This document shows positions 1-41,468 of a stretch of DNA of 41,468 nucleotides, in pieces; positions within the stretch are counted from its first letter, which is position 1; every line of letters starts with the position of its first letter. The notes beneath the pieces were generated by a model. The model was given only the letters and a program-made list of their open reading frames with translations, was not told where the DNA came from and searched no databases. This DNA is from Escherichia phage HK106. A program made the position numbers and the translations under genes. The stretch lies in the sequence record NC_019768.1; one strand, given 5' to 3'.

Positions 1-486
1 ATGGCAGATAAACGAATCCGTTCCGACAGTTCGGCGGCAGCGGTTCAGGCCATGAAAAATGCAGCTGTGGACACCATCGATCCGCCGTCCCATGCAGGTT
101 TGGAGAAAAAAGCCGAACCATTCTGGCATGACAATATCAGATCGAAAGCTCTGGACAGCTGGACGCCTGCCGACCTTCTAGCCGCCGTAGAACTTGCTAA
201 TAATCAGCTCTATATCACCGTTTTACGCAAGGATTTACGCAAAGAAGAGCGCATACGCGGGGAGGAGCGAGACGAAGGCCTTATAAAAGACCTCCGCAAG
301 CAAATTGTTGAGCTACAACGAACTATCCTGGCTCAGCGCCGCGACCTCCAGATCCACTCCCACGCAACCAACGGCGAAAGTCGCGACCAGAAGAAACGTA
401 ATCAGAACGATCGTGATGCACGGAATACCAAAAACGAGCATCAGGACCAGGACGATAACCTGATCGCCTTTCCCAAGCACGGATAA
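1..486 (+). CDS. terminase small subunit (P27-family-like)
   Basis: 161-aa ORF with ATG at base 1, charged and coiled-coil rich, immediately upstream of the large terminase; order TerS-TerL-portal-protease-capsid as in HK97-like phages. Confidence 0.7.
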   Translation: MADKRIRSDSSAAAVQAMKNAAVDTIDPPSHAGLEKKAEPFWHDNIRSKALDSWTPADLLAAVELANNQLYITVLRKDLRKEERIRGEERDEGLIKDLRKQIVELQRTILAQRRDLQIHSHATNGESRDQKKRNQNDRDARNTKNEHQDQDDNLIAFPKHG

Positions 487-492
487 AAGACT

Positions 493-2007
493 ATGACGCG
501 AGGTGAGCGTGTAATAGCGTTCATTGAGCGCTTTTGCATCGTGCCAGAAGGCAAGCTTATCGGCCAACCTATGCGGTTGGACCCCTTTCAGAAAGATTTC
601 ATCCTGGCGGTTTACGACAATCCAGCCGGAACGGATATGGCGATCCTCTCCATCGCCCGAAAAAATGGTAAGACTGGCCTGATTGCCGGAATTCTGCTGG
701 CTCACCTGGTGGGGCCTGAAGCGGTGCAGAACACGCAGATTGTCAGCGGTGCACTCAGCCGGGAACAGGCGGCCATCGTTTTTAACCTCGCGGTGAAGAT
801 GGTTAACCTGAACCCCAAGCTGCAGGAGATTGTGCACATTACGCCCAGCGGCAAAAAGCTGATCGGCCTGCCGTGTAACGTCGAATACAAGGCTTTATCC
901 GCAGAAGGTAAGACGACGCACGGCCTTTCCCCCATTCTGGCCATTCTCGATGAAACAGGGCAGGTTAGGGGCCCGCAGGATGATTTTATCGATGCAATAA
1001 CTACGGCGCAGGGGGCTCATGAAAACCCGCTGCTAATCGTTATCAGTACGCAGGCAGCAAACGATGCTGACCTGCTTAGCATCTGGATTGATGATGCGGT
1101 CAAATCGAAAGATCCGCACATCGTGTGCCACGTTTATGAAGCGCCAAAAGACGCTGATATCAGTAAACGCGAGTCCTGGCTGGCTGCGAACCCGGCACTG
1201 GGAACATTCAGGTCAGAAAAAGACATGGCGCGCCAGGCTGAGAAAGCTGGCCGAATGCCAAGCTTCGAAAACACCTTCCGAAACCTCAACCTCAATCAGC
1301 GCGTGTCTACCGTATCGCCGTTTATCTCCCGCAGCGTGTGGGAGCTTTGCGGAGAGATGCCGATTAACACCCCGAGGAAGTGGTACGCGGGGCTGGATCT
1401 GTCAGCCAGGAACGACTTAACGGCGCTGGTTATCGCTGGTGAAGCAGATGATGGTGTCTGGGATGTTTTCCCCTTCTTCTGGACACCGCAAAAGACTCTT
1501 GAAGAGCGAACCAAAACGGACCGAGCACCCTATGACGTTTGGGTGAGGGAGGGGCTGCTGCGCACCACGCCAGGAGCTTCGGTGGATTACTCATTCGTCG
1601 TTGCGGATATCGCTGAAATTATCGGTGATTTCGACCTTACCTCGATGGCTTTTGACCGCTGGCGCATTGACCAGTTCAGGAAGGATGCCGATGCCATTGG
1701 GCTGAGCCTCCCGCTGGTCGAGTTCGGCCAGGGCTTTAAGGATATGGGGCCAGCTGTAGACACGCTGGAGTCTCTGATGCTTAACGGGCGCGTGAGGCAT
1801 GGCATGCACCCCGTATTAACGATGTGTGCTGTGAATGCGGTGGTGGTGAAAGATGCTGCTGGCAACCGCAAGCTCGATAAATCCAAAGCAACGGGCCGTA
1901 TTGATGGCATGGTCGCAATGACAATGTCCGTTGGTGCTGCTAATGGGGAAGTTACCGAACAGGGTGGTGACTTCGACGACTTCATTTTCCGACCGCTGAG
2001 CATGTGA
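493..2007 (+). CDS. terminase large subunit
   Basis: 504-aa ORF; ATPase-like segment (ILAILDETGQ) followed by a nuclease-like C-terminal half; position between TerS and portal. Confidence 0.85.
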   Translation: MTRGERVIAFIERFCIVPEGKLIGQPMRLDPFQKDFILAVYDNPAGTDMAILSIARKNGKTGLIAGILLAHLVGPEAVQNTQIVSGALSREQAAIVFNLAVKMVNLNPKLQEIVHITPSGKKLIGLPCNVEYKALSAEGKTTHGLSPILAILDETGQVRGPQDDFIDAITTAQGAHENPLLIVISTQAANDADLLSIWIDDAVKSKDPHIVCHVYEAPKDADISKRESWLAANPALGTFRSEKDMARQAEKAGRMPSFENTFRNLNLNQRVSTVSPFISRSVWELCGEMPINTPRKWYAGLDLSARNDLTALVIAGEADDGVWDVFPFFWTPQKTLEERTKTDRAPYDVWVREGLLRTTPGASVDYSFVVADIAEIIGDFDLTSMAFDRWRIDQFRKDADAIGLSLPLVEFGQGFKDMGPAVDTLESLMLNGRVRHGMHPVLTMCAVNAVVVKDAAGNRKLDKSKATGRIDGMVAMTMSVGAANGEVTEQGGDFDDFIFRPLSM

Positions 2008-3281
2008 TGGAAGAACCTAAATACACGATTGACCTGCGAACCAATAACGGCTGGTGGGCAAGGCTGCAGTCCTGGTTTGTCGGCGGGCGTTTAGTCACCC
2101 CAAATCAGGGCTCACAGACGGGGCCTGTTTCGGCCCACGGACACCTGGGCGATTCATCCATTAACGATGAACGGATACTGCAAATTTCGACTGTGTGGCG
2201 CTGCGTGAGCCTGATTTCAACGCTCACGGCATGCTTACCGCTTGATGTCTTCGAAACAGACCAGAATGACAACCGTAAAAAAGTGGATTTGAGCAATCCA
2301 CTGGCGCGACTGCTGCGCTACTCACCGAATCAGTACATGACCGCCCAAGAATTCAGGGAGGCCATGACGATGCAGCTCTGTTTCTACGGTAACGCATATG
2401 CACTTGTGGACCGCAACAGCGCAGGTGACGTGATCAGCCTTCTCCCGCTTCAGTCTGCCAATATGGATGTGAAGCTCGTCGGAAAAAAAGTGGTTTATCG
2501 CTATCAACGCGACAGCGAATACGCCGACTTTTCGCAGAAAGAGATTTTTCACCTTAAAGGCTTCGGATTCACCGGGCTTGTAGGCCTGTCACCCATTGCT
2601 TTTGCCTGTAAATCGGCAGGTGTGGCAGTTGCGATGGAGGACCAGCAGCGAGATTTCTTTGCCAACGGCGCCAAGTCTCCGCAAATCCTCTCAACTGGCG
2701 AAAAAGTGCTAACTGAACAGCAGCGCTCCCAGGTCGAAGAGAACTTCAAAGAGATCGCCGGCGGCCCGGTAAAAAAACGCCTCTGGATTCTGGAAGCGGG
2801 TTTTTCTACATCGGCAATTGGCGTAACTCCGCAGGATGCCGAAATGATGGCGTCCCGAAAATTTCAGGTAAGTGAACTGGCGCGATTCTTTGGCGTACCG
2901 CCTCACCTTGTCGGCGACGTCGAGAAATCAACGAGCTGGGGATCGGGCATCGAGCAGCAGAATCTCGGCTTCCTGCAGTACACCCTGCAGCCCTATATCT
3001 CCAGGTGGGAAAACAGCATTCAGCGGTGGCTTATTCCTGCTAAGGATGTTGGCCGCATTCATGCTGAGCACAACCTCGACGGCCTGCTGAGGGGCGATTC
3101 GGCATCCCGCGCTGCCTTTATGAAGGCAATGGGAGAGGCAGGGCTACGCACCATCAACGAGATGCGACGAACGGACAACCTCCCGCCATTGCCGGGTGGC
3201 GATGTGGCAATGCGCCAGTCGCAATACGTGCCGATCACCGATTTAGGAACCAACAAAGAGCCCCGTAATAACGGGGCTTAA
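2007..3281 (+). CDS. portal protein (HK97 family)
   Basis: about 424 aa; ATG at 2007 overlaps the terminase stop (TGATG); track start 2004 is GTG; size and position typical of HK97-type portal. Confidence 0.85.
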   Translation: MEEPKYTIDLRTNNGWWARLQSWFVGGRLVTPNQGSQTGPVSAHGHLGDSSINDERILQISTVWRCVSLISTLTACLPLDVFETDQNDNRKKVDLSNPLARLLRYSPNQYMTAQEFREAMTMQLCFYGNAYALVDRNSAGDVISLLPLQSANMDVKLVGKKVVYRYQRDSEYADFSQKEIFHLKGFGFTGLVGLSPIAFACKSAGVAVAMEDQQRDFFANGAKSPQILSTGEKVLTEQQRSQVEENFKEIAGGPVKKRLWILEAGFSTSAIGVTPQDAEMMASRKFQVSELARFFGVPPHLVGDVEKSTSWGSGIEQQNLGFLQYTLQPYISRWENSIQRWLIPAKDVGRIHAEHNLDGLLRGDSASRAAFMKAMGEAGLRTINEMRRTDNLPPLPGGDVAMRQSQYVPITDLGTNKEPRNNGA

Positions 3282-3286
3282 TTTTT

Positions 3287-3976
3287 ATGGGGGCCGTAAT
3301 GCCTGAAATCGTAAAAACGCTGTCCTTCGACGAGACAGAAATCAAATTCACCGGTGACGGTAAACAGGGGATTTTTGAAGGCTACGCCTCTGTTTTTAAT
3401 AACACCGATTCCGCTGGCGACATCATTCTGCCCGGGGCGTTTAAAAACGCGCTGGCGAACCAGACCCGAAAAGTGGCGATGTTTTTTAACCACAGGACGT
3501 GGGAACTGCCGGTTGGCAAATGGGACAGCCTGGCTGAAGACGAAAAAGGCCTGTATGTGCGCGGTCAACTTACCCCAGGACACAGCGGCGCCGCTGACCT
3601 GAAAGCGGCAATGCAGCACGGTACGGTTGAAGGTATGTCGGTTGGCTTTTCCGTTTCGAAAGACGATTACACCATCATTCCAACAGGCCGCATTTTTAAG
3701 AATATCCAGGCTCTGCGAGAAATCAGCGTCTGCACTTTCCCCGCCAACGAACAGGCTGGCATCGCAGCCATGAAAAGTGTCGATGGCATTGAAACGATTC
3801 GTGATGTGGAGAACTGGCTGAGGGATTCAGTCGGCCTCACCAAATCACAGGCAGTTGGGCTAATTGCCCGGTTTAAGTCAGCGATTCGGAGCGAGTCCGA
3901 GGGCGACGGAAACGAAGCACAAATAAACGCTCTGCTTCAGAGCATCAAATCTTTCCCTTCTAACTTAGGTAAATAA
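3287..3976 (+). CDS. prohead maturation protease (HK97 gp4-like)
   Basis: 229-aa ORF between portal and major capsid protein; alternative in-frame ATG at 3299. Confidence 0.8.
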   Translation: MGAVMPEIVKTLSFDETEIKFTGDGKQGIFEGYASVFNNTDSAGDIILPGAFKNALANQTRKVAMFFNHRTWELPVGKWDSLAEDEKGLYVRGQLTPGHSGAADLKAAMQHGTVEGMSVGFSVSKDDYTIIPTGRIFKNIQALREISVCTFPANEQAGIAAMKSVDGIETIRDVENWLRDSVGLTKSQAVGLIARFKSAIRSESEGDGNEAQINALLQSIKSFPSNLGK

Positions 3977-3978
3977 TT

Positions 3979-5133
3979 ATGTCTGAACTCGCTCTCATTC
4001 AAAAAGCTATCGAAGAATCCCAGCAGAAAATGACCCAGCTTTTCGATGCGCAGAAAGCAGAAATCGAAAGCACAGGCCAGGTTTCCAAACAGTTGCAGTC
4101 CGACCTGATGAAAGTACAGGAAGAGCTGACCAAATCCGGCACTCGCCTCTTCGATCTGGAACAGAAACTGGCATCCGGCGCTGAGAATCCTGGTGAGAAG
4201 AAATCCTTCTCTGAACGGGCTGCTGAAGAGCTTATTAAGTCATGGGACGGTAAACAGGGCACCTTTGGCGCTAAAACGTTTAACAAGTCACTAGGCAGTG
4301 ACGCTGGTTCGGCTGGCTCACTGATCCAGCCTATGCAGATCCCAGGCATCATCATGCCAGGCCTGCGCCGTCTTACCATTCGTGATCTGCTGGCTCAGGG
4401 CCGCACTTCCAGTAACGCTCTGGAATATGTGCGTGAAGAGGTGTTTACCAATAACGCCGACGTGGTGGCAGAGAAAGCACTGAAGCCAGAATCGGATATC
4501 ACCTTCAGCAAACAAACCGCGAACGTGAAGACCATCGCGCACTGGGTGCAGGCATCACGTCAGGTGATGGATGATGCGCCAATGCTTCAGTCCTACATTA
4601 ACAACCGCCTCATGTACGGCCTGGCACTGAAGGAAGAGGGCCAGCTGCTGAACGGCGACGGTACCGGAGATAACCTGGAAGGGCTGAACAAAGTGGCAAC
4701 CGCCTATGACACCTCGCTGAATGCCACCGGCGACACCCGCGCTGACATTATCGCTCACGCTATTTATCAGGTGACCGAGTCTGAGTTCAGCGCTTCCGGT
4801 ATCGTCCTGAACCCGCGCGACTGGCACAACATCGCGTTGCTGAAAGACAATGAAGGCCGCTATATCTTCGGTGGTCCTCAGGCATTCACCAGTAACATCA
4901 TGTGGGGCTTGCCAGTGGTTCCGACTAAGGCGCAGGCCGCCGGCACCTTTACCGTAGGCGGTTTCGATATGGCCTCACAGGTCTGGGATCGCATGGATGC
5001 CACCGTGGAAGTTAGCCGTGAAGACCGCGATAACTTCGTGAAAAACATGCTGACCATCCTGTGCGAAGAGCGTCTGGCGCTGGCGCATTATCGCCCGACA
5101 GCAATCATCAAGGGCACCTTCTCTGCTGACTAA
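3979..5133 (+). CDS. major capsid protein, HK97 fold (gp5-like)
   Basis: 384-aa protein whose N-terminus (MSELALIQKAIEESQQKMTQLF...) and overall sequence match HK97 gp5 as I recall it; follows the protease. Confidence 0.9.
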   Translation: MSELALIQKAIEESQQKMTQLFDAQKAEIESTGQVSKQLQSDLMKVQEELTKSGTRLFDLEQKLASGAENPGEKKSFSERAAEELIKSWDGKQGTFGAKTFNKSLGSDAGSAGSLIQPMQIPGIIMPGLRRLTIRDLLAQGRTSSNALEYVREEVFTNNADVVAEKALKPESDITFSKQTANVKTIAHWVQASRQVMDDAPMLQSYINNRLMYGLALKEEGQLLNGDGTGDNLEGLNKVATAYDTSLNATGDTRADIIAHAIYQVTESEFSASGIVLNPRDWHNIALLKDNEGRYIFGGPQAFTSNIMWGLPVVPTKAQAAGTFTVGGFDMASQVWDRMDATVEVSREDRDNFVKNMLTILCEERLALAHYRPTAIIKGTFSAD

Positions 5134-5142
5134 TGATGGAGG

Positions 5143-5166
5143 GGGCGGGGAAACCCGCCCTTTTAA
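5143..5166 (+). terminator. intrinsic terminator-like hairpin after the capsid gene
   Basis: GGGGCGGG-gaaa-CCCGCCC followed by TTTTAA directly after the capsid stop codon. Confidence 0.5.
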
Positions 5167-5169
5167 CGT

Positions 5170-5496
5170 ATGGCGATAGATGTTCTGGATGTAATTCCCC
5201 TCAGTCTGTTTAAGCAGCAGATTGAGTTTGAGGAAGACGACAGGGACGAGCTGATCACGCTGTACGCCCAGGCCGCTTTTGACTACTGCATGCGCTGGTG
5301 CGATGAACCAGCATGGAAGGTTGCGGCTGATATTCCTGCCGCCGTTAAGGGCGCCGTTCTGCTTGTCTTTGCTGACATGTTTGAACACCGGACGGCACAA
5401 AGTGAAGTGCAGCTTTATGAGAATGCAGCCGCCGAACGCATGATGTTCATTCATCGCAACTGGCGCGGTAAAGCCGAATCAGAGGAGGGCTCCTGA
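5170..5496 (+). CDS. head-tail connector / DNA packaging protein (gp6-like)
   Basis: 108-aa ORF immediately after the capsid gene, typical position and size. Confidence 0.6.
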   Translation: MAIDVLDVIPLSLFKQQIEFEEDDRDELITLYAQAAFDYCMRWCDEPAWKVAADIPAAVKGAVLLVFADMFEHRTAQSEVQLYENAAAERMMFIHRNWRGKAESEEGS

Positions 5497-5834
5497 TGGA
5501 ACCGGGACGATTCAGGCACCGGGTAAAAATTCTCACCTTCACAACCTCGCGTGATCCATCTGGCCAGCCGGTTGAATCGTGGAGGGGTGGCAGGCCGATT
5601 TCTGCCGAGGTGAAGGGGATCAGCGGCAGAGAGCAGATGTCAGGCGGCGTGGAGACGGCGCAGGCAACTATTCGCGTCTGGATGCGCTTCAGGGCTGACC
5701 TGAACGCCTCTTCTCGTCTGGAAGTGCTAAGCGGGCCGTATAAAGGCCAGGTGCTAAATATCATCGGTCCTCCGGTAGCAAATTCGACCGGCACTCGCCT
5801 GGAAATTCTTTGCAAAACGGGAGCTGAAAAATGA
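5496..5834 (+). CDS. head closure / head-tail adaptor protein
   Basis: 112-aa ORF, ATG overlaps upstream stop (TGATG); position in head-tail joining block. Confidence 0.6.
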   Translation: MEPGRFRHRVKILTFTTSRDPSGQPVESWRGGRPISAEVKGISGREQMSGGVETAQATIRVWMRFRADLNASSRLEVLSGPYKGQVLNIIGPPVANSTGTRLEILCKTGAEK

Positions 5835-6280
5835 TAGAAACGAGCCTCGATTTTTCCGGCCTGAATGACATAGCAAAGGATCTGGAGGCGCTTAGCCGCG
5901 CTGAAAACAATAAGGTTCTTCGTGATGCCACGCGCGCCGGCGCGGAAGTGCTTAAGGAAGAAGTGATCGCACGTGCACCGGTACGCACCGGAAAACTGAA
6001 AAAAAACGTGGTGGTGGTTACCCAAAAAAGCCGCCGCCGCGGGGAGATTTCTTCCGGCGTCCATATTCGTGGCGTTAACCCGCGCACCGGCAACAGCGAT
6101 AACACGATGAAGGCGAATAACCCGAGAAACGCCTTTTACTGGCGATTCGTTGAGCTGGGCACCGCGAACATGCCTGCACATCCGTTTGTGCGACCCGCTT
6201 ACGATACGCGCGAGGAAGAGGCCGCCAGCGTCGCCATTGCCAGGATGAATCATGCTATTGATGAGGTATTGAGCAAGTGA
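5831..6280 (+). CDS. HK97 gp10-like tail component
   Basis: 149-aa ORF, ATGA start/stop overlap with upstream gene; position. Confidence 0.55.
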   Translation: MIETSLDFSGLNDIAKDLEALSRAENNKVLRDATRAGAEVLKEEVIARAPVRTGKLKKNVVVVTQKSRRRGEISSGVHIRGVNPRTGNSDNTMKANNPRNAFYWRFVELGTANMPAHPFVRPAYDTREEEAASVAIARMNHAIDEVLSK

Positions 6281-6624
6281 ATGAAGATAATATCTACGCC
6301 TTGCTTTCTCCCCTGGCAGAGGGGCGGGTATACCCCTATGTTGCGCCATTAGGTAGTGACGGGAAACCGTCTGTCTCTCCACCCTGGATTATCTTTTCCA
6401 TCGTCGATGATGTTTCCGCTGACGTACTGTGTGGCCAGGCAGAGAGCAGGGTTTCCGTTCAGGTCGATGTGTATGCCACAACGATCACTGAATCACGATC
6501 CCTGAGAGATTTGGCGCTCGCTTCGCTTAAGCAGTTAAACCCTACAGAGGTGGTAAAAATCCCCGGGTACGAGCCAGATTATCGGCTCTACCGTGCCACC
6601 CTGGATTTTAAAGTTACCCCCTGA
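6277..6624 (+). CDS. tail completion / tail terminator-like protein
   Basis: 115-aa ORF with GTG start overlapping upstream stop; last gene before the major tail protein. Confidence 0.5.
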   Translation: MNEDNIYALLSPLAEGRVYPYVAPLGSDGKPSVSPPWIIFSIVDDVSADVLCGQAESRVSVQVDVYATTITESRSLRDLALASLKQLNPTEVVKIPGYEPDYRLYRATLDFKVTP

Positions 6625-6635
6625 CGATTAATTCA

Positions 6636-6670
6636 CCCAACGAACCCGCCTGATGGCGGGTTTTCTTTTT
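6636..6670 (+). terminator. terminator-like hairpin upstream of major tail gene
   Basis: AACCCGCC-tgat-GGCGGGTT followed by TTCTTTTT. Confidence 0.4.
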
Positions 6671-6683
6671 CCAGGAGACAGCT

Positions 6684-7388
6684 ATGTCTGCACTTTATGA
6701 AAAATCGCAGCTGACGAAGATCCTTATTTCCTCCCTGCCAGCCACCAAAGAAACGATGGATTCCGCCACCTTTCTCGATCTGAGTTGCACCATCAAAGAA
6801 ATTCAGTTCACTGGTGGCCAGAAGCAGGATATCGACGTAACAACACTTTGCTCTACCGAGCAGGAGAACATCAACGGCCTGCCTTCTCCGTCAGAAATCT
6901 CTCTGTCCGGCAACTTCTACAATAATCCAGCGCAGGACGCCTTGCGTGATGCGTATGACAACGACACCACTTACGGCTTCCAGATCATCTTCCCGTCAGG
7001 TAATGGTTTTAAGTTCCTGGCCGAAGTTCGCCAGCATACCTGGTCATCTGGTACCAATGGTGTTGTGGCAGCTACATTCTCACTGCGCCTTAAAGGCAAG
7101 CCTGTCCCGATTGACTCTGTACTTAAACTGACCACTGATCTTCCTTCCTCACTGTCTGTAGCGGTGGGGGCTGCGATCAGCATGGCTGTAGTAGCTGCCG
7201 GTGGTAAGCCTCCGTATGCCTACACCTGGAAGAAGGCAGGTAGCACCGTCAGCGGGCAGACATCCGATACCTTTAATAAAGCCACCGCAGTTTCAGGTGA
7301 TGCAGGTGATTACACCTGTGTGGTTACGGATTCTTCTTCTCCGGTCAAAACGGTTACCTCAGCTGCCTGCACCCTTACTATCAGTTAA
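6684..7388 (+). CDS. major tail protein with C-terminal Ig-like domain
   Basis: 234-aa ORF with SD CAGGAG; C-terminal about 80 aa resemble a bacterial Ig-like domain (…GDAGDYTCVVTDSSSPVKTVTSAACTLTIS); precedes the G/GT chaperone pair. Confidence 0.75.
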   Translation: MSALYEKSQLTKILISSLPATKETMDSATFLDLSCTIKEIQFTGGQKQDIDVTTLCSTEQENINGLPSPSEISLSGNFYNNPAQDALRDAYDNDTTYGFQIIFPSGNGFKFLAEVRQHTWSSGTNGVVAATFSLRLKGKPVPIDSVLKLTTDLPSSLSVAVGAAISMAVVAAGGKPPYAYTWKKAGSTVSGQTSDTFNKATAVSGDAGDYTCVVTDSSSPVKTVTSAACTLTIS

Positions 7389-7422
7389 TGGAGATGCCGG
7401 GTTGTCCCGGCATGGATAAGCG

Positions 7423-7809
7423 ATGTCGCAAACTTTAAAACAATTAGCCATGGCGAAAATGGCTGGCTTTCGCCATAAGACGGTCGTTGTCCCTGAGTGG
7501 GAAGGTGTCAAAGTGGTTCTCCGTGAGCCGTCAGGTGAAGCCTGGCTGCGCTGGCAGGAGGTGGTGAAAGGGGGGGCCGACGATGAAAATGTGTCGGTAT
7601 CGGAAAAGGCGCACCGTAATCTTTGCGCTGACGTGGTGCTCTTCATTGACGTTCTGTGTGACACCGATAAGCAACCGGTATTCAGCGTAGACGAAGAAGA
7701 GCAGGTGCGTGAAATTTACGGGCCAGTGCACTCACGTCTGCTCAAACAGGCGCTTGACCTGATCAACAATGCGGACGAAGCGCGGGAAAAGTCTCAACCC
7801 CCGGCGTAA
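7423..7809 (+). CDS. tail assembly chaperone G
   Basis: 128-aa ORF between major tail and tape measure genes; overlapped at its 3' end by a -1 frame ORF. Confidence 0.7.
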   Translation: MSQTLKQLAMAKMAGFRHKTVVVPEWEGVKVVLREPSGEAWLRWQEVVKGGADDENVSVSEKAHRNLCADVVLFIDVLCDTDKQPVFSVDEEEQVREIYGPVHSRLLKQALDLINNADEAREKSQPPA

Positions 7810-8096
7810 AGTTTCTGATGTCGCTTGCGCTCCGGATGGGGCGCACGCTCTCAGAGCTTCGGCAGAATATGACGGCAAGCGAGCTTCTGATGTGGATTGA
7901 GTACGACAGGCAAAGCCCGGTTGGCGATATTCGCGGTGATATCCATGCAGCGCAGATTGTCTCTGCCATCTACGGCTCGCAGGGGGCAAAAGTACCGCTG
8001 GACGATGCGATCCTGCGCTGGGGTGGTGATGAGCAATCAGAACCGAAGGACCCGTTTGCAGGGCTTGAGGCGGCACTTACAGCTGCGACACAATAA
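7423..8096 (+). CDS. tail assembly chaperone GT fusion (predicted programmed -1 frameshift)
   Basis: -1 frame is open from at least 7782 to 8096 and overlaps the end of G; candidate slippery run GGGAAAAG at 7784-7791; downstream product resembles the phage tail assembly protein T family. Confidence 0.5.
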
Positions 8097-8153
8097 TTGC
8101 TTCACATGCCTTCAATGTAGCGATACGCTCTTTCCTTAAGTAAAGGAGGCGTT

Positions 8154-8342
8154 ATGGAACCACTGGTAGTAGTGTTTGGAATATTCGGCTGGCTGATAAA
8201 TCTAATTGTGATTTTTTATTTATTACGGTTTAGCACAAGGGCAAATGAACAAGTTGAAGCCCTTAAAGAGATAAATAAAAAGCAAGATGCGCAAATAGAT
8301 TTATTAATACAAGTCGCTCACCAAAGAAAAGACAGTTTATAA
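8154..8342 (+). CDS. small single-TM moron protein, HK97 gp15 / YebO-like putative superinfection exclusion protein
   Basis: 62 aa, strong SD AAGGAGG, N-terminal hydrophobic helix then charged helix; sits between GT and tape measure where HK97 carries the gp15 moron; followed by its own terminator. Confidence 0.55.
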   Translation: MEPLVVVFGIFGWLINLIVIFYLLRFSTRANEQVEALKEINKKQDAQIDLLIQVAHQRKDSL

Positions 8343-8345
8343 CTC

Positions 8346-8372
8346 ACGACCCGCTATCAAGCGGGTTTTTTT
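8346..8372 (+). terminator. intrinsic terminator
   Basis: CCCGCT-atca-AGCGGG followed by TTTTTTT. Confidence 0.7.
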
Positions 8373-8384
8373 ATGGGTGAAAAT

Positions 8385-11300
8385 ATGGCTACGTTGCGCG
8401 AACTGATCATCAAAATATCTGCAAACTCTCAGTCATTCCAGTCTGAAATTTCTCGTGCTTCAAGAATGGGGAATGACTATTACCGGGTAATGCAGACTGG
8501 AGGACGCCAATCGGCCGCAGCTTCGCGTGAAACTCAGCGTGCCTTGGCTGAGGTAACTAGTCAAATAAACACCGCGAAGGCCTCAGCACTGGGAATGGCT
8601 GGTGCATTTGCTGGAGCATTTGCGACTGGTCATCTTATATCGCTGGCCGATGAATGGAGCTCTATTAATGCCAGGCTAAAGCAGGCTTCCCAGTCGTCAG
8701 ATGATTTCACGGAGTCCCAGCGGGCGCTGATGGATATTAGCCAGCGAACCGGAACCGCCTTCTCTGATAATGCGAGTCTTTTTGCGCGTTCAGCCGCTTC
8801 TATGCGTGAATATGGCTACAGTTCAGAAGAGGTTCTGAAGGTAACCGAGGCTATATCAACAGGGCTTAAGCTGTCAGGCGCAAGCGCGTCTGAAGCGAGT
8901 TCGGTAATCACGCAGTTCAGCCAGGCTCTGGCGCAGGGTGTTCTTCGAGGCGAGGAATTTAACTCCGTCAACGAAAACGGTGATCGAGTTATCCGTGCTC
9001 TTGCCGCAGGGATGGGTGTAGCTCGTAAAGATCTGAAGGCAATGGCCGATCAGGGGATGCTAACCGCAGATAAAGTTGTCCCGGCCCTGATAAGTCAACT
9101 TGGCACTATGCGTGGTGAATTTGAGGCAATGCCGCAGACCGTTTCTGCTGCCACGACGAAAGTCGAAAATGCTTTCATGGCATGGGTAGGTGGCGCTAAT
9201 GAAGCCACTGGTGCGACAAGTACTCTTGTTGCCGTATTGAATACGGTTTCTGACAATATAGACACTGTGGCTACGGCTGCCGGAGCTTTGGCTGCGATAG
9301 GTGGAGCTCGCTATCTTGGAGGGATGTTTGGCGATCTTGGGAACCAGACGGCGCAATTAATAGATGCCAGAAAGAACGAAATTGCGCTCGCAGCTGCAAG
9401 GGCTGAATCTGCTACCCAATCACAACGCAAGGCCGCCGCCGATGCTATTGCTGCTGAGCGAGCTTACCAGCTTGCTCAGTCAGAACTTGTGCTGGCAAAG
9501 AATACTAATGCTGAGGCTACTGCCACTCAAAATGCCATATCCAAGCGCCGGGCAATGATTACAGCAAATGCGGCACTGGTACAGTCAAACAGAGCCGTTG
9601 CAGCCTCTCAGCAGGCACTTAACTCTGCAACATCAGTGCTGGGGCTTGTAAAAACTGGCGCTACGGGTCTTTTGTCGTTAGTTGGTGGTTTGCCAGGAAT
9701 TTTAATGTTGGGTGCTGGGGCGTGGTACACGATGTATCAACGCCAAGAACAAGCCAGGGAATCTGCAATCAAATATGCGGACACAATAGAGCAGGTACGA
9801 GATAATCTGAAATCAATGTCTCAGACGCAGATATCCGCCAACCTTGGACAGGCGAATATTTCACTGGATGCTCAGAATAGTGCGATTGAACAGCAGAAGC
9901 AGAAAGTTGCTGAATTATCCAATCAACTTTATAACGCAAAATTAGCAGCCAATTCTGCTTCAGAGGGGACATGGCTGTATAACGATGCGGTTGAGAAAGC
10001 CGCAGACTTTGCTTCAGAACTTGCGGTTGAAGAAGGCCGACTTGAGCAAATGCTCAATAAAAGAAAGCAAACACAACAGTTAATAAACGACATAACTGAT
10101 CAGGCTATAAATAAAACAGTAGAAATGGCTGGCGCCGTAAGTTCTCTTACAGAGATGTATGACCGGCTGAACAAGGTTTCCAGACAGTCTACAGCAGTGT
10201 CCCCACCAAAATATGCAGGACCTGTACTTCCTGCGCTTGATAATAAGCAACAACAAGCTATTGAGAAAGCACAGCGACAGCTTGAGTTATCTGGCCTTCA
10301 GGGTTTGGATAAGGCTCGAAAGCAGGCAGAATTCGATGCATCTGATCTGAACCTTCCAGCTGGTTGGCGTGAGAAATATGTCAGCATGGAAGTTGAGTCT
10401 GCCAGGCAATTACAAGCAATTCGTAACTCAAGCCGCCATAAGGGTGGAAAATCCGAGGCGGAAAAAACAGCTGATACCTATGACAAGCTGATCAAGCAGC
10501 AAAAAGAGCAGATCGCTCTGCAAGGGCAGAATACCGAGCTGGCAAAGGTTAAATATCAGGTAAGCCAGGGTGAGCTTTCTACGCTAAGTCAGGCCCAGAA
10601 AGCCGAAGTTATGCGTAATGCTGCTCTCATCGATCAGGTTAAATTGCGTGAGCAACTGCGAAATTACGAAGCCAACCTTGCTGACAGTAACGCCAGCGCC
10701 CGCGCAGCCAATGAAGCGCAACTGCTGGGATACGGGCAGGGAACCAGGTTCCGTGAAAGACTTCAGGAGCAGTTCAATCTGCGTAAGGAGTTTGAGCAGA
10801 AGAATACCGATCTTCTCCGCCAGCGTCAGGCTGGTGAAATCGACGAGACGTTCTATCAGCAGGGGCTGGCACTTAATAAGCGCTACCTCGAAGAGCGCCT
10901 GCGCGACCAGGAGGGATATTACGCAGCTTCTGATGCGCAGCGTGACGACTGGATGACGGGACTGTCTGAGGGTTATGCGAACTGGGTGGACGAAGCGACA
11001 GATTACTCCTCCATGGCCGCTGACGGCATGAAGCAGGCCATGGGTGGCGCGGTCACCACGATCACCGACATGCTCAATGGCAACGTTGACAGCTGGAAGG
11101 ACTGGGGCGTGAGCGTACTGAAGATCATCCAGAACGTTCTGGTGAACATGGCTGTTGCTAACGGCGTCAGTTCAATTGGTTCTCTCTTCAGCTTTGGCGC
11201 ATCTTCCGCCGCTGCCGCCAGTAGCGGTACTGCAATTCAGAACGCTGGCGCGAACTTCACCTTTAACGCGAAGGGTAATGTTTACGACTCTCCGTCCCTG

Positions 11301-11651
11301 AGCGCATACAGCAATGGCGTGTTTCAGACCCCTCAGCTTTTTGCTTTTGCCAAAGGAGCGGGTGTGTTTGCAGAGGCTGGACCTGAAGCCATTATGCCGC
11401 TTACCCGTGCTGCTGATGGTTCGCTTGGCGTTCGGGCTGTTGGCACTGGTGGTGGTCAGGCTGTATCTTCGGCTCCACAGGTTTACATCACCATCGATGG
11501 CAACGGAAATACTTCCACGCAGACTTCACCCGGCCTTGAGCAATTTGGTGCTGATGTCGGTAAATATATTGATCAGCGATATAAGCAGAACATCATGCGA
11601 GATATTCGCCCTGGCGGTGACATCTGGAACGCAATGAAAGGAACCCGATAA
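8385..11651 (+). CDS. tail tape measure protein
   Basis: about 1088 aa, long alpha-helical/coiled-coil protein with Gly/Ala-rich C-terminal region; an in-frame ATG at 8373 lies inside the terminator T-tract, so 8385 is preferred. Confidence 0.9.
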   Translation: MATLRELIIKISANSQSFQSEISRASRMGNDYYRVMQTGGRQSAAASRETQRALAEVTSQINTAKASALGMAGAFAGAFATGHLISLADEWSSINARLKQASQSSDDFTESQRALMDISQRTGTAFSDNASLFARSAASMREYGYSSEEVLKVTEAISTGLKLSGASASEASSVITQFSQALAQGVLRGEEFNSVNENGDRVIRALAAGMGVARKDLKAMADQGMLTADKVVPALISQLGTMRGEFEAMPQTVSAATTKVENAFMAWVGGANEATGATSTLVAVLNTVSDNIDTVATAAGALAAIGGARYLGGMFGDLGNQTAQLIDARKNEIALAAARAESATQSQRKAAADAIAAERAYQLAQSELVLAKNTNAEATATQNAISKRRAMITANAALVQSNRAVAASQQALNSATSVLGLVKTGATGLLSLVGGLPGILMLGAGAWYTMYQRQEQARESAIKYADTIEQVRDNLKSMSQTQISANLGQANISLDAQNSAIEQQKQKVAELSNQLYNAKLAANSASEGTWLYNDAVEKAADFASELAVEEGRLEQMLNKRKQTQQLINDITDQAINKTVEMAGAVSSLTEMYDRLNKVSRQSTAVSPPKYAGPVLPALDNKQQQAIEKAQRQLELSGLQGLDKARKQAEFDASDLNLPAGWREKYVSMEVESARQLQAIRNSSRHKGGKSEAEKTADTYDKLIKQQKEQIALQGQNTELAKVKYQVSQGELSTLSQAQKAEVMRNAALIDQVKLREQLRNYEANLADSNASARAANEAQLLGYGQGTRFRERLQEQFNLRKEFEQKNTDLLRQRQAGEIDETFYQQGLALNKRYLEERLRDQEGYYAASDAQRDDWMTGLSEGYANWVDEATDYSSMAADGMKQAMGGAVTTITDMLNGNVDSWKDWGVSVLKIIQNVLVNMAVANGVSSIGSLFSFGASSAAAASSGTAIQNAGANFTFNAKGNVYDSPSLSAYSNGVFQTPQLFAFAKGAGVFAEAGPEAIMPLTRAADGSLGVRAVGTGGGQAVSSAPQVYITIDGNGNTSTQTSPGLEQFGADVGKYIDQRYKQNIMRDIRPGGDIWNAMKGTR

Positions 11652-11653
11652 AA

Positions 11654-11992
11654 ATGGCTATCGAAACTTTCACCTGGTGCCCACGACTTAACGCTGAGGC
11701 AGATATAAATTTCCGCGTCAGGAAAGCACAGTTTGGTGATGGATATGAGCAGGTTTCAGGGGATGGATTGAACACCAGAACCCAGCAATGGACGCTCAAC
11801 TTCACTGGCAACGAAACCTACATTTCTGCCATTAAATCTTTTCTCGACAGGCATGAAGGAACGAAAGCCTTTCAATGGAAGCCACCGCTCGAACCTTTGG
11901 GTTTGTATCGTTGCGAAACGTATAAACCCACCGGGCTTGGCGCGGGGAAATTCAACCTTGAAGCAACATTCATCCAGGCATTTAAACCATGA
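11654..11992 (+). CDS. minor tail protein M
   Basis: 112 aa directly after tape measure, lambda M-like size and position. Confidence 0.8.
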   Translation: MAIETFTWCPRLNAEADINFRVRKAQFGDGYEQVSGDGLNTRTQQWTLNFTGNETYISAIKSFLDRHEGTKAFQWKPPLEPLGLYRCETYKPTGLGAGKFNLEATFIQAFKP

Positions 11993-12747
11993 GCTTAAAC
12001 GCAGATTATCAGAAGCTGGAATCCGGAAACGATGTTCGTCTGATTGAGGTGGACGGTTCTTCCTTTGGGCTAACGGACGTTCTCCGCTTTCACAATTACA
12101 GCATTCCCCACACAGAAGCGGAAATCATCGCCGCTGGTGGGGATGAGTCCAAGCTTCCGGCGAAACCAATCTGGTGGCAGGGAAATGAATACGCCGCCTG
12201 GCCGTATCAGCTGGAAGGTCTGGAGAAATCAACCAGTGGGAGCAATGCAACGCCATCACTGACGGTTGCGAACATCGAAAGCTCCATTTCTGCTCTGTGT
12301 CTTGCGTATGACGATCTGCTGCAGGCTAAAGTCACTATTCACGACACAAAAGAGAAATATCTCGATGCCAGGAATTTCGCAGACGGTAACCCTTCTGCAG
12401 ACCAGACTCAGGAAAAGCTGCAGGTCTGGTATATCGACGGGAAAACGGGCGAGCTTGCCGGTGAAACCGTTGAATTTGTTCTGTCCAGCCCGATGGACCT
12501 GCAGGGGCAAATGATCCCGACGCGACAGCTTCATTCCCTGTGTACCTGGTGCATCCGGAATAAATATCGCACCGGCGACGGCTGCGACTATGCCGGCACC
12601 CGCTATTTCGACAAAAACAACAACCCGGTAAGCGATCCGTCGCTGGATGAATGCAACGGCACGCTGACGGCCTGCAAACTCCGATTCGGCGAAAATAACG
12701 AACTCTCGTTTGGTGGCTTCCCGGGCACGTCTTTGATCAGGAGTTGA
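11989..12747 (+). CDS. minor tail protein L
   Basis: 252 aa, ATGA overlap with M; Cys-rich C-terminal region as in lambda L. Confidence 0.8.
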   Translation: MSLNADYQKLESGNDVRLIEVDGSSFGLTDVLRFHNYSIPHTEAEIIAAGGDESKLPAKPIWWQGNEYAAWPYQLEGLEKSTSGSNATPSLTVANIESSISALCLAYDDLLQAKVTIHDTKEKYLDARNFADGNPSADQTQEKLQVWYIDGKTGELAGETVEFVLSSPMDLQGQMIPTRQLHSLCTWCIRNKYRTGDGCDYAGTRYFDKNNNPVSDPSLDECNGTLTACKLRFGENNELSFGGFPGTSLIRS

Positions 12748-12748
12748 T

Positions 12749-13459
12749 ATGCGTCAGAAAACCGTCGATGAGATTATGGCGCATGCTGCAGCTGAATATC
12801 CTCGCGAGTGTTGCGGCGTGGTGGCGCAGAAAAGCCGTGTTGAACGTTATTTCCCGTGCCGGAATCTTGCCGCGGCGCCGGAGGACAATTTTGTCCTTTG
12901 CCCGGAAGATTACGCAGCTGCTGAGGACTGGGGTACGGTGATCGCCATCGTTCACAGTCACCCTGACGCCACAACGCAACCGAGCGAACTGGATAAAGCG
13001 CAATGCGACGCAACGCTTTTACCCTGGCACATCGTGAGCTGGCCTGAGGGGGATTTGCGCACCATCCAGCCGCGTGGGGAACTGCCGCTGCTGGAGCGTC
13101 CGTTTGTGCTTGGCCACTTCGACTGCTGGGGTCTGGTAATGAGCTATTTCCGGCAAACGCATGGTATCGAGCTCCACGATTACCGGGTTGATTATCCCTG
13201 GTGGGAAAACGACTATCCGGACAACTTCTATCAGGATTGCTGGTATGAGTGCGGATTCCGTGAATTCGACGGACCACCGAAACCCGGCGATATGGTGATC
13301 ATGCAGGTCCAGGCTGATAAGTGGAACCACGCTGGAATTCTGCTGGAGGGCAATATGCTGCTGCACCACCTGTACGGACATCTGAGCCAGCGCGTGCCGT
13401 ATGGTGGCTACTGGCAGGAAAGGACGATGAAGATTCTTAGACATCAGAATTTTATTTAA
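12749..13459 (+). CDS. tail assembly protein K (MPN/JAB + NlpC/P60-like)
   Basis: 236 aa; HSHP metal-binding motif and a later DCWG cysteine motif, as in lambda K. Confidence 0.8.
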   Translation: MRQKTVDEIMAHAAAEYPRECCGVVAQKSRVERYFPCRNLAAAPEDNFVLCPEDYAAAEDWGTVIAIVHSHPDATTQPSELDKAQCDATLLPWHIVSWPEGDLRTIQPRGELPLLERPFVLGHFDCWGLVMSYFRQTHGIELHDYRVDYPWWENDYPDNFYQDCWYECGFREFDGPPKPGDMVIMQVQADKWNHAGILLEGNMLLHHLYGHLSQRVPYGGYWQERTMKILRHQNFI

Positions 13460-13506
13460 CAAACTGTCACTGATACTATCGTGTAGTACACGGCAAGGAG
13501 AACGAT

Positions 13507-13731
13507 ATGTATACAGTTGGGTTTGGTTGGATCTTCGTCGGTATTTTTATTGGGTTAATTCTCTGGTTTTTCATCAACCGCGCCAGCGTCAGAGCGAACA
13601 GGCAGGTTGAATTACTTGAGTCTATCGACCAGAAATTATCAAAAATAGTAGATCCAAACTTCGAGGCAAATAACAAAGACCAGTCGAAAGAAAACTACCT
13701 TGAAGAAGCAAGGAAAAAAGCTGGGCTTTGA
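13507..13731 (+). CDS. second small single-TM moron protein, paralog of the 8154-8342 product
   Basis: 74 aa, SD AAGGAG; N-terminal TM helix then shared motif R-A-S/T-V/R-R-A-N-x-Q-V-E-x-L; own terminator downstream; inserted between K and I. Confidence 0.55.
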   Translation: MYTVGFGWIFVGIFIGLILWFFINRASVRANRQVELLESIDQKLSKIVDPNFEANNKDQSKENYLEEARKKAGL

Positions 13732-13740
13732 GAGCGTAAA

Positions 13741-13770
13741 TTAATAAACCACCTACGGGTGGTTTTTTTA
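13741..13770 (+). terminator. intrinsic terminator
   Basis: AACCACC-tacg-GGTGGTT followed by TTTTTTA. Confidence 0.7.
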
Positions 13771-13780
13771 TGGGGGCAGC

Positions 13781-14389
13781 ATGCAAGAGGTAATGACAAG
13801 AATTGAGCTAAGTGGCGTGCTAGCTAAGACATATGGAAGGGTTCATCACCGTCTGGTTCGCACTACTGCTGAAGCCATTAATGCACTCGCGAAAACCATC
13901 AATGGATTCGAGAAATTCTTAAACACAAGCAAAGCCCGAGGGCTGACGTATGCCGTTTATAGAGATAAAAAGAATATTGGCGTTGATGATCTCGGCTTTC
14001 CCGTCACCGGCGAAGTGATCCGGATTGTCCCTGTAGTAATAGGGAGTAAAAAGGCTGGTCTTTTGCAGACGATCTTGGGGGCCGTGCTTATTACTGCTGC
14101 TGTGTTGACTGGCCCCGGCGGTATTGGCGCTGCTTTCGCTGCTGGTGGATTGACGGGGTTTGCTGCTGCCACTGGTGCCTCGTTGGTCCTCGGTGGGGTT
14201 ATTCAGCTGCTTTCACCGCAGCCATCAGGCATAGCCAGTAAACAAAGCGCAGATAACCGTGCATCGTATGCGTTTGGCGGGGTAACCAACACTGCAGCGC
14301 AAGGCTACCCGGTGCCTCTGCTTTATGGTAAGCGTCGAATCGGCGGAGCGATTATTTCTGCCGGAATTTATGTCGAAGATCAGCAGTAG
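13781..14389 (+). CDS. tail assembly protein I
   Basis: 202 aa; N-terminal ubiquitin-like region and Gly/Ala-rich hydrophobic C-terminal half resembling lambda I. Confidence 0.8.
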   Translation: MQEVMTRIELSGVLAKTYGRVHHRLVRTTAEAINALAKTINGFEKFLNTSKARGLTYAVYRDKKNIGVDDLGFPVTGEVIRIVPVVIGSKKAGLLQTILGAVLITAAVLTGPGGIGAAFAAGGLTGFAAATGASLVLGGVIQLLSPQPSGIASKQSADNRASYAFGGVTNTAAQGYPVPLLYGKRRIGGAIISAGIYVEDQQ

Positions 14390-14401
14390 ATAACTAACCT
14401 T

Positions 14402-14431
14402 TTTTCTGGCCACCTTCGGGTGGCTTTTTTA
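14402..14431 (+). terminator. intrinsic terminator between I and J
   Basis: GGCCACC-ttcg-GGTGGC followed by TTTTTTA. Confidence 0.65.
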
Positions 14432-14441
14432 TGGGCGCAAT

Positions 14442-17400
14442 ATGGCTACAGATAAAGTGTTAAAAGGCCGCAAGGGCGGCAGCTCAAGTTCCCGAACTCC
14501 TACCGAACAGCCTGATGATCTGCAATCTGTAGCGAAGGCAAAAATCCTCGTTGCGCTTGGGGAAGGTGAGTTTGCAGGGCAGCTCACCGGCAAAGATATC
14601 TACCTGGACGGAACAGCGCTGGAGAATGCTGACGGCTCCCAAAACTTCAGCGGGGTAACGTGGGAGTTTCGCGCGGGAACTCAGGCGCAAAAATATATTC
14701 AGGGTATTCCCGGTACCGAAAACGAGATCAGCGTAGGAACTGAGGTATCAAGTGCCACAGCCTGGACGCGCACGTTTACCAATACGCAGCTTTCAGCAGT
14801 TCGCCTGCGTCTTAAATGGCCCTCGCTTTTCAAACAGGAGGACGACGGCGATCTGGTGGGTTACTCGGTCAATTATGCAATTGACCTGCAGACGGACGGC
14901 GGCGCATGGCAGACGGTACTCAATACCAGCGTGACCGGAAAAACGACGTCTGGTTATGAGCGCAGCCACCGTATCGATTTACCGCAGGCTGGCAGCACCT
15001 GGACAATACGTCTGCGTAAGATTACCTCTGACGCCAACAGCGCGAAGATCGGCGACACGATGATGCTGCAGAGCTTCACCGAGGTGATTGACGCCAAACT
15101 GCGCTACCCGAACACCGCGCTGCTCTACGTCGAATTCGACTCAAGCCAGTTCAACGGCTCTATTCCTCAAATTTCATGCGAACCGCGCGGCCGCGTTATC
15201 CGCGTTCCAGATACCTACGACCCTGAAACCCGCACTTATAGCGGTACATGGACCGGTGCGTTTAAGTGGGCATGGACGGATAACCCTGCGTGGATTTTTT
15301 ACGACCTGGTTGTTTCTGACCGGTTCGGCCTTGGGCACCGTTTGACCGCTGCGAATATTGATAAATGGACGCTTTATCAGGTTGCTCAGTATTGTGATCA
15401 GATGGTACCAGACGGCAAAGGGGGCAACGGTACAGAACCACGTTATACCTGCAACGTGTACATTCAGGACCGGAACGACGCCTACACAGTCCTGCGTGAT
15501 TTTGCCGCTATCTTCCGTGGCATGACCTACTGGGGCGGGGATCAGATTGTGGCCCTGGCTGACATGCCGCGCGATGTTGATTACAGCTATACGCGCGCTA
15601 ACGTTGTTGGCGGTCGCTTCACCTATTCGAGCAGCACCACGAAAAGCCGCTACACCACAGCGCTGGTTTCATGGTCAGACCCGGGTAACGCTTATGCCGA
15701 CGCGATGGAGCCGGTATTTGAGCAGGCGCTGGTGGCGCGGTACGGCTTCAATCAGCTGGAAATGACAGCCATCGGCTGCACCAGGCAGTCAGAGGCGAAC
15801 CGAAAGGGGCGCTGGGGTATTCTCACCAATAACAAGGATCGCGTTGTTTCGTTTGATGTCGGGCTGGACGGAAACATTCCGCAGCCGGGCTACATCATCG
15901 CCGTGGCAGACGAGCTGCTTTCCGGAAAGGTTATGGGCGGCCGCATCAGCGCCGTTAACGGTCGCGTTATCAAACTTGACCGCGTAGCTGATGCAGCACC
16001 AGGTGATCGCCTTATTCTCAACCTACCTTCCGGAGCGTCGCAGAGCAGGACCATTCAGGCCGTGAACGGGGAATCAGTCACAGTCACCACGGCATACAGT
16101 GAGACGCCACAGGCCGAAGCTGTTTGGGTGGTTGAATCTGACGAGCTTTACGCGCAGCAGTATCGTGTTGTCAGCGTCTCCGACAACGGTGATGGCACTT
16201 TCTCAATCACCGGCGCATGGCACGACCCGGATAAATATGCCCGCATCGATACCGGAGCCATCATTGACCAGCGGCCGGTGAGCGTGATCCCGCCTGGTAA
16301 CCAGTCGCCGCCTGCGAACATCGTGATCAGCTCGTTTTCCGTGGTTCAGCAAAATATCAGCGTCGAAACAATGCGCGTGAGCTGGGACCAGGCGCAGAAC
16401 GCTATCGCCTATGAAGCGCAATGGCGCCGCAACGACGGGAACTGGGTTAACGTGCCGCGCACCTCCACCACGTCATTCGACGTCCCGGGGATTTATGCCG
16501 GGCGCTACCTGGTGCGGGTGCGCGCAATCAATGCCGCAGAAATTTCATCCGGATGGGGCTATTCAGAAGAGAAAACGCTGACGGGTAAAGTGGGCAATCC
16601 ACCGAAGCCTGTTGGCTTTATCGCCTCTGAAAACGTGGTGTTCGGTATCGAGCTGAACTGGGGATTCCCGGCGAATACCGACGACACGCTGAAGACGGAA
16701 ATTCAGTACAGCCTGACCGGTACTGAAGACGATGCCATGCTGCTGGCCGATGTGCCTTACCCGCAGCGCAAATATCAGCAGATGGGCCTTAAGGCTGGGC
16801 AGATTTTCTGGTACCGCGCGCAGCTGGTTGACCGCAGCGGTAACGAGTCAGGTTATACCGGCTGGGTTCGTGGGCAGGCCAGTATCGATGTTTCTGACAT
16901 CACAGATGTGATCCTTGAAGACATCAAAGGGTCTGAGACGTTCAAAGACCTGATCGAGAACGCTGTGGACAGCAATGAAAAAATTGCTGGCATGGCTGAC
17001 GACATCAAACAGGCCAATGATGAACTTGAGCAGCATGCGAAGGATATCGCCAAAAACGCCCAGGACGTCGGGAAGGTTCAGACCAGCGTTAATGAGCTTT
17101 CCAGCACGGTCGGGAATGTTTCGTCTTCACTCAGTCAGCTTGAGCAGACCGTTGCGACGGCTGATACCGCGCTGGGCCAGCGAATCGACAGCATCAGTGT
17201 GTCTATGGACGGCATGACGGGTGGGGTCAAGAACTCAGCCATTGCCATTATCCAGAACGGGCTGGCGCAGGTGGCTGCGCGTAAAACCCTGTCTGCATCG
17301 GTCGCCGGCAACAGCGCGAATCTGGACCGTATTGATGAGGTGATTGTCAACGACAGGGAGGCAACGGCGCGCTCGCTGCTTAGCCTGCAGACGGACGTCA

Positions 17401-17993
17401 ACGGCAACAAGGCATCCATCAATAGCCTGAATCAGACGTTCTCCGACTATCAGCAGGCTACGGCCACGCAGATAAACGGCATAACGGCGACGGTGAACGG
17501 GCATACCTCCGCCATCACCACTAACGCTCAGGCGATAGCCAACGTTAATGGCGACCTCAGCGCGATGTACAACATCAAGGTTGGCGTTTCCAGCAACGGT
17601 CAGTATTACGCCGCGGGGATGGGTATCGGCGTGGAGAATACGCCATCCGGCATGCAGTCGCAGGTTATCTTCCTGGCTGATCGCTTCGCCGTCACCACGG
17701 CAGCCGGAAATAGCGTGGCTTTGCCGTTTGTGATCCAGAATGGACAGACATTCATCCGGGCCAGTTTCATCCAGGACGGCACTATCAGCAACGCAAAGAT
17801 TGGTAATTTTATCCAGTCGAACAATTATGTTGCTGGTTCTGCTGGCTGGAAGCTTGATAAAGGGGGGACGTTTGAGAACTACGGTTCGACTGCTGGTGAG
17901 GGAGCCATGAAACTGACAAATCAGACGATCAGCGTCAAAGATGGCAGTAATGTTCTTAGGGTGCAGGTTGGCCGATTAACGGGAGTATTCTGA
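14442..17993 (+). CDS. host specificity protein J (central tail fibre / tip attachment protein)
   Basis: 1183 aa, colinear with lambda J through the N-terminal and central regions. Confidence 0.9.
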   Translation: MATDKVLKGRKGGSSSSRTPTEQPDDLQSVAKAKILVALGEGEFAGQLTGKDIYLDGTALENADGSQNFSGVTWEFRAGTQAQKYIQGIPGTENEISVGTEVSSATAWTRTFTNTQLSAVRLRLKWPSLFKQEDDGDLVGYSVNYAIDLQTDGGAWQTVLNTSVTGKTTSGYERSHRIDLPQAGSTWTIRLRKITSDANSAKIGDTMMLQSFTEVIDAKLRYPNTALLYVEFDSSQFNGSIPQISCEPRGRVIRVPDTYDPETRTYSGTWTGAFKWAWTDNPAWIFYDLVVSDRFGLGHRLTAANIDKWTLYQVAQYCDQMVPDGKGGNGTEPRYTCNVYIQDRNDAYTVLRDFAAIFRGMTYWGGDQIVALADMPRDVDYSYTRANVVGGRFTYSSSTTKSRYTTALVSWSDPGNAYADAMEPVFEQALVARYGFNQLEMTAIGCTRQSEANRKGRWGILTNNKDRVVSFDVGLDGNIPQPGYIIAVADELLSGKVMGGRISAVNGRVIKLDRVADAAPGDRLILNLPSGASQSRTIQAVNGESVTVTTAYSETPQAEAVWVVESDELYAQQYRVVSVSDNGDGTFSITGAWHDPDKYARIDTGAIIDQRPVSVIPPGNQSPPANIVISSFSVVQQNISVETMRVSWDQAQNAIAYEAQWRRNDGNWVNVPRTSTTSFDVPGIYAGRYLVRVRAINAAEISSGWGYSEEKTLTGKVGNPPKPVGFIASENVVFGIELNWGFPANTDDTLKTEIQYSLTGTEDDAMLLADVPYPQRKYQQMGLKAGQIFWYRAQLVDRSGNESGYTGWVRGQASIDVSDITDVILEDIKGSETFKDLIENAVDSNEKIAGMADDIKQANDELEQHAKDIAKNAQDVGKVQTSVNELSSTVGNVSSSLSQLEQTVATADTALGQRIDSISVSMDGMTGGVKNSAIAIIQNGLAQVAARKTLSASVAGNSANLDRIDEVIVNDREATARSLLSLQTDVNGNKASINSLNQTFSDYQQATATQINGITATVNGHTSAITTNAQAIANVNGDLSAMYNIKVGVSSNGQYYAAGMGIGVENTPSGMQSQVIFLADRFAVTTAAGNSVALPFVIQNGQTFIRASFIQDGTISNAKIGNFIQSNNYVAGSAGWKLDKGGTFENYGSTAGEGAMKLTNQTISVKDGSNVLRVQVGRLTGVF

Positions 17994-17994
17994 A

Positions 17995-18297
17995 ATGGCT
18001 TATGGAATACAGACCTGGGATGCTTCAGGAAAACCCAACAACTATGGCATCAAACCCGTTTCCGTCGTTGGGCGAATACAGCTGGCTGCCGGGCAAACCT
18101 CCGGCAGCTGGTCTTTTACGGTGCCCTCAGGAATGAAAGTTGGTTTTGTTCTTTCACTTGATGAAGGAGGTAACAGCGTAGGGCGGCGCATTGTCGCGTC
18201 AGGGAGCACAATAACCGTAAGCGCTGCATCTTCTGTAGGTCTGGGTAATTATCCGGCCTCAAAGTGTGAAGTGGTCGTTTTCATGGAGAAAGCATAA
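17995..18297 (+). CDS. hypothetical protein (tail operon, downstream of J)
   Basis: 100-aa ORF, ATG 2 nt after J stop; shares a W-D-x-S-G-K motif with the next ORF. Confidence 0.5.
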   Translation: MAYGIQTWDASGKPNNYGIKPVSVVGRIQLAAGQTSGSWSFTVPSGMKVGFVLSLDEGGNSVGRRIVASGSTITVSAASSVGLGNYPASKCEVVVFMEKA

Positions 18298-18935
18298 TGG
18301 CCGAATTTGGCGCGATGATATTAATGGACAACGGGAACCCATTTGTAACGCCCCAGTCAACGCCTTTTTGTCTTTACGGCAAGTACACTTTCAACTCCTC
18401 TGCTAATGGCAGTTCGCAGCAGGTTGCTCAGAATATTGCATTAAATGCTGACTACCCTGTGATGGTATTTATCAGGACCACAAATACCGCCCAGCCCACG
18501 CCAGTAATATCTTACCGGAACGGCGGAAATATATATGTCGCGGGGGTTAATCCCTATAACCAGAGCTTCACGTTAACCGCATATATTTTTGCCATATTTC
18601 CCCAGACGTTACCGAAATGGGGGATGGCCATCTGGGATTCGAGCGGGAAGCTGGTACTCACTAATGAGTCCCGCGTGCTGTCAGACTTGCAGACAATCGG
18701 AACGCCTGGAGCAAACGGCGGGATTAACATTGACCAGACGCTTGATGGTTCATGGGCAGTGGCTCCATCAAGGCTGGGGCAAGTGAACAGAAACGACGCT
18801 TACTCATCTTGTAGGTATTCAGGCACAAGTACAAGAATAAACGCCGGTACAGCCGCAAATACACCTGGCGGTGCTGGAGGGGTGATAAATAATGGAATTA
18901 TCCTGACAGCAATTAAAACAGACGCCTATGATTGA
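18297..18935 (+). CDS. hypothetical protein (tail operon, downstream of J)
   Basis: 212-aa ORF, TAATG overlap with the upstream ORF. Confidence 0.5.
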   Translation: MAEFGAMILMDNGNPFVTPQSTPFCLYGKYTFNSSANGSSQQVAQNIALNADYPVMVFIRTTNTAQPTPVISYRNGGNIYVAGVNPYNQSFTLTAYIFAIFPQTLPKWGMAIWDSSGKLVLTNESRVLSDLQTIGTPGANGGINIDQTLDGSWAVAPSRLGQVNRNDAYSSCRYSGTSTRINAGTAANTPGGAGGVINNGIILTAIKTDAYD

Positions 18936-19042
18936 TTGTTTTGAGCGATCAATAACAAATAATTTATCTATCTAATCAATTATATCCATCGATTATGTAT
19001 TGGTATCTTCGAAGCTACTGAATACCTCTGGATACTATCAAA

Positions 19043-19276
19043 ATGAAAAGGCTAATTATCTGCATAGCGGGCGCTTTAATGCTGTCTGGTTGCGCTGGTG
19101 TACTTGAGAAACAGAAACCGATTTGCAGCGGCACGGCATATATGGGTGGCCATGAGAATACCGTTATGATTTACGCCGTTCGAAAGCAAAACAACCAGAC
19201 GCAATACCGGGCCGGATATCCCTTTAACTGGCGCTGGGTAAGTGCGAACACATTCACAAGCACGACATGTAAATAA
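19043..19276 (+). CDS. small lipoprotein, Cor-like putative superinfection exclusion protein
   Basis: 77 aa; signal peptide with lipobox LSGC; AT-rich upstream region and own terminator; position downstream of J where cor is found in phi80/HK022-type phages. Confidence 0.5.
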   Translation: MKRLIICIAGALMLSGCAGVLEKQKPICSGTAYMGGHENTVMIYAVRKQNNQTQYRAGYPFNWRWVSANTFTSTTCK

Positions 19277-19294
19277 CTCATGATTTTCAATGCA

Positions 19295-19320
19295 AACCTC
19301 GCCTCGGCGGGGTTTTTTAT
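19295..19320 (+). terminator. intrinsic terminator
   Basis: CCTCGCC-tc-GGCGGGG followed by TTTTTTA. Confidence 0.6.
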
Positions 19321-19334
19321 TGCCTGGAGAAAAT

Positions 19335-20288
19335 ATGCTTTATAACACTGGAACCATCGCCATTAACGGAAACAGCGCCACCGGCACGGGCACGAACTGG
19401 ACGGCACCCGCCAGCCAGGTTCGCGCTGGCCAGACGATTATCGTGATGTCTAACCCGGTGCAGCTGTTTCAGATTTCATCCGTGAACAGCGCCACGTCAA
19501 TGACGGTTACTCCAGCTGCTTCCCCTGCGCTGAGCGGCCAGAAGTATGGAATTCTGGTATCAGACAATATCTCGGTTGATGGGCTGGCGCTGGCCATGTC
19601 GCAGCTTATCAAGGAGTATGACGAGAATATTGGTGCGTGGGAGACGTTCGCCACAACCTCAGCAAACCAAAGCATCACAGTTACCATCAACGGCACCGCC
19701 GTAACCATCCCAGGCATCGGTAAACTTGCGCAGAAAGGGAGCAACGGTGCGGTTACTGTCGCAGACGGCGGAACCGGCGCAACGAATGCCGCAGACGCTC
19801 GCACAAACCTTGGTTTGGGAGAAGGCTCTGCATTACCTGTTGGTGTCCCTGTTCCGTGGCCTTCCGCCACTCCGCCAACAGGCTGGCTGAAATGCAACGG
19901 TGCGGTTTTTTCTGCTGAAGAATACCCGGAACTGGCAAAGGCTTATCCAACAAATAAATTGCCAGATTTACGTGGTGAGTTTATTCGTGGCTGGGATGAC
20001 GGGCGTGGGGTCGATTCAGGGCGAGCGCTGCTGTCCGCACAAGGTGATGCTATAAGGGACATATCAGGGAAGCTCTTGGGACTTATGACCACTGCGGGAA
20101 GCCAGATGACAGCAGACGAGTGGGTAACAGGGGCATTTAATGCTGTATACGAAGGCGGCGCTGGTCAAACAACCTCATCGCCCGGTAGTAGGTATGACGT
20201 AGGTTTTTCCGCCGCCAGAGTTGTACCAACTGCGGAAGAAAACCGACCACGTAACATTGCATTTAACTACATTGTAAGGGCATCATGA
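19335..20288 (+). CDS. side tail fibre protein with C-terminal collar-like domain
   Basis: about 317 aa from the ATG at 19335 (SD GGAG); C-terminal motif LPDLRGEFIRGWDDGRGVDSGR typical of phage tail fibre collar domains; the track start 19290 lies inside the terminator. Confidence 0.8.
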   Translation: MLYNTGTIAINGNSATGTGTNWTAPASQVRAGQTIIVMSNPVQLFQISSVNSATSMTVTPAASPALSGQKYGILVSDNISVDGLALAMSQLIKEYDENIGAWETFATTSANQSITVTINGTAVTIPGIGKLAQKGSNGAVTVADGGTGATNAADARTNLGLGEGSALPVGVPVPWPSATPPTGWLKCNGAVFSAEEYPELAKAYPTNKLPDLRGEFIRGWDDGRGVDSGRALLSAQGDAIRDISGKLLGLMTTAGSQMTADEWVTGAFNAVYEGGAGQTTSSPGSRYDVGFSAARVVPTAEENRPRNIAFNYIVRAS

Positions 20289-20896
20289 TGACCACAAAAA
20301 AAATCACTTTGGATGAAAACGGATTTGCAACAGAAGCTGGCTTCATCACCGTTTACAACTACAGCGGTGAAACGCGGGAATATATTTCCACATCAACTGA
20401 ATATCTTGCCGTTGGTGTCGGTATCCCGGCATGTTCTTGTTTAGATGCACCAGTTACACATAAAGCTGGTTATGCAATCTGCCGTTCTGCAGATTTTAAC
20501 TCATGGGAATATGTGCCAGACCATCGCGGTGAAATCGTTTTTAGCACCGAAACAGGGGAATCAAAAGAAATCACAGCTCCGGGTGATTACCCTGATAATA
20601 CAACCACTATCGCCCCGTTAACCCCATACGATAAATGGGATGGTGAGAAATGGGTGACGGATACCGAGGCACAGCACGGCGCAGCAGTAGATGCAGCAGA
20701 AGCACAGCGCCAGTCGCTGATTGATACTGCAATGGCCTCCATCAGTCTGATTCAGCTGAAATTGCAGGCCGGACGTAAACTGACGCAGGCAGAAACAACC
20801 CGCCTTAACGCTGTGCTGGATTACATTGACGCGGTGACGGCAACAGATACCAGCACCGCGCCGGATGTCATCTGGCCTGAACTGCCGGAGGCGTAG
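20285..20896 (+). CDS. tail fibre assembly protein (Tfa)
   Basis: 203 aa, ATGA overlap with the fibre gene; Tfa-like sequence. Confidence 0.8.
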   Translation: MMTTKKITLDENGFATEAGFITVYNYSGETREYISTSTEYLAVGVGIPACSCLDAPVTHKAGYAICRSADFNSWEYVPDHRGEIVFSTETGESKEITAPGDYPDNTTTIAPLTPYDKWDGEKWVTDTEAQHGAAVDAAEAQRQSLIDTAMASISLIQLKLQAGRKLTQAETTRLNAVLDYIDAVTATDTSTAPDVIWPELPEA

Positions 20897-21224
20897 GCCA
20901 TTCAATATCTGGCGCACCGGAAGTATCGACCAGCTCCAGTGCGTCCAGTTGACATCCTCCACGCCCTGAAGGACGGGGTTTTACGGCGCACCGGATAAAT
21001 CCAAATGGAGTTTCGGGAGATAAATGAAACCGCAGCCACGTCGTATGCAAGAACGTGCTGCGGCTGGCTGGCGAACTTTCGATAGTGCGAGTATTGAATG
21101 ATTTCCAGCCGTTACCGATTTTACTATGTTTTCAGTAGAACGCTTAGACAAAACTGAGGCGCACAAAGCTTTGCACTGGACTGCAAGGTGTTGTGCTTCT
21201 CTGGAGTGCGATATGTTTGATGAC

Positions 21225-21262
21225 AAAAAATTAGCGCAAGAGGACAACAAATCACCTTGCGC
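21225..21262 (-). terminator. sib / tI-like hairpin terminator downstream of int
   Basis: GCGCAAG…CTTGCGC hairpin with a T-tract on the minus strand; same arrangement as lambda sib/tI next to attP. Confidence 0.5.
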
Positions 21263-21411
21263 TAATGCTCTGCTACAGGTCACTAATACTATCTAAGTAG
21301 TTGATTCATAGTGACTGGATATGTTGTGTTTTGTCGCATTATGTAGTCTATTTTTTAGACTAAATATATTGTAATGCATTGATATTAATGGTTTTTAATG
21401 TTTCACGTTCA

Positions 21412-21426
21412 GCTTTTTTATACTAA
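21412..21426. other. attP core, lambda type
   Basis: CAGCTTTTTTATACTAAGTTGG with AT-rich arm sequences on both sides, adjacent to int; core is present once and intact. Confidence 0.85.
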
Positions 21427-21499
21427 GTTGGCATTATAAAAAAGCATTGCTTATCAATTTGTTGCAACGAACAGGTCACTATCAGTCAAAATAAAATCA

Positions 21500-22570
21500 T
21501 TATTTGATTTCAATTTTGTCCCACTCCCTGCCTCTGTCATCACGATACTGTGATGCCATGGTGTCCGACTTATGCCCGAGAAGATGTTGAGCAAACTTAT
21601 CGCTTATCTGCTTCTCATAGAGTCTTGCAGACAAACTGCGCAACTCGTGAAAGGTAGGCGGATCCCCTTCGAAGGAAAGACCTGATGCTTTTCGTGCGCG
21701 CATAAAATACCTTGATACTGTGCCGGATGAAAGCGGTTCGCGACGAGTAGATGCAATTATGGTTTCTCCGCCAAGAATCTCTTTGCATTTATCAAGTGTT
21801 TCCTTCATTGATATCCCGAGAGCATCAACATGCAATGTTGTAGGTATGGCAATTTTTACGCCTGTTTTGCTTTGCTCGACATAAAGATAGCCATCTACGA
21901 TATCAGACCACTTCATTTCGCATAAATCACCAACTCGTTGCCCGGTAACAACAGCCAGTTCCATTGCAAGTCTGAGCCAACATGGTGATGATTCTGCTGC
22001 TTGATAAATTTTCAGGTATTCGTCAGCTGTAAGTCTTGATCTCCTTACCTCTGATTTTGCTGCGCGAGTGGCAGCGACCGGGTTTGTTGTTATATGGCCT
22101 TCAGCTATTGCCTCTCGGAATGCATCGCTCAGTGTTGATCTGATTAACTTGGCTGATGCCGCCTTGCCCTCGTCTATGTATCCATTGAGCATTGCCGCAA
22201 TTTCTTTTGTGGTGATGTCTTCAAGTGGAGCATCAGGCAGACCCCTCCTTATTGCTTTAATTTTGCTCATGTAATTTATGAGTGTCTTCTGCTTGATTCC
22301 TCTGCTGGCCAGGATTTTTTCGTAGCGATCAAGCCATGAATGTAACGTAACGGAATTATCACTGTTGATTCTCGCTGTCAGAGGCTTGTGTTTGTGCCCT
22401 GAAAATAACTCAATGTTGGCCTGTATAGCTTCAGTGATTGCGATTCGCCTGTCTCGGCCTAATCCAAACTCTTTACCCGTCCTTGGGTCCCTGTAGCAGT
22501 AATATCCATTGTTTCTTATATAAAGATTAGGGGGTAAATCCCGGCGCTCATGACTTCGCCTTCTTCCCAT
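21500..22570 (-). CDS. int: tyrosine integrase (lambda Int-like)
   Basis: 356 aa, matches lambda Int over its whole length as I recall it; overlaps xis. Confidence 0.95.
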   Translation of the reverse strand: MGRRRSHERRDLPPNLYIRNNGYYCYRDPRTGKEFGLGRDRRIAITEAIQANIELFSGHKHKPLTARINSDNSVTLHSWLDRYEKILASRGIKQKTLINYMSKIKAIRRGLPDAPLEDITTKEIAAMLNGYIDEGKAASAKLIRSTLSDAFREAIAEGHITTNPVAATRAAKSEVRRSRLTADEYLKIYQAAESSPCWLRLAMELAVVTGQRVGDLCEMKWSDIVDGYLYVEQSKTGVKIAIPTTLHVDALGISMKETLDKCKEILGGETIIASTRREPLSSGTVSRYFMRARKASGLSFEGDPPTFHELRSLSARLYEKQISDKFAQHLLGHKSDTMASQYRDDRGREWDKIEIK

Positions 22571-22766
22571 TTCTGATCCTCTTCAAAAGGCTACCTGTTA
22601 CTGGTCGATTTAAGTCAACCTTTACCGCTGATTCGTGGAACAGATACTCTCTTCCATCCTTAACCGGAGGTGGGAATATCCTGCACTCGCGTACCCATCG
22701 ACGAACTGTTTCAAGGCTTCTTGGGCGTCGCTGGCGAGCGTTCCACTCCTGAAGTGTCAAGTACAT
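22548..22766 (-). CDS. xis: excisionase (lambda Xis-like)
   Basis: 72 aa MYLTLQEWNARQRRPRSLETVRRWVRECRIFPPP…, overlaps int start. Confidence 0.95.
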   Translation of the reverse strand: MYLTLQEWNARQRRPRSLETVRRWVRECRIFPPPVKDGREYLFHESAVKVDLNRPVTGSLLKRIRNGKKAKS

Positions 22767-22790
22767 CGCAAAGTCTCCGCAATTACACGC

Positions 22791-22815
22791 AAGAAAAAAC
22801 CGCCATCAGGCGGTT
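22791..22815 (-). terminator. intrinsic terminator-like hairpin upstream of xis
   Basis: minus strand AACCGCC-tgat-GGCGGTT followed by TTTTTTCTT; overlaps the stop of the 55-aa ORF. Confidence 0.45.
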
Positions 22816-22973
22816 TGGTGTTCTTTCAGTTCTTCAATTCGAATATTGGTTACGTCTGCATGTGCTATCTGCGCCCACAGCATCCAGTGGTCATAGCAGT
22901 CGTTGATGTCCTCTGCTTCGATAACTCTGTTGAATGGCTCTCCATTCCATTCACCTGTGACTCGGAAGTGCAT
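22806..22973 (-). CDS. hypothetical 55-aa protein
   Basis: ATG with SD GGAGA 7 nt upstream; below the 60-aa track cut-off; hand-translated MHFRVTGEWNGEPFNRVIEAEDINDCYDHWMLWAQIAHADVTNIRIEELKEHQTA. Confidence 0.4.
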   Translation of the reverse strand: MHFRVTGEWNGEPFNRVIEAEDINDCYDHWMLWAQIAHADVTNIRIEELKEHQTA

Positions 22974-23030
22974 TTATCATCTCCATAAAACAAAACCCGC
23001 CGTAGCGAGTTCAGATAAAAGAAACCCGCA

Positions 23031-23831
23031 TTAAGCGGCGTCGGTGAATTCAAATAAAAAACCGGCTTGCGCCGGCTCTCTCATCTTTCTGTCTACCCAC
23101 GCTGATATCGATGGTGGGTGTACCTTTTCAATAGCTGCGCGAAGTACAGCTGTACGTGCCAGTTTGTCGGTAATCTCAGGAAATCGCTTCTCTGTCTTCG
23201 GTACGTTAACAGCAACATTAGTAGAATCCGCACTGGCGAACGGATACATACCAAGAACTCTCACGTCGAGCATTCGAAGACCATGAATTTTCACTTTCAA
23301 ATTACGATTGATATAAAGCTCAGTGAAAACTTCATCCATTCTCTGTTCCCACCATTTAGAGCGTATGTTCCTGTGTGGGCCGCAGCATCCAATCGCCACC
23401 CATTCACATTTTCCAGAAAGGCGTAAAAGACGTTCAATTGATTCGTCGGTATGCCAGACCGGAACCGCTTTTGATTTTAGCCAATCAGGAACCAACTCAA
23501 TCTGCTCGTCGTTTTCTTCCTCTGTCCCTTCGATAACATCAGGTATAAGAAACCATTCAATTCTGCTGAACCACTTCCCAACAAAGTCGTAGAATTTTGC
23601 TCGTCTCTTACTCCAGTCTACCGGAGTGCCTTTCTTTAATGCTTTCATCCAGTCGCTAAAAGCGCCGTTATCAAGGCGTATATCACAAGGGAACATGGCA
23701 ATCTTTTTCATCTGCTCTGGTCTTGCAAATGAAACAAAAGCCCCACCATCACGGTAAAGGGCTTTAATCAGCATATCTGTAGGGGCATGCTCATCCCCCC
23801 ATATTGGGCTGCCGTGAAAGTGGATGGTCAT
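23031..23831 (-). CDS. hypothetical protein, 266 aa, unknown function
   Basis: long uninterrupted ORF in the early-left operon next to xis; no family recognised from sequence. Confidence 0.6.
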   Translation of the reverse strand: MTIHFHGSPIWGDEHAPTDMLIKALYRDGGAFVSFARPEQMKKIAMFPCDIRLDNGAFSDWMKALKKGTPVDWSKRRAKFYDFVGKWFSRIEWFLIPDVIEGTEEENDEQIELVPDWLKSKAVPVWHTDESIERLLRLSGKCEWVAIGCCGPHRNIRSKWWEQRMDEVFTELYINRNLKVKIHGLRMLDVRVLGMYPFASADSTNVAVNVPKTEKRFPEITDKLARTAVLRAAIEKVHPPSISAWVDRKMREPAQAGFLFEFTDAA

Positions 23832-23959
23832 ATTATCCCCATATAAAAGAAATCCCCGCGAGTGCGAGGATTGTTATTGTCTTTGCTTCGTGCATTTGTC
23901 GCACTTTCGGCACCATCCAGATAGGCACATCCGTCCGCAATTAACACATATAGGCCACA

Positions 23960-24241
23960 TCATTTTTCCTCTTTTGGTTTATGAATCTGAATGGTCATGC
24001 CGCTTTGAGTGGTGACTACAATGACAGAACCAGGCTGAAGGCTGTTAAGATTGAATGCTTCGTAAAACGAATCCAATGCCAGTGCTTTTTTATTCTTTCG
24101 GTTCCACCAACGCCATCCCTTGCTACAGGCTACACTGACAATCCACTGCCCACTCCTGTAAGCCATATAAAACCAGATGAGCAAAACCTGAAGGAATGCT
24201 ATCCAGTCAATAATCGTATATTTCGCGAAGGAGTCCATCAT
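23960..24241 (-). CDS. small membrane protein, unknown function
   Basis: 93 aa from ATG at 24241 (SD AGGAGG, ATGA overlap with the upstream gene); one hydrophobic helix (IIDWIAFLQVLLIWFYMAY). Confidence 0.5.
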   Translation of the reverse strand: MMDSFAKYTIIDWIAFLQVLLIWFYMAYRSGQWIVSVACSKGWRWWNRKNKKALALDSFYEAFNLNSLQPGSVIVVTTQSGMTIQIHKPKEEK

Positions 24242-25056
24242 TTCGCCTCCTGCGGCGGTTCTGGTAGCGGCATCCAGTGGGTTACTCCATGCCATATACC
24301 AGTTAAGGTTTCAAACCTTGGCTCTCTGCCTTTCTGTGTCTTGGCATATTCATTCCTTGTATATACGCATTGTCTAACTGCATATCCATTCCATCCAATA
24401 ACTGTTTGTCTAATTTCAGGCATTCGCTCACTACAGCTTATCCAACCATCCTGAGTTACCGGAGAATTGCCAGACAGCTCGTTCAACTTGTAAGTTTGGC
24501 TTACAGGTTCGGCTTCCAGTTCTGCAATGCGCTTCTCTGTGGCTTCCAGCTTCTCGCGCATATCATCAACGTACTCGACCAGAGATCCGCCAGCAGGAAT
24601 TTCGCACTCCTCGACCAGTTGGAAGTAGATATCAGCTGCGGACCGTGTGTTGCTATGCCTAGCGTCGCCCATCTCACCTTCACGAAGAGCATCGCGTTCT
24701 GCGGTAAGATTGGCTATTTTGCTGTCTTTGCCTTCCAGCTCAACACGCAGTTTCCCTACCGTTAGCGCAATTTCCTCGTTCTCCTGGTCACGGCGTTTGA
24801 TGTATTGCTGGTTTCTTTCCCGTTCATCCAGCAACGCCTGCACTACTTCAGGGTTGAAAGCTGCGATATAACGCGCGTTATTCTCTGCGTTTTCCTGTCC
24901 ATCAAAGCCGGTCCATTTGATAACGTCTTCACATCGTTTATCACCGGGTGTATGCACCGCATATGTACCAGTACCCGACGAAATAAATGCGACCCATTCG
25001 CCTTGTGTTGCCTGTTTTGCTATCTCACGCAGTGCCTGGTAATTAATTTCGCTCAC
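24238..25056 (-). CDS. Ead/Ea22-like protein with C-terminal DUF551-like domain
   Basis: GTG start at 25056 with SD AGGAGG; N-terminus VSEINYQALREIAKQATQGEW typical of Ea22-like proteins; central coiled coil; C-terminal DGWISCSERMPE region. Confidence 0.6.
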   Translation of the reverse strand: MSEINYQALREIAKQATQGEWVAFISSGTGTYAVHTPGDKRCEDVIKWTGFDGQENAENNARYIAAFNPEVVQALLDERERNQQYIKRRDQENEEIALTVGKLRVELEGKDSKIANLTAERDALREGEMGDARHSNTRSAADIYFQLVEECEIPAGGSLVEYVDDMREKLEATEKRIAELEAEPVSQTYKLNELSGNSPVTQDGWISCSERMPEIRQTVIGWNGYAVRQCVYTRNEYAKTQKGREPRFETLTGIWHGVTHWMPLPEPPQEAK

Positions 25057-25276
25057 TGGTTGCCTCCTTTGCTCGCTGATTCCACTCAGCTCTAACCTCT
25101 GAATAAAAAATCGCGCAGTCATTTCCAGGAGCTGCATATTTGCTACCAGATTGAGCGCGACACGTACCGCATCGAACGAAATAGAATCGACCGCCAGAGC
25201 CATATTCAGGGTGATCTGCTTCGCTGGCAACGTGCGCTGCGCCGCCACAGAATGGACATGGTAGTAGGTTGCTCAT
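25043..25276 (-). CDS. Lar-family restriction alleviation-like protein
   Basis: 77 aa from ATG at 25276 (ATGA overlap); CPFCGG … CGTC zinc-ribbon pattern and AEWNQRA motif. Confidence 0.55.
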   Translation of the reverse strand: MSNLLPCPFCGGAAHVASEADHPEYGSGGRFYFVRCGTCRAQSGSKYAAPGNDCAIFYSEVRAEWNQRAKEATSERN

Positions 25277-25749
25277 GAATGCACTCTCTTGCGAAGTTGG
25301 TCTGCACAATGCAGCAGGGCGTCCGTCGCTTCTTTCACCGTAACGATATCGCCATCGTCCAGCCCGGCAACCGTCGCGTCCTTAACGAACACCGAGCAAA
25401 GGTCATTAAACGCCTGCGCCCGTACTTCAGCCAGAAAAGCATCGGTAGCTGGAGTTTCAGTAACATCATCTTCCCATTCGCTAAACTCCTCACGACAAAA
25501 GTCATTAAATTCCTTCTCAGATTGCTTAAGCGATGTATTTTCAGCAGCCATCTTCGCGCATTTAGCCTCAAGGTTATCAATCGTGATTCCAGCAGAACGA
25601 CACTCCCGCAACGCAGTTTCCAGTTTTGATTCAAGCTCACCGAACTTACGCACCAGATATTCAGCGTTTGTTTCGTTAACCTTTAAATCTCGTGGAATGC
25701 ATTTACCTTTCAGAAATCCATCCATCTCAATTAGTGTCATTTGTTTCAT
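25273..25749 (-). CDS. hypothetical protein, about 158 aa
   Basis: ORF with ATGA coupling to the upstream gene; coiled-coil rich; no family recognised. Confidence 0.5.
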
Positions 25750-25928
25750 TTCTTCCCACTCCGCCACATTGCATTCAGATATTTGTTGTCATTAACAGAA
25801 CCGAAACTCTTTCTCTTAAGCAATTCCTCTCTCGATGGCATTGGCTTTACGCGTTGGCGAATAATCATTTCTGCCGGAAGAATGCCGGGATTGTATGCAA
25901 GTCCTCTCATGGTAAATTCCTCAGTCAT
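25746..25928 (-). CDS. hypothetical small protein (start uncertain)
   Basis: short ORF between two better supported genes; several candidate ATGs, one with SD GAGGAA. Confidence 0.3.
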
Positions 25929-26214
25929 TACTGATAGCGCCATAGCGTGAGCGGTAATTACGCAGGCGCGGGTCAATTTCAGGGAAGTGGGTATATGTGG
26001 CTTTGCGGAATGGTCGGATTGATGTCTGGTAAATTCGCTCTCGTTCTTCTTTCTCTGCAAGCCATATACAGTGGCGAAATTCCTTTTCCTCTTTCGTTTC
26101 CTGCGGTAGCGACATTATCCGATCGTAGTTTTTTCTGAATTTATCCAGCACCTCCGATACGGAATTGCCGGAACATCGGCGTGGGTCATCCTCACCATAC
26201 AGAGGCGCTGGCAT
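25921..26214 (-). CDS. hypothetical 97-aa protein (position and size reminiscent of P22 Abc2, unverified)
   Basis: ATG with SD AAGGA; lies downstream of erf/ssb in the recombination block. Confidence 0.45.
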
Positions 26215-26237
26215 AATGGAATCCTTATTTTTCTATA

Positions 26238-26621
26238 TCAGAATGGGATGGAATCGTCGTATACAGGAGTGTTCTGCTGGTTACTACTTTGCTGCTGCGG
26301 GCCATTTCCTGAAGCTGCAAATCCAATCTTTGCATTCAGTAATTCAAGAGTGATTGATTGACCATTTTGCCCCTGATAAACATCAACCCTGATGTTTTCT
26401 CCGGTAATTTCAACAATGCCTCCTTCAACCAGAACGCTACGGTAGTAATCCGCTTGCGCTCCCGGCTTGGCAAATACAACGGCGCTGTAGTTTGTCCATT
26501 CTTTCTTTTTTGTCTGGCGATCGTAATACTGAACGCCAGCACGGATGTTGAATCCGATATTTTCCCCGGCCTGAAACTCTCTTACGGGCTTGTTTAGTCT
26601 TACAGTAATCGAATGTGCCAT
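26238..26621 (-). CDS. ssb: single-stranded DNA-binding protein (short OB-fold SSB with acidic C-terminal tip)
   Basis: 127 aa from ATG at 26621 (TAATG overlap with erf); C-terminus …PVYDDSIPF resembles the conserved SSB tail DDDIPF. Confidence 0.6.
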   Translation of the reverse strand: MAHSITVRLNKPVREFQAGENIGFNIRAGVQYYDRQTKKKEWTNYSAVVFAKPGAQADYYRSVLVEGGIVEITGENIRVDVYQGQNGQSITLELLNAKIGFAASGNGPQQQSSNQQNTPVYDDSIPF

Positions 26622-27226
26622 TAAGCAGCCGCTCCTTCTAATTCGTCTCGTCTGATGTTGTAAACGTCCTGCGCTTTGTGCTGCTCCGGTGTGCCTTCGA
26701 GCATCTTCCACGCTTTGGCGAACGCCTGTTTAAGCTCTTCCACGGTGTTTTTCTGCAATGCTGCGTCAGTGAATGCTTTTAGAACCTGTTCAGGTGTAGG
26801 TGATGGTTTTGATTGCTTTGCTGCTGCGTTCTGCTGATGTTTATGCTCGTCTGTATCTGCATCTTTCGCATCATCTATGCCGAACAAACCATTGAGGCAA
26901 TACTTGCGTGCATAAGAGCTTGTAGCTCCAGTAACTTGTGCAGAATCCATTCCTTTCTTGCTTTCTTCCTCTCGTGCAAGAGCGGTTGCCGTATGACTGT
27001 TTTCGCCATCGGTAATAGTTGCCGTGGCTTTCACGTAATACCGATCACCAATCAACACAACTTCATCGCTGATTGATAAAAACAGGCCATTCAGTAACGG
27101 CTTAACGCCTTCAAGAATGTCTTCGCAGCTTCTGTATTTATATTTGCCGAATGAGTTGTACTGATTCTTTGGCGCGTTCAGATTCTCCTGAATAGCTGCC
27201 AGTCTTGCGTAAAATTCTTTGCTCAT
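26621..27226 (-). CDS. erf: Erf-family single-strand annealing protein
   Basis: 201 aa from ATG at 27226; MSKEFYARLAAIQENLNAPKNQYNSFGKYKYRSCEDILEG… closely resembles P22 Erf as I recall it. Confidence 0.85.
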   Translation of the reverse strand: MSKEFYARLAAIQENLNAPKNQYNSFGKYKYRSCEDILEGVKPLLNGLFLSISDEVVLIGDRYYVKATATITDGENSHTATALAREEESKKGMDSAQVTGATSSYARKYCLNGLFGIDDAKDADTDEHKHQQNAAAKQSKPSPTPEQVLKAFTDAALQKNTVEELKQAFAKAWKMLEGTPEQHKAQDVYNIRRDELEGAAA

Positions 27227-27482
27227 ATGATTGTTCTCAGAATGGACACGGCCCAAGGAAATAACGCTGATTTAATACTTCGACTCGGGACAAATTAAGG
27301 CATACCCGCATTCCTTCGCGGTCGCCATTATGGCGATACCAGAGAGCTTTCTGCGTGTACATGCGTCTCTGTAACTTGCTCTCCTTCACTGTGGTTGCAA
27401 GTGACATGAATATCTCCTTCGTTACCGATTAATTCTTTCATCTGACGAATGAATTCTTCGTCTGACCAGTTATCTGCAAAAC

Positions 27483-27635
27483 TCATTTCCTGCGATACCA
27501 CGGAAGGTTGATAGCTGATTTCATCGCTTTATTTGCTTCAAGCCACATTTTGGAATCACCAATAAATCTGGCTATTACTGCTTTGTTCTGTGCAGCACGA
27601 AGCATCTGGTGATTGATGGCTATTTCATTGCGCAT
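27483..27635 (-). CDS. Kil-like host-killing / cell division inhibitor protein
   Basis: 50-aa hand-translated ORF (MRNEIAINHQMLRAAQNKAVIARFIGDSKMWLEANKAMKSAINLPWYRRK) overlapping the cIII 3' end; resembles lambda Kil core; below track cut-off. Confidence 0.5.
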   Translation of the reverse strand: MRNEIAINHQMLRAAQNKAVIARFIGDSKMWLEANKAMKSAINLPWYRRK

Positions 27636-27754
27636 AACGCCTCCAGTTGTTTCTTTGCTGCTCTGATTAATTGTTTAACTCGGCGTGATAATTCAGATTC
27701 GTGCGGGTAGAAAGCGGACATGACGCCGCTACCCGCGAGCTGAAAGTGCATCAT
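27620..27754 (-). CDS. cIII: cIII-like protease inhibitor
   Basis: 44 aa from ATG at 27754 with SD AAGGAG; MMHFQLAGSGVMSAFYPHESELSRRVKQLIRAAKKQLEAL… cIII/C3 pattern. Confidence 0.7.
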   Translation of the reverse strand: MMHFQLAGSGVMSAFYPHESELSRRVKQLIRAAKKQLEALCAMK

Positions 27755-27818
27755 GGGTAACTCCTTATATTTGATTGCATAACGAAAACGCCTCGAGTGA
27801 AGCGTTATTGGTATGCAT

Positions 27819-27844
27819 ATAAAAAAGCCCTCACACTGGAGGGC
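27819..27844 (-). terminator. intrinsic terminator (tL-like) upstream of cIII
   Basis: minus strand GCCCTCC-agtgt-GAGGGC followed by TTTTTTAT. Confidence 0.45.
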
Positions 27845-27980
27845 AAAGAAGATTTCCAATAATCAGAACAAGTCGGCTCCTGTTTAGTTACGAGCGACAT
27901 TGCTCCGTGTATTCACTCGTTGGAATGAATACACAGTGCAGTGTTTATTCTGTTATTTATGCCAAAAATAAAGGCCACCA

Positions 27981-28232
27981 TCAGGCAGCCTTGTTGTAAA
28001 TGTTGCAGGTATCAAGTAAGTAATTAGATGGAGCGCCATAAATTATGAATTCATCGTTTGTCGGGTCCATCTCCATCTCTTGGCCTATTGCCATTCTTGC
28101 GTCAGTGTCATCAGCGGCGAAGCATAAAACAGCCCACGCACCCATTGTTTTAAAAAGAACTGCAATTGGCTGTGGTTTTACTGAATTTGCGTTAGCGCGA
28201 AAATCACAAATCGCACTTTCATGAAATTCCAT
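27981..28232 (-). CDS. hypothetical 83-aa protein
   Basis: ATG with SD GAGGTGA; located between N and cIII. Confidence 0.55.
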   Translation of the reverse strand: MEFHESAICDFRANANSVKPQPIAVLFKTMGAWAVLCFAADDTDARMAIGQEMEMDPTNDEFIIYGAPSNYLLDTCNIYNKAA

Positions 28233-28290
28233 ATATCACCTCAAATAAGTGGTTTGCTGCCTAATTTTATTTTCTGGCGACCAACACAAG

Positions 28291-28674
28291 TCACCTTGCT
28301 GTCAGTTGTTTTGATTTCCTGTAGCCTGCCGCGTAAAGAGCTACATTTGGAAGACATACACCAGTTTCTGGTTGCCTATGCCCAAACTCATTCGCGTACA
28401 CAATGGCCGCTCTCTCCAGATTGCGTCTGTATTCTTTCTGTTGCCAGATCACGTCCTGTGCCATGAACTTAATTGGCTTAGCGTCTTCTATGCGCTCAGG
28501 CGTTTCGTGAGTACCTTTAGCCTGAATCTGCGCTCTGCTTAGAGTAGGGCGGTGTAATACTTCTGAACTTATTGCTTCTTCGCGGGCCAGTACGCCGTTA
28601 GCTAATGCCTTTGCCTTTAAACGCTCACGACGACGAGAACGTGAATTGCCTTTGAACTGAGTTCTGCGTGTCAT
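28291..28674 (-). CDS. N-family antiterminator, P22 gene 24-like
   Basis: 127 aa, SD AGGAGG; N-terminal arginine-rich motif (GNSRSRRRERLKAKALA) and C-terminal …LPNVALYAAGYRKSKQLTAR resembling P22 gp24. Confidence 0.75.
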   Translation of the reverse strand: MTRRTQFKGNSRSRRRERLKAKALANGVLAREEAISSEVLHRPTLSRAQIQAKGTHETPERIEDAKPIKFMAQDVIWQQKEYRRNLERAAIVYANEFGHRQPETGVCLPNVALYAAGYRKSKQLTAR

Positions 28675-28839
28675 ATAGACCTCCTGATGAACTTTGGTGG
28701 TGTGGTAGGTGGGAGACCCATTTCGACCTGTTTCGGCCTACTTCAATTCGGCAATAGTCCCGCAGGCCTCGCCGCTTTACGTGCGACATATTCCCGTCCA
28801 TGAACCCTTCACCACACCCCAAAGTTCACTTTGGTTATT

Positions 28840-28854
28840 GCGCTTTGTCAGCGC
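28840..28854 (-). promoter_or_regulatory. nutL boxB-like hairpin (P22 type)
   Basis: minus-strand GCGCTGACAAAGCGC in the leader between PL and the N-like gene. Confidence 0.5.
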
Positions 28855-28922
28855 CGTAGATTCATCTCTGAATCGTTGTATATTCACCGCCCTGGTGAGT
28901 AGTGCGTCCTGCTGATGTGTTT

Positions 28923-28985
28923 AGTATCACCGCCAGTGGTATTTATGTCAACACCGCCAGAGATAATTTATCACCGCAGATGGTT
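28923..28985 (-). promoter_or_regulatory. OL1-OL2-OL3 operators and PL promoter (lambda type)
   Basis: TATCACCGCCAGTGGTA (28925-28941), CAACACCGCCAGAGATA (28949-28965), TATCACCGCAGATGGTT (28969-28985); minus-strand -35 TTGACA and -10 GATACT. Confidence 0.85.
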
Positions 28986-29136
28986 ATCTGTATGTTTTTT
29001 ATATAGATTTATTTTTTTGCAGGGGTGTGTGGCTTGGGAGGTGATCGAGAGATCTGAATTGCGATGTTTAGTGAGTTGTATCTATTAATTTTCAAATAAA
29101 TACAATTGGTTATGTGTTTTGGGGCGAACGTGAGGC

Positions 29137-29162
29137 AAAGAAAACCCGGCGCGGTGGCCGGG
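29137..29162 (-). terminator. tImm-like intrinsic terminator ending the cI-side operon
   Basis: minus strand CCCGGCC-accgc-GCCGGG followed by TTTTCTTTG, 7 nt after the stop of the 141-aa ORF. Confidence 0.55.
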
Positions 29163-29169
29163 TTGGAGA

Positions 29170-29595
29170 TTATTTTCTAGATGATGTTGGGGACCAAGGT
29201 AACGTTATAGTATCTAACACTGTGTTTTTGAACATATTTTCAAAAACTGTTTTTGTACATACATATACATAATTTTCAAAAAACCAAGCATTTTCATTAT
29301 AAAAATCCTCAGTTACTTCTTCATCGAGGTCACACTCAAATGTTAGTGTCAAGGTAGCCTCTGCCTTGAACAATACATCCTCACCATCATCAAAATCTTT
29401 TTTATCGCGAGGGAAACCAGTTATCGATGGCTTAACTTCAATAAAGAGCCAATTTCCATCTTCATCTTTTTGAGGAACAACGTGATGCTCAGAAAATTTT
29501 AAGCTATATTTTCCGCCTTCAGAATTATCACTGTCGTCGATAAAAAGGGAAGAACCCTCGAGATCAAATCCCTTAAAGCGAATTTTATCAAGCAT
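29170..29595 (-). CDS. hypothetical acidic protein, 141 aa, third gene of the hicAB cassette
   Basis: ATG at 29595 overlaps the hicB stop (TGATG); strongly acidic (about 29 D/E against 15 K/R); AT-rich codon usage; no family recognised. Confidence 0.6.
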   Translation of the reverse strand: MLDKIRFKGFDLEGSSLFIDDSDNSEGGKYSLKFSEHHVVPQKDEDGNWLFIEVKPSITGFPRDKKDFDDGEDVLFKAEATLTLTFECDLDEEVTEDFYNENAWFFENYVYVCTKTVFENMFKNTVLDTITLPWSPTSSRK

Positions 29596-30068
29596 CAATG
29601 TGGCACTCCGTTGTCTACTGAAACTTCCCAATAGGTCTCTTCTGTACGTCTACGGGATGAGAAGAAAGTAACTTCTCTAACATCCCTCGGTTTTTCAAAG
29701 TGGTAGTGAACCTCTTTTTTCCCATTAACTGACTCACTGACAGCCTGTTTTACATAATCGTTTAAAGTCATATTCTTAGCTTTAGCAGCTAAATATGCTT
29801 TTTTATGCAGGGATTCACCTATCCGGATGTTAAACGAACCACTCATTGTCTTATCTGGAGATTTTCCTATCTCTTCACAAGTGGAGAGGTAATCGTCCAC
29901 GGCCTCCTCAAAGGCTGCACGGAGTTCTGCAACCGTTGCACCCTCATAAGTGACGAGATCATTTATACATTCGAGTTTTCCATGCATCACCCCATCTTCA
30001 AATGAAATGCTGGAGCTACCATAGTAACCTTTGTATTTCATCAAGTTATTCATGATCATCAATCTCAT
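29595..30068 (-). CDS. hicB: HicB-family antitoxin (RNase H-like fold plus RHH DNA-binding region)
   Basis: …MKYKGYYGSSSISFEDGVMHGKLECINDLVTYEGATVAELRAAFEEAVDDYLSTCEEIGKSP…SFNIRIGESLHKKAYLAAKAKNMTLNDYVKQAV matches HicB pattern; overlaps hicA 3' end. Confidence 0.75.
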   Translation of the reverse strand: MRLMIMNNLMKYKGYYGSSSISFEDGVMHGKLECINDLVTYEGATVAELRAAFEEAVDDYLSTCEEIGKSPDKTMSGSFNIRIGESLHKKAYLAAKAKNMTLNDYVKQAVSESVNGKKEVHYHFEKPRDVREVTFFSSRRRTEETYWEVSVDNGVPH

Positions 30069-30300
30069 CTAACAGCTGTTTAACTTCTTCCAAGACGTAC
30101 CTTTTGAGGGTGTTTTCAGGATGAGGCTCATGAAAAATGACCAATCTATCAACACGTTGGTTGTAAAATTTACGGCCAGAACCTCGTTTAGCATTCAAAA
30201 GCTTGAAGCCATACTGGTTCATGAGAGTAACGAACTCATCCCAAGTAAAATTTTTGGGTAAGCCGTCTAACTTTGACTTTAGCTTTTCCTTTCTTCCCAC
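30046..30300 (-). CDS. hicA: HicA-family mRNA interferase toxin
   Basis: 84 aa, GTG start; …GSGRKFYNQRVDRLVIFHEPHPENTLKRYVLEEVKQLL fits the HicA/YcfA pattern; precedes hicB as in hicAB operons. Confidence 0.7.
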   Translation of the reverse strand: MGRKEKLKSKLDGLPKNFTWDEFVTLMNQYGFKLLNAKRGSGRKFYNQRVDRLVIFHEPHPENTLKRYVLEEVKQLLDEIDDHE

Positions 30301-30326
30301 GAAGGATACATCCTCTGTTAAAGGTA

Positions 30327-30349
30327 GTGCAACTGAAATCTAGTTGCAA
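30327..30349 (-). promoter_or_regulatory. inverted repeat, candidate HicB operator in the hicA promoter region
   Basis: TTGCAACT-n7-AGTTGCA(c) palindrome about 30 bp upstream of the hicA start in an AT-rich spacer. Confidence 0.35.
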
Positions 30350-30460
30350 GCTATGCTATCTATAGACAAAATGTTTCATTGTTATATCAGAAGATACCCG
30401 ATCTGTTTCACCTTCAACTACTATAATTTGTTATAAGCTATCAACCGGTGGAACTGCGAA

Positions 30461-30559
30461 TTAGCCGCTGGGTGTTGCGTATCCATCGATGATAAACCAT
30501 GCCATAAACCCCATAGCTACGATGAACACCAAGATCGGAAACACTATACCAATTCTCAT
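30461..30559 (-). CDS. possible 32-aa hydrophobic peptide (single TM)
   Basis: hand-translated MRIGIVFPILVFIVAMGFMAWFIIDGYATPSG; weak SD; between cI and hicA. Confidence 0.25.
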   Translation of the reverse strand: MRIGIVFPILVFIVAMGFMAWFIIDGYATPSG

Positions 30560-30663
30560 GATTTTATCCCTGTCTACCCATGCTTCCTGGGCACCAGCGG
30601 CTCGTTACTCGGCATCACCCTTAATCCGCCGCCCCATGTGTTTGTTGTGATCCGTTGCTGGCC

Positions 30664-31380
<717 letters not shown>

Positions 31381-31387
31381 TTAAATC

Positions 31388-31453
31388 TATCACCGCAAGG
31401 GATAAATATCTAACACCGTGCGTGTTGACTATTTTACCTCTAGCGGTGATAAT
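31388..31453. promoter_or_regulatory. OR3-OR2-OR1 operators with divergent PRM and PR (lambda type)
   Basis: TATCACCGCAAGGGATA (31388-31404), TAACACCGTGCGTGTTG (31411-31427), TACCTCTAGCGGTGATA (31435-31451); PR -35 TTGACT 31424-31429 and -10 GATAAT 31448-31453. Confidence 0.85.
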
Positions 31454-31468
31454 GGTTGCATGTACTAA

Positions 31469-31678
<210 letters not shown>

Positions 31679-31685
31679 GTAACAC

Positions 31686-31731
31686 CGCTCTTTTCACAAT
31701 GGACATTCGTCCTACGTCGCTGACAAAGCGA
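31686..31731 (+). promoter_or_regulatory. nutR-like site: boxA CGCTCTTTT and boxB hairpin TCGCTGACAAAGCGA
   Basis: boxA consensus-like 9-mer 8 nt after cro stop; boxB stem-loop with the same GACAAAG loop as the leftward boxB. Confidence 0.5.
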
Positions 31732-31816
31732 GTCCCAATATATCTGACCAACTAAGGCCATATGCGTTTCCACGCATACCTTTCAACTAACTATTCACTA
31801 TTGGAAATCTTAAGAA

Positions 31817-32113
31817 ATGGAAAGAACAAGTTACAGCAAACTATCACAGCGTGACGTTGATCGCGCAGAAACAGATTTACTCATCAACCTGTCAACGCTT
31901 ACCCAGCGCGGTCTGGCAAAGATGATTGGCTGTCATGAATCGAAGATAAGCAGAACGGACTGGAGATTTATTGCTTCGGTCTTGTGTGCTTTTGGAATGG
32001 CATCAGACATCAGTCCGATTAGCAGGGCTTTTAAGTATGCGCTTGATGAAATCACAAAGAAAAAATCCCCGGCCGCCACCGAGGATTTTAAGCAAATTGA
32101 TATGCAATTCTGA
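31817..32113 (+). CDS. CII-like transcriptional activator (not lambda cII)
   Basis: 98 aa; C-terminus …KKKSPAATEDFKQIDMQF parallels lambda CII …NKKRPAATERSEQIQMEF, remainder divergent. Confidence 0.7.
   Translation: MERTSYSKLSQRDVDRAETDLLINLSTLTQRGLAKMIGCHESKISRTDWRFIASVLCAFGMASDISPISRAFKYALDEITKKKSPAATEDFKQIDMQF
31826..31839 (-). promoter_or_regulatory. candidate CII-binding site (TTGC-N6-TTGT) of a PRE-like promoter
   Basis: minus-strand TTGCTGTAACTTGT inside the first codons of the cII-like gene, the position where lambda PRE sits. Confidence 0.3.
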
Positions 32114-32145
32114 GGGAATTACTGGATCAATCCACAGGAGTAATT

Positions 32146-32307
32146 ATGACAAAACGTCGTAAGAAATACCAGGAAAAAGAAGAGATTCGACACCCTGATT
32201 CACCTGAGGGATTAGTGGTAGCCGCAGCAAATAACAGGGCGTTCGCAGAGCGCCTTGTTGGTGTTTACAGACTAGCCAAAGCAGGAGTGAAGCATGGGCG
32301 TCGTTAA
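32146..32307 (+). CDS. possible small basic protein, 53 aa
   Basis: ATG with SD CAGGAG 5 nt upstream; hand-translated MTKRRKKYQEKEEIRHPDSPEGLVVAAANNRAFAERLVGVYRLAKAGVKHGRR; below track cut-off. Confidence 0.35.
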   Translation: MTKRRKKYQEKEEIRHPDSPEGLVVAAANNRAFAERLVGVYRLAKAGVKHGRR

Positions 32308-33184
32308 GTTAGCTGATTACAGGCATAACCCTGTACAACATCAGGAGGCATCCAGTATGGGGTATGTCTCTATACACCGCCAGTTTATGGACAGCAGGCT
32401 CTATAAGGACTCTCAGGCAGTACATCTTTGGCTTCACTTAATCCTCAAGGCTAATCACGAATCTACTGTCGTCAATACGGATATCGGTCCGATAACTGTT
32501 GATCGCGGTCAGATGATAACTGGACGCCCGTCGCTGGTCAGAGAAACATTCATCCCCGACAACAAAGTTCGGAGCTTATTACGGACTTTTGAGTCGAAAG
32601 GGATGCTTAATATTTGCTCGATGGGGAAGAAATTTAGCCTGTTTACAATCGTTAAATATGACGATTTTCAGGCAAAAAATTGTCCAACGGTTGTCCAACG
32701 GTTGTCCAACGCAAACACCAGTAATGGCGCGGATCTCAGCGGAGATTGTCCAACGGTTGTCCAACGGTTGTCCATAAACAATAATATAAATAATATCTCT
32801 AATACTGACGTATTAGAGAGTGCCACAGCAGACAAAAAGTCTGACAAGAAAAAACCTTCCGTTAGCTGTCAGGATGTTGTCGATGCTTACCACGAAATCC
32901 TTCCTGAAGCGCCAAGAATCCGCGCACTGAATGACAAGCGTAAAAACCAGATCCGAACGTTCTGGCGCAAAGCCGGAGTGATAACCCGTCAGCTTGACGG
33001 GCATGGGTTCACGATGCAGGACTGGAGAAATTATTTGAGCTACGTAGGCGAAAATTGCCGATGGATGTTCGAAGAGCGCCCAAACCATCAACGCGGAACC
33101 GTCTGGCACAAAAAGGGATTTGATTTCCTGCTTAACGATAATACCTACCTGAAAGTTCGTGAGGGTGAACACGATGACCGATAA
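32294..33184 (+). CDS. replication initiator protein (O-like, origin-binding)
   Basis: 296 aa, SD AGGAG; contains the iteron cluster inside its coding sequence; followed by the helicase gene. Confidence 0.7.
   Translation: MGVVKLADYRHNPVQHQEASSMGYVSIHRQFMDSRLYKDSQAVHLWLHLILKANHESTVVNTDIGPITVDRGQMITGRPSLVRETFIPDNKVRSLLRTFESKGMLNICSMGKKFSLFTIVKYDDFQAKNCPTVVQRLSNANTSNGADLSGDCPTVVQRLSINNNINNISNTDVLESATADKKSDKKKPSVSCQDVVDAYHEILPEAPRIRALNDKRKNQIRTFWRKAGVITRQLDGHGFTMQDWRNYLSYVGENCRWMFEERPNHQRGTVWHKKGFDFLLNDNTYLKVREGEHDDR
32680..32775 (+). repeat. origin iterons: two clusters of three tandem 11-bp TTGTCCAACGG repeats, followed by an AT-rich stretch
   Basis: units at 32680, 32691, 32702 and 32746, 32757, 32768 (last partial); AT-rich 32776-32810; lambdoid ori architecture inside the initiator gene. 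Confidence 0.75.
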
Positions 33185-34610
33185 TTTTTATGCGCCGCCC
33201 CATAGTATCGAGGCAGAGCAGGCGGTGATTGGTGGATTGCTTCTGGATGATGACAGCAGTGAGCGCGTCCAGAAAGTTCTGGCGATACTGAAGCCTGATT
33301 CATTTTACAGCCGACCACACAAAATCCTTTTCGAAGAAATAACCAGAATGCACCGTGAGCAAAAGCCAGTAGATGGCCTGACGCTTTTCGATGAACTGGA
33401 GCGTAAATCGTTAACGGCGTCTGTTGGCGGTTTTGCTTATATCGCTGAGATCGCAAAGAACACGCCAAGCGCAGCAAACATCGTTGCTTATGCAATGCAG
33501 GTTCGCGAAACCGCAATGGAACGCTACGCCATCAACCGCATGACTGAAGCGACGGAATTGCTCTATTCCCGCAACGGAATGACTGCAACGCAGAAGTACG
33601 AAGCTATTCAGTCGATTTTCACGCAACTGACAGACCATGCAAAAACCGGATCGCGTCGCGGCCTTCGCTCATTTGGTGAGGTCATGGAAGACTGGGTTAG
33701 CGACCTTGAGAAGCGATTTGACCCGTCAGGCGAACAACGAGGAATGAGCACAGGGATCCCATCGTTGGACAGGATGCTGTCACCGAAAGGTCTGGTAAAA
33801 GGCTCTCTGTTTGTCATTGGCGCTCGCCCTAAGATGGGGAAAACGACGCTATACAGCCAGATGGCAATCAACTGCGCAGTGCATGAGAAAAAGCCCGCTC
33901 TGATGTTCAGCCTTGAAATGCCAGGTGACCAGATACTGGAAAAACTGGTAGGGCAGAAGTCAGGTGTGAACCCGAATATTTTTTACCTTCCGGCGACAAA
34001 TGACGCTGATGACGGCTATCAGGGTGATTACGATGGTGACTTCAACAGGGCGATCGAGACAGCCAATCGCTTGAGTGAAATCGACCTGCTTTACATCGAC
34101 GACACGCCGGGATTATCTCTGGCTCAAATCGTCAGCGAAAGCCGTCGAATCAAACGAGAAAAAGGATGCGTTGGCATGATTCTGGTCGATTACCTGACGC
34201 TAATGACCGCTGAAAAGGCCGATCGCAACGACCTTGCATACGGCATGATCACCAAAGGACTGAAGAACCTTGCCAAAGAGCTTGATTGCGTTGTTGTGCT
34301 TCTGACACAGCTTAACCGCGCATTGGAAAGCCGAACCAATAAACGCCCATTACCATGTGACTCGCGCGATACAGGGCAGATTGAACAGGATTGCGATTAT
34401 TGGGTGGGGATCCATCGGGAAGGTGCTTTTGATGACAGTGTTCCACCTGGTGAAACCGAACTAATCCTTCGTCTCAACCGTCATGGCAATACCGGCACGG
34501 TGTATTGCATTCAGGCAAATGGCGCTATTTATGACACAGACCAACAGTCTGCTGAAATGCGCCGCCGTGAACGCGAGGAACCGCAATCCAAGAAGAAAGG
34601 AGGATTCTGA
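33174..34610 (+). CDS. replicative DNA helicase, DnaB family
   Basis: about 478 aa from ATG at 33174; N-terminal DnaB-like region (SIEAEQAVIGGLLLD) and RecA-like core with Walker A GARPKMGKTT. Confidence 0.85.
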   Translation: MTDNFYAPPHSIEAEQAVIGGLLLDDDSSERVQKVLAILKPDSFYSRPHKILFEEITRMHREQKPVDGLTLFDELERKSLTASVGGFAYIAEIAKNTPSAANIVAYAMQVRETAMERYAINRMTEATELLYSRNGMTATQKYEAIQSIFTQLTDHAKTGSRRGLRSFGEVMEDWVSDLEKRFDPSGEQRGMSTGIPSLDRMLSPKGLVKGSLFVIGARPKMGKTTLYSQMAINCAVHEKKPALMFSLEMPGDQILEKLVGQKSGVNPNIFYLPATNDADDGYQGDYDGDFNRAIETANRLSEIDLLYIDDTPGLSLAQIVSESRRIKREKGCVGMILVDYLTLMTAEKADRNDLAYGMITKGLKNLAKELDCVVVLLTQLNRALESRTNKRPLPCDSRDTGQIEQDCDYWVGIHREGAFDDSVPPGETELILRLNRHGNTGTVYCIQANGAIYDTDQQSAEMRRREREEPQSKKKGGF

Positions 34611-34638
34611 TGACCATCTACATCACTGAGCTAATAAC

Positions 34639-34670
34639 AGGCCTGCTGGTAATCGCAGGCCTTTTTATTT
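34639..34670 (+). terminator. intrinsic terminator (tR2-like) between helicase and ninB
   Basis: AGGCCTGC-tggtaatc-GCAGGCCT followed by TTTTATTT. Confidence 0.6.
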
Positions 34671-34686
34671 GGGGGAGAGGGAAGTC

Positions 34687-35127
34687 ATGAAAAAACTAAC
34701 CTTTGAAATTCGATCTCCGGCACATCAGCAAAACGCTATTCACGCGGTACAGCAAATTCTTCCAGACCCAACCAAACCAATCGTAGTAACCATTCAGGAA
34801 CGCAACCGCAGCTTAGACCAAAACAGGAAGCTATGGGCCTGCTTAGGTGACGTCTCTCGTCAGGTTGAATGGCATGGTCGCTGGCTGGATGCAGAAAGCT
34901 GGAAGTGTGTTTTTACAGCAGCATTAAAGCAGCAGGACGTTGTTCCTAACCTTGCCGGGAATGGCTTTGTGGTAATAGGCCAGTCAACCAGCAGGATGCG
35001 TGTAAGCGAATTTGCGGAGTTATTAGAGCTTATACAGGCATTCGGTACAGAGCGTGGCGTTAAGTGGTCAGACGAAGCGCGACTGGCTCTGGAGTGGAAA
35101 GCGAGATGGGGAGACAAGGCTGCATGA
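34687..35127 (+). CDS. ninB: NinB (Orf family recombination mediator)
   Basis: 146 aa [56 protein letters not shown]…, lambda NinB-like. Confidence 0.9.
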
Positions 35128-35300
35128 GACGACAGCGACGAAGTATCACCGACATCATCTGTGAAAACTGCAAATACCTTCCAACGAAACGCTCCAGAAA
35201 TAAACGCAAGCCAATCCCAAAAGAATCTGACGTAAAAACCTTCAACTACACGGCTCACCTGTGGGATATCCGGTGGCTAAGACATCGTGCGAGGAAATGA
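35124..35300 (+). CDS. ninD: NinD-like zinc-ribbon protein
   Basis: 58 aa [42 protein letters not shown]…, ATGA overlap with ninB. Confidence 0.7.
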
Positions 35301-35302
35301 CA

Positions 35303-35665
35303 ATGGATTATTCACAGTTAAGTGATTTTGAAATTAACAAGCGAGTGGCAATTTGCTGTGGATTTGCTCCCGAAGATTGCGAAATCGCAAAGTTGGGAAC
35401 ATCAATCGTTGGTGTTGAGTGGGATGACGAAACTGGTTATGCAATAAAAACGGTTGATTACTGTAAAAGACCATCAGACGCATGGCCGATTATCACTGAA
35501 AACAACATCAGCATAATTTTAGACAATCCCTCAATGCCGTGCGCTACAGACAACGCAAGGGACTTGTTTGATGATGCCGGACCGAATGTTGGTGTCGCAT
35601 ATGACAATCCACTCCGTGCCGCCATGATTGTCTTTCTCATGATTCAGGACGCCAATAATGCTTAG
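35303..35665 (+). CDS. NinX-like protein
   Basis: about 120 aa from ATG at 35303 (SD GAGGAA); MDYSQLSDFEINKRVA… pattern. Confidence 0.55.
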   Translation: MDYSQLSDFEINKRVAICCGFAPEDCEIAKLGTSIVGVEWDDETGYAIKTVDYCKRPSDAWPIITENNISIILDNPSMPCATDNARDLFDDAGPNVGVAYDNPLRAAMIVFLMIQDANNA

Positions 35666-35834
35666 CCCATCCCAATCCCTTCAATACCAGAAAGAAAGCG
35701 TCGAGCGGGCATTAACGTGCGCTAACTGCGGTCAGAAGTTGCATGTGCTGGAAGTTCACGTGTGTGAGCACTGCTGCGCAGAACTGATGAGCGATCCGAA
35801 TAGCTCAATGTACGAGGAAGAAGACGATGGCTAA
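35658..35834 (+). CDS. ninF: NinF-like protein
   Basis: 58 aa [58 protein letters not shown]. Confidence 0.7.
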
Positions 35835-36438
35835 ACCAGCGCGAAGACGATGTAAAAACGATGAATGTCGGGAATGGTTTCACCCTGCATTCGCCAATCA
35901 GTGGTGGTGCTCTCCAGAGTGTGGAACCAAGATAGCACTCGAACGACGAAGTAAAGAACGCGAAAAAGCGGAAAAAGCAGCAGAGAAGAAACGACGACGA
36001 GAGGAGCAGAAACAGAAAGATAAACTTAAGATTCGAAAACTCGCCTTAAAGCCCCGCAGTTACTGGATTAAACAAGCCCAACAAGCCGTAAACGCCTTCA
36101 TCAGAGAAAGAGACCGCGACTTACCATGTATCTCGTGCGGAACGCTCACGTCTGCTCAGTGGGATGCCGGACATTACCGGACAACTGCTGCGGCACCTCA
36201 ACTCCGATTTGATGAACGCAATATTCACAAGCAATGCGTGGTGTGCAACCAGCACAAAAGCGGAAATCTCGTTCCGTATCGCGTCGAACTGATTAATCGC
36301 ATCGGGCAGGAAGCAGTAGACGAAATCGAATCAAACCATAACCGCCATCGCTGGACTGTCGAAGAGTGCAGGGCCATCAAGGCGGAGTATCAGCAGAAAC
36401 TCAAAGACCTGCGAAATAGCAGAAGTGAGGCCGCATGA
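35827..36438 (+). CDS. ninG: NinG / Rap recombination-promoting nuclease
   Basis: 203 aa, lambda NinG-like. Confidence 0.9.
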
Positions 36439-36641
36439 CGTTCTCAGTAAAAACCATTCCAGACATGCTCGTTGAAGCATACGGAAACCAGACAGAAGTA
36501 GCACGCAGACTGAAATGTAGTCGCGGTACGGTCAGAAAATACGTTGATGATAAAGACGGGAAAATGCACGCCATCGTCAACGACGTTCTCATGGTTCATC
36601 GCGGATGGAGTGAAAGAGATGCGCTATTACGAAAAAATTGA
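36435..36641 (+). CDS. ninH: NinH
   Basis: 68 aa, lambda NinH-like. Confidence 0.85.
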
Positions 36642-37284
36642 TGGCAGCAAATACCGAAATATTTGGGTAGTTGGCGATCTGCACGGATGCTACACGAACC
36701 TGATGAAAAAACTGGAGACGATAGGATTCGACACCAAAAAAGACCTGCTTATCTCGGTTGGCGATTTGGTCGATCGCGGTACAGAGAACGTCGAATGCCT
36801 GGAATTAATCACATTCCCCTGGTTCAGAGCTGTACGTGGAAACCATGAGCAAATGATGATTGATGGCTTATCAGAGCGCGGAAACGTCAATCACTGGATG
36901 CTTAATGGCGGTGGCTGGTTCTTTAATCTCGATTACGACAAAGAAATTCTGGCTAAAGCTCTTGCCCATAAAGCAGATGAACTTCCGTTAATCATCGAAC
37001 TGGTGAGCAAAGATAAAAAATATGTCATCTGCCACGCCGATTATCCTTGTGACGAATACGAGTTTGGAAAGCCAGTTGATCATCAGCAGGTAATCTGGAA
37101 CCGCGAACGAATCAGCAACTCACAAAACGGGATCGTGAAAGAAATCAAAGGCGCGGACACGTTCATCTTTGGTCATACGCCAGCAGTGAAACCACTCAAG
37201 TTTGCCAACCAAATGTATATCGATACCGGCGCAGTGTTCTGCGGAAACCTAACATTGATTCAGGTACAGGGAGAAGGCGCATGA
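36619..37284 (+). CDS. ninI: NinI serine/threonine protein phosphatase (lambda phosphatase)
   Basis: 221 aa from ATG at 36619; metallophosphoesterase motifs GDLHG, GDLVDRG, GNHE. Confidence 0.9.
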
Positions 37285-37904
37285 GACTCGAAAGCGTAGC
37301 TAAATTTCATTCGCCAAAAAGCCCGATGATGAGCGACTCACCACGGGCCACGGCTTCTGACTCTCTTTCCGGTACTGATGTGATGGCTGCTATGGGGATG
37401 GCGCAATCACAAGCCGGATTCGGTATGGCTGCATTCTGCGGTAAGCACGAACTCAGCCAGAACGACAAACAAAAGGCTATCAACTATCTGATGCAATTTG
37501 CACACAAGGTATCGGGGAAATACCGTGGTGTGGCAAAGCTTGAAGGAAATACTAAGGCAAAGGTACTGCAAGTGCTCGCAACATTCGCTTATGCGGATTA
37601 TTGCCGTAGTGCCGCGACGCCGGGGGCAAGATGCAGAGATTGCCATGGTACAGGCCGCGCGGTTGATATAGCAAAAACAGAGCAGTGGGGGAGAGTTGTT
37701 GAGAAAGAGTGCGGAAGATGCAAAGGTGTCGGCTATTCAAGGATGCCAGCAAGCGCCGCATATCGCGCTGTAACGATGCTAATCCCAAACCTTACTCAAC
37801 CCACCTGGTCACGCACTGTTAAGCCGCTGTATGACGCTCTGGTGGTGCAATGCCACAAGGAAGAGTCAATCGCAGACAATATCTTGAATGCGGTCACACG
37901 TTAG
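37281..37904 (+). CDS. Q: Q late-gene antiterminator
   Basis: 207 aa, lambda Q-like including the zinc-binding CRDCHGTG…CGRCKG region. Confidence 0.9.
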
Positions 37905-37946
37905 CAGCATGATTGCCACGGATGGCAACATATTAACGGCATGATA

Positions 37947-37975
37947 TTGACTTTTTGAATAAAGTTGGGTAAATT
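37947..37975 (+). promoter_or_regulatory. late promoter PR' (-35 TTGACT, -10 TAAATT)
   Basis: 17-bp spacing; directly downstream of Q, as in lambda. Confidence 0.7.
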
Positions 37976-38013
37976 TGACATCAACGATGGATAAATTCAC
38001 TCGTTAAATAAAG

Positions 38014-38041
38014 CCCTGAGTTAATATCTCGGGGTTTTTTG
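38014..38041 (+). terminator. tR'-like terminator (defines a short 6S-like leader RNA)
   Basis: CCCTGAG-ttaatat-CTCGGGG followed by TTTTTT about 40 nt downstream of the PR' -10. Confidence 0.6.
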
Positions 38042-38338
38042 CGTTTTAAGCACGGCCTTTCTGAAAGCACATCAAACCAAATACCAGACAGACAAAAATA
38101 ATCAACTTATCCGCTGTGGCTACGGTGCGGTGTGCTTTGCATAAAAGAAAACCAGCGCAATGGCTGGCTTCGTGAAAGCGGGTGGCATGAGGTTGCCCTA
38201 ACAACCTCCTGCCGTTTTGCCCGTGCATATCGGTCACGAACAAATCTGATTACTAAACACAGTAGCCTGGATTTGTTCTATCAGTAATCGACCTTATTCC
38301 TAATTAAATAGAGCAAATCCCCTTATTGGGGGTAAGAC

Positions 38339-38662
38339 ATGAAGATGCCAGAAAAAAATGACCTGTTAGCCGCCATTCTCGCGGCAAAGGAACAAGGCAT
38401 CGGGGCAATCCTTGCGTTTGCAATGGCGTACCTTCGCGGCAGATATAATGGCGGTGCGTTTACAAAAACAGTAATCGACGCAACGATGTGCGCCATTATC
38501 GCCTGGTTCATTCGTGACCTTCTCGGCTTCGCCGGACTAAGTAGCAATCTCGCTTATATAACGAGCGTGTTTATCGGCTACATCGGTACTGACTCGATTG
38601 GTTCGCTTATCAAACGCTTCGCTGCTAAAAAAGCCGGAGTAGAAGATGGTGGGAATCAATAA
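38339..38662 (+). CDS. S: holin S (dual-start S107/S105)
   Basis: 107 aa [43 protein letters not shown]…, lambda S-like with Met1-Lys2-Met3 dual start. Confidence 0.95.
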
Positions 38663-39122
38663 TCAACGTAAGGCGTTCCTCGATATGCTGGCATGGTCAG
38701 AGGGAACTGATAACGGACGTCAGAAAACCAGAAATCATGGTTATGACGTCATTGTTGGCGGAGAGCTATTCACTGATTACTCCGATCACCCTCGCAAACT
38801 TGTCACGCTAAACCCGAAACTCAAATCAACAGCCGCCGGACGCTACCAGCTTCTTTCCCGTTGGTGGGATGCCTATCGTAAGCAGCTTGGCCTGAAAGAC
38901 TTCTCTCCGAAAAGCCAGGATGCGGTGGCGTTACAGCAGATTAAAGAACGCGGCGCGCTGCCGCTGATTGATCGGGGTGATATTCGTCAGGCTATTGATC
39001 GTTGCAGCAATATTTGGGCTTCATTGCCCGGTGCTGGCTACGGTCAGTATGAACACAAGATCGATAGTCTGATTGCCAAATTCAAAGAAGCTGGCGGGGT
39101 GGTTAATGAAACTTCGCTATAA
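38646..39122 (+). CDS. R: endolysin R (lytic transglycosylase)
   Basis: 158 aa, lambda R-like. Confidence 0.95.
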
Positions 39123-39567
39123 GCTGGTTATTTCTGCTTTCCTCCTGACTTTATTCGGTTCTCTCGTCTGGTCAGCTAATCATTACCACAATAAAGCCAT
39201 TGAATACAAAAAACAGCGCGACGAAAACGCTATGGCATTAGATTCGGCTATGGCGACGATCTCTGATATGCAGAAGCGTCAACGTGACGTAGCAGAACTC
39301 GATGCCAGATATACAAAGGAGCTTGCTGATGCTAACGCGACTATCGAAAGTCTCCGTGCTGATGTTTCTGCTGGTCGTAAGCGCCTGCAAGTCGCCGCCA
39401 CCTGTGCAAAGTCAACGACCGGAGCCAGCGGCATGGGCGATGGAGAAAGCCCAGGACTTACAGCAGATGCTGAACTCAATTATTACCGTCTCCGAAGTGG
39501 AATCGACAGGATAACCGCGCAGGTTAACTACCTGCAGGAGTACATCAGGACGCAATGCCTGAAATAA
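39106..39567 (+). CDS. Rz: spanin inner-membrane subunit Rz (i-spanin)
   Basis: about 153 aa from ATG at 39106; N-terminal TM helix and coiled coil; central region resembles lambda Rz, ends divergent. Confidence 0.8.
   Translation: MKLRYKLVISAFLLTLFGSLVWSANHYHNKAIEYKKQRDENAMALDSAMATISDMQKRQRDVAELDARYTKELADANATIESLRADVSAGRKRLQVAATCAKSTTGASGMGDGESPGLTADAELNYYRLRSGIDRITAQVNYLQEYIRTQCLK
39329..39514 (+). CDS. Rz1: spanin outer-membrane lipoprotein Rz1 (o-spanin), embedded in Rz in the +1 frame
   Basis: about 61 aa from the in-frame ATG at 39329; signal peptide with lipobox VSAC and proline-rich mature region. Confidence 0.7.
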   Translation: MLTRLSKVSVLMFLLVVSACKSPPPVQSQRPEPAAWAMEKAQDLQQMLNSIITVSEVESTG

Positions 39568-39599
39568 TTTTTTTGCAAATCACAAAGTCCATTTAATGA

Positions 39600-39622
39600 G
39601 CCTCGCGATGCGGGGCTTTTTT
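39600..39622 (+). terminator. intrinsic terminator after the lysis cassette
   Basis: GCCTCGCG-at-GCGGGGC followed by TTTTTTA. Confidence 0.55.
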
Positions 39623-39765
39623 ATGTCCGCAGTAAACGCGCATCTCACGCGCATATTAACGAGAGCCTTTCAGTAAGCGAGCCTGAGAAATGCCGTTATA
39701 GGTGGCGACCTCTCTCGGGCGGCTTTTCTGTGAGACAGGCTCACTTTCTAAAAGGTAAAGACGCT

Positions 39766-40254
39766 ATGAACCAATTAGAAGAAAAGCTTCAAAGAATGAT
39801 TTCCTTATACAAGGAAGATAACTGCCAAAAAGTTCCTGAAAACATCGCAGAGTTAATGGAATTGGCAAGTGAATTTTCTGGCATGCTTAAGTCGTCAGGT
39901 GTTCGGTCAGCGTTCTTTGTTGAAATGCTGATGCACGGCGGACTTAGGGCAACAATGAGACGTGTAATGGAAGACCAGAGAAAAGAACCTCCTCAGGTAT
40001 ACGTTTTGTCATCGAAGAAAACTGGGCTAACCAAAATTGGGTATTCATCCAACATTCCACAACGCATCAAATCGCTTGGCAACTCTGGACCAGACTGCTT
40101 GAAGCTTGAGTGCCTGATCCCTGGTGGAAGAGAAACTGAAAACATGCTTCATCGCAAATTTGCCGCAAAGAGAAAGCACGGTGAATGGTTCGCCCTGTCC
40201 AAGGATGACATTGAGGGATTGAAATCTGTAGCGATTACTTCTGATGGCTATTAA
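39766..40254 (+). CDS. T5orf172-domain (GIY-YIG-like) protein, unknown function
   Basis: about 162 aa from ATG at 39766 (track start 39730 is GTG); C-terminal VYVLSS…KIGYSSN…R…E…HRKF…GEWF pattern of the T5orf172 / MUG113 domain. Confidence 0.6.
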   Translation: MNQLEEKLQRMISLYKEDNCQKVPENIAELMELASEFSGMLKSSGVRSAFFVEMLMHGGLRATMRRVMEDQRKEPPQVYVLSSKKTGLTKIGYSSNIPQRIKSLGNSGPDCLKLECLIPGGRETENMLHRKFAAKRKHGEWFALSKDDIEGLKSVAITSDGY

Positions 40255-40737
40255 TGCTTGTTTAGAGCAATTTTCATAACAACTCTTCATTCCAAAGCCC
40301 ATCTACGGGTGGGCTTGATAATGAAACCGTGATTTACATCCCTCACAATCCAGGTATGTAAAAGCTGGATCATGCGAGAACGGATTTAACTAAATCTGTG
40401 CGCCACCAGTTAACGGCAGCACCGCGAAACAACCCAAGCCAGTAAGTGGGGAAATAACACTGGCAGCCACTGAAAGATGAACCTCCTGCCTTATGGCAAA
40501 AAAGATTCTTTGTGGTGGCGGACTGATGGAAAGACATCGGTTATTGCAGAGACCATTCAATGAGTGGTCTCGACAATAGCTTATACCCTACACGGGATAA
40601 CTTAACTGATATCCCTTTTAACGGATAAACGGAGCCAACAATGGCAGAGATTATTCTCATGACTGAAGAACAGAAATTCCAGTTAGAGATTTACAAACTG
40701 GTCATGAACCAGAACGCCGCCGTGCATGGAGACTGGC

Positions 40738-41079
40738 ATGAACAAAGAGCCCCGCGTATATGGCAGCCGATGGGATAAGGCCCGTCTGCGTTTTCTCCAG
40801 CAGCACCCACTGTGTGTGATGTGCGAGCAGCAGGGGCGCATAACACCAGCAACGGTGGTCGACCATATCGTGCCCCACAAACTGAAAGATGCGCTTAAGT
40901 CAGGTAACCCTCTGGCCATATCGAAAGCACAGCTCCTGTTCTGGAGTAAAGAGAACTGGCAGCCACTGTGCAAAGCGCATCATGACTCAACGAAACAGAG
41001 AATGGAGAAGAGCGGCGCGGTAATCGGTTGTGATGCCAACGGCTACCCGCTCGATCCTGCGTCTCACTGGAGCACGTAA
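40738..41079 (+). CDS. HNH endonuclease (HK97 gp74-type, terminase-associated)
   Basis: about 113 aa from ATG at 40738 (SD GGAGA; in-frame ATG also at 40726); …CVMCEQQGRITPATVVDHIVPH…LCKAHH… HNH motif; last gene before the terminase genes. Confidence 0.8.
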   Translation: MNKEPRVYGSRWDKARLRFLQQHPLCVMCEQQGRITPATVVDHIVPHKLKDALKSGNPLAISKAQLLFWSKENWQPLCKAHHDSTKQRMEKSGAVIGCDANGYPLDPASHWST

Positions 41080-41282
41080 TGAAAGACCTCATCATTGAAT
41101 ACCGAGACGGTAAGTTTGTTCAGCTGGCGATTGATGGCGTGGAGATGAAGCGCGTAACGTCTATCCAGTTCTCCCACACCTTAGGCGAGGACGTACCGAC
41201 ATTGACCGTGTCAGGACATGTGTGGTCCGAGTATGGGAAAGGCGATCACAAACTCGAACAGGTAGACAAACATTCGGCATAG
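41079..41282 (+). CDS. hypothetical 67-aa protein
   Basis: ATG overlaps the HNH stop (TAATG). Confidence 0.45.
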   Translation: MKDLIIEYRDGKFVQLAIDGVEMKRVTSIQFSHTLGEDVPTLTVSGHVWSEYGKGDHKLEQVDKHSA

Positions 41283-41468
41283 CGCGGCGGCGGCAAGTAG
41301 ATTATCTATCATGTGAAATCATTTCAAATGCAACGATATCAAATGAGAATGAATCGCATTCAGGGCAGGGGGGGGGGATCAAATCTTCAAAACCTTTGCC
41401 CCAAATGACCGCCGCCAAAGTTTGAATTTAACGCTAACCCGATTTTTTTAGTTTTAAGGTGTTGACAT
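41283..41468. other. putative cos / packaging-initiation region containing a G10 tract
   Basis: non-coding stretch between the HNH gene block and the small terminase gene at position 1; homopolymer G10 at 41368-41377; the exact cleavage site cannot be read from sequence alone. Confidence 0.3.

What the first reader, a model, noticed from the sequence alone, without database searches (positions are those of the whole stretch)
29170..29595. Unassigned acidic 141-aa protein translationally coupled to HicB
Its start codon overlaps the hicB stop (TGATG), and it is strongly acidic (about 29 D/E against 15 K/R) with no motif I can assign. It could be a third component of the HicAB module (effector, sensor or decoy) or a DNA-mimic-like anti-restriction protein that happens to share the operon. 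Canonical hicAB operons are two-gene.
Basis: inference. Interest (0 to 1): 0.7.

Follow-up and report, generated by a model that had tools for sequence, protein, structure and literature searches.

The report
SecB-like chaperone of phage HicAB module
The unassigned acidic 141-aa gene is most likely a very divergent SecB-type chaperone, which makes this lambda-like phage's HicA/HicB pair a three-part toxin-antitoxin-chaperone system of a kind already known to defend against other phages; it is not a DNA mimic.

Summary
A 141-aa ORF lies on the minus strand at 29595..29170. Its ATG overlaps the hicB TGA (TGATG), and it is acidic (30 D/E, 15 K/R, pI 4.36). It is a real gene: orthologue dN/dS is about 0.1, and it is always found directly after hicA-hicB.

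The window is lambda-immunity phage mEp234/HK106. The cassette sits where lambda has rexAB, between cI and the Timm terminator.

HicB carries a roughly 42-residue, aromatic-rich C-terminal tail predicted to be disordered. This tail diverges in step with the third protein, as expected for a chaperone-addiction element.

The best reading is a HicAB-type TAC system with the 141-aa protein as chaperone and likely phage sensor. HicAB-SecB TACs are published, as is a HigBAC system at this same lambdoid locus. A 2025 GenBank record already calls this gene "HicC chaperone". I rate it a new member of a known kind, of moderate interest. The DNA-mimic idea is not supported.

The parts
29170..29595 (-). 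hicC: the 141-aa acidic protein. Predicted SecB-fold chaperone of the module.
29595..30053 (-). hicB antitoxin, 152 aa from the ATG that overlaps the hicA stop (GenBank variants start at 30041 or 30053). It has an N-terminal HicB domain, a ribbon-helix-helix (RHH) DNA-binding domain and a C-terminal tail.
   Evidence: Pfam PF05534, 66.9 bits. PHROG 9151 'HicB-like antitoxin' covers only residues 6-124 of the 157-aa ORF. AF2 model.
29598..29723 (-). Codons for the HicB C-terminal tail, residues 111-152 (GKKEVHYHFEKPRDVREVTFFSSRRRTEETYWEVSVDNGVPH). Candidate chaperone-addiction (ChAD) element.
   Evidence: No secondary structure after residue 110, and pLDDT below 50 for residues 126-152. Median tail length is 42 aa across 105 family members: 74 have E.H.H, 72 have a W in the last 25 residues, 80 end in His. 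The tail is shorter in a 132-aa HicB from a two-gene locus. The tail and HicC diverge in parallel, faster than the HicB core.
30046..30300 (-). hicA toxin, 84 aa, GTG start. Its stop overlaps the hicB start by 8 nt.
   Evidence: Pfam PF07927, 32.1 bits (cut-off 27). PHROG 8887 'toxin'. Alignment.
30328..30348 (-). Perfect inverted repeat TGCAACT-N7-AGTTGCA, 28-48 nt upstream of the hicA start. Candidate HicB operator overlapping a weak -35 TTGCAA / -10 TAnnnT promoter. It marks the 5' edge of the conserved cassette.
   Evidence: Unique in the window, 0.02 expected by chance. The arms are invariant in 7 cassettes whose upstream flanks are otherwise unalignable. Operator and promoter function are inferred. 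The consensus promoter scan did not call it.
29143..29164 (-). Intrinsic terminator (Timm), 6 nt after the hicC stop. It ends the cI-hicABC transcription unit.
   Evidence: Terminator scan: 8-bp stem, 6 GC pairs, T-run. Annotated Timm in EF120460.1. The hairpin is conserved after hicC in all 7 aligned loci, and homology ends after the T-run.
30664..31377 (-). cI repressor (lambda immunity), upstream on the same strand. hicABC occupies the position that rexAB has in lambda.
   Evidence: ORF. Annotated cI, with pRM upstream, in EF120460.1 and PV340539.1. No convincing terminator lies between cI and hicA.

Best explanation

Proposed mechanism:
1. In the lysogen, the three overlapping genes are transcribed with cI from pRM, and probably also from their own HicB-controlled promoter. 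They are translated in a coupled way.
2. HicB neutralises the HicA RNase-family toxin. HicB also carries a roughly 42-residue, disordered, aromatic-rich C-terminal tail that makes it unstable or aggregation-prone.
3. HicC, a SecB-fold and presumably tetrameric holdase, binds that tail and keeps HicB functional.
4. When a superinfecting phage produces large amounts of a nascent structural protein that competes for HicC's client groove, HicB is lost and HicA is freed. The infected cell shuts down, which excludes the invader.

Shown here:
- gene reality
- obligate linkage to hicAB
- a predicted SecB fold closest to a TAC chaperone
- the disordered HicB tail
- parallel divergence of the tail and HicC
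- the location in a known defence hot spot

Inferred by analogy and not shown here:
- physical binding of HicC to the tail
- chaperone dependence of HicB
- HicA toxicity
- antiphage function and its trigger
For: Fold:
- The AF2 model has a b1-b4 sheet plus a long helix.
- The Foldseek PDB top 18 hits are all SecB or SecB-TA, TM 0.55-0.69.
- The BFVD top hits are phage-encoded SecB proteins.
- pI is 4.36 against 4.26 for SecB.

Linkage:
- Every HicC homologue found has hicA and hicB immediately upstream on the same strand, with stop and start overlapping or abutting. This covers 11 IMG/VR loci, Pantoea and metagenome loci.
- Starting instead from HicB homologues also leads to HicC-family third genes of 17-30% identity. 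These are in Enterobacter and E. coli prophages, a Vibrio integrase/AlpA/VapE island and a wastewater contig.

Antitoxin tail. A 132-aa HicB with a short tail sits in a two-gene locus.

Parallel divergence of tail and HicC: for L010, identity to the window is HicB core 59%, HicA 49%, tail 26%, HicC 25%.

Precedent:
- TACs built on HicAB with a SecB-like chaperone have been demonstrated, with the HicB ChAD at residues 119-159 (PMC5105189).
- HigBAC lies in the same locus downstream of cI in a lambdoid prophage and senses lambda gpV through aromatic patterns.
- CmdC senses capsid protein.

Annotation: GenBank PV340539.1 and PV340542.1 label the gene 'HicC chaperone'.
Against: - There is no sequence-level link to SecB. 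None of 56 family members hits Pfam SecB (PF02556) at E<=1.
- The family profile finds nothing among PDB sequences.
- hhalign against E. coli SecB or a small, shallow SecB profile gives probability below 1%.
- The fold assignment rests on a model from a 10-sequence alignment. The five models varied in mean pLDDT from 45 to 79.
Tail binding is therefore untested.
- HicA lacks the canonical catalytic His at the position aligned to E. coli H23 (GSGRKF), so its activity is unverified.
- PADLOC has no model for any of the three proteins.
- The link between tail and third gene is contrasted with only one clean two-gene counter-example. Two other short HicBs lie at contig ends and are uninformative.
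- I found no paper with experiments on this system.
Confidence: 0.75

Rival explanations
1. HicC is a SecB-fold protein tied to HicAB, but it does not work as an antitoxin holdase. It might bind HicA directly as a second antitoxin or activator, act as an adaptor that delivers HicB to a protease, or chaperone one of the phage's own proteins, with the operon position serving only for co-regulation.
For: The fold and the linkage do not by themselves say which partner is bound. No complex model could be made. The conserved E-x-H-x-H motif and terminal His of the HicB tail are not features reported for the ChADs in the papers read. The sequence family is separate from recognised SecB.
Against: The part of the module that diverges in step with HicC is the HicB tail, not HicA or the HicB core. 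The tail is disordered and aromatic-rich, like the validated ChADs. The best structural match is specifically the ChAD-bound TAC chaperone. The cassette also occurs outside lambdoid phages, in a Vibrio island and in the E. coli nin region, which argues against a role in one phage's own assembly.
Confidence: 0.13
2. The three-gene module is a bona fide TAC, but its biological role is prophage or host addiction and stress response, not exclusion of other phages.
For: The original TAC of M. tuberculosis was described as stress-responsive (PMC3581621 and PMC5105189). HicAB modules can act as plasmid addiction systems (PMC11878559 abstract). No defence phenotype is documented for mEp234 in the papers searched.
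Against: The cassette replaces rexAB at the variable defence locus downstream of cI, where the defensive HigBAC also sits. Its other contexts are also mobile-element hot spots. Both E. coli TACs tested so far are antiphage.
Confidence: 0.25
3. This is the first reader's alternative: an acidic DNA-mimic or anti-restriction protein that happens to share the operon with hicAB.
For: Net negative charge, pI 4.36. Small size. Phage origin.
Against: No DNA-mimic fold appears among the PDB or BFVD matches; every hit with E<=1e-3 is SecB-like or in the related SP1558/gbs1413 group. The charge equals that of SecB. The gene is never found without hicAB, and its start is coupled to the hicB stop in all loci. 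It is expressed from the lysogenic immunity operon rather than an early lytic operon. The acidic residues lie largely in a variable b3-b4 loop, with insertions in homologues, rather than in a conserved surface array.
Confidence: 0.02

Closest known systems
Mmet-TAC: HicAB plus SecB(TA) of Methylomonas methanica MC09 (Bordes et al. 2016, PMC5105189)
   Same: Gene order is toxin HicA, antitoxin HicB, chaperone. That HicB is about 159 aa with a roughly 41-residue C-terminal ChAD (residues 119-159). Here HicB is 152 aa with a roughly 42-residue tail.
   Different: The Mmet chaperone was found as a SecB homologue. The mEp234 family is not detected by the Pfam SecB model or by profile comparison. 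The mEp234 system is phage-borne. I did not have the Mmet sequences, so no direct alignment was made.
HigBAC of E. coli NT1F31 (Mets et al., bioRxiv 10.1101/2024.02.24.581848)
   Same: It occupies the same genomic slot, the variable locus downstream of cI in a lambdoid prophage where lambda has rexAB. It has a SecB-like chaperone and an aromatic-rich disordered ChAD. The chaperone doubles as the phage sensor, recognising lambda gpV.
   Different: The toxin-antitoxin pair is HigBA rather than HicAB. Its ChAD is 96 residues with four aromatic motifs, against about 42 residues here. Experimental proof exists there and none here.
M. tuberculosis TAC chaperone Rv1957 (PDB 5MTW)
   Different: Only 13-14% identity. 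It partners HigBA1 in an actinobacterial chromosome.
Housekeeping export chaperone SecB (E. coli 1QYN/5JTL, H. influenzae 1FX3)
   Different: 9-13% identity and no profile-level similarity. HicC is encoded in a TA operon rather than in yibN-grxC-secB-gpsA. Any SecA-binding function was not assessed and is not expected.
CmdTAC (Vassallo, Doering and Laub 2024, PMC11618068)
   Same: It shares the tripartite logic. The chaperone senses newly made phage capsid protein, the antitoxin is lost and the toxin blocks translation.
   Different: The toxin is an mRNA ADP-ribosyltransferase, not a HicA-family protein.
Lambda RexAB
   Same: Positional analogue. It is co-transcribed with cI, ends at Timm, and is expressed in the lysogen to exclude other phages (annotation; established lambda biology).
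   Different: The proteins and the mechanism are unrelated.

Membership tests
Toxin-antitoxin-chaperone (TAC) system | Three co-oriented, tightly linked genes in one operon: toxin, antitoxin, chaperone | tested here: met
   hicA and hicB overlap by 8 nt. hicB and hicC overlap in TGATG. One terminator follows hicC. The arrangement is conserved in all loci examined.
Toxin-antitoxin-chaperone (TAC) system | The third protein has the SecB chaperone fold | tested here: met
Toxin-antitoxin-chaperone (TAC) system | The antitoxin carries a C-terminal, disordered chaperone-addiction (ChAD) extension that is absent from two-gene relatives | tested here: met
   The tail spans residues 111-152, has no predicted structure and has low pLDDT. 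It is present in HicBs of three-gene loci and shorter in the HicB of a two-gene locus. That comparison rests on a single clean two-gene locus. The tail is aromatic-rich (Y, F, FF, YW).
Toxin-antitoxin-chaperone (TAC) system | The antitoxin needs the chaperone to neutralise the toxin, and the chaperone binds the ChAD | not testable with these tools
Parallel divergence of tail and HicC is only indirect support.
SecB protein family (Pfam PF02556) | Significant match to the SecB sequence model or profile | tested here: not met
   0 of 56 family members match at E<=1. hhalign probability is below 1%, although the SecB profile available was shallow. The family profile finds no PDB sequence.
SecB protein family (Pfam PF02556) | Tetramer (dimer of dimers) with client-binding grooves | not testable with these tools
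   Only monomer prediction was available.
HicA toxin | Match to PF07927 above the gathering score | tested here: met
   32.1 bits against a cut-off of 27. PHROG 8887 'toxin', E 2.7e-34.
HicA toxin | Catalytic His in the G-S-x-H segment (E. coli HicA H23) | tested here: not met
   The aligned segment is GSGRKF across this whole subfamily. An H-[EC]-P-H-P motif is conserved instead. The alignment uses a single reference that I recalled from memory and did not verify, so this result is tentative.
HicB antitoxin | Match to PF05534 and a ribbon-helix-helix C-terminal domain | tested here: met
   66.9 bits against a cut-off of 21. Helices at 80-92 and 97-110 follow a strand in the model.
DNA-mimic / anti-restriction proteins | A fold or surface resembling known DNA mimics | tested here: not met

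The most novel reading that the evidence does not exclude
HicC and its roughly 50 known 50%-identity clusters may be a separate, sequence-orphan lineage of SecB-fold chaperones dedicated to HicAB modules on prophages and satellites. This lineage would be invisible to Pfam, NCBIfam, PADLOC and RefSeq annotation. It would act as the phage-protein sensor of a defence system that replaces RexAB in a lambda-immunity phage. TAC-type immunity would then be substantially more widespread than SecB-homology surveys indicate. The His-rich E-x-H-x-H ... terminal-His tail of HicB would represent a ChAD recognition code different from those described so far.
Probability: 0.45. Interest if true: 0.55.

Novelty: new member of a known kind. 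Interest (0 to 1): 0.35.

Why it matters
The result turns a gene that RefSeq lists as a 'hypothetical protein' into a testable part of a defence-type module. The gene has been sequenced since 2007 in mEp234/HK106. The host phage is very tractable because it has lambda immunity and grows on E. coli K-12.

It also shows that sequence-based searches for SecB homologues miss a whole HicAB-associated chaperone family. Counts of TAC systems are therefore likely to be underestimates.

If the chaperone is the sensor, as in HigBAC and CmdTAC, this system offers a third, easily manipulated case for asking how a holdase distinguishes its own antitoxin tail from phage structural proteins. It also lets one ask what a lambdoid prophage gains by swapping RexAB for a TAC.

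Tried and rejected
- Sequence assignment of the 141-aa protein failed in every library. Pfam, NCBIfam, PADLOC and PDB sequences gave nothing, with either the single sequence or the profiles. PHROGs gave only an unnamed family.
- Profile-profile comparison with SecB was insignificant. My last large protein search, seeded with E. coli SecB, listed only relatives of 83% identity or more. The SecB profile was therefore too shallow to be a fair test.
- An exhaustive profile search of 1.84 billion representatives widened the family only to about 60 clusters. None of them carries a known domain.
- The afdb50 fold library was unavailable.
- The search for related loci with the broad alignments failed for lack of conserved stretches. 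With the close alignment it found one locus in the species-representative genomes.
- Two short HicB variants that might have been two-gene controls lie at contig ends, and one is frameshifted. I discarded both as uninformative.
- The third gene in a P. aeruginosa prophage is not matched by the HicC HMM or by Pfam.
- Literature searches for HicC, mEp234, mEp506 and the PV3405xx accession numbers found no paper behind the 'HicC chaperone' annotation.
- The DNA-mimic, nuclease and fragment-of-a-known-gene readings were rejected on fold, linkage and purifying selection.

Full report
**What is there**

The window matches the lambdoid phage mEp234/HK106 at 100% identity over 29100-30350.

On the minus strand the gene order is as follows:
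- pRM
- cI (31377..30664; lambda-type repressor)
- a 363-nt spacer
- hicA (30300..30046; GTG start; 84 aa)
- hicB (30053..29595; 152 aa)
- the ORF in question (29595..29170; 141 aa)
- the Timm terminator (29164..29143)
- oL/pL (pL at 28951..28923)

hicA and hicB also overlap, by 8 nt. The protein has 30 D/E and 15 K/R, pI 4.36. The only correction is that the gene lies on the minus strand.

**It is a real gene**

- It matches PHROG 19522 end to end, E 7.5e-82.
- It has orthologues of 57-99% identity in Citrobacter, Klebsiella and Pantoea and in viral and metagenome contigs.
- Among these orthologues, non-synonymous differences per site are 0.09-0.27 against synonymous differences of 0.52-0.87. 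dN/dS is 0.05-0.12 where synonymous sites are not saturated.
- The conserved N-terminus ML[DE]KI.F fixes the ATG as the start.

**What it is**

Sequence methods give nothing.
- Pfam, NCBIfam, PADLOC and PDB sequences return no match.
- The same holds for a 10-sequence and a 56-sequence family profile.

The AlphaFold2 model was built on the 10-sequence alignment (mean pLDDT 79, pTM 0.73). It has four long antiparallel strands (5-19, 28-44, 47-62, 76-88) followed by a short helix and a long helix (96-101, 103-122). This is the SecB topology.

Fold searches agree:
- Foldseek agrees. Its 18 best PDB chains are all SecB or Rv1957, E 1e-5 to 4e-4, TM 0.55-0.69.
- In BFVD the best hits are phage proteins annotated SecB.

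I verified that the E. coli SecB sequence I used is identical to PDB 5JTL. No DNA mimic or nuclease appears among the fold matches.

**Linkage**

Every locus retrieved through the 141-aa protein has hicA and hicB directly upstream on the same strand, with the hicB stop overlapping or abutting the third gene's start. These loci are 11 IMG/VR contigs, Pantoea formicae and several metagenome contigs. They carry different repressor, cro and N alleles.

Working instead from HicB homologues (590 hits, mostly 146-165 aa), I again found a third gene of 141-150 aa with no Pfam domain. It occurs in:
- Enterobacter prophage immunity regions
- an E. coli prophage next to the Q antiterminator gene
- a Vibrio parahaemolyticus integrase/AlpA/VapE island
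- a wastewater contig

These third genes are 17-30% identical to the mEp234 protein. They share N-x-W-[FY]-F-x-N ... K ... [LF]-P motifs and are recognised by the family HMM.

An exhaustive profile search of 1.84 billion representative proteins found only about 60 clusters, about 50 of them 130-155 aa long.

The exact mEp234 cassette is rare. It is in 6 of 5426 complete E. coli genomes, always chromosomal, and PGAP calls the gene 'hypothetical protein'.

**The antitoxin has the matching feature**

The defining trait of TAC antitoxins is a C-terminal chaperone-addiction (ChAD) extension (PMC5105189).
- PHROG's HicB profile and the Pfam HicB domain end about 30-40 residues before the C-terminus of this HicB.
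- The AlphaFold model of HicB (105-sequence alignment) shows the N-terminal domain and the ribbon-helix-helix helices up to residue 110. Beyond that there is no secondary structure, and pLDDT is below 50 for residues 126-152.
- The tail (GKKEVHYHFEKPRDVREVTFFSSRRRTEETYWEVSVDNGVPH) is rich in aromatics.
- Across 105 relatives the median tail length is 42 residues. 74 have E-x-H-x-H, 72 have a Trp in the last 25 residues, and 80 end in His.
- A 132-aa relative with a short tail sits in a plain two-gene hicAB locus. That is a single clean counter-example.
- The tail and the third protein diverge together, and faster than the rest of the module. Identities to the window are:

| Locus | HicB core | HicA | HicB tail | HicC |
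|---|---|---|---|---|
| L010 | 59% | 49% | 26% | 25% |
| L012 | 64% | 40% | 21% | 26% |

. This is what a co-evolving recognition pair would show.

**Cassette boundaries and expression**

Seven cassettes with unrelated upstream flanks become alignable about 55 nt before the hicA start. They share an invariant inverted repeat, TGCAACT-N7-AGTTGCA (window 30328-30348), which is unique in the window with 0.02 expected by chance. The repeat lies between a weak -35 (TTGCAA) and a weak -10 (TAnnnT). I read it as a candidate HicB operator and promoter, which is an inference. The consensus scan did not call a promoter there.

Downstream, homology ends right after the terminator hairpin. No convincing terminator separates cI from hicA. 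By analogy with lambda cI-rexA-rexB-Timm, and in line with the EF120460.1 annotation, the module should therefore also be transcribed from pRM in the lysogen.

**How it most likely works**

The best-supported reading is a HicAB-type toxin-antitoxin-chaperone system.
1. The SecB-fold protein holds the disordered HicB tail, keeping the antitoxin functional and HicA silent.
2. Loss of chaperone capacity liberates HicA.
3. In the two E. coli TAC systems studied, the chaperone is the infection sensor. HigC binds lambda major tail protein gpV through the same aromatic pattern as the ChAD (bioRxiv 10.1101/2024.02.24.581848). CmdC is titrated by newly made T4 capsid protein (PMC11618068).
4. HigBAC lies at this very locus, downstream of cI where lambda has RexAB.

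I therefore infer that mEp234 hicABC is a superinfection-exclusion module. Binding, chaperone dependence, HicA toxicity and the trigger are all untested.

One caution concerns HicA. This HicA subfamily has GSGRKF where E. coli HicA has its catalytic GSNH, and it conserves H-[EC]-P-H-P instead. The catalytic mechanism may therefore differ. That alignment used one reference sequence recalled from memory.

**Membership versus resemblance**

As a TAC system, the tested defining features are met: operon architecture, SecB fold of the third protein and a ChAD-like extension. The functional features cannot be tested here.

As a member of the SecB sequence family, it fails:
- 0 of 56 members match PF02556 at E<=1.
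- hhalign probabilities are below 1%.

The SecB profile I could assemble was shallow. The insignificant alignment that hhalign produced does line up beta4 and helix alpha1 in both proteins. The accurate description is 'SecB-fold chaperone of a separate sequence family' rather than 'SecB homologue by sequence'.

**Novelty**

- HicAB-SecB TACs have been published since 2016.
- A TAC at this lambdoid locus was published in 2024.
- A 2025 GenBank resequencing of mEp234 and mEp506 already labels the gene 'HicC chaperone'. I found no paper behind that label.
- The 2007 and 2012 records and RefSeq say 'hypothetical protein'.

This is a new member of a known kind. Its one distinctive feature is a chaperone lineage that sequence models do not recognise. 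Interest is moderate at 0.35. A TA or defence specialist would not be surprised, but the system is unusually tractable and the family is uncatalogued.

Noticed in passing
window 30461-30559 (minus strand): A 32-codon ORF encodes a very hydrophobic peptide (MRIGIVFPILVFIVAMGFMAWFIIDGYATPSG) in the spacer between cI and hicA. It has no Pfam hit. A Pantoea prophage has a 32-aa gene with a PF28021 YoaK hit at the equivalent position between its repressor and hicA. It may be a small membrane protein expressed with cI.
   Followed up: partly
window 30046-30300 (hicA); loci L008, L010, L012, L016, L021-L029: This HicA subfamily lacks the canonical catalytic histidine. The segment reads GSGRKF or GSRRKF where E. 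coli HicA has GSNH. An H-[EC]-P-H-P motif is invariant, and the three-gene versions add a roughly 20-residue N-terminal extension.
   Followed up: partly
L030:2438-2887 (P. aeruginosa prophage, next to an S24 repressor): A third gene of 149 aa follows hicA-hicB. It is not recognised by the HicC family HMM or by Pfam. It contains SLYPYLR, reminiscent of the SecB LFPYAR motif. It may be a second orphan chaperone lineage paired with the same HicB family.
   Followed up: partly
window about 26800-27980 versus L001 (PV340539.1) 738-1706: The 2025 mEp234 record carries a 969-nt gene annotated 'TolA protein' between cIII and the ORF next to N. This window lacks it. The offsets of Kil and of the hic genes between the two sequences differ by about 940 nt. 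The window therefore corresponds to the shorter mEp234/HK106-type sequence.
   Followed up: no
L014:2001-2460 and L015:2001-2345: Two apparently tail-less HicB proteins (119 and 114 aa) lie at contig ends. In L014 the tail is present in another reading frame, which indicates a frameshift. These short database entries are assembly or frameshift artefacts, not natural two-gene variants.
   Followed up: partly
window 29100-29165: The Timm terminator and about 40 nt beyond it are shared at 90-98% identity with HK97, 933W and many Stx phages that lack hicABC. The terminator therefore belongs to the common lambdoid backbone, and the cargo upstream of it is what is exchanged.
   Followed up: no

Follow-up and report, generated by a model that had tools for sequence, protein, structure and literature searches.

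A putative T5orf172-type nuclease gene as an interchangeable cassette between the lysis and packaging genes of Escherichia phage HK106

Introduction

The T5orf172 family includes Odn (Gp88) of phage ICP1, an origin-directed nuclease that cuts DNA in vitro and is inactivated by mutation of the glutamate equivalent to the one discussed below (PMC8263062). Odn keeps the catalytic arginine and glutamate, has no histidine or tyrosine at the usual place in helix 1, and carries an N-terminal RepA_N DNA-binding domain whose target is the set of iterons in the PLE origin (PMC8263062). Other T5orf172 genes, in ICP1, T5-like phages and elsewhere, are homing-type nuclease genes found near terminase genes and at recombination boundaries; 87% of the surveyed T5orf172 homing genes carry zinc-finger domains, CapR, DUF723 or DUF4397, and CapR of PLE is a repressor derived from a T5orf172 protein (PMC10448857). 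Homing and conflict between phages and satellites have already been connected with this known nuclease family; the gene described here adds one uncharacterised member to it and is in that respect largely ordinary. What it adds beyond an ordinary gene is a link to the hkbL family, the definition of a cassette slot and a structured leader.

The gene lies in Escherichia phage HK106 (NC_019768.1). The window analysed is the whole sequence of 41,468 nt, a complete-looking HK97-like lambdoid genome whose right end is 96-98% identical to those of mEp234, HK544, HK022 and HK97. Like Odn, the HK106 protein has a C-terminal T5orf172 domain with the arginine and glutamate and without the helix-1 histidine or tyrosine, preceded by an N-terminal domain (targeting in Odn, putatively so here) similar to a protein from a rival element. 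The two proteins are encoded by optional phage genes in a variable locus that also holds Rha-type and Bro-type genes. In contrast to the RepA_N domain of Odn, the N-terminal domain of the HK106 protein is an acidic, hkbL-like helical bundle. With the T5orf172 homing genes, the HK106 gene shares the Pfam domain, terminase proximity, location at an exchange boundary and a patchy distribution, but its product, at 162 aa, is far smaller and without a zinc finger, and the gene takes the place of other cargo and is not an insertion.

Closer in architecture are gp68 of the P22-like Salmonella phage epsilon34 and gp64 of g341c (PHROG 4284), which have the same two domains at 29-32% identity and are annotated only as 'GIY-YIG nuclease family protein' or as of unknown function; gp68 also has the same position, 3' of Rz and a terminator. 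HK620 hkbL and HK97 p61 share the N-terminal domain and the slot, but hkbL is free-standing and has a basic tail, not a nuclease. Compared with I-TevI, Slx1 and T4 EndoII, the HK106 domain has K-I-G rather than Y-I-G, no histidine or tyrosine at Arg+4, and G-E-W-F in place of the G-Y-N of I-TevI.

Results

At the right end of the window, a NinI-like phosphatase gene is followed by Q, pR'/qut, the holin, endolysin and Rz genes, the T5orf172 gene, a 470-bp spacer, an HNH gene, a small ORF and TerS/TerL:

37281-37904: Q antiterminator gene (Pfam Antiterm match)
37948-37976, plus strand: late promoter pR' with qut site (the Q-S intergenic region is 100% identical to that of mEp234, where these elements are annotated)
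38339: holin gene
38646: endolysin gene
39073-39567: Rz gene
39598-39618, plus strand: intrinsic terminator 3' of Rz, at the left edge of the slot, with a 9-bp GC-rich stem and then a T-run
39766-40254, plus strand: T5orf172 gene, 162 aa, TAA stop at 40252-40254
40726-41079: HNH gene
1-2007: terminase genes TerS and TerL

The open reading frame of the T5orf172 gene is real and starts with the ATG at 39766; a Shine-Dalgarno sequence, AAAGG, lies 10 nt 5' of it. The longest frame ending at 40254 begins at GTG 39730; ATG 39766 is also the start that PGAP (NCBI) gives to the homologous E. coli gene (WP_016245257.1, 162 aa), for which RefSeq uses the generic name 'GIY-YIG nuclease family protein'. 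The whole 162-aa protein belongs to phrog_4284 (PHROGs, E = 1.7e-86), which is without assigned function, and it had no match in NCBIfam. In phi80 and epsilon34, the annotations mark the terminator after Rz, which shows compensatory changes across genera. The gene is located between this terminator of the lysis cassette and the HNH/cos region, as an initial annotation made from the sequence had placed it.

The protein and its key residues map as follows:

39766-39981, plus strand: N-terminal domain, residues 1-72, an acidic three-helix bundle (pI 5.8)
39994-40230, plus strand: T5orf172/MUG113 domain (GIY-YIG superfamily), residues 77-155
40000-40002, plus strand: codon of Y79
40033-40035, plus strand: codon of K90
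40063-40065, plus strand: codon of R100
40138-40140, plus strand: codon of E125
40183-40185, plus strand: codon of E140

The initial annotation had recognised a T5orf172 signature and a GIY-YIG-like protein, and both withstood closer analysis. The motifs VYVLSS (residues 78-83), KIGYSSN (90-96) and GEWF (139-142) are present, as is the wider T5orf172/MUG113 signature VY...KIG...R...E..LH..F...R.GEWF. With Pfam membership defined as a score above the curated gathering threshold, the domain is a member of both MUG113 (PF13455; 56.4 bits, threshold 22.3; E = 4.5e-15) and T5orf172 (PF10544; 42.3 bits, threshold 20; E = 1.1e-10), far beyond chance. With the generic Pfam GIY-YIG model, the match is no better than E = 0.19 and is confined to the first two motifs (residues 77-104). 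The predicted model of residues 77-155 has a GIY-YIG-type alpha/beta fold, with a three-stranded sheet flanked by helices; its top fold matches are SLX1-type structure-specific nucleases, with T4 EndoII also listed. A PDB sequence search with the single protein found nothing, and a search with a 76-sequence profile gave only a weak match to UPF0213 (E = 0.43). Our literature search yielded no usable account of MUG113.

An exhaustive profile search with the nuclease domain returned 38,373 cluster representatives, 76 diverse ones of which were aligned. Y79, K90, I91, G92, R100, E125, H129, E140, W141 and F142 are invariant in all 76 sequences, and at least 90% of them keep R136 and G139. The nearest relatives combine the domain with diverse partners (zinc-finger repeats, TPR, GNAT, Rha). 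The motif register was set by alignment to the UPF0213 protein 1zg2 together with the partial Pfam GIY-YIG match at residues 77-104. In this register, we take Y79 to be the GIY tyrosine, R100 the catalytic arginine and E125 the metal-binding glutamate of I-TevI; K90 stands in place of the YIG tyrosine, and G-E-W-F where I-TevI has G-Y-N. The first-motif tyrosine, the catalytic arginine of helix 1 and the metal-binding glutamate of GIY-YIG enzymes are all present, and the second-motif tyrosine (K90) and the histidine or tyrosine at Arg+4 (L104) are absent. Both departures are typical of the T5orf172 branch, and a loss of the L104 type is also found in the active nuclease Odn. Since the catalytic residues are kept and Odn is active despite the same helix-1 loss, the domain looks like an enzyme. 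We infer that the gene product is probably a small DNA endonuclease from the T5orf172/MUG113 branch that is competent for catalysis and depends on a metal.

The first 70 or so residues had been left unassigned, and residues 1-72 indeed have no match in Pfam. Profile comparison now allows the domain to be assigned to the hkbL/phrog_875 family: hhalign gives a probability of 97.2% (E = 3e-11) against HK620 hkbL, with residues 4-67 homologous, and 96.3% against HK97 p61 (phrog_875), and in the reciprocal search hkbL matches phrog_4284 over the corresponding region (E = 4.3e-6). The AlphaFold2 model contains helices at residues 3-20, 23-43 and 49-71 (pLDDT about 90), and the structural matches of this bundle are generic only. 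Neither Pfam nor structure comparison recognised a sequence-specific DNA-binding domain (NUMOD, HTH or zinc finger) in residues 1-72, and across the wider family conservation is restricted to hydrophobic and glycine positions. HkbL itself has 85 aa, a Lys/Arg-rich tail and no Pfam family, and its relatives are almost all free-standing and unannotated. In HK620, HK97, mEp234 and Dewey, an hkbL-type gene lies directly 3' of a KilA-N gene in the same slot, with a 4-nt overlap in HK620. Given this homology, the HK106 protein is an hkbL-like module with a nuclease domain in place of the basic tail. The biochemical identity as a T5orf172-type endonuclease with an hkbL-like module is well supported; the biological role is not so.

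Comparison with related phages delimits the exchanged DNA:

39771-40287, no strand: allele-specific DNA, from blastn junctions with phi80, HK620, Louie, Dewey, mEp234 and HK97
40288-40336, plus strand: shared right border with a 7-bp hairpin (AAGCCCA/TGGGCTT, 40295-40301 with 40310-40316) and no T-run after it
Slot cargo in phi80: Rha
Slot cargo in HK620: KilA-N/ORF11CD3 and hkbL
Slot cargo in HK97 and mEp234: KilA-N/P63C and p61
Slot cargo in Louie: Tad2-like protein (anti-defence)
Slot cargo in Dewey: HNH_3-AP2 gene, then KilA-N and hkbL, with the last 39 nt of the leader duplicated

Outside 39771-40287 the sequence is common to other slot alleles. On the left, identity to phi80 (99%) and HK620 (94%) extends up to the ATGAA of the start codon, and on the right, the sequence is again homologous to HK620, Louie, Dewey, mEp234 and HK97 from 40288 on, 33 nt past the stop. 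The hairpin of the right border was not listed in the terminator scan. The GC content is 43% (39771-40335), compared to 49% over the entire window. In mEp234 and HK97, which are the closest phages, KilA-N stands in place of the T5orf172 gene, and in protein P0030 a T5orf172 domain is fused to Rha; for the function of Rha and KilA-N, we found no usable account in the literature. No empty site was found, and allele replacement alone was observed. Judged from these junctions, the post-lysis position of lambdoid phages is a genuine cassette slot whose 5' and 3' signals are fixed, and the T5orf172 gene is one interchangeable allele of this lysis-to-packaging slot.

The gene is accessory, as had been proposed: the gene and its full locus occur in 80 of 5426 complete E. 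coli genomes and one phage record, compared to 1470 genomes and 155 phage records for the flanks, and its presence is sporadic among otherwise near-identical genomes. Near-identical copies are found in different phage backgrounds: here beside HK97-type packaging genes, in E. coli 214-4 beside a lambda-type nohD terminase, and also in Chlobot. Relatives at 29-80% identity keep the lysis-to-packaging position in seven of eight contexts, with one exception; the position is conserved in Salmonella, Klebsiella, epsilon34 and two other prophages, with differing holin, endolysin and terminase types. On its 3' side, the homologue in Klebsiella overlaps with an Endonuclease_NS gene, and the nin region of related prophages contains RusA or NinG. 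Purifying selection acts on both domains (pairwise dN/dS 0.05-0.2 at 73-86% protein identity). In IMG/VR, 42 of 46 copies are intact, these copies having been gathered with close alignment and being mostly near-identical.

Upstream of the start codon lies a leader with the following predicted elements, all on the plus strand:

39636-39765: structured leader of about 130 nt, common to all slot cargo
39638-39641 with 39649-39652: P1 hairpin
39660-39665 with 39712-39717: helix a-f
39666-39673: anti-Shine-Dalgarno element E1
39679-39685 with 39736-39742: helix c-i
39692-39695 with 39720-39723: helix d-g, then the T-run TTTTCT at 39724-39729
39700-39703 with 39708-39711: apical hairpin
39748-39755: Shine-Dalgarno region CTAAAAGG

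Up to the ATGAA, the leader is 99-100% identical to those of phi80 rha and HK620 hkbK. It is found in 641 of 5426 complete E. coli genomes in two variants (at least 99% and about 89% identity), each of which precedes Rha, KilA-N and GIY-YIG genes in this species, and it is also conserved 5' of homologues in other genera. When one genome per species was scanned with a degenerate pattern, 60 loci were found, mostly in genera of the Enterobacterales, with a start codon and ORF 5-9 nt downstream in nearly all of them. Rha is the commonest cargo in this order (20 of 55 downstream ORFs by Pfam), followed by ORF11CD3 (n = 8) and KilA-N (n = 5); tail-tip-like proteins (n = 5), HNH_3 (n = 3), T5orf172 (n = 2) and single proteins of the Ant, AntA, P22_AR_N and Bro-N types make up smaller numbers, so that antirepressor-type, HNH and T5orf172 genes are few. 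There is no second copy of the leader in the window.

The structure of the leader is revealed by comparative analysis only, as its single-sequence fold is not significant (z = -1.45). In a 41-sequence alignment, none of 2000 partner shuffles paired as well as the actual sequences for helices a-f, d-g and c-i and for the apical hairpin, and 0.35% did so for P1; these shuffles retain phylogenetic relatedness, and three control region pairs from the same sequences gave no signal in the same test, which argues for specificity. In the raw MAFFT alignment, 85.5% of the cells pair, compared to 36-52% when the partners are slid by 1-3 columns, and 25 pairs are changed on both sides, a number reached in 0 of 500 shuffles. 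RNAalifold independently finds the P1 hairpin, and also a long helix that pairs the conserved CCTTTCAG element and c with i and the Shine-Dalgarno region, so that the latter lies inside a conserved helix. Helix a-f crosses d-g and c-i, and the leader is therefore either pseudoknotted or capable of mutually exclusive folds. No family of Rfam 15 matches the leader, either in the window or in eight diverse variants. These patterns point to a covarying structured RNA, pseudoknotted or switching and outside Rfam, that would bury the ribosome-binding site. Helix d-g with the TTTTCT after it is terminator-like.

Three more specific identities for the leader were considered and rejected. A leader-peptide attenuator is not compatible with an ATG-initiated upstream ORF that crosses E1 in only 13 of 28 variants and varies in position and length. 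An HDV-like ribozyme, suggested by the nested double-pseudoknot topology, lacks an equivalent of P4 or J4/2 and an Rfam match. IHF sites, an idea from the phi80 rha literature, were sought as WATCAR-N4-TTR: the window has four matches, none of them in the leader and three at 21294-21464 near the integrase gene.

The T5orf172 gene is on the strand of the late operon and behind a strong intrinsic terminator. Between 39000 and 41468, we found no promoter-like (sigma-70-like) site, compared to 3.4 expected by chance. Transcription by Q-modified polymerase from pR' is the parsimonious reading of this arrangement; pR' is likely the source of the transcript that reaches the gene, and the protein is probably made only late in lytic growth.

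These signals also bear on the comparison with bor-type morons in the initial annotation. In phage lambda, bor has its own promoter, is transcribed in the lysogen and lies on the opposite strand. The comparison is apt for position, as the HK106 gene is likewise optional, located between the lysis genes and cos, and atypical in GC content. In contrast to bor, it runs in the direction of the late operon, lacks a detectable promoter and shares its structured leader, as well as its right border, with other cargo. A moron's own promoter and terminator are both missing, the downstream hairpin having no T-run.

Discussion

We consider it most likely, at slightly less than even odds (probability about 0.45), that the T5orf172 gene encodes a late-made conflict or selfish nuclease, one allele of the slot, that acts against rival elements. 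Q-modified RNA polymerase from pR' would read through the terminator after Rz and the structured leader, whose long helix would bury the ribosome-binding site of the cargo gene. The nuclease, made late, would then cut the DNA of other elements in the same cell, such as rival lambdoid phages or prophages with another slot allele, or satellites, with the hkbL-like bundle, instead of a classical DNA-binding domain, providing for targeting or assembly. Such a role would resemble that of ICP1 Odn and marker exclusion by free-standing homing endonucleases; homing-like spread is an unproven alternative for the late activity of the nuclease.

This reading is favoured because T5orf172 proteins include homing nucleases and the anti-satellite example of Odn, because the company in the slot includes an anti-defence gene and a homing-type HNH gene, and because the N-terminal domain is homologous to a protein of a rival allele. 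Several observations weigh against it. The YIG tyrosine is a lysine and the helix-1 histidine or tyrosine is missing; the acidic bundle is not a recognisable sequence-specific DNA-binding domain; cargo is replaced rather than inserted beside, and neither an empty site nor a target was found. Moreover, no cutting is needed to account for the distribution if ordinary homologous recombination between the conserved flanking sequences exchanges the alleles.

A more far-reaching version of this idea, which we put forward only tentatively, joins two claims: that the leader is an undescribed class of cis-regulatory RNA, and that the protein is an Odn-like chimera. The leader may gate the translation, and possibly the termination, of a hypervariable late cassette in temperate phages of the Enterobacterales. 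The nuclease may have been fused to a copy of hkbL and be guided by it to the partner of hkbL, and competing lambdoid genomes may be destroyed or converted in this way during co-induction.

A role in DNA processing seems unlikely. In that case, the protein would perform structure-specific trimming of concatemers before packaging, comparable to Slx1, RusA or T4 endonuclease VII, or degrade host DNA late in infection like T4 EndoII. The SLX1-type fold matches and the listing of T4 EndoII would fit, but such similarity is generic to the superfamily. The small size of the protein, its lack of a DNA-recognition domain, the location just 5' of the packaging genes (HNH and terminase), and the overlapping Endonuclease_NS gene in Klebsiella are also in keeping with processing. 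However, RusA or NinG is already encoded in the nin region of related prophages, and HK97 and mEp234 are viable with non-nuclease cargo in the same slot; because such cargo can substitute for the gene, a packaging helper is disfavoured.

Anti-phage defence, which the initial annotation raised alongside a nuclease context, is another candidate role. The T5orf172 gene would then be a true moron, expressed from the prophage, whose product cuts incoming DNA in the manner of single-protein GIY-YIG defences such as PD-T4-3. None of the known defence protein models in PADLOC-DB 2.0 matched over the full length; the sole match, to the candidate PDC-S57 (E = 7e-6), covers residues 73-146 and therefore only the generic domain. 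Low GC content relative to the genome, hairpins on both sides of the gene and a slot that is a hotspot of accessory genes agree with this possibility, but the other slot cargo is of antirepressor or anti-defence type rather than defence. Mainly because of the expression signals, namely the lack of a promoter-like site, the late-operon strand, and the position behind a strong terminator and a leader predicted to sequester the Shine-Dalgarno sequence, we regard defence as quite unlikely.

There is little to recommend a classical, purely selfish free-standing homing endonuclease, which would cut one specific site in genomes without the gene and be copied by repair. Family precedent (PMC10448857), the patchy distribution with near-identical copies in different phage backgrounds, and the HNH_3-AP2 gene that invades the same leader with its 39-nt duplication make the idea a natural one. 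However, the HK106 protein has no long DNA-recognition domain, and its gene takes the place of other cargo rather than inserting. Retention of the same slot at 29-80% identity, dN/dS of at most 0.2 and the few decayed copies argue for selection at the level of the phage rather than a cycle of invasion and decay. Equally improbable is a domesticated, non-cutting DNA-binding regulator like PLE CapR, equivalent to the Rha, KilA-N and antirepressor proteins that it replaces: the cassette and leader held in common with Rha, KilA-N and Ant-type proteins, the T5orf172-Rha fusion in P0030 and the CapR precedent (PMC10448857) allow for it, but a catalytic set invariant in 76 diverse relatives, together with strong purifying selection, disfavours an inactive protein and fits an enzyme.

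For the conflict or selfish nuclease that we favour, the hkbL link ties the nuclease allele to the KilA-N and hkbL allele found in the same slot, and it gives rise to a concrete hypothesis on targeting. If the leader is regulatory, the timing of a whole class of conflict genes would be under its control, and the leader would be a convenient handle for finding new cargo.

A structured leader shared by different cargo genes

The 162-aa T5orf172 gene of HK106 (39766-40254, plus strand) is preceded by a conserved leader sequence:

39636-39765, about 130 nt: leader upstream of the T5orf172 gene, conserved

The helices of this leader show covariation, and two sets of them cross each other, forming either a pseudoknot or alternative folds. 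A long leader helix is predicted from the sequence to bury the Shine-Dalgarno region. In prophages of many Enterobacterales genera, this leader also lies upstream of genes for Rha, KilA-N, antirepressor-type, HNH, and T5orf172 proteins. It matched no family in Rfam 15.

Phage phi80 carries a second, diverged copy (71% identity; L003 4163-4269) 5' of ORF x171.28. In addition, a shorter class of 74-77 nt with the 3' end ATCTAAAAGGAA occurs in Kosakonia, Atlantibacter, Pseudescherichia, and others (L066, L076, L077, L080, and other loci), where it is followed by tail-tip-like and other ORFs of about 60-490 aa, mostly above 200 aa.

The enterobacterial leader was further detected on contigs from MAGs that carry the label Cellvibrionaceae, Bacillota, or Collinsella (L075, L100, L104, L108), probably owing to mis-binning or contamination. 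One of these contigs (L100) also encodes a 162-aa ORF with the start ATGAACCAAT, as in the HK106 T5orf172 gene, and it is probably the same gene.

Flanking DNA and the putative attachment region

A spacer separates the cargo gene from the HNH gene:

40255-40725, about 470 bp: spacer

No convincing ORF was found within it. Because its 40288-40722 part shares 95-97% identity with HK620 and Louie, the spacer is conserved non-coding DNA near the packaging genes.

Elsewhere in the window, the IHF consensus is matched three times within 21294-21464, a putative attP region just beside the following ORF, presumably the integrase gene:

21500-22570, minus strand: ORF of 356 aa

Homologues and alternative cargo

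In a Klebsiella prophage (L016 4001-5187), the T5orf172 homologue has a GTG start, and the next gene, which overlaps it, encodes a 232-aa non-specific nuclease (Endonuclease_NS). A minority of the T5orf172 gene copies are truncated or frameshifted (P0010, P0012, P0015; L052, L056, L061), so that what remains is an N-terminal fragment of 107-111 aa or a product starting at M31.

Two further kinds of gene occupy the post-lysis slot in other phages and prophages:

Phage Louie (L005), 1579-2049: protein carrying a Tad2-like domain (Thoeris anti-defence; Pfam E-value 9e-27)
Phage Dewey (L006), 1684-2254, and E. coli ES3 (leader match H120): HNH_3-AP2 gene of the homing-endonuclease type

The Tad2-like protein, annotated as an anti-CRISPR in the Louie record, is encoded directly 3' of the Rz terminator, and most of the leader is missing there. 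In Dewey and E. coli ES3, the HNH_3-AP2 gene lies between the leader and a KilA-N or Rha gene, and the final 39 nt of the leader are present twice where it occupies the slot. The HNH_3-AP2 gene appears to have inserted into the leader.

Follow-up and report, generated by a model that had tools for sequence, protein, structure and literature searches.

Genes at the two ends of the record

The DNA analysed here (hereafter the window) is the whole 41,468-nt stretch of Escherichia phage HK106 (NC_019768.1), the record of an HK97-like coliphage. The genes relevant to this study lie at its two ends:

1-486, plus strand: terS (small terminase), 100% protein identity to HK97 gp1
493-2007, plus strand: terL (large terminase, ATPase and nuclease), 100% protein identity to HK97 gp2
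2004-3281: portal (Phage_portal, 1.3e-93)
40738-41079, plus strand: HNH endonuclease, homologue of HK97 gp74 (Pfam HNH, PF01844; phrog_2323)
41079-41282, plus strand: 67-aa ORF between the HNH gene and cos, an optional cargo gene (phrog_10282 over its full length, 2.1e-47)

As the sequence-only reading had recognized, the small and large terminase genes open the window. The portal gene follows them. Pfam matches in terL are to TerL_ATPase (1.1e-12) and TerL_nuclease (2.2e-35). Genes for an S78 prohead protease (Peptidase_S78, 1.6e-30) and an HK97-fold capsid protein (Phage_capsid, 2.1e-56) are present downstream of terS, terL and portal, and the HNH gene thus shares its genome with a portal, a prohead protease and a major capsid protein of the HK97 type. 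PDB chains 8POP and 6Z6E align with TerS along its entire length, and its DNA-contact residues (K4, R5, R7, D9, R107, E126 and R128) are all retained.

The HNH ORF was assigned on the basis of matches to PF01844 (E = 1.3e-5; 25.7 bits against a cut-off of 21.4) and to phrog_2323, 'HNH endonuclease' (2.3e-52); its closest solved structure by sequence is 5H0M, a weak match (E = 2.6e-4 over 40 residues). An alternative in-frame ATG is found at 40726, but 40738 is the likelier start, because it is preceded by GGAG 6 nt upstream and because the annotation of HK97 gp74 uses the same start. The identification as a gp74-type HNH protein encoded across cos from terS and terL, which had been proposed from the sequence alone, is borne out by a match to HK97 gp74 at 101 of 101 aligned residues. 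In the HK97 record, a 1-nt deletion puts the last 18 residues of gp74 in a different frame from that of the window and of all other relatives. The HNH protein of the window is 100% identical to its homologues in HK75 and mEp234. The HNH motifs of the 113-aa protein are intact (CVMC at residues 30-33 as CxxC, DH at 46-47, N77, and CKAH at 82-85 as CxxH), and its residue H86 corresponds to gp74 H82. It had also been suggested that this protein is needed for terminase-mediated cos cleavage; the literature on gp74 agrees, in that gp74 is described as essential for packaging in vivo where PMC13595911 cites Kala 2014, and as stimulating terminase cleavage at cos (PMC9410871; PMC13595911).

The HNH gene had been described as the last sizeable gene. 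It is indeed close to the end of the record, but it is not the last ORF, because the conserved 67-aa ORF comes after it. The start codon of this ORF overlaps the stop codon of the HNH gene, and the HK75 and mEp234 records list its product as hypothetical. Of 112 related loci, 63 contain this ORF; it is missing from those in which the HNH alignment stops just 73-147 nt before the nick described below. The gene upstream of the module also varies, being a T5orf172/MUG113 ORF in the window and the KilA-N gene gp73 in HK97.

The record is rotated, in that it begins at the ATG of terS while the physical end lies 49 bp upstream of terS. Since several mEp and HK records begin at the same codon, the boundary of the window is a depositor convention and not a DNA end. 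What had been called the genome end is therefore correct with respect to the gene layout across it but not as a physical end. In circular or concatemeric DNA, the order is the HNH gene (40738-41079), the 67-aa ORF, cos (approximately 41365-41455), terS (1-486) and terL (493-2007). The HNH-cos-terS order is likewise contiguous in prophages and rotated records, and cos is preceded by an HNH homologue in 111 of the 112 unique related loci. In the window, the HNH stop codon at 41079 lies 340 nt before the top-strand nick, and terS starts 49 nt after it.

The last 869 nt of the window show 99.9% nucleotide identity to phage mEp234, which is the best phage record for the right half of the window (66% covered), and the region 40600-41419 shows 98.8% nucleotide identity to HK97. 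The remainder of the HK97 genome is a different mosaic from the window. Neither the phage collection nor a set of 5,426 E. coli genomes yielded the whole window as a single record; judged from these matches, the window overall is a new mosaic genome.

Cohesive ends and the TerS-binding site

Two features of cos can be placed directly by comparison with HK97. Positions with a sign are counted from the top-strand nick, with 41420 as +1:

41410-41419, plus strand: cohesive-end sequence CGCCGCCAAA, a 10-nt 3' overhang; the HK97, HK022 and HK75 records end in the same 10 nt
41434-41448, plus strand: minimal TerS-binding site CTAACCCGATTTTTT (+15 to +29), identical to the HK97 site

The records of HK97, HK022 and HK75 are written from their physical ends, with terS at base 50, and the HK75 record annotates its final 10 nt, CGCCGCCAAA, as 'cos site'. 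When the junctions were rebuilt, position 41420 of the window corresponded to base 1 of HK97 and position 41419 to its last base, and the junctions with HK97, HK022 and HK75 were identical over at least 40 bp on each side. Independent, physical evidence is provided by the ends of further records. In that of HK140, a 44-nt foreign, adaptor-like sequence, of which the first 20 nt are presumably 454 adaptor B, stands in inverted copies on both sides of the phage sequence. The junctions with these copies fall precisely at +1 and directly behind -11. The record of AsXd-1 likewise spans +1 to -11, and that of HK633 stops at -11. The loss of the same 10 nt from both ends indicates a 3' overhang, because blunt-ending trims 3' overhangs, whereas 5' overhangs would be filled in and duplicated. 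The absence of these 10 nt from the ends of HK140 and AsXd-1, together with the junctions of HK75, HK97 and HK022, places the top-strand nick between 41419 and 41420 and the bottom-strand nick between 41409 and 41410.

A 10-nt 3' overhang has been reported for HK97 cos (PMC11331095; PMC9410871, legend to Fig. 1), although the Discussion of PMC9410871 has the numbers swapped ('12-nt 3''). By its identity with these records, CGCCGCCAAA at 41410-41419 is the 10-nt 3' cohesive end of an HK97-type cos. The proposal that the non-coding end of the window contains the cos region is thus upheld, as both nicks fall within 41283-41468, a region without conserved coding potential.

The minimal TerS site of HK97 was defined by EMSA and cryo-EM (PMC11331095). 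Its features are kept in the window (T16, the C:G pair at 21 and the T-run at 24-29), together with the contact residues of TerS mentioned above, and the block AACGCTAACCCGATTTTTT was found with at most one mismatch in 14 of 14 loci collected through the TerS protein. The DNA of the window is identical to that of HK97 from about -42 to beyond +59, including CGCCGCCAAA and the TerS site, and the gene order is shared; the two differ in the G run (G9 in HK97, G10 here) and by a few substitutions between -110 and -53.

If the phage instead packaged its DNA by a headful mechanism and were terminally redundant, the cos-like sequence would be a relic. This is extremely improbable: the phage has the same TerS and TerL proteins, residue for residue, as HK97, which is a cos phage; its TerS site and cohesive end do not differ either, and its HNH gene is intact. 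The identity of the terminase and cos with those of HK97 excludes headful packaging for practical purposes. The locus is therefore very probably best explained as an HK97-type cos packaging module that is cut in two by the arbitrary start point of the record. As a module it is already familiar, being HK97's own machinery within another mosaic genome.

The G10 run as part of a conserved G-rich box

The run of ten G located at 41368-41377 by the sequence-only reading consists of exactly ten G and occupies positions -52 to -43. It is the longest homopolymer of the 41,468-nt window, in which every other run is at most 8 nt, and approximately 0.03 G runs of at least 10 nt per window are expected from base composition. 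The run had been interpreted either as the neighbourhood of cos or as a site prone to sequencing errors. The first interpretation is correct in that the run is close to cos, but it is not at the cut itself, lying 33-42 bp to the left of the bottom nick. As to the second, the length of the run does vary among relatives. It is G9 in HK97 and HK022, G10 here, G11 in mEp234 and G13 in HK75, and 42 IMG/VR contigs contained G7 (8 contigs), G8 (19), G9 (10), G10 (1), G11 (1), G13 (1) and G8C (2).

Two explanations of the run at the level of its own sequence were rejected. Coding through the run (ORFs 41222-41425 and 41313-41408) was ruled out by the lengths seen in relatives (7, 8, 9, 10, 11 and 13), which do not differ by multiples of three. 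An intramolecular G-quadruplex was considered by inspection, with no computation; the G9 of HK97 and the GGG that precedes it cannot make four runs of three G, and quadruplex potential is therefore not conserved.

Conservation around cos was examined using two collections. Through the TerS protein, we collected 20 loci, with TerS identities of 98% down to 53%, from Enterobacter, Pantoea, Rahnella, Serratia, Dryocola, Buttiauxella, Symbiopectobacterium, Providencia, Yersinia and Gilliamella; through the DNA of the TerS site, we collected 120 loci. The conservation profile was built from 46 non-redundant representatives, which are mutually related, so that its information values overstate independent conservation. 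Two further features emerged from it:

41365-41379, plus strand: G-rich box (-55 to -41), the left edge of the cos core, which holds G10
41381-41389, plus strand: AAA(W)CTYYA block (-39 to -31), directly to the right of the G-rich box

From about -55/-50 to +36, the 46 representatives align without a single gap, which defines an indel-free core of approximately 86 bp. Information content is approximately 0.1 bit upstream of -56 and then rises sharply. Within the box, G is invariant at -47 and -46 and has a frequency of at least 0.93 at -49 and -48, and positions -50, -44 and -42 are purine-only. Further to the right, AAA at -39 to -37 is invariant or nearly so, and the profile continues with CTYYA at -35 to -31 (C at -35, T at -34 and A at -31 at 0.74-0.93), GCCC at -22 to -19, ACC at -12 to -10 and G at -9, followed by the TerS site. 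In 14 protein-collected loci from 10 genera, the G fraction is 0.81 at -52 to -42, compared with 0.19 and 0.14 on the two sides, and each locus has its G-richest 11-mer inside -55 to -39. Across the 10 genera, the box shares 0.73 identity with the window, compared with 0.32 for the sequence upstream of it and 0.58 for that downstream. In the most compact loci, the HNH alignment stops 73 nt before the top nick, approximately 15-20 nt to the left of the box. Because the end of the HNH alignment leaves no room to the left of the box in these loci, and because the profile rises only there, the G-rich box appears to be the left boundary of the cos core. We infer that G10 is the local, pure-G form of this conserved G-rich box, the outermost left-hand element of the cos core. 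Slippage in the run would be tolerated because only unconserved upstream DNA is moved by it.

The run might alternatively be a neutral, slippage-prone homopolymer, or in part a sequencing artefact, in a non-coding spacer and without any role in packaging. Its length differs among near-identical relatives (G7 to G13, plus G8C), 454 technology, in which homopolymer lengths are read poorly, was used for several of these genomes (as the adaptor remnant of HK140 indicates), and our literature search on HK97-type packaging found no published function for the G tract. Such an explanation accounts for the variation in length but not for the conservation across genera: the G-rich box is kept at a constant, ungapped distance from the nick in prophages of 10 genera whose flanks are unalignable, and the G residues at -47 and -46 are invariant in the 46 representatives. 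In addition, among the records listed, all copies of one phage agree in their matched length; mEp234, mEpX1 and mEpX2, which have separate PV3405xx records, are among the examples. We therefore consider this explanation unlikely; since a G-rich element is kept across genera, the run is not just noise, contrary to one part of the earlier suggestion of an error-prone site.

A quite different possibility is that the box acts at the RNA or single-strand level, by forming a hairpin with the downstream pyrimidine stretch (CCTTTGCCCC or CTTC) in a late transcript through cos and thereby affecting mRNA stability or terS expression. The hairpin is stable in the window, where the RNA fold of 41283-41468 has a free energy of -54.9 kcal/mol (z = -2.7) and pairs the G run with -27 to -19, and the -62 to -12 segments of 47 relatives fold better than shuffled sequences (mean z = -2.3). 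However, no covariation was detected in these 47 relatives, and pairing in the outer stem (0.54) is no better than in slid controls (0.44-0.54). The number of G is uncorrelated with the number of C (rho 0.06), the C run has been lost in eleven representatives that nevertheless keep 7-9 G, and the inner stem shows one-sided changes only. An Rfam scan of two related loci spanning cos gave no match to any family at E up to 1. Moreover, an RNA element would not need constant spacing to the nick and the TerS site. A function as an RNA hairpin is thus quite improbable.

Other scans of the region gave little. A promoter and terminator scan of 40500-41468 found none in the non-coding region, with counts at shuffle level, and did not recover the 'promoter' that the mEp234 record places on the minus strand. 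Some AT-rich palindromes to the left of the box (TGAAAT.N.ATTTCA and ATGAGA..TCTCAT) were dismissed, as their mean best arm is 5.4 versus 4.4 in shuffles and their positions are not constant. An 8-nt inverted repeat (GGCGGCGG / CCGCCGCC) was also set aside; its left arm is missing in LAU1, ENT39118 and more distant relatives, and we therefore propose no role for it.

The nick motif and a proposed assignment of nucleases to strands

The profile around the two nicks is asymmetric, and one further feature has to be added:

41408-41411, no strand assigned: ACCG (-12 to -9) with the bottom nick inside it; the bottom strand reads 5'-CG|GT-3', with the nick between 41409 and 41410

The ACC at -12 to -10 is invariant and the G at -9 has a frequency of 0.91 in the 46 representatives, and the bottom strand at the nick reads 5'-GGCG|GTCA-3'. 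The top nick lies in sequence that varies within the family, with C or G at +1 and T or C at +2 (n = 46). The sequence CG|GT is of interest because N.phiGamma, N.phiE2 and N.phi105, HNH nickases of Bacillus and Geobacillus phages that adjoin terminase genes, nick at CG|GT or YG|GTY (PMC3592412). These enzymes resemble the HNH protein of the window in that the gene adjoins cos and the terminase genes and in that their CG|GT (AC^CG) specificity equals the sequence at the bottom nick here. However, gp74 belongs to Group 3, which lacks the N-terminal zinc ribbon, and was described as non-specific and Ni-preferring in vitro (Xu et al., PMC3592412). In the HNH protein of the window, we found only one CxxC...CxxH site and thus not the N-terminal zinc ribbon of Groups 1 and 2; it is therefore not a member of the N.phiGamma-type nickases, and the resemblance is confined to the nick motif.

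The bottom nick lies in an invariant ACCG that reads CG|GT, which makes the HNH protein the better candidate nuclease for this strand. The nick in the top strand, in variable sequence, is more likely to be set by distance from TerS and cut by TerL. Chechik et al. offered two models and considered a TerL-only route to the overhang equally possible (PMC11331095). An arrangement in which the HNH protein would cut the bottom strand by sequence, and TerL the other strand at a distance from the TerS roadblock, fits one of these two models.

A possible role of the G-rich box in packaging

Several published results on HK97 bear on what the box may do. Once on its binding site, TerS halts the motor at cos (PMC11331095; PMC9410871), and stalling in vitro requires TerS; the minimal TerS site does not take in the G-rich box (PMC11331095). 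In the termination assembly, the portal has the nuclease ring immediately beneath it, the TerL tunnel is filled by approximately 25 bp of DNA, and cleavage takes place where TerL meets the portal (PMC10359639). Packaging proceeds rightwards from +1, so that the motor meets the next cos from the HNH side and passes the G-rich box just before the nicks. With the nicks at the TerL-portal interface, +1 to +25 would be in the tunnel, abutting TerS at +15 to +29, and the box, by this placement, would lie 32-42 bp further in, within the portal channel.

The box lies upstream of the nicks, on the last-packaged side, and in ungapped register in the 46 representatives and in 10 genera, and this position corresponds to that of lambda cosQ. 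We favour a function at the DNA level, in which the box would most likely serve as a cos sub-site on the last-packaged side; it may also have a role in positioning the nucleases at initiation. In the HK97 packaging papers examined, among them PMC11331095, PMC9410871 and PMC10359639, we found no description of the box. As a joint proposal, we tentatively suggest that the G-rich box is an undescribed cosQ-like sub-site for efficient termination or cleavage, that the HNH protein makes a sequence-specific bottom nick at ACCG and that TerL makes a distance-set top nick, a combination that we regard as a serious possibility, although short of probable.

Comparison with other packaging systems

In its general layout, the cos of the window resembles that of lambda (cosQ, cosN and cosB), with an element on the last-packaged side, then a nick site and then a downstream TerS site. 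In lambda, nicking of the downstream cos when packaging terminates depends on cosQ (PMC4669245). The likeness is one of position; cosQ is 7 bp, whereas the candidate G-rich box is approximately 10-15 bp. The two systems also differ in the product and machinery of cleavage, lambda having a 12-nt 5' overhang and no HNH protein, in contrast to a 10-nt 3' overhang and an HNH accessory nuclease here, and in the TerS-binding region, which in lambda is a 120-bp cosB with three R sites and IHF but here is a single 15-bp site.

A more distant parallel is provided by the pac1 and pac2 elements of herpesviruses, in which G-rich and T-rich elements flank the cleavage site at a constant distance; in pac2, CGCGGCG lies beside a T-rich stretch (PMC13595911). 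The counterparts here would be the G-rich box, the nick region CCGCCGCC and the T-run of the TerS site, all in constant register. However, the viruses, the proteins and the scale are different, and we draw an analogy only and claim no homology.

Conclusions

What is new in this study is the definition of the cos coordinates to the nucleotide, the conservation of the G-rich box and the CG|GT match at the bottom nick, of which the latter two are candidate details suggested by sequence comparison. HK97 is a major model system for DNA packaging, and the comparative data set the extent of its conserved cos core, which includes a conserved G-rich element outside the minimal TerS site (+15 to +29). 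For annotation, they provide exact cos coordinates for those records of the family that have been rotated to the terS start. The match between ACCG and CG|GT offers a testable answer to the open question in the literature of which nuclease cuts which strand. If true, a bottom nick by the HNH protein and a top nick by TerL, together with the G-rich box, would explain the 10-nt 3' overhang.

Apparent exchange of the HNH-cos-terminase block

At about 40712, immediately 5' of the gene for the HNH endonuclease (the HK97 gp74 homologue), there is a mosaic junction common to ECP1, HK542 and HK633. Judged from this sequence comparison, the HNH-cos-terminase block seems to be exchanged as a single unit. 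Two ORFs were identified in the adjoining region:
39730-40254, + strand: 174-aa ORF with T5orf172/MUG113 domains (Pfam, 1.4e-10 and 5.7e-15)
40641-40778, + strand: 45-aa ORF, full-length match to phrog_23132 (3e-38)

The former, with the lysis genes on one side and the HNH module on the other, looks like exchangeable cargo. In HK97 this position is occupied by a KilA-N protein (gp73). The latter shares 41 nt with the start of the HNH gene, read in a different frame, and also matches the N-terminal third of the Pfam domain DUF2560. The chromosome of Symbiopectobacterium sp. RP contains three copies of the HNH-cos-terS module (loci L063, L064 and L066); the two copies compared share identical cos cores and the shortest HNH-to-nick distance observed (73 nt).

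Repeats near cos

A perfect 8-nt inverted repeat, GGCGGCGG / CCGCCGCC, has its arms spaced 115 nt apart:
41286-41293: left arm, which comes after the stop of the 67-aa ORF lying 3' of the HNH gene
41409-41416: right arm, which is cohesive-end sequence

The left arm occurs in HK97-like coliphages but is missing from LAU1, ENT39118 and more distant relatives. AT-rich palindromes are also present in 41310-41360, to the left of the G-box (the G-rich element at cos -55 to -41):
41314-41326: TGAAAT-C-ATTTCA
41348-41362: GAATG-AATCG-CATTC

Palindromes of this type recur in varied forms in Enterobacteriaceae relatives (e.g. ATGAGAAT.ATTCTCAT and AAACGAGAA...TTCTCGTTT), modestly enriched relative to shuffled sequences and without fixed positions.

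Anomalies in public records

The deposited HK140 genome (IMGVR_UViG_2595698462_000001; JQ086370/NC_019710) carries a 44-nt non-phage sequence, CCTATCCCCTGTGTGCCTTGAGAGACGCCGACTACTACGTCTCT, at both ends, one copy being inverted relative to the other:
L139, 1-44: first flanking copy
L012, last 44 nt: second flanking copy

The first 20 nt of this sequence correspond to 454 adaptor B. The flanks are adaptor contamination of the public record. Their junctions with the phage DNA fall precisely at cos +1 on one side and after -11 on the other, and so incidentally mark the blunt-ended virion termini. In phage LMessi (PP925823; L052, about 1290-1330), a 26-nt segment corresponding to cos -10 to +16, including the cohesive end, lies in inverted orientation between cos -13 and +6. 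This arrangement, the sole case among about 150 loci, probably arose as a fold-back artefact when the physical ends were assembled, although a real rearrangement is conceivable.

The HK97 reference also differs from the other sequences in the 3' part of the gp74 gene by a 1-nt deletion and a substitution (AAC-GCGACC versus AACGGCTACC):
L001, about 1940-1998 (NC_002167, 39355-39413; equivalent to 41040-41079 in the window): deletion site

Consequently, the last 18 gp74 residues are frameshifted in the HK97 record relative to the window, HK022, HK75 and mEp234. Because conservation of the alternative C-terminus, GYPLDPxSHW, extends to other genera, the difference may reflect either a mistake in the HK97 reference or a mutation specific to that strain, in each case affecting a protein with a record of biochemical work.
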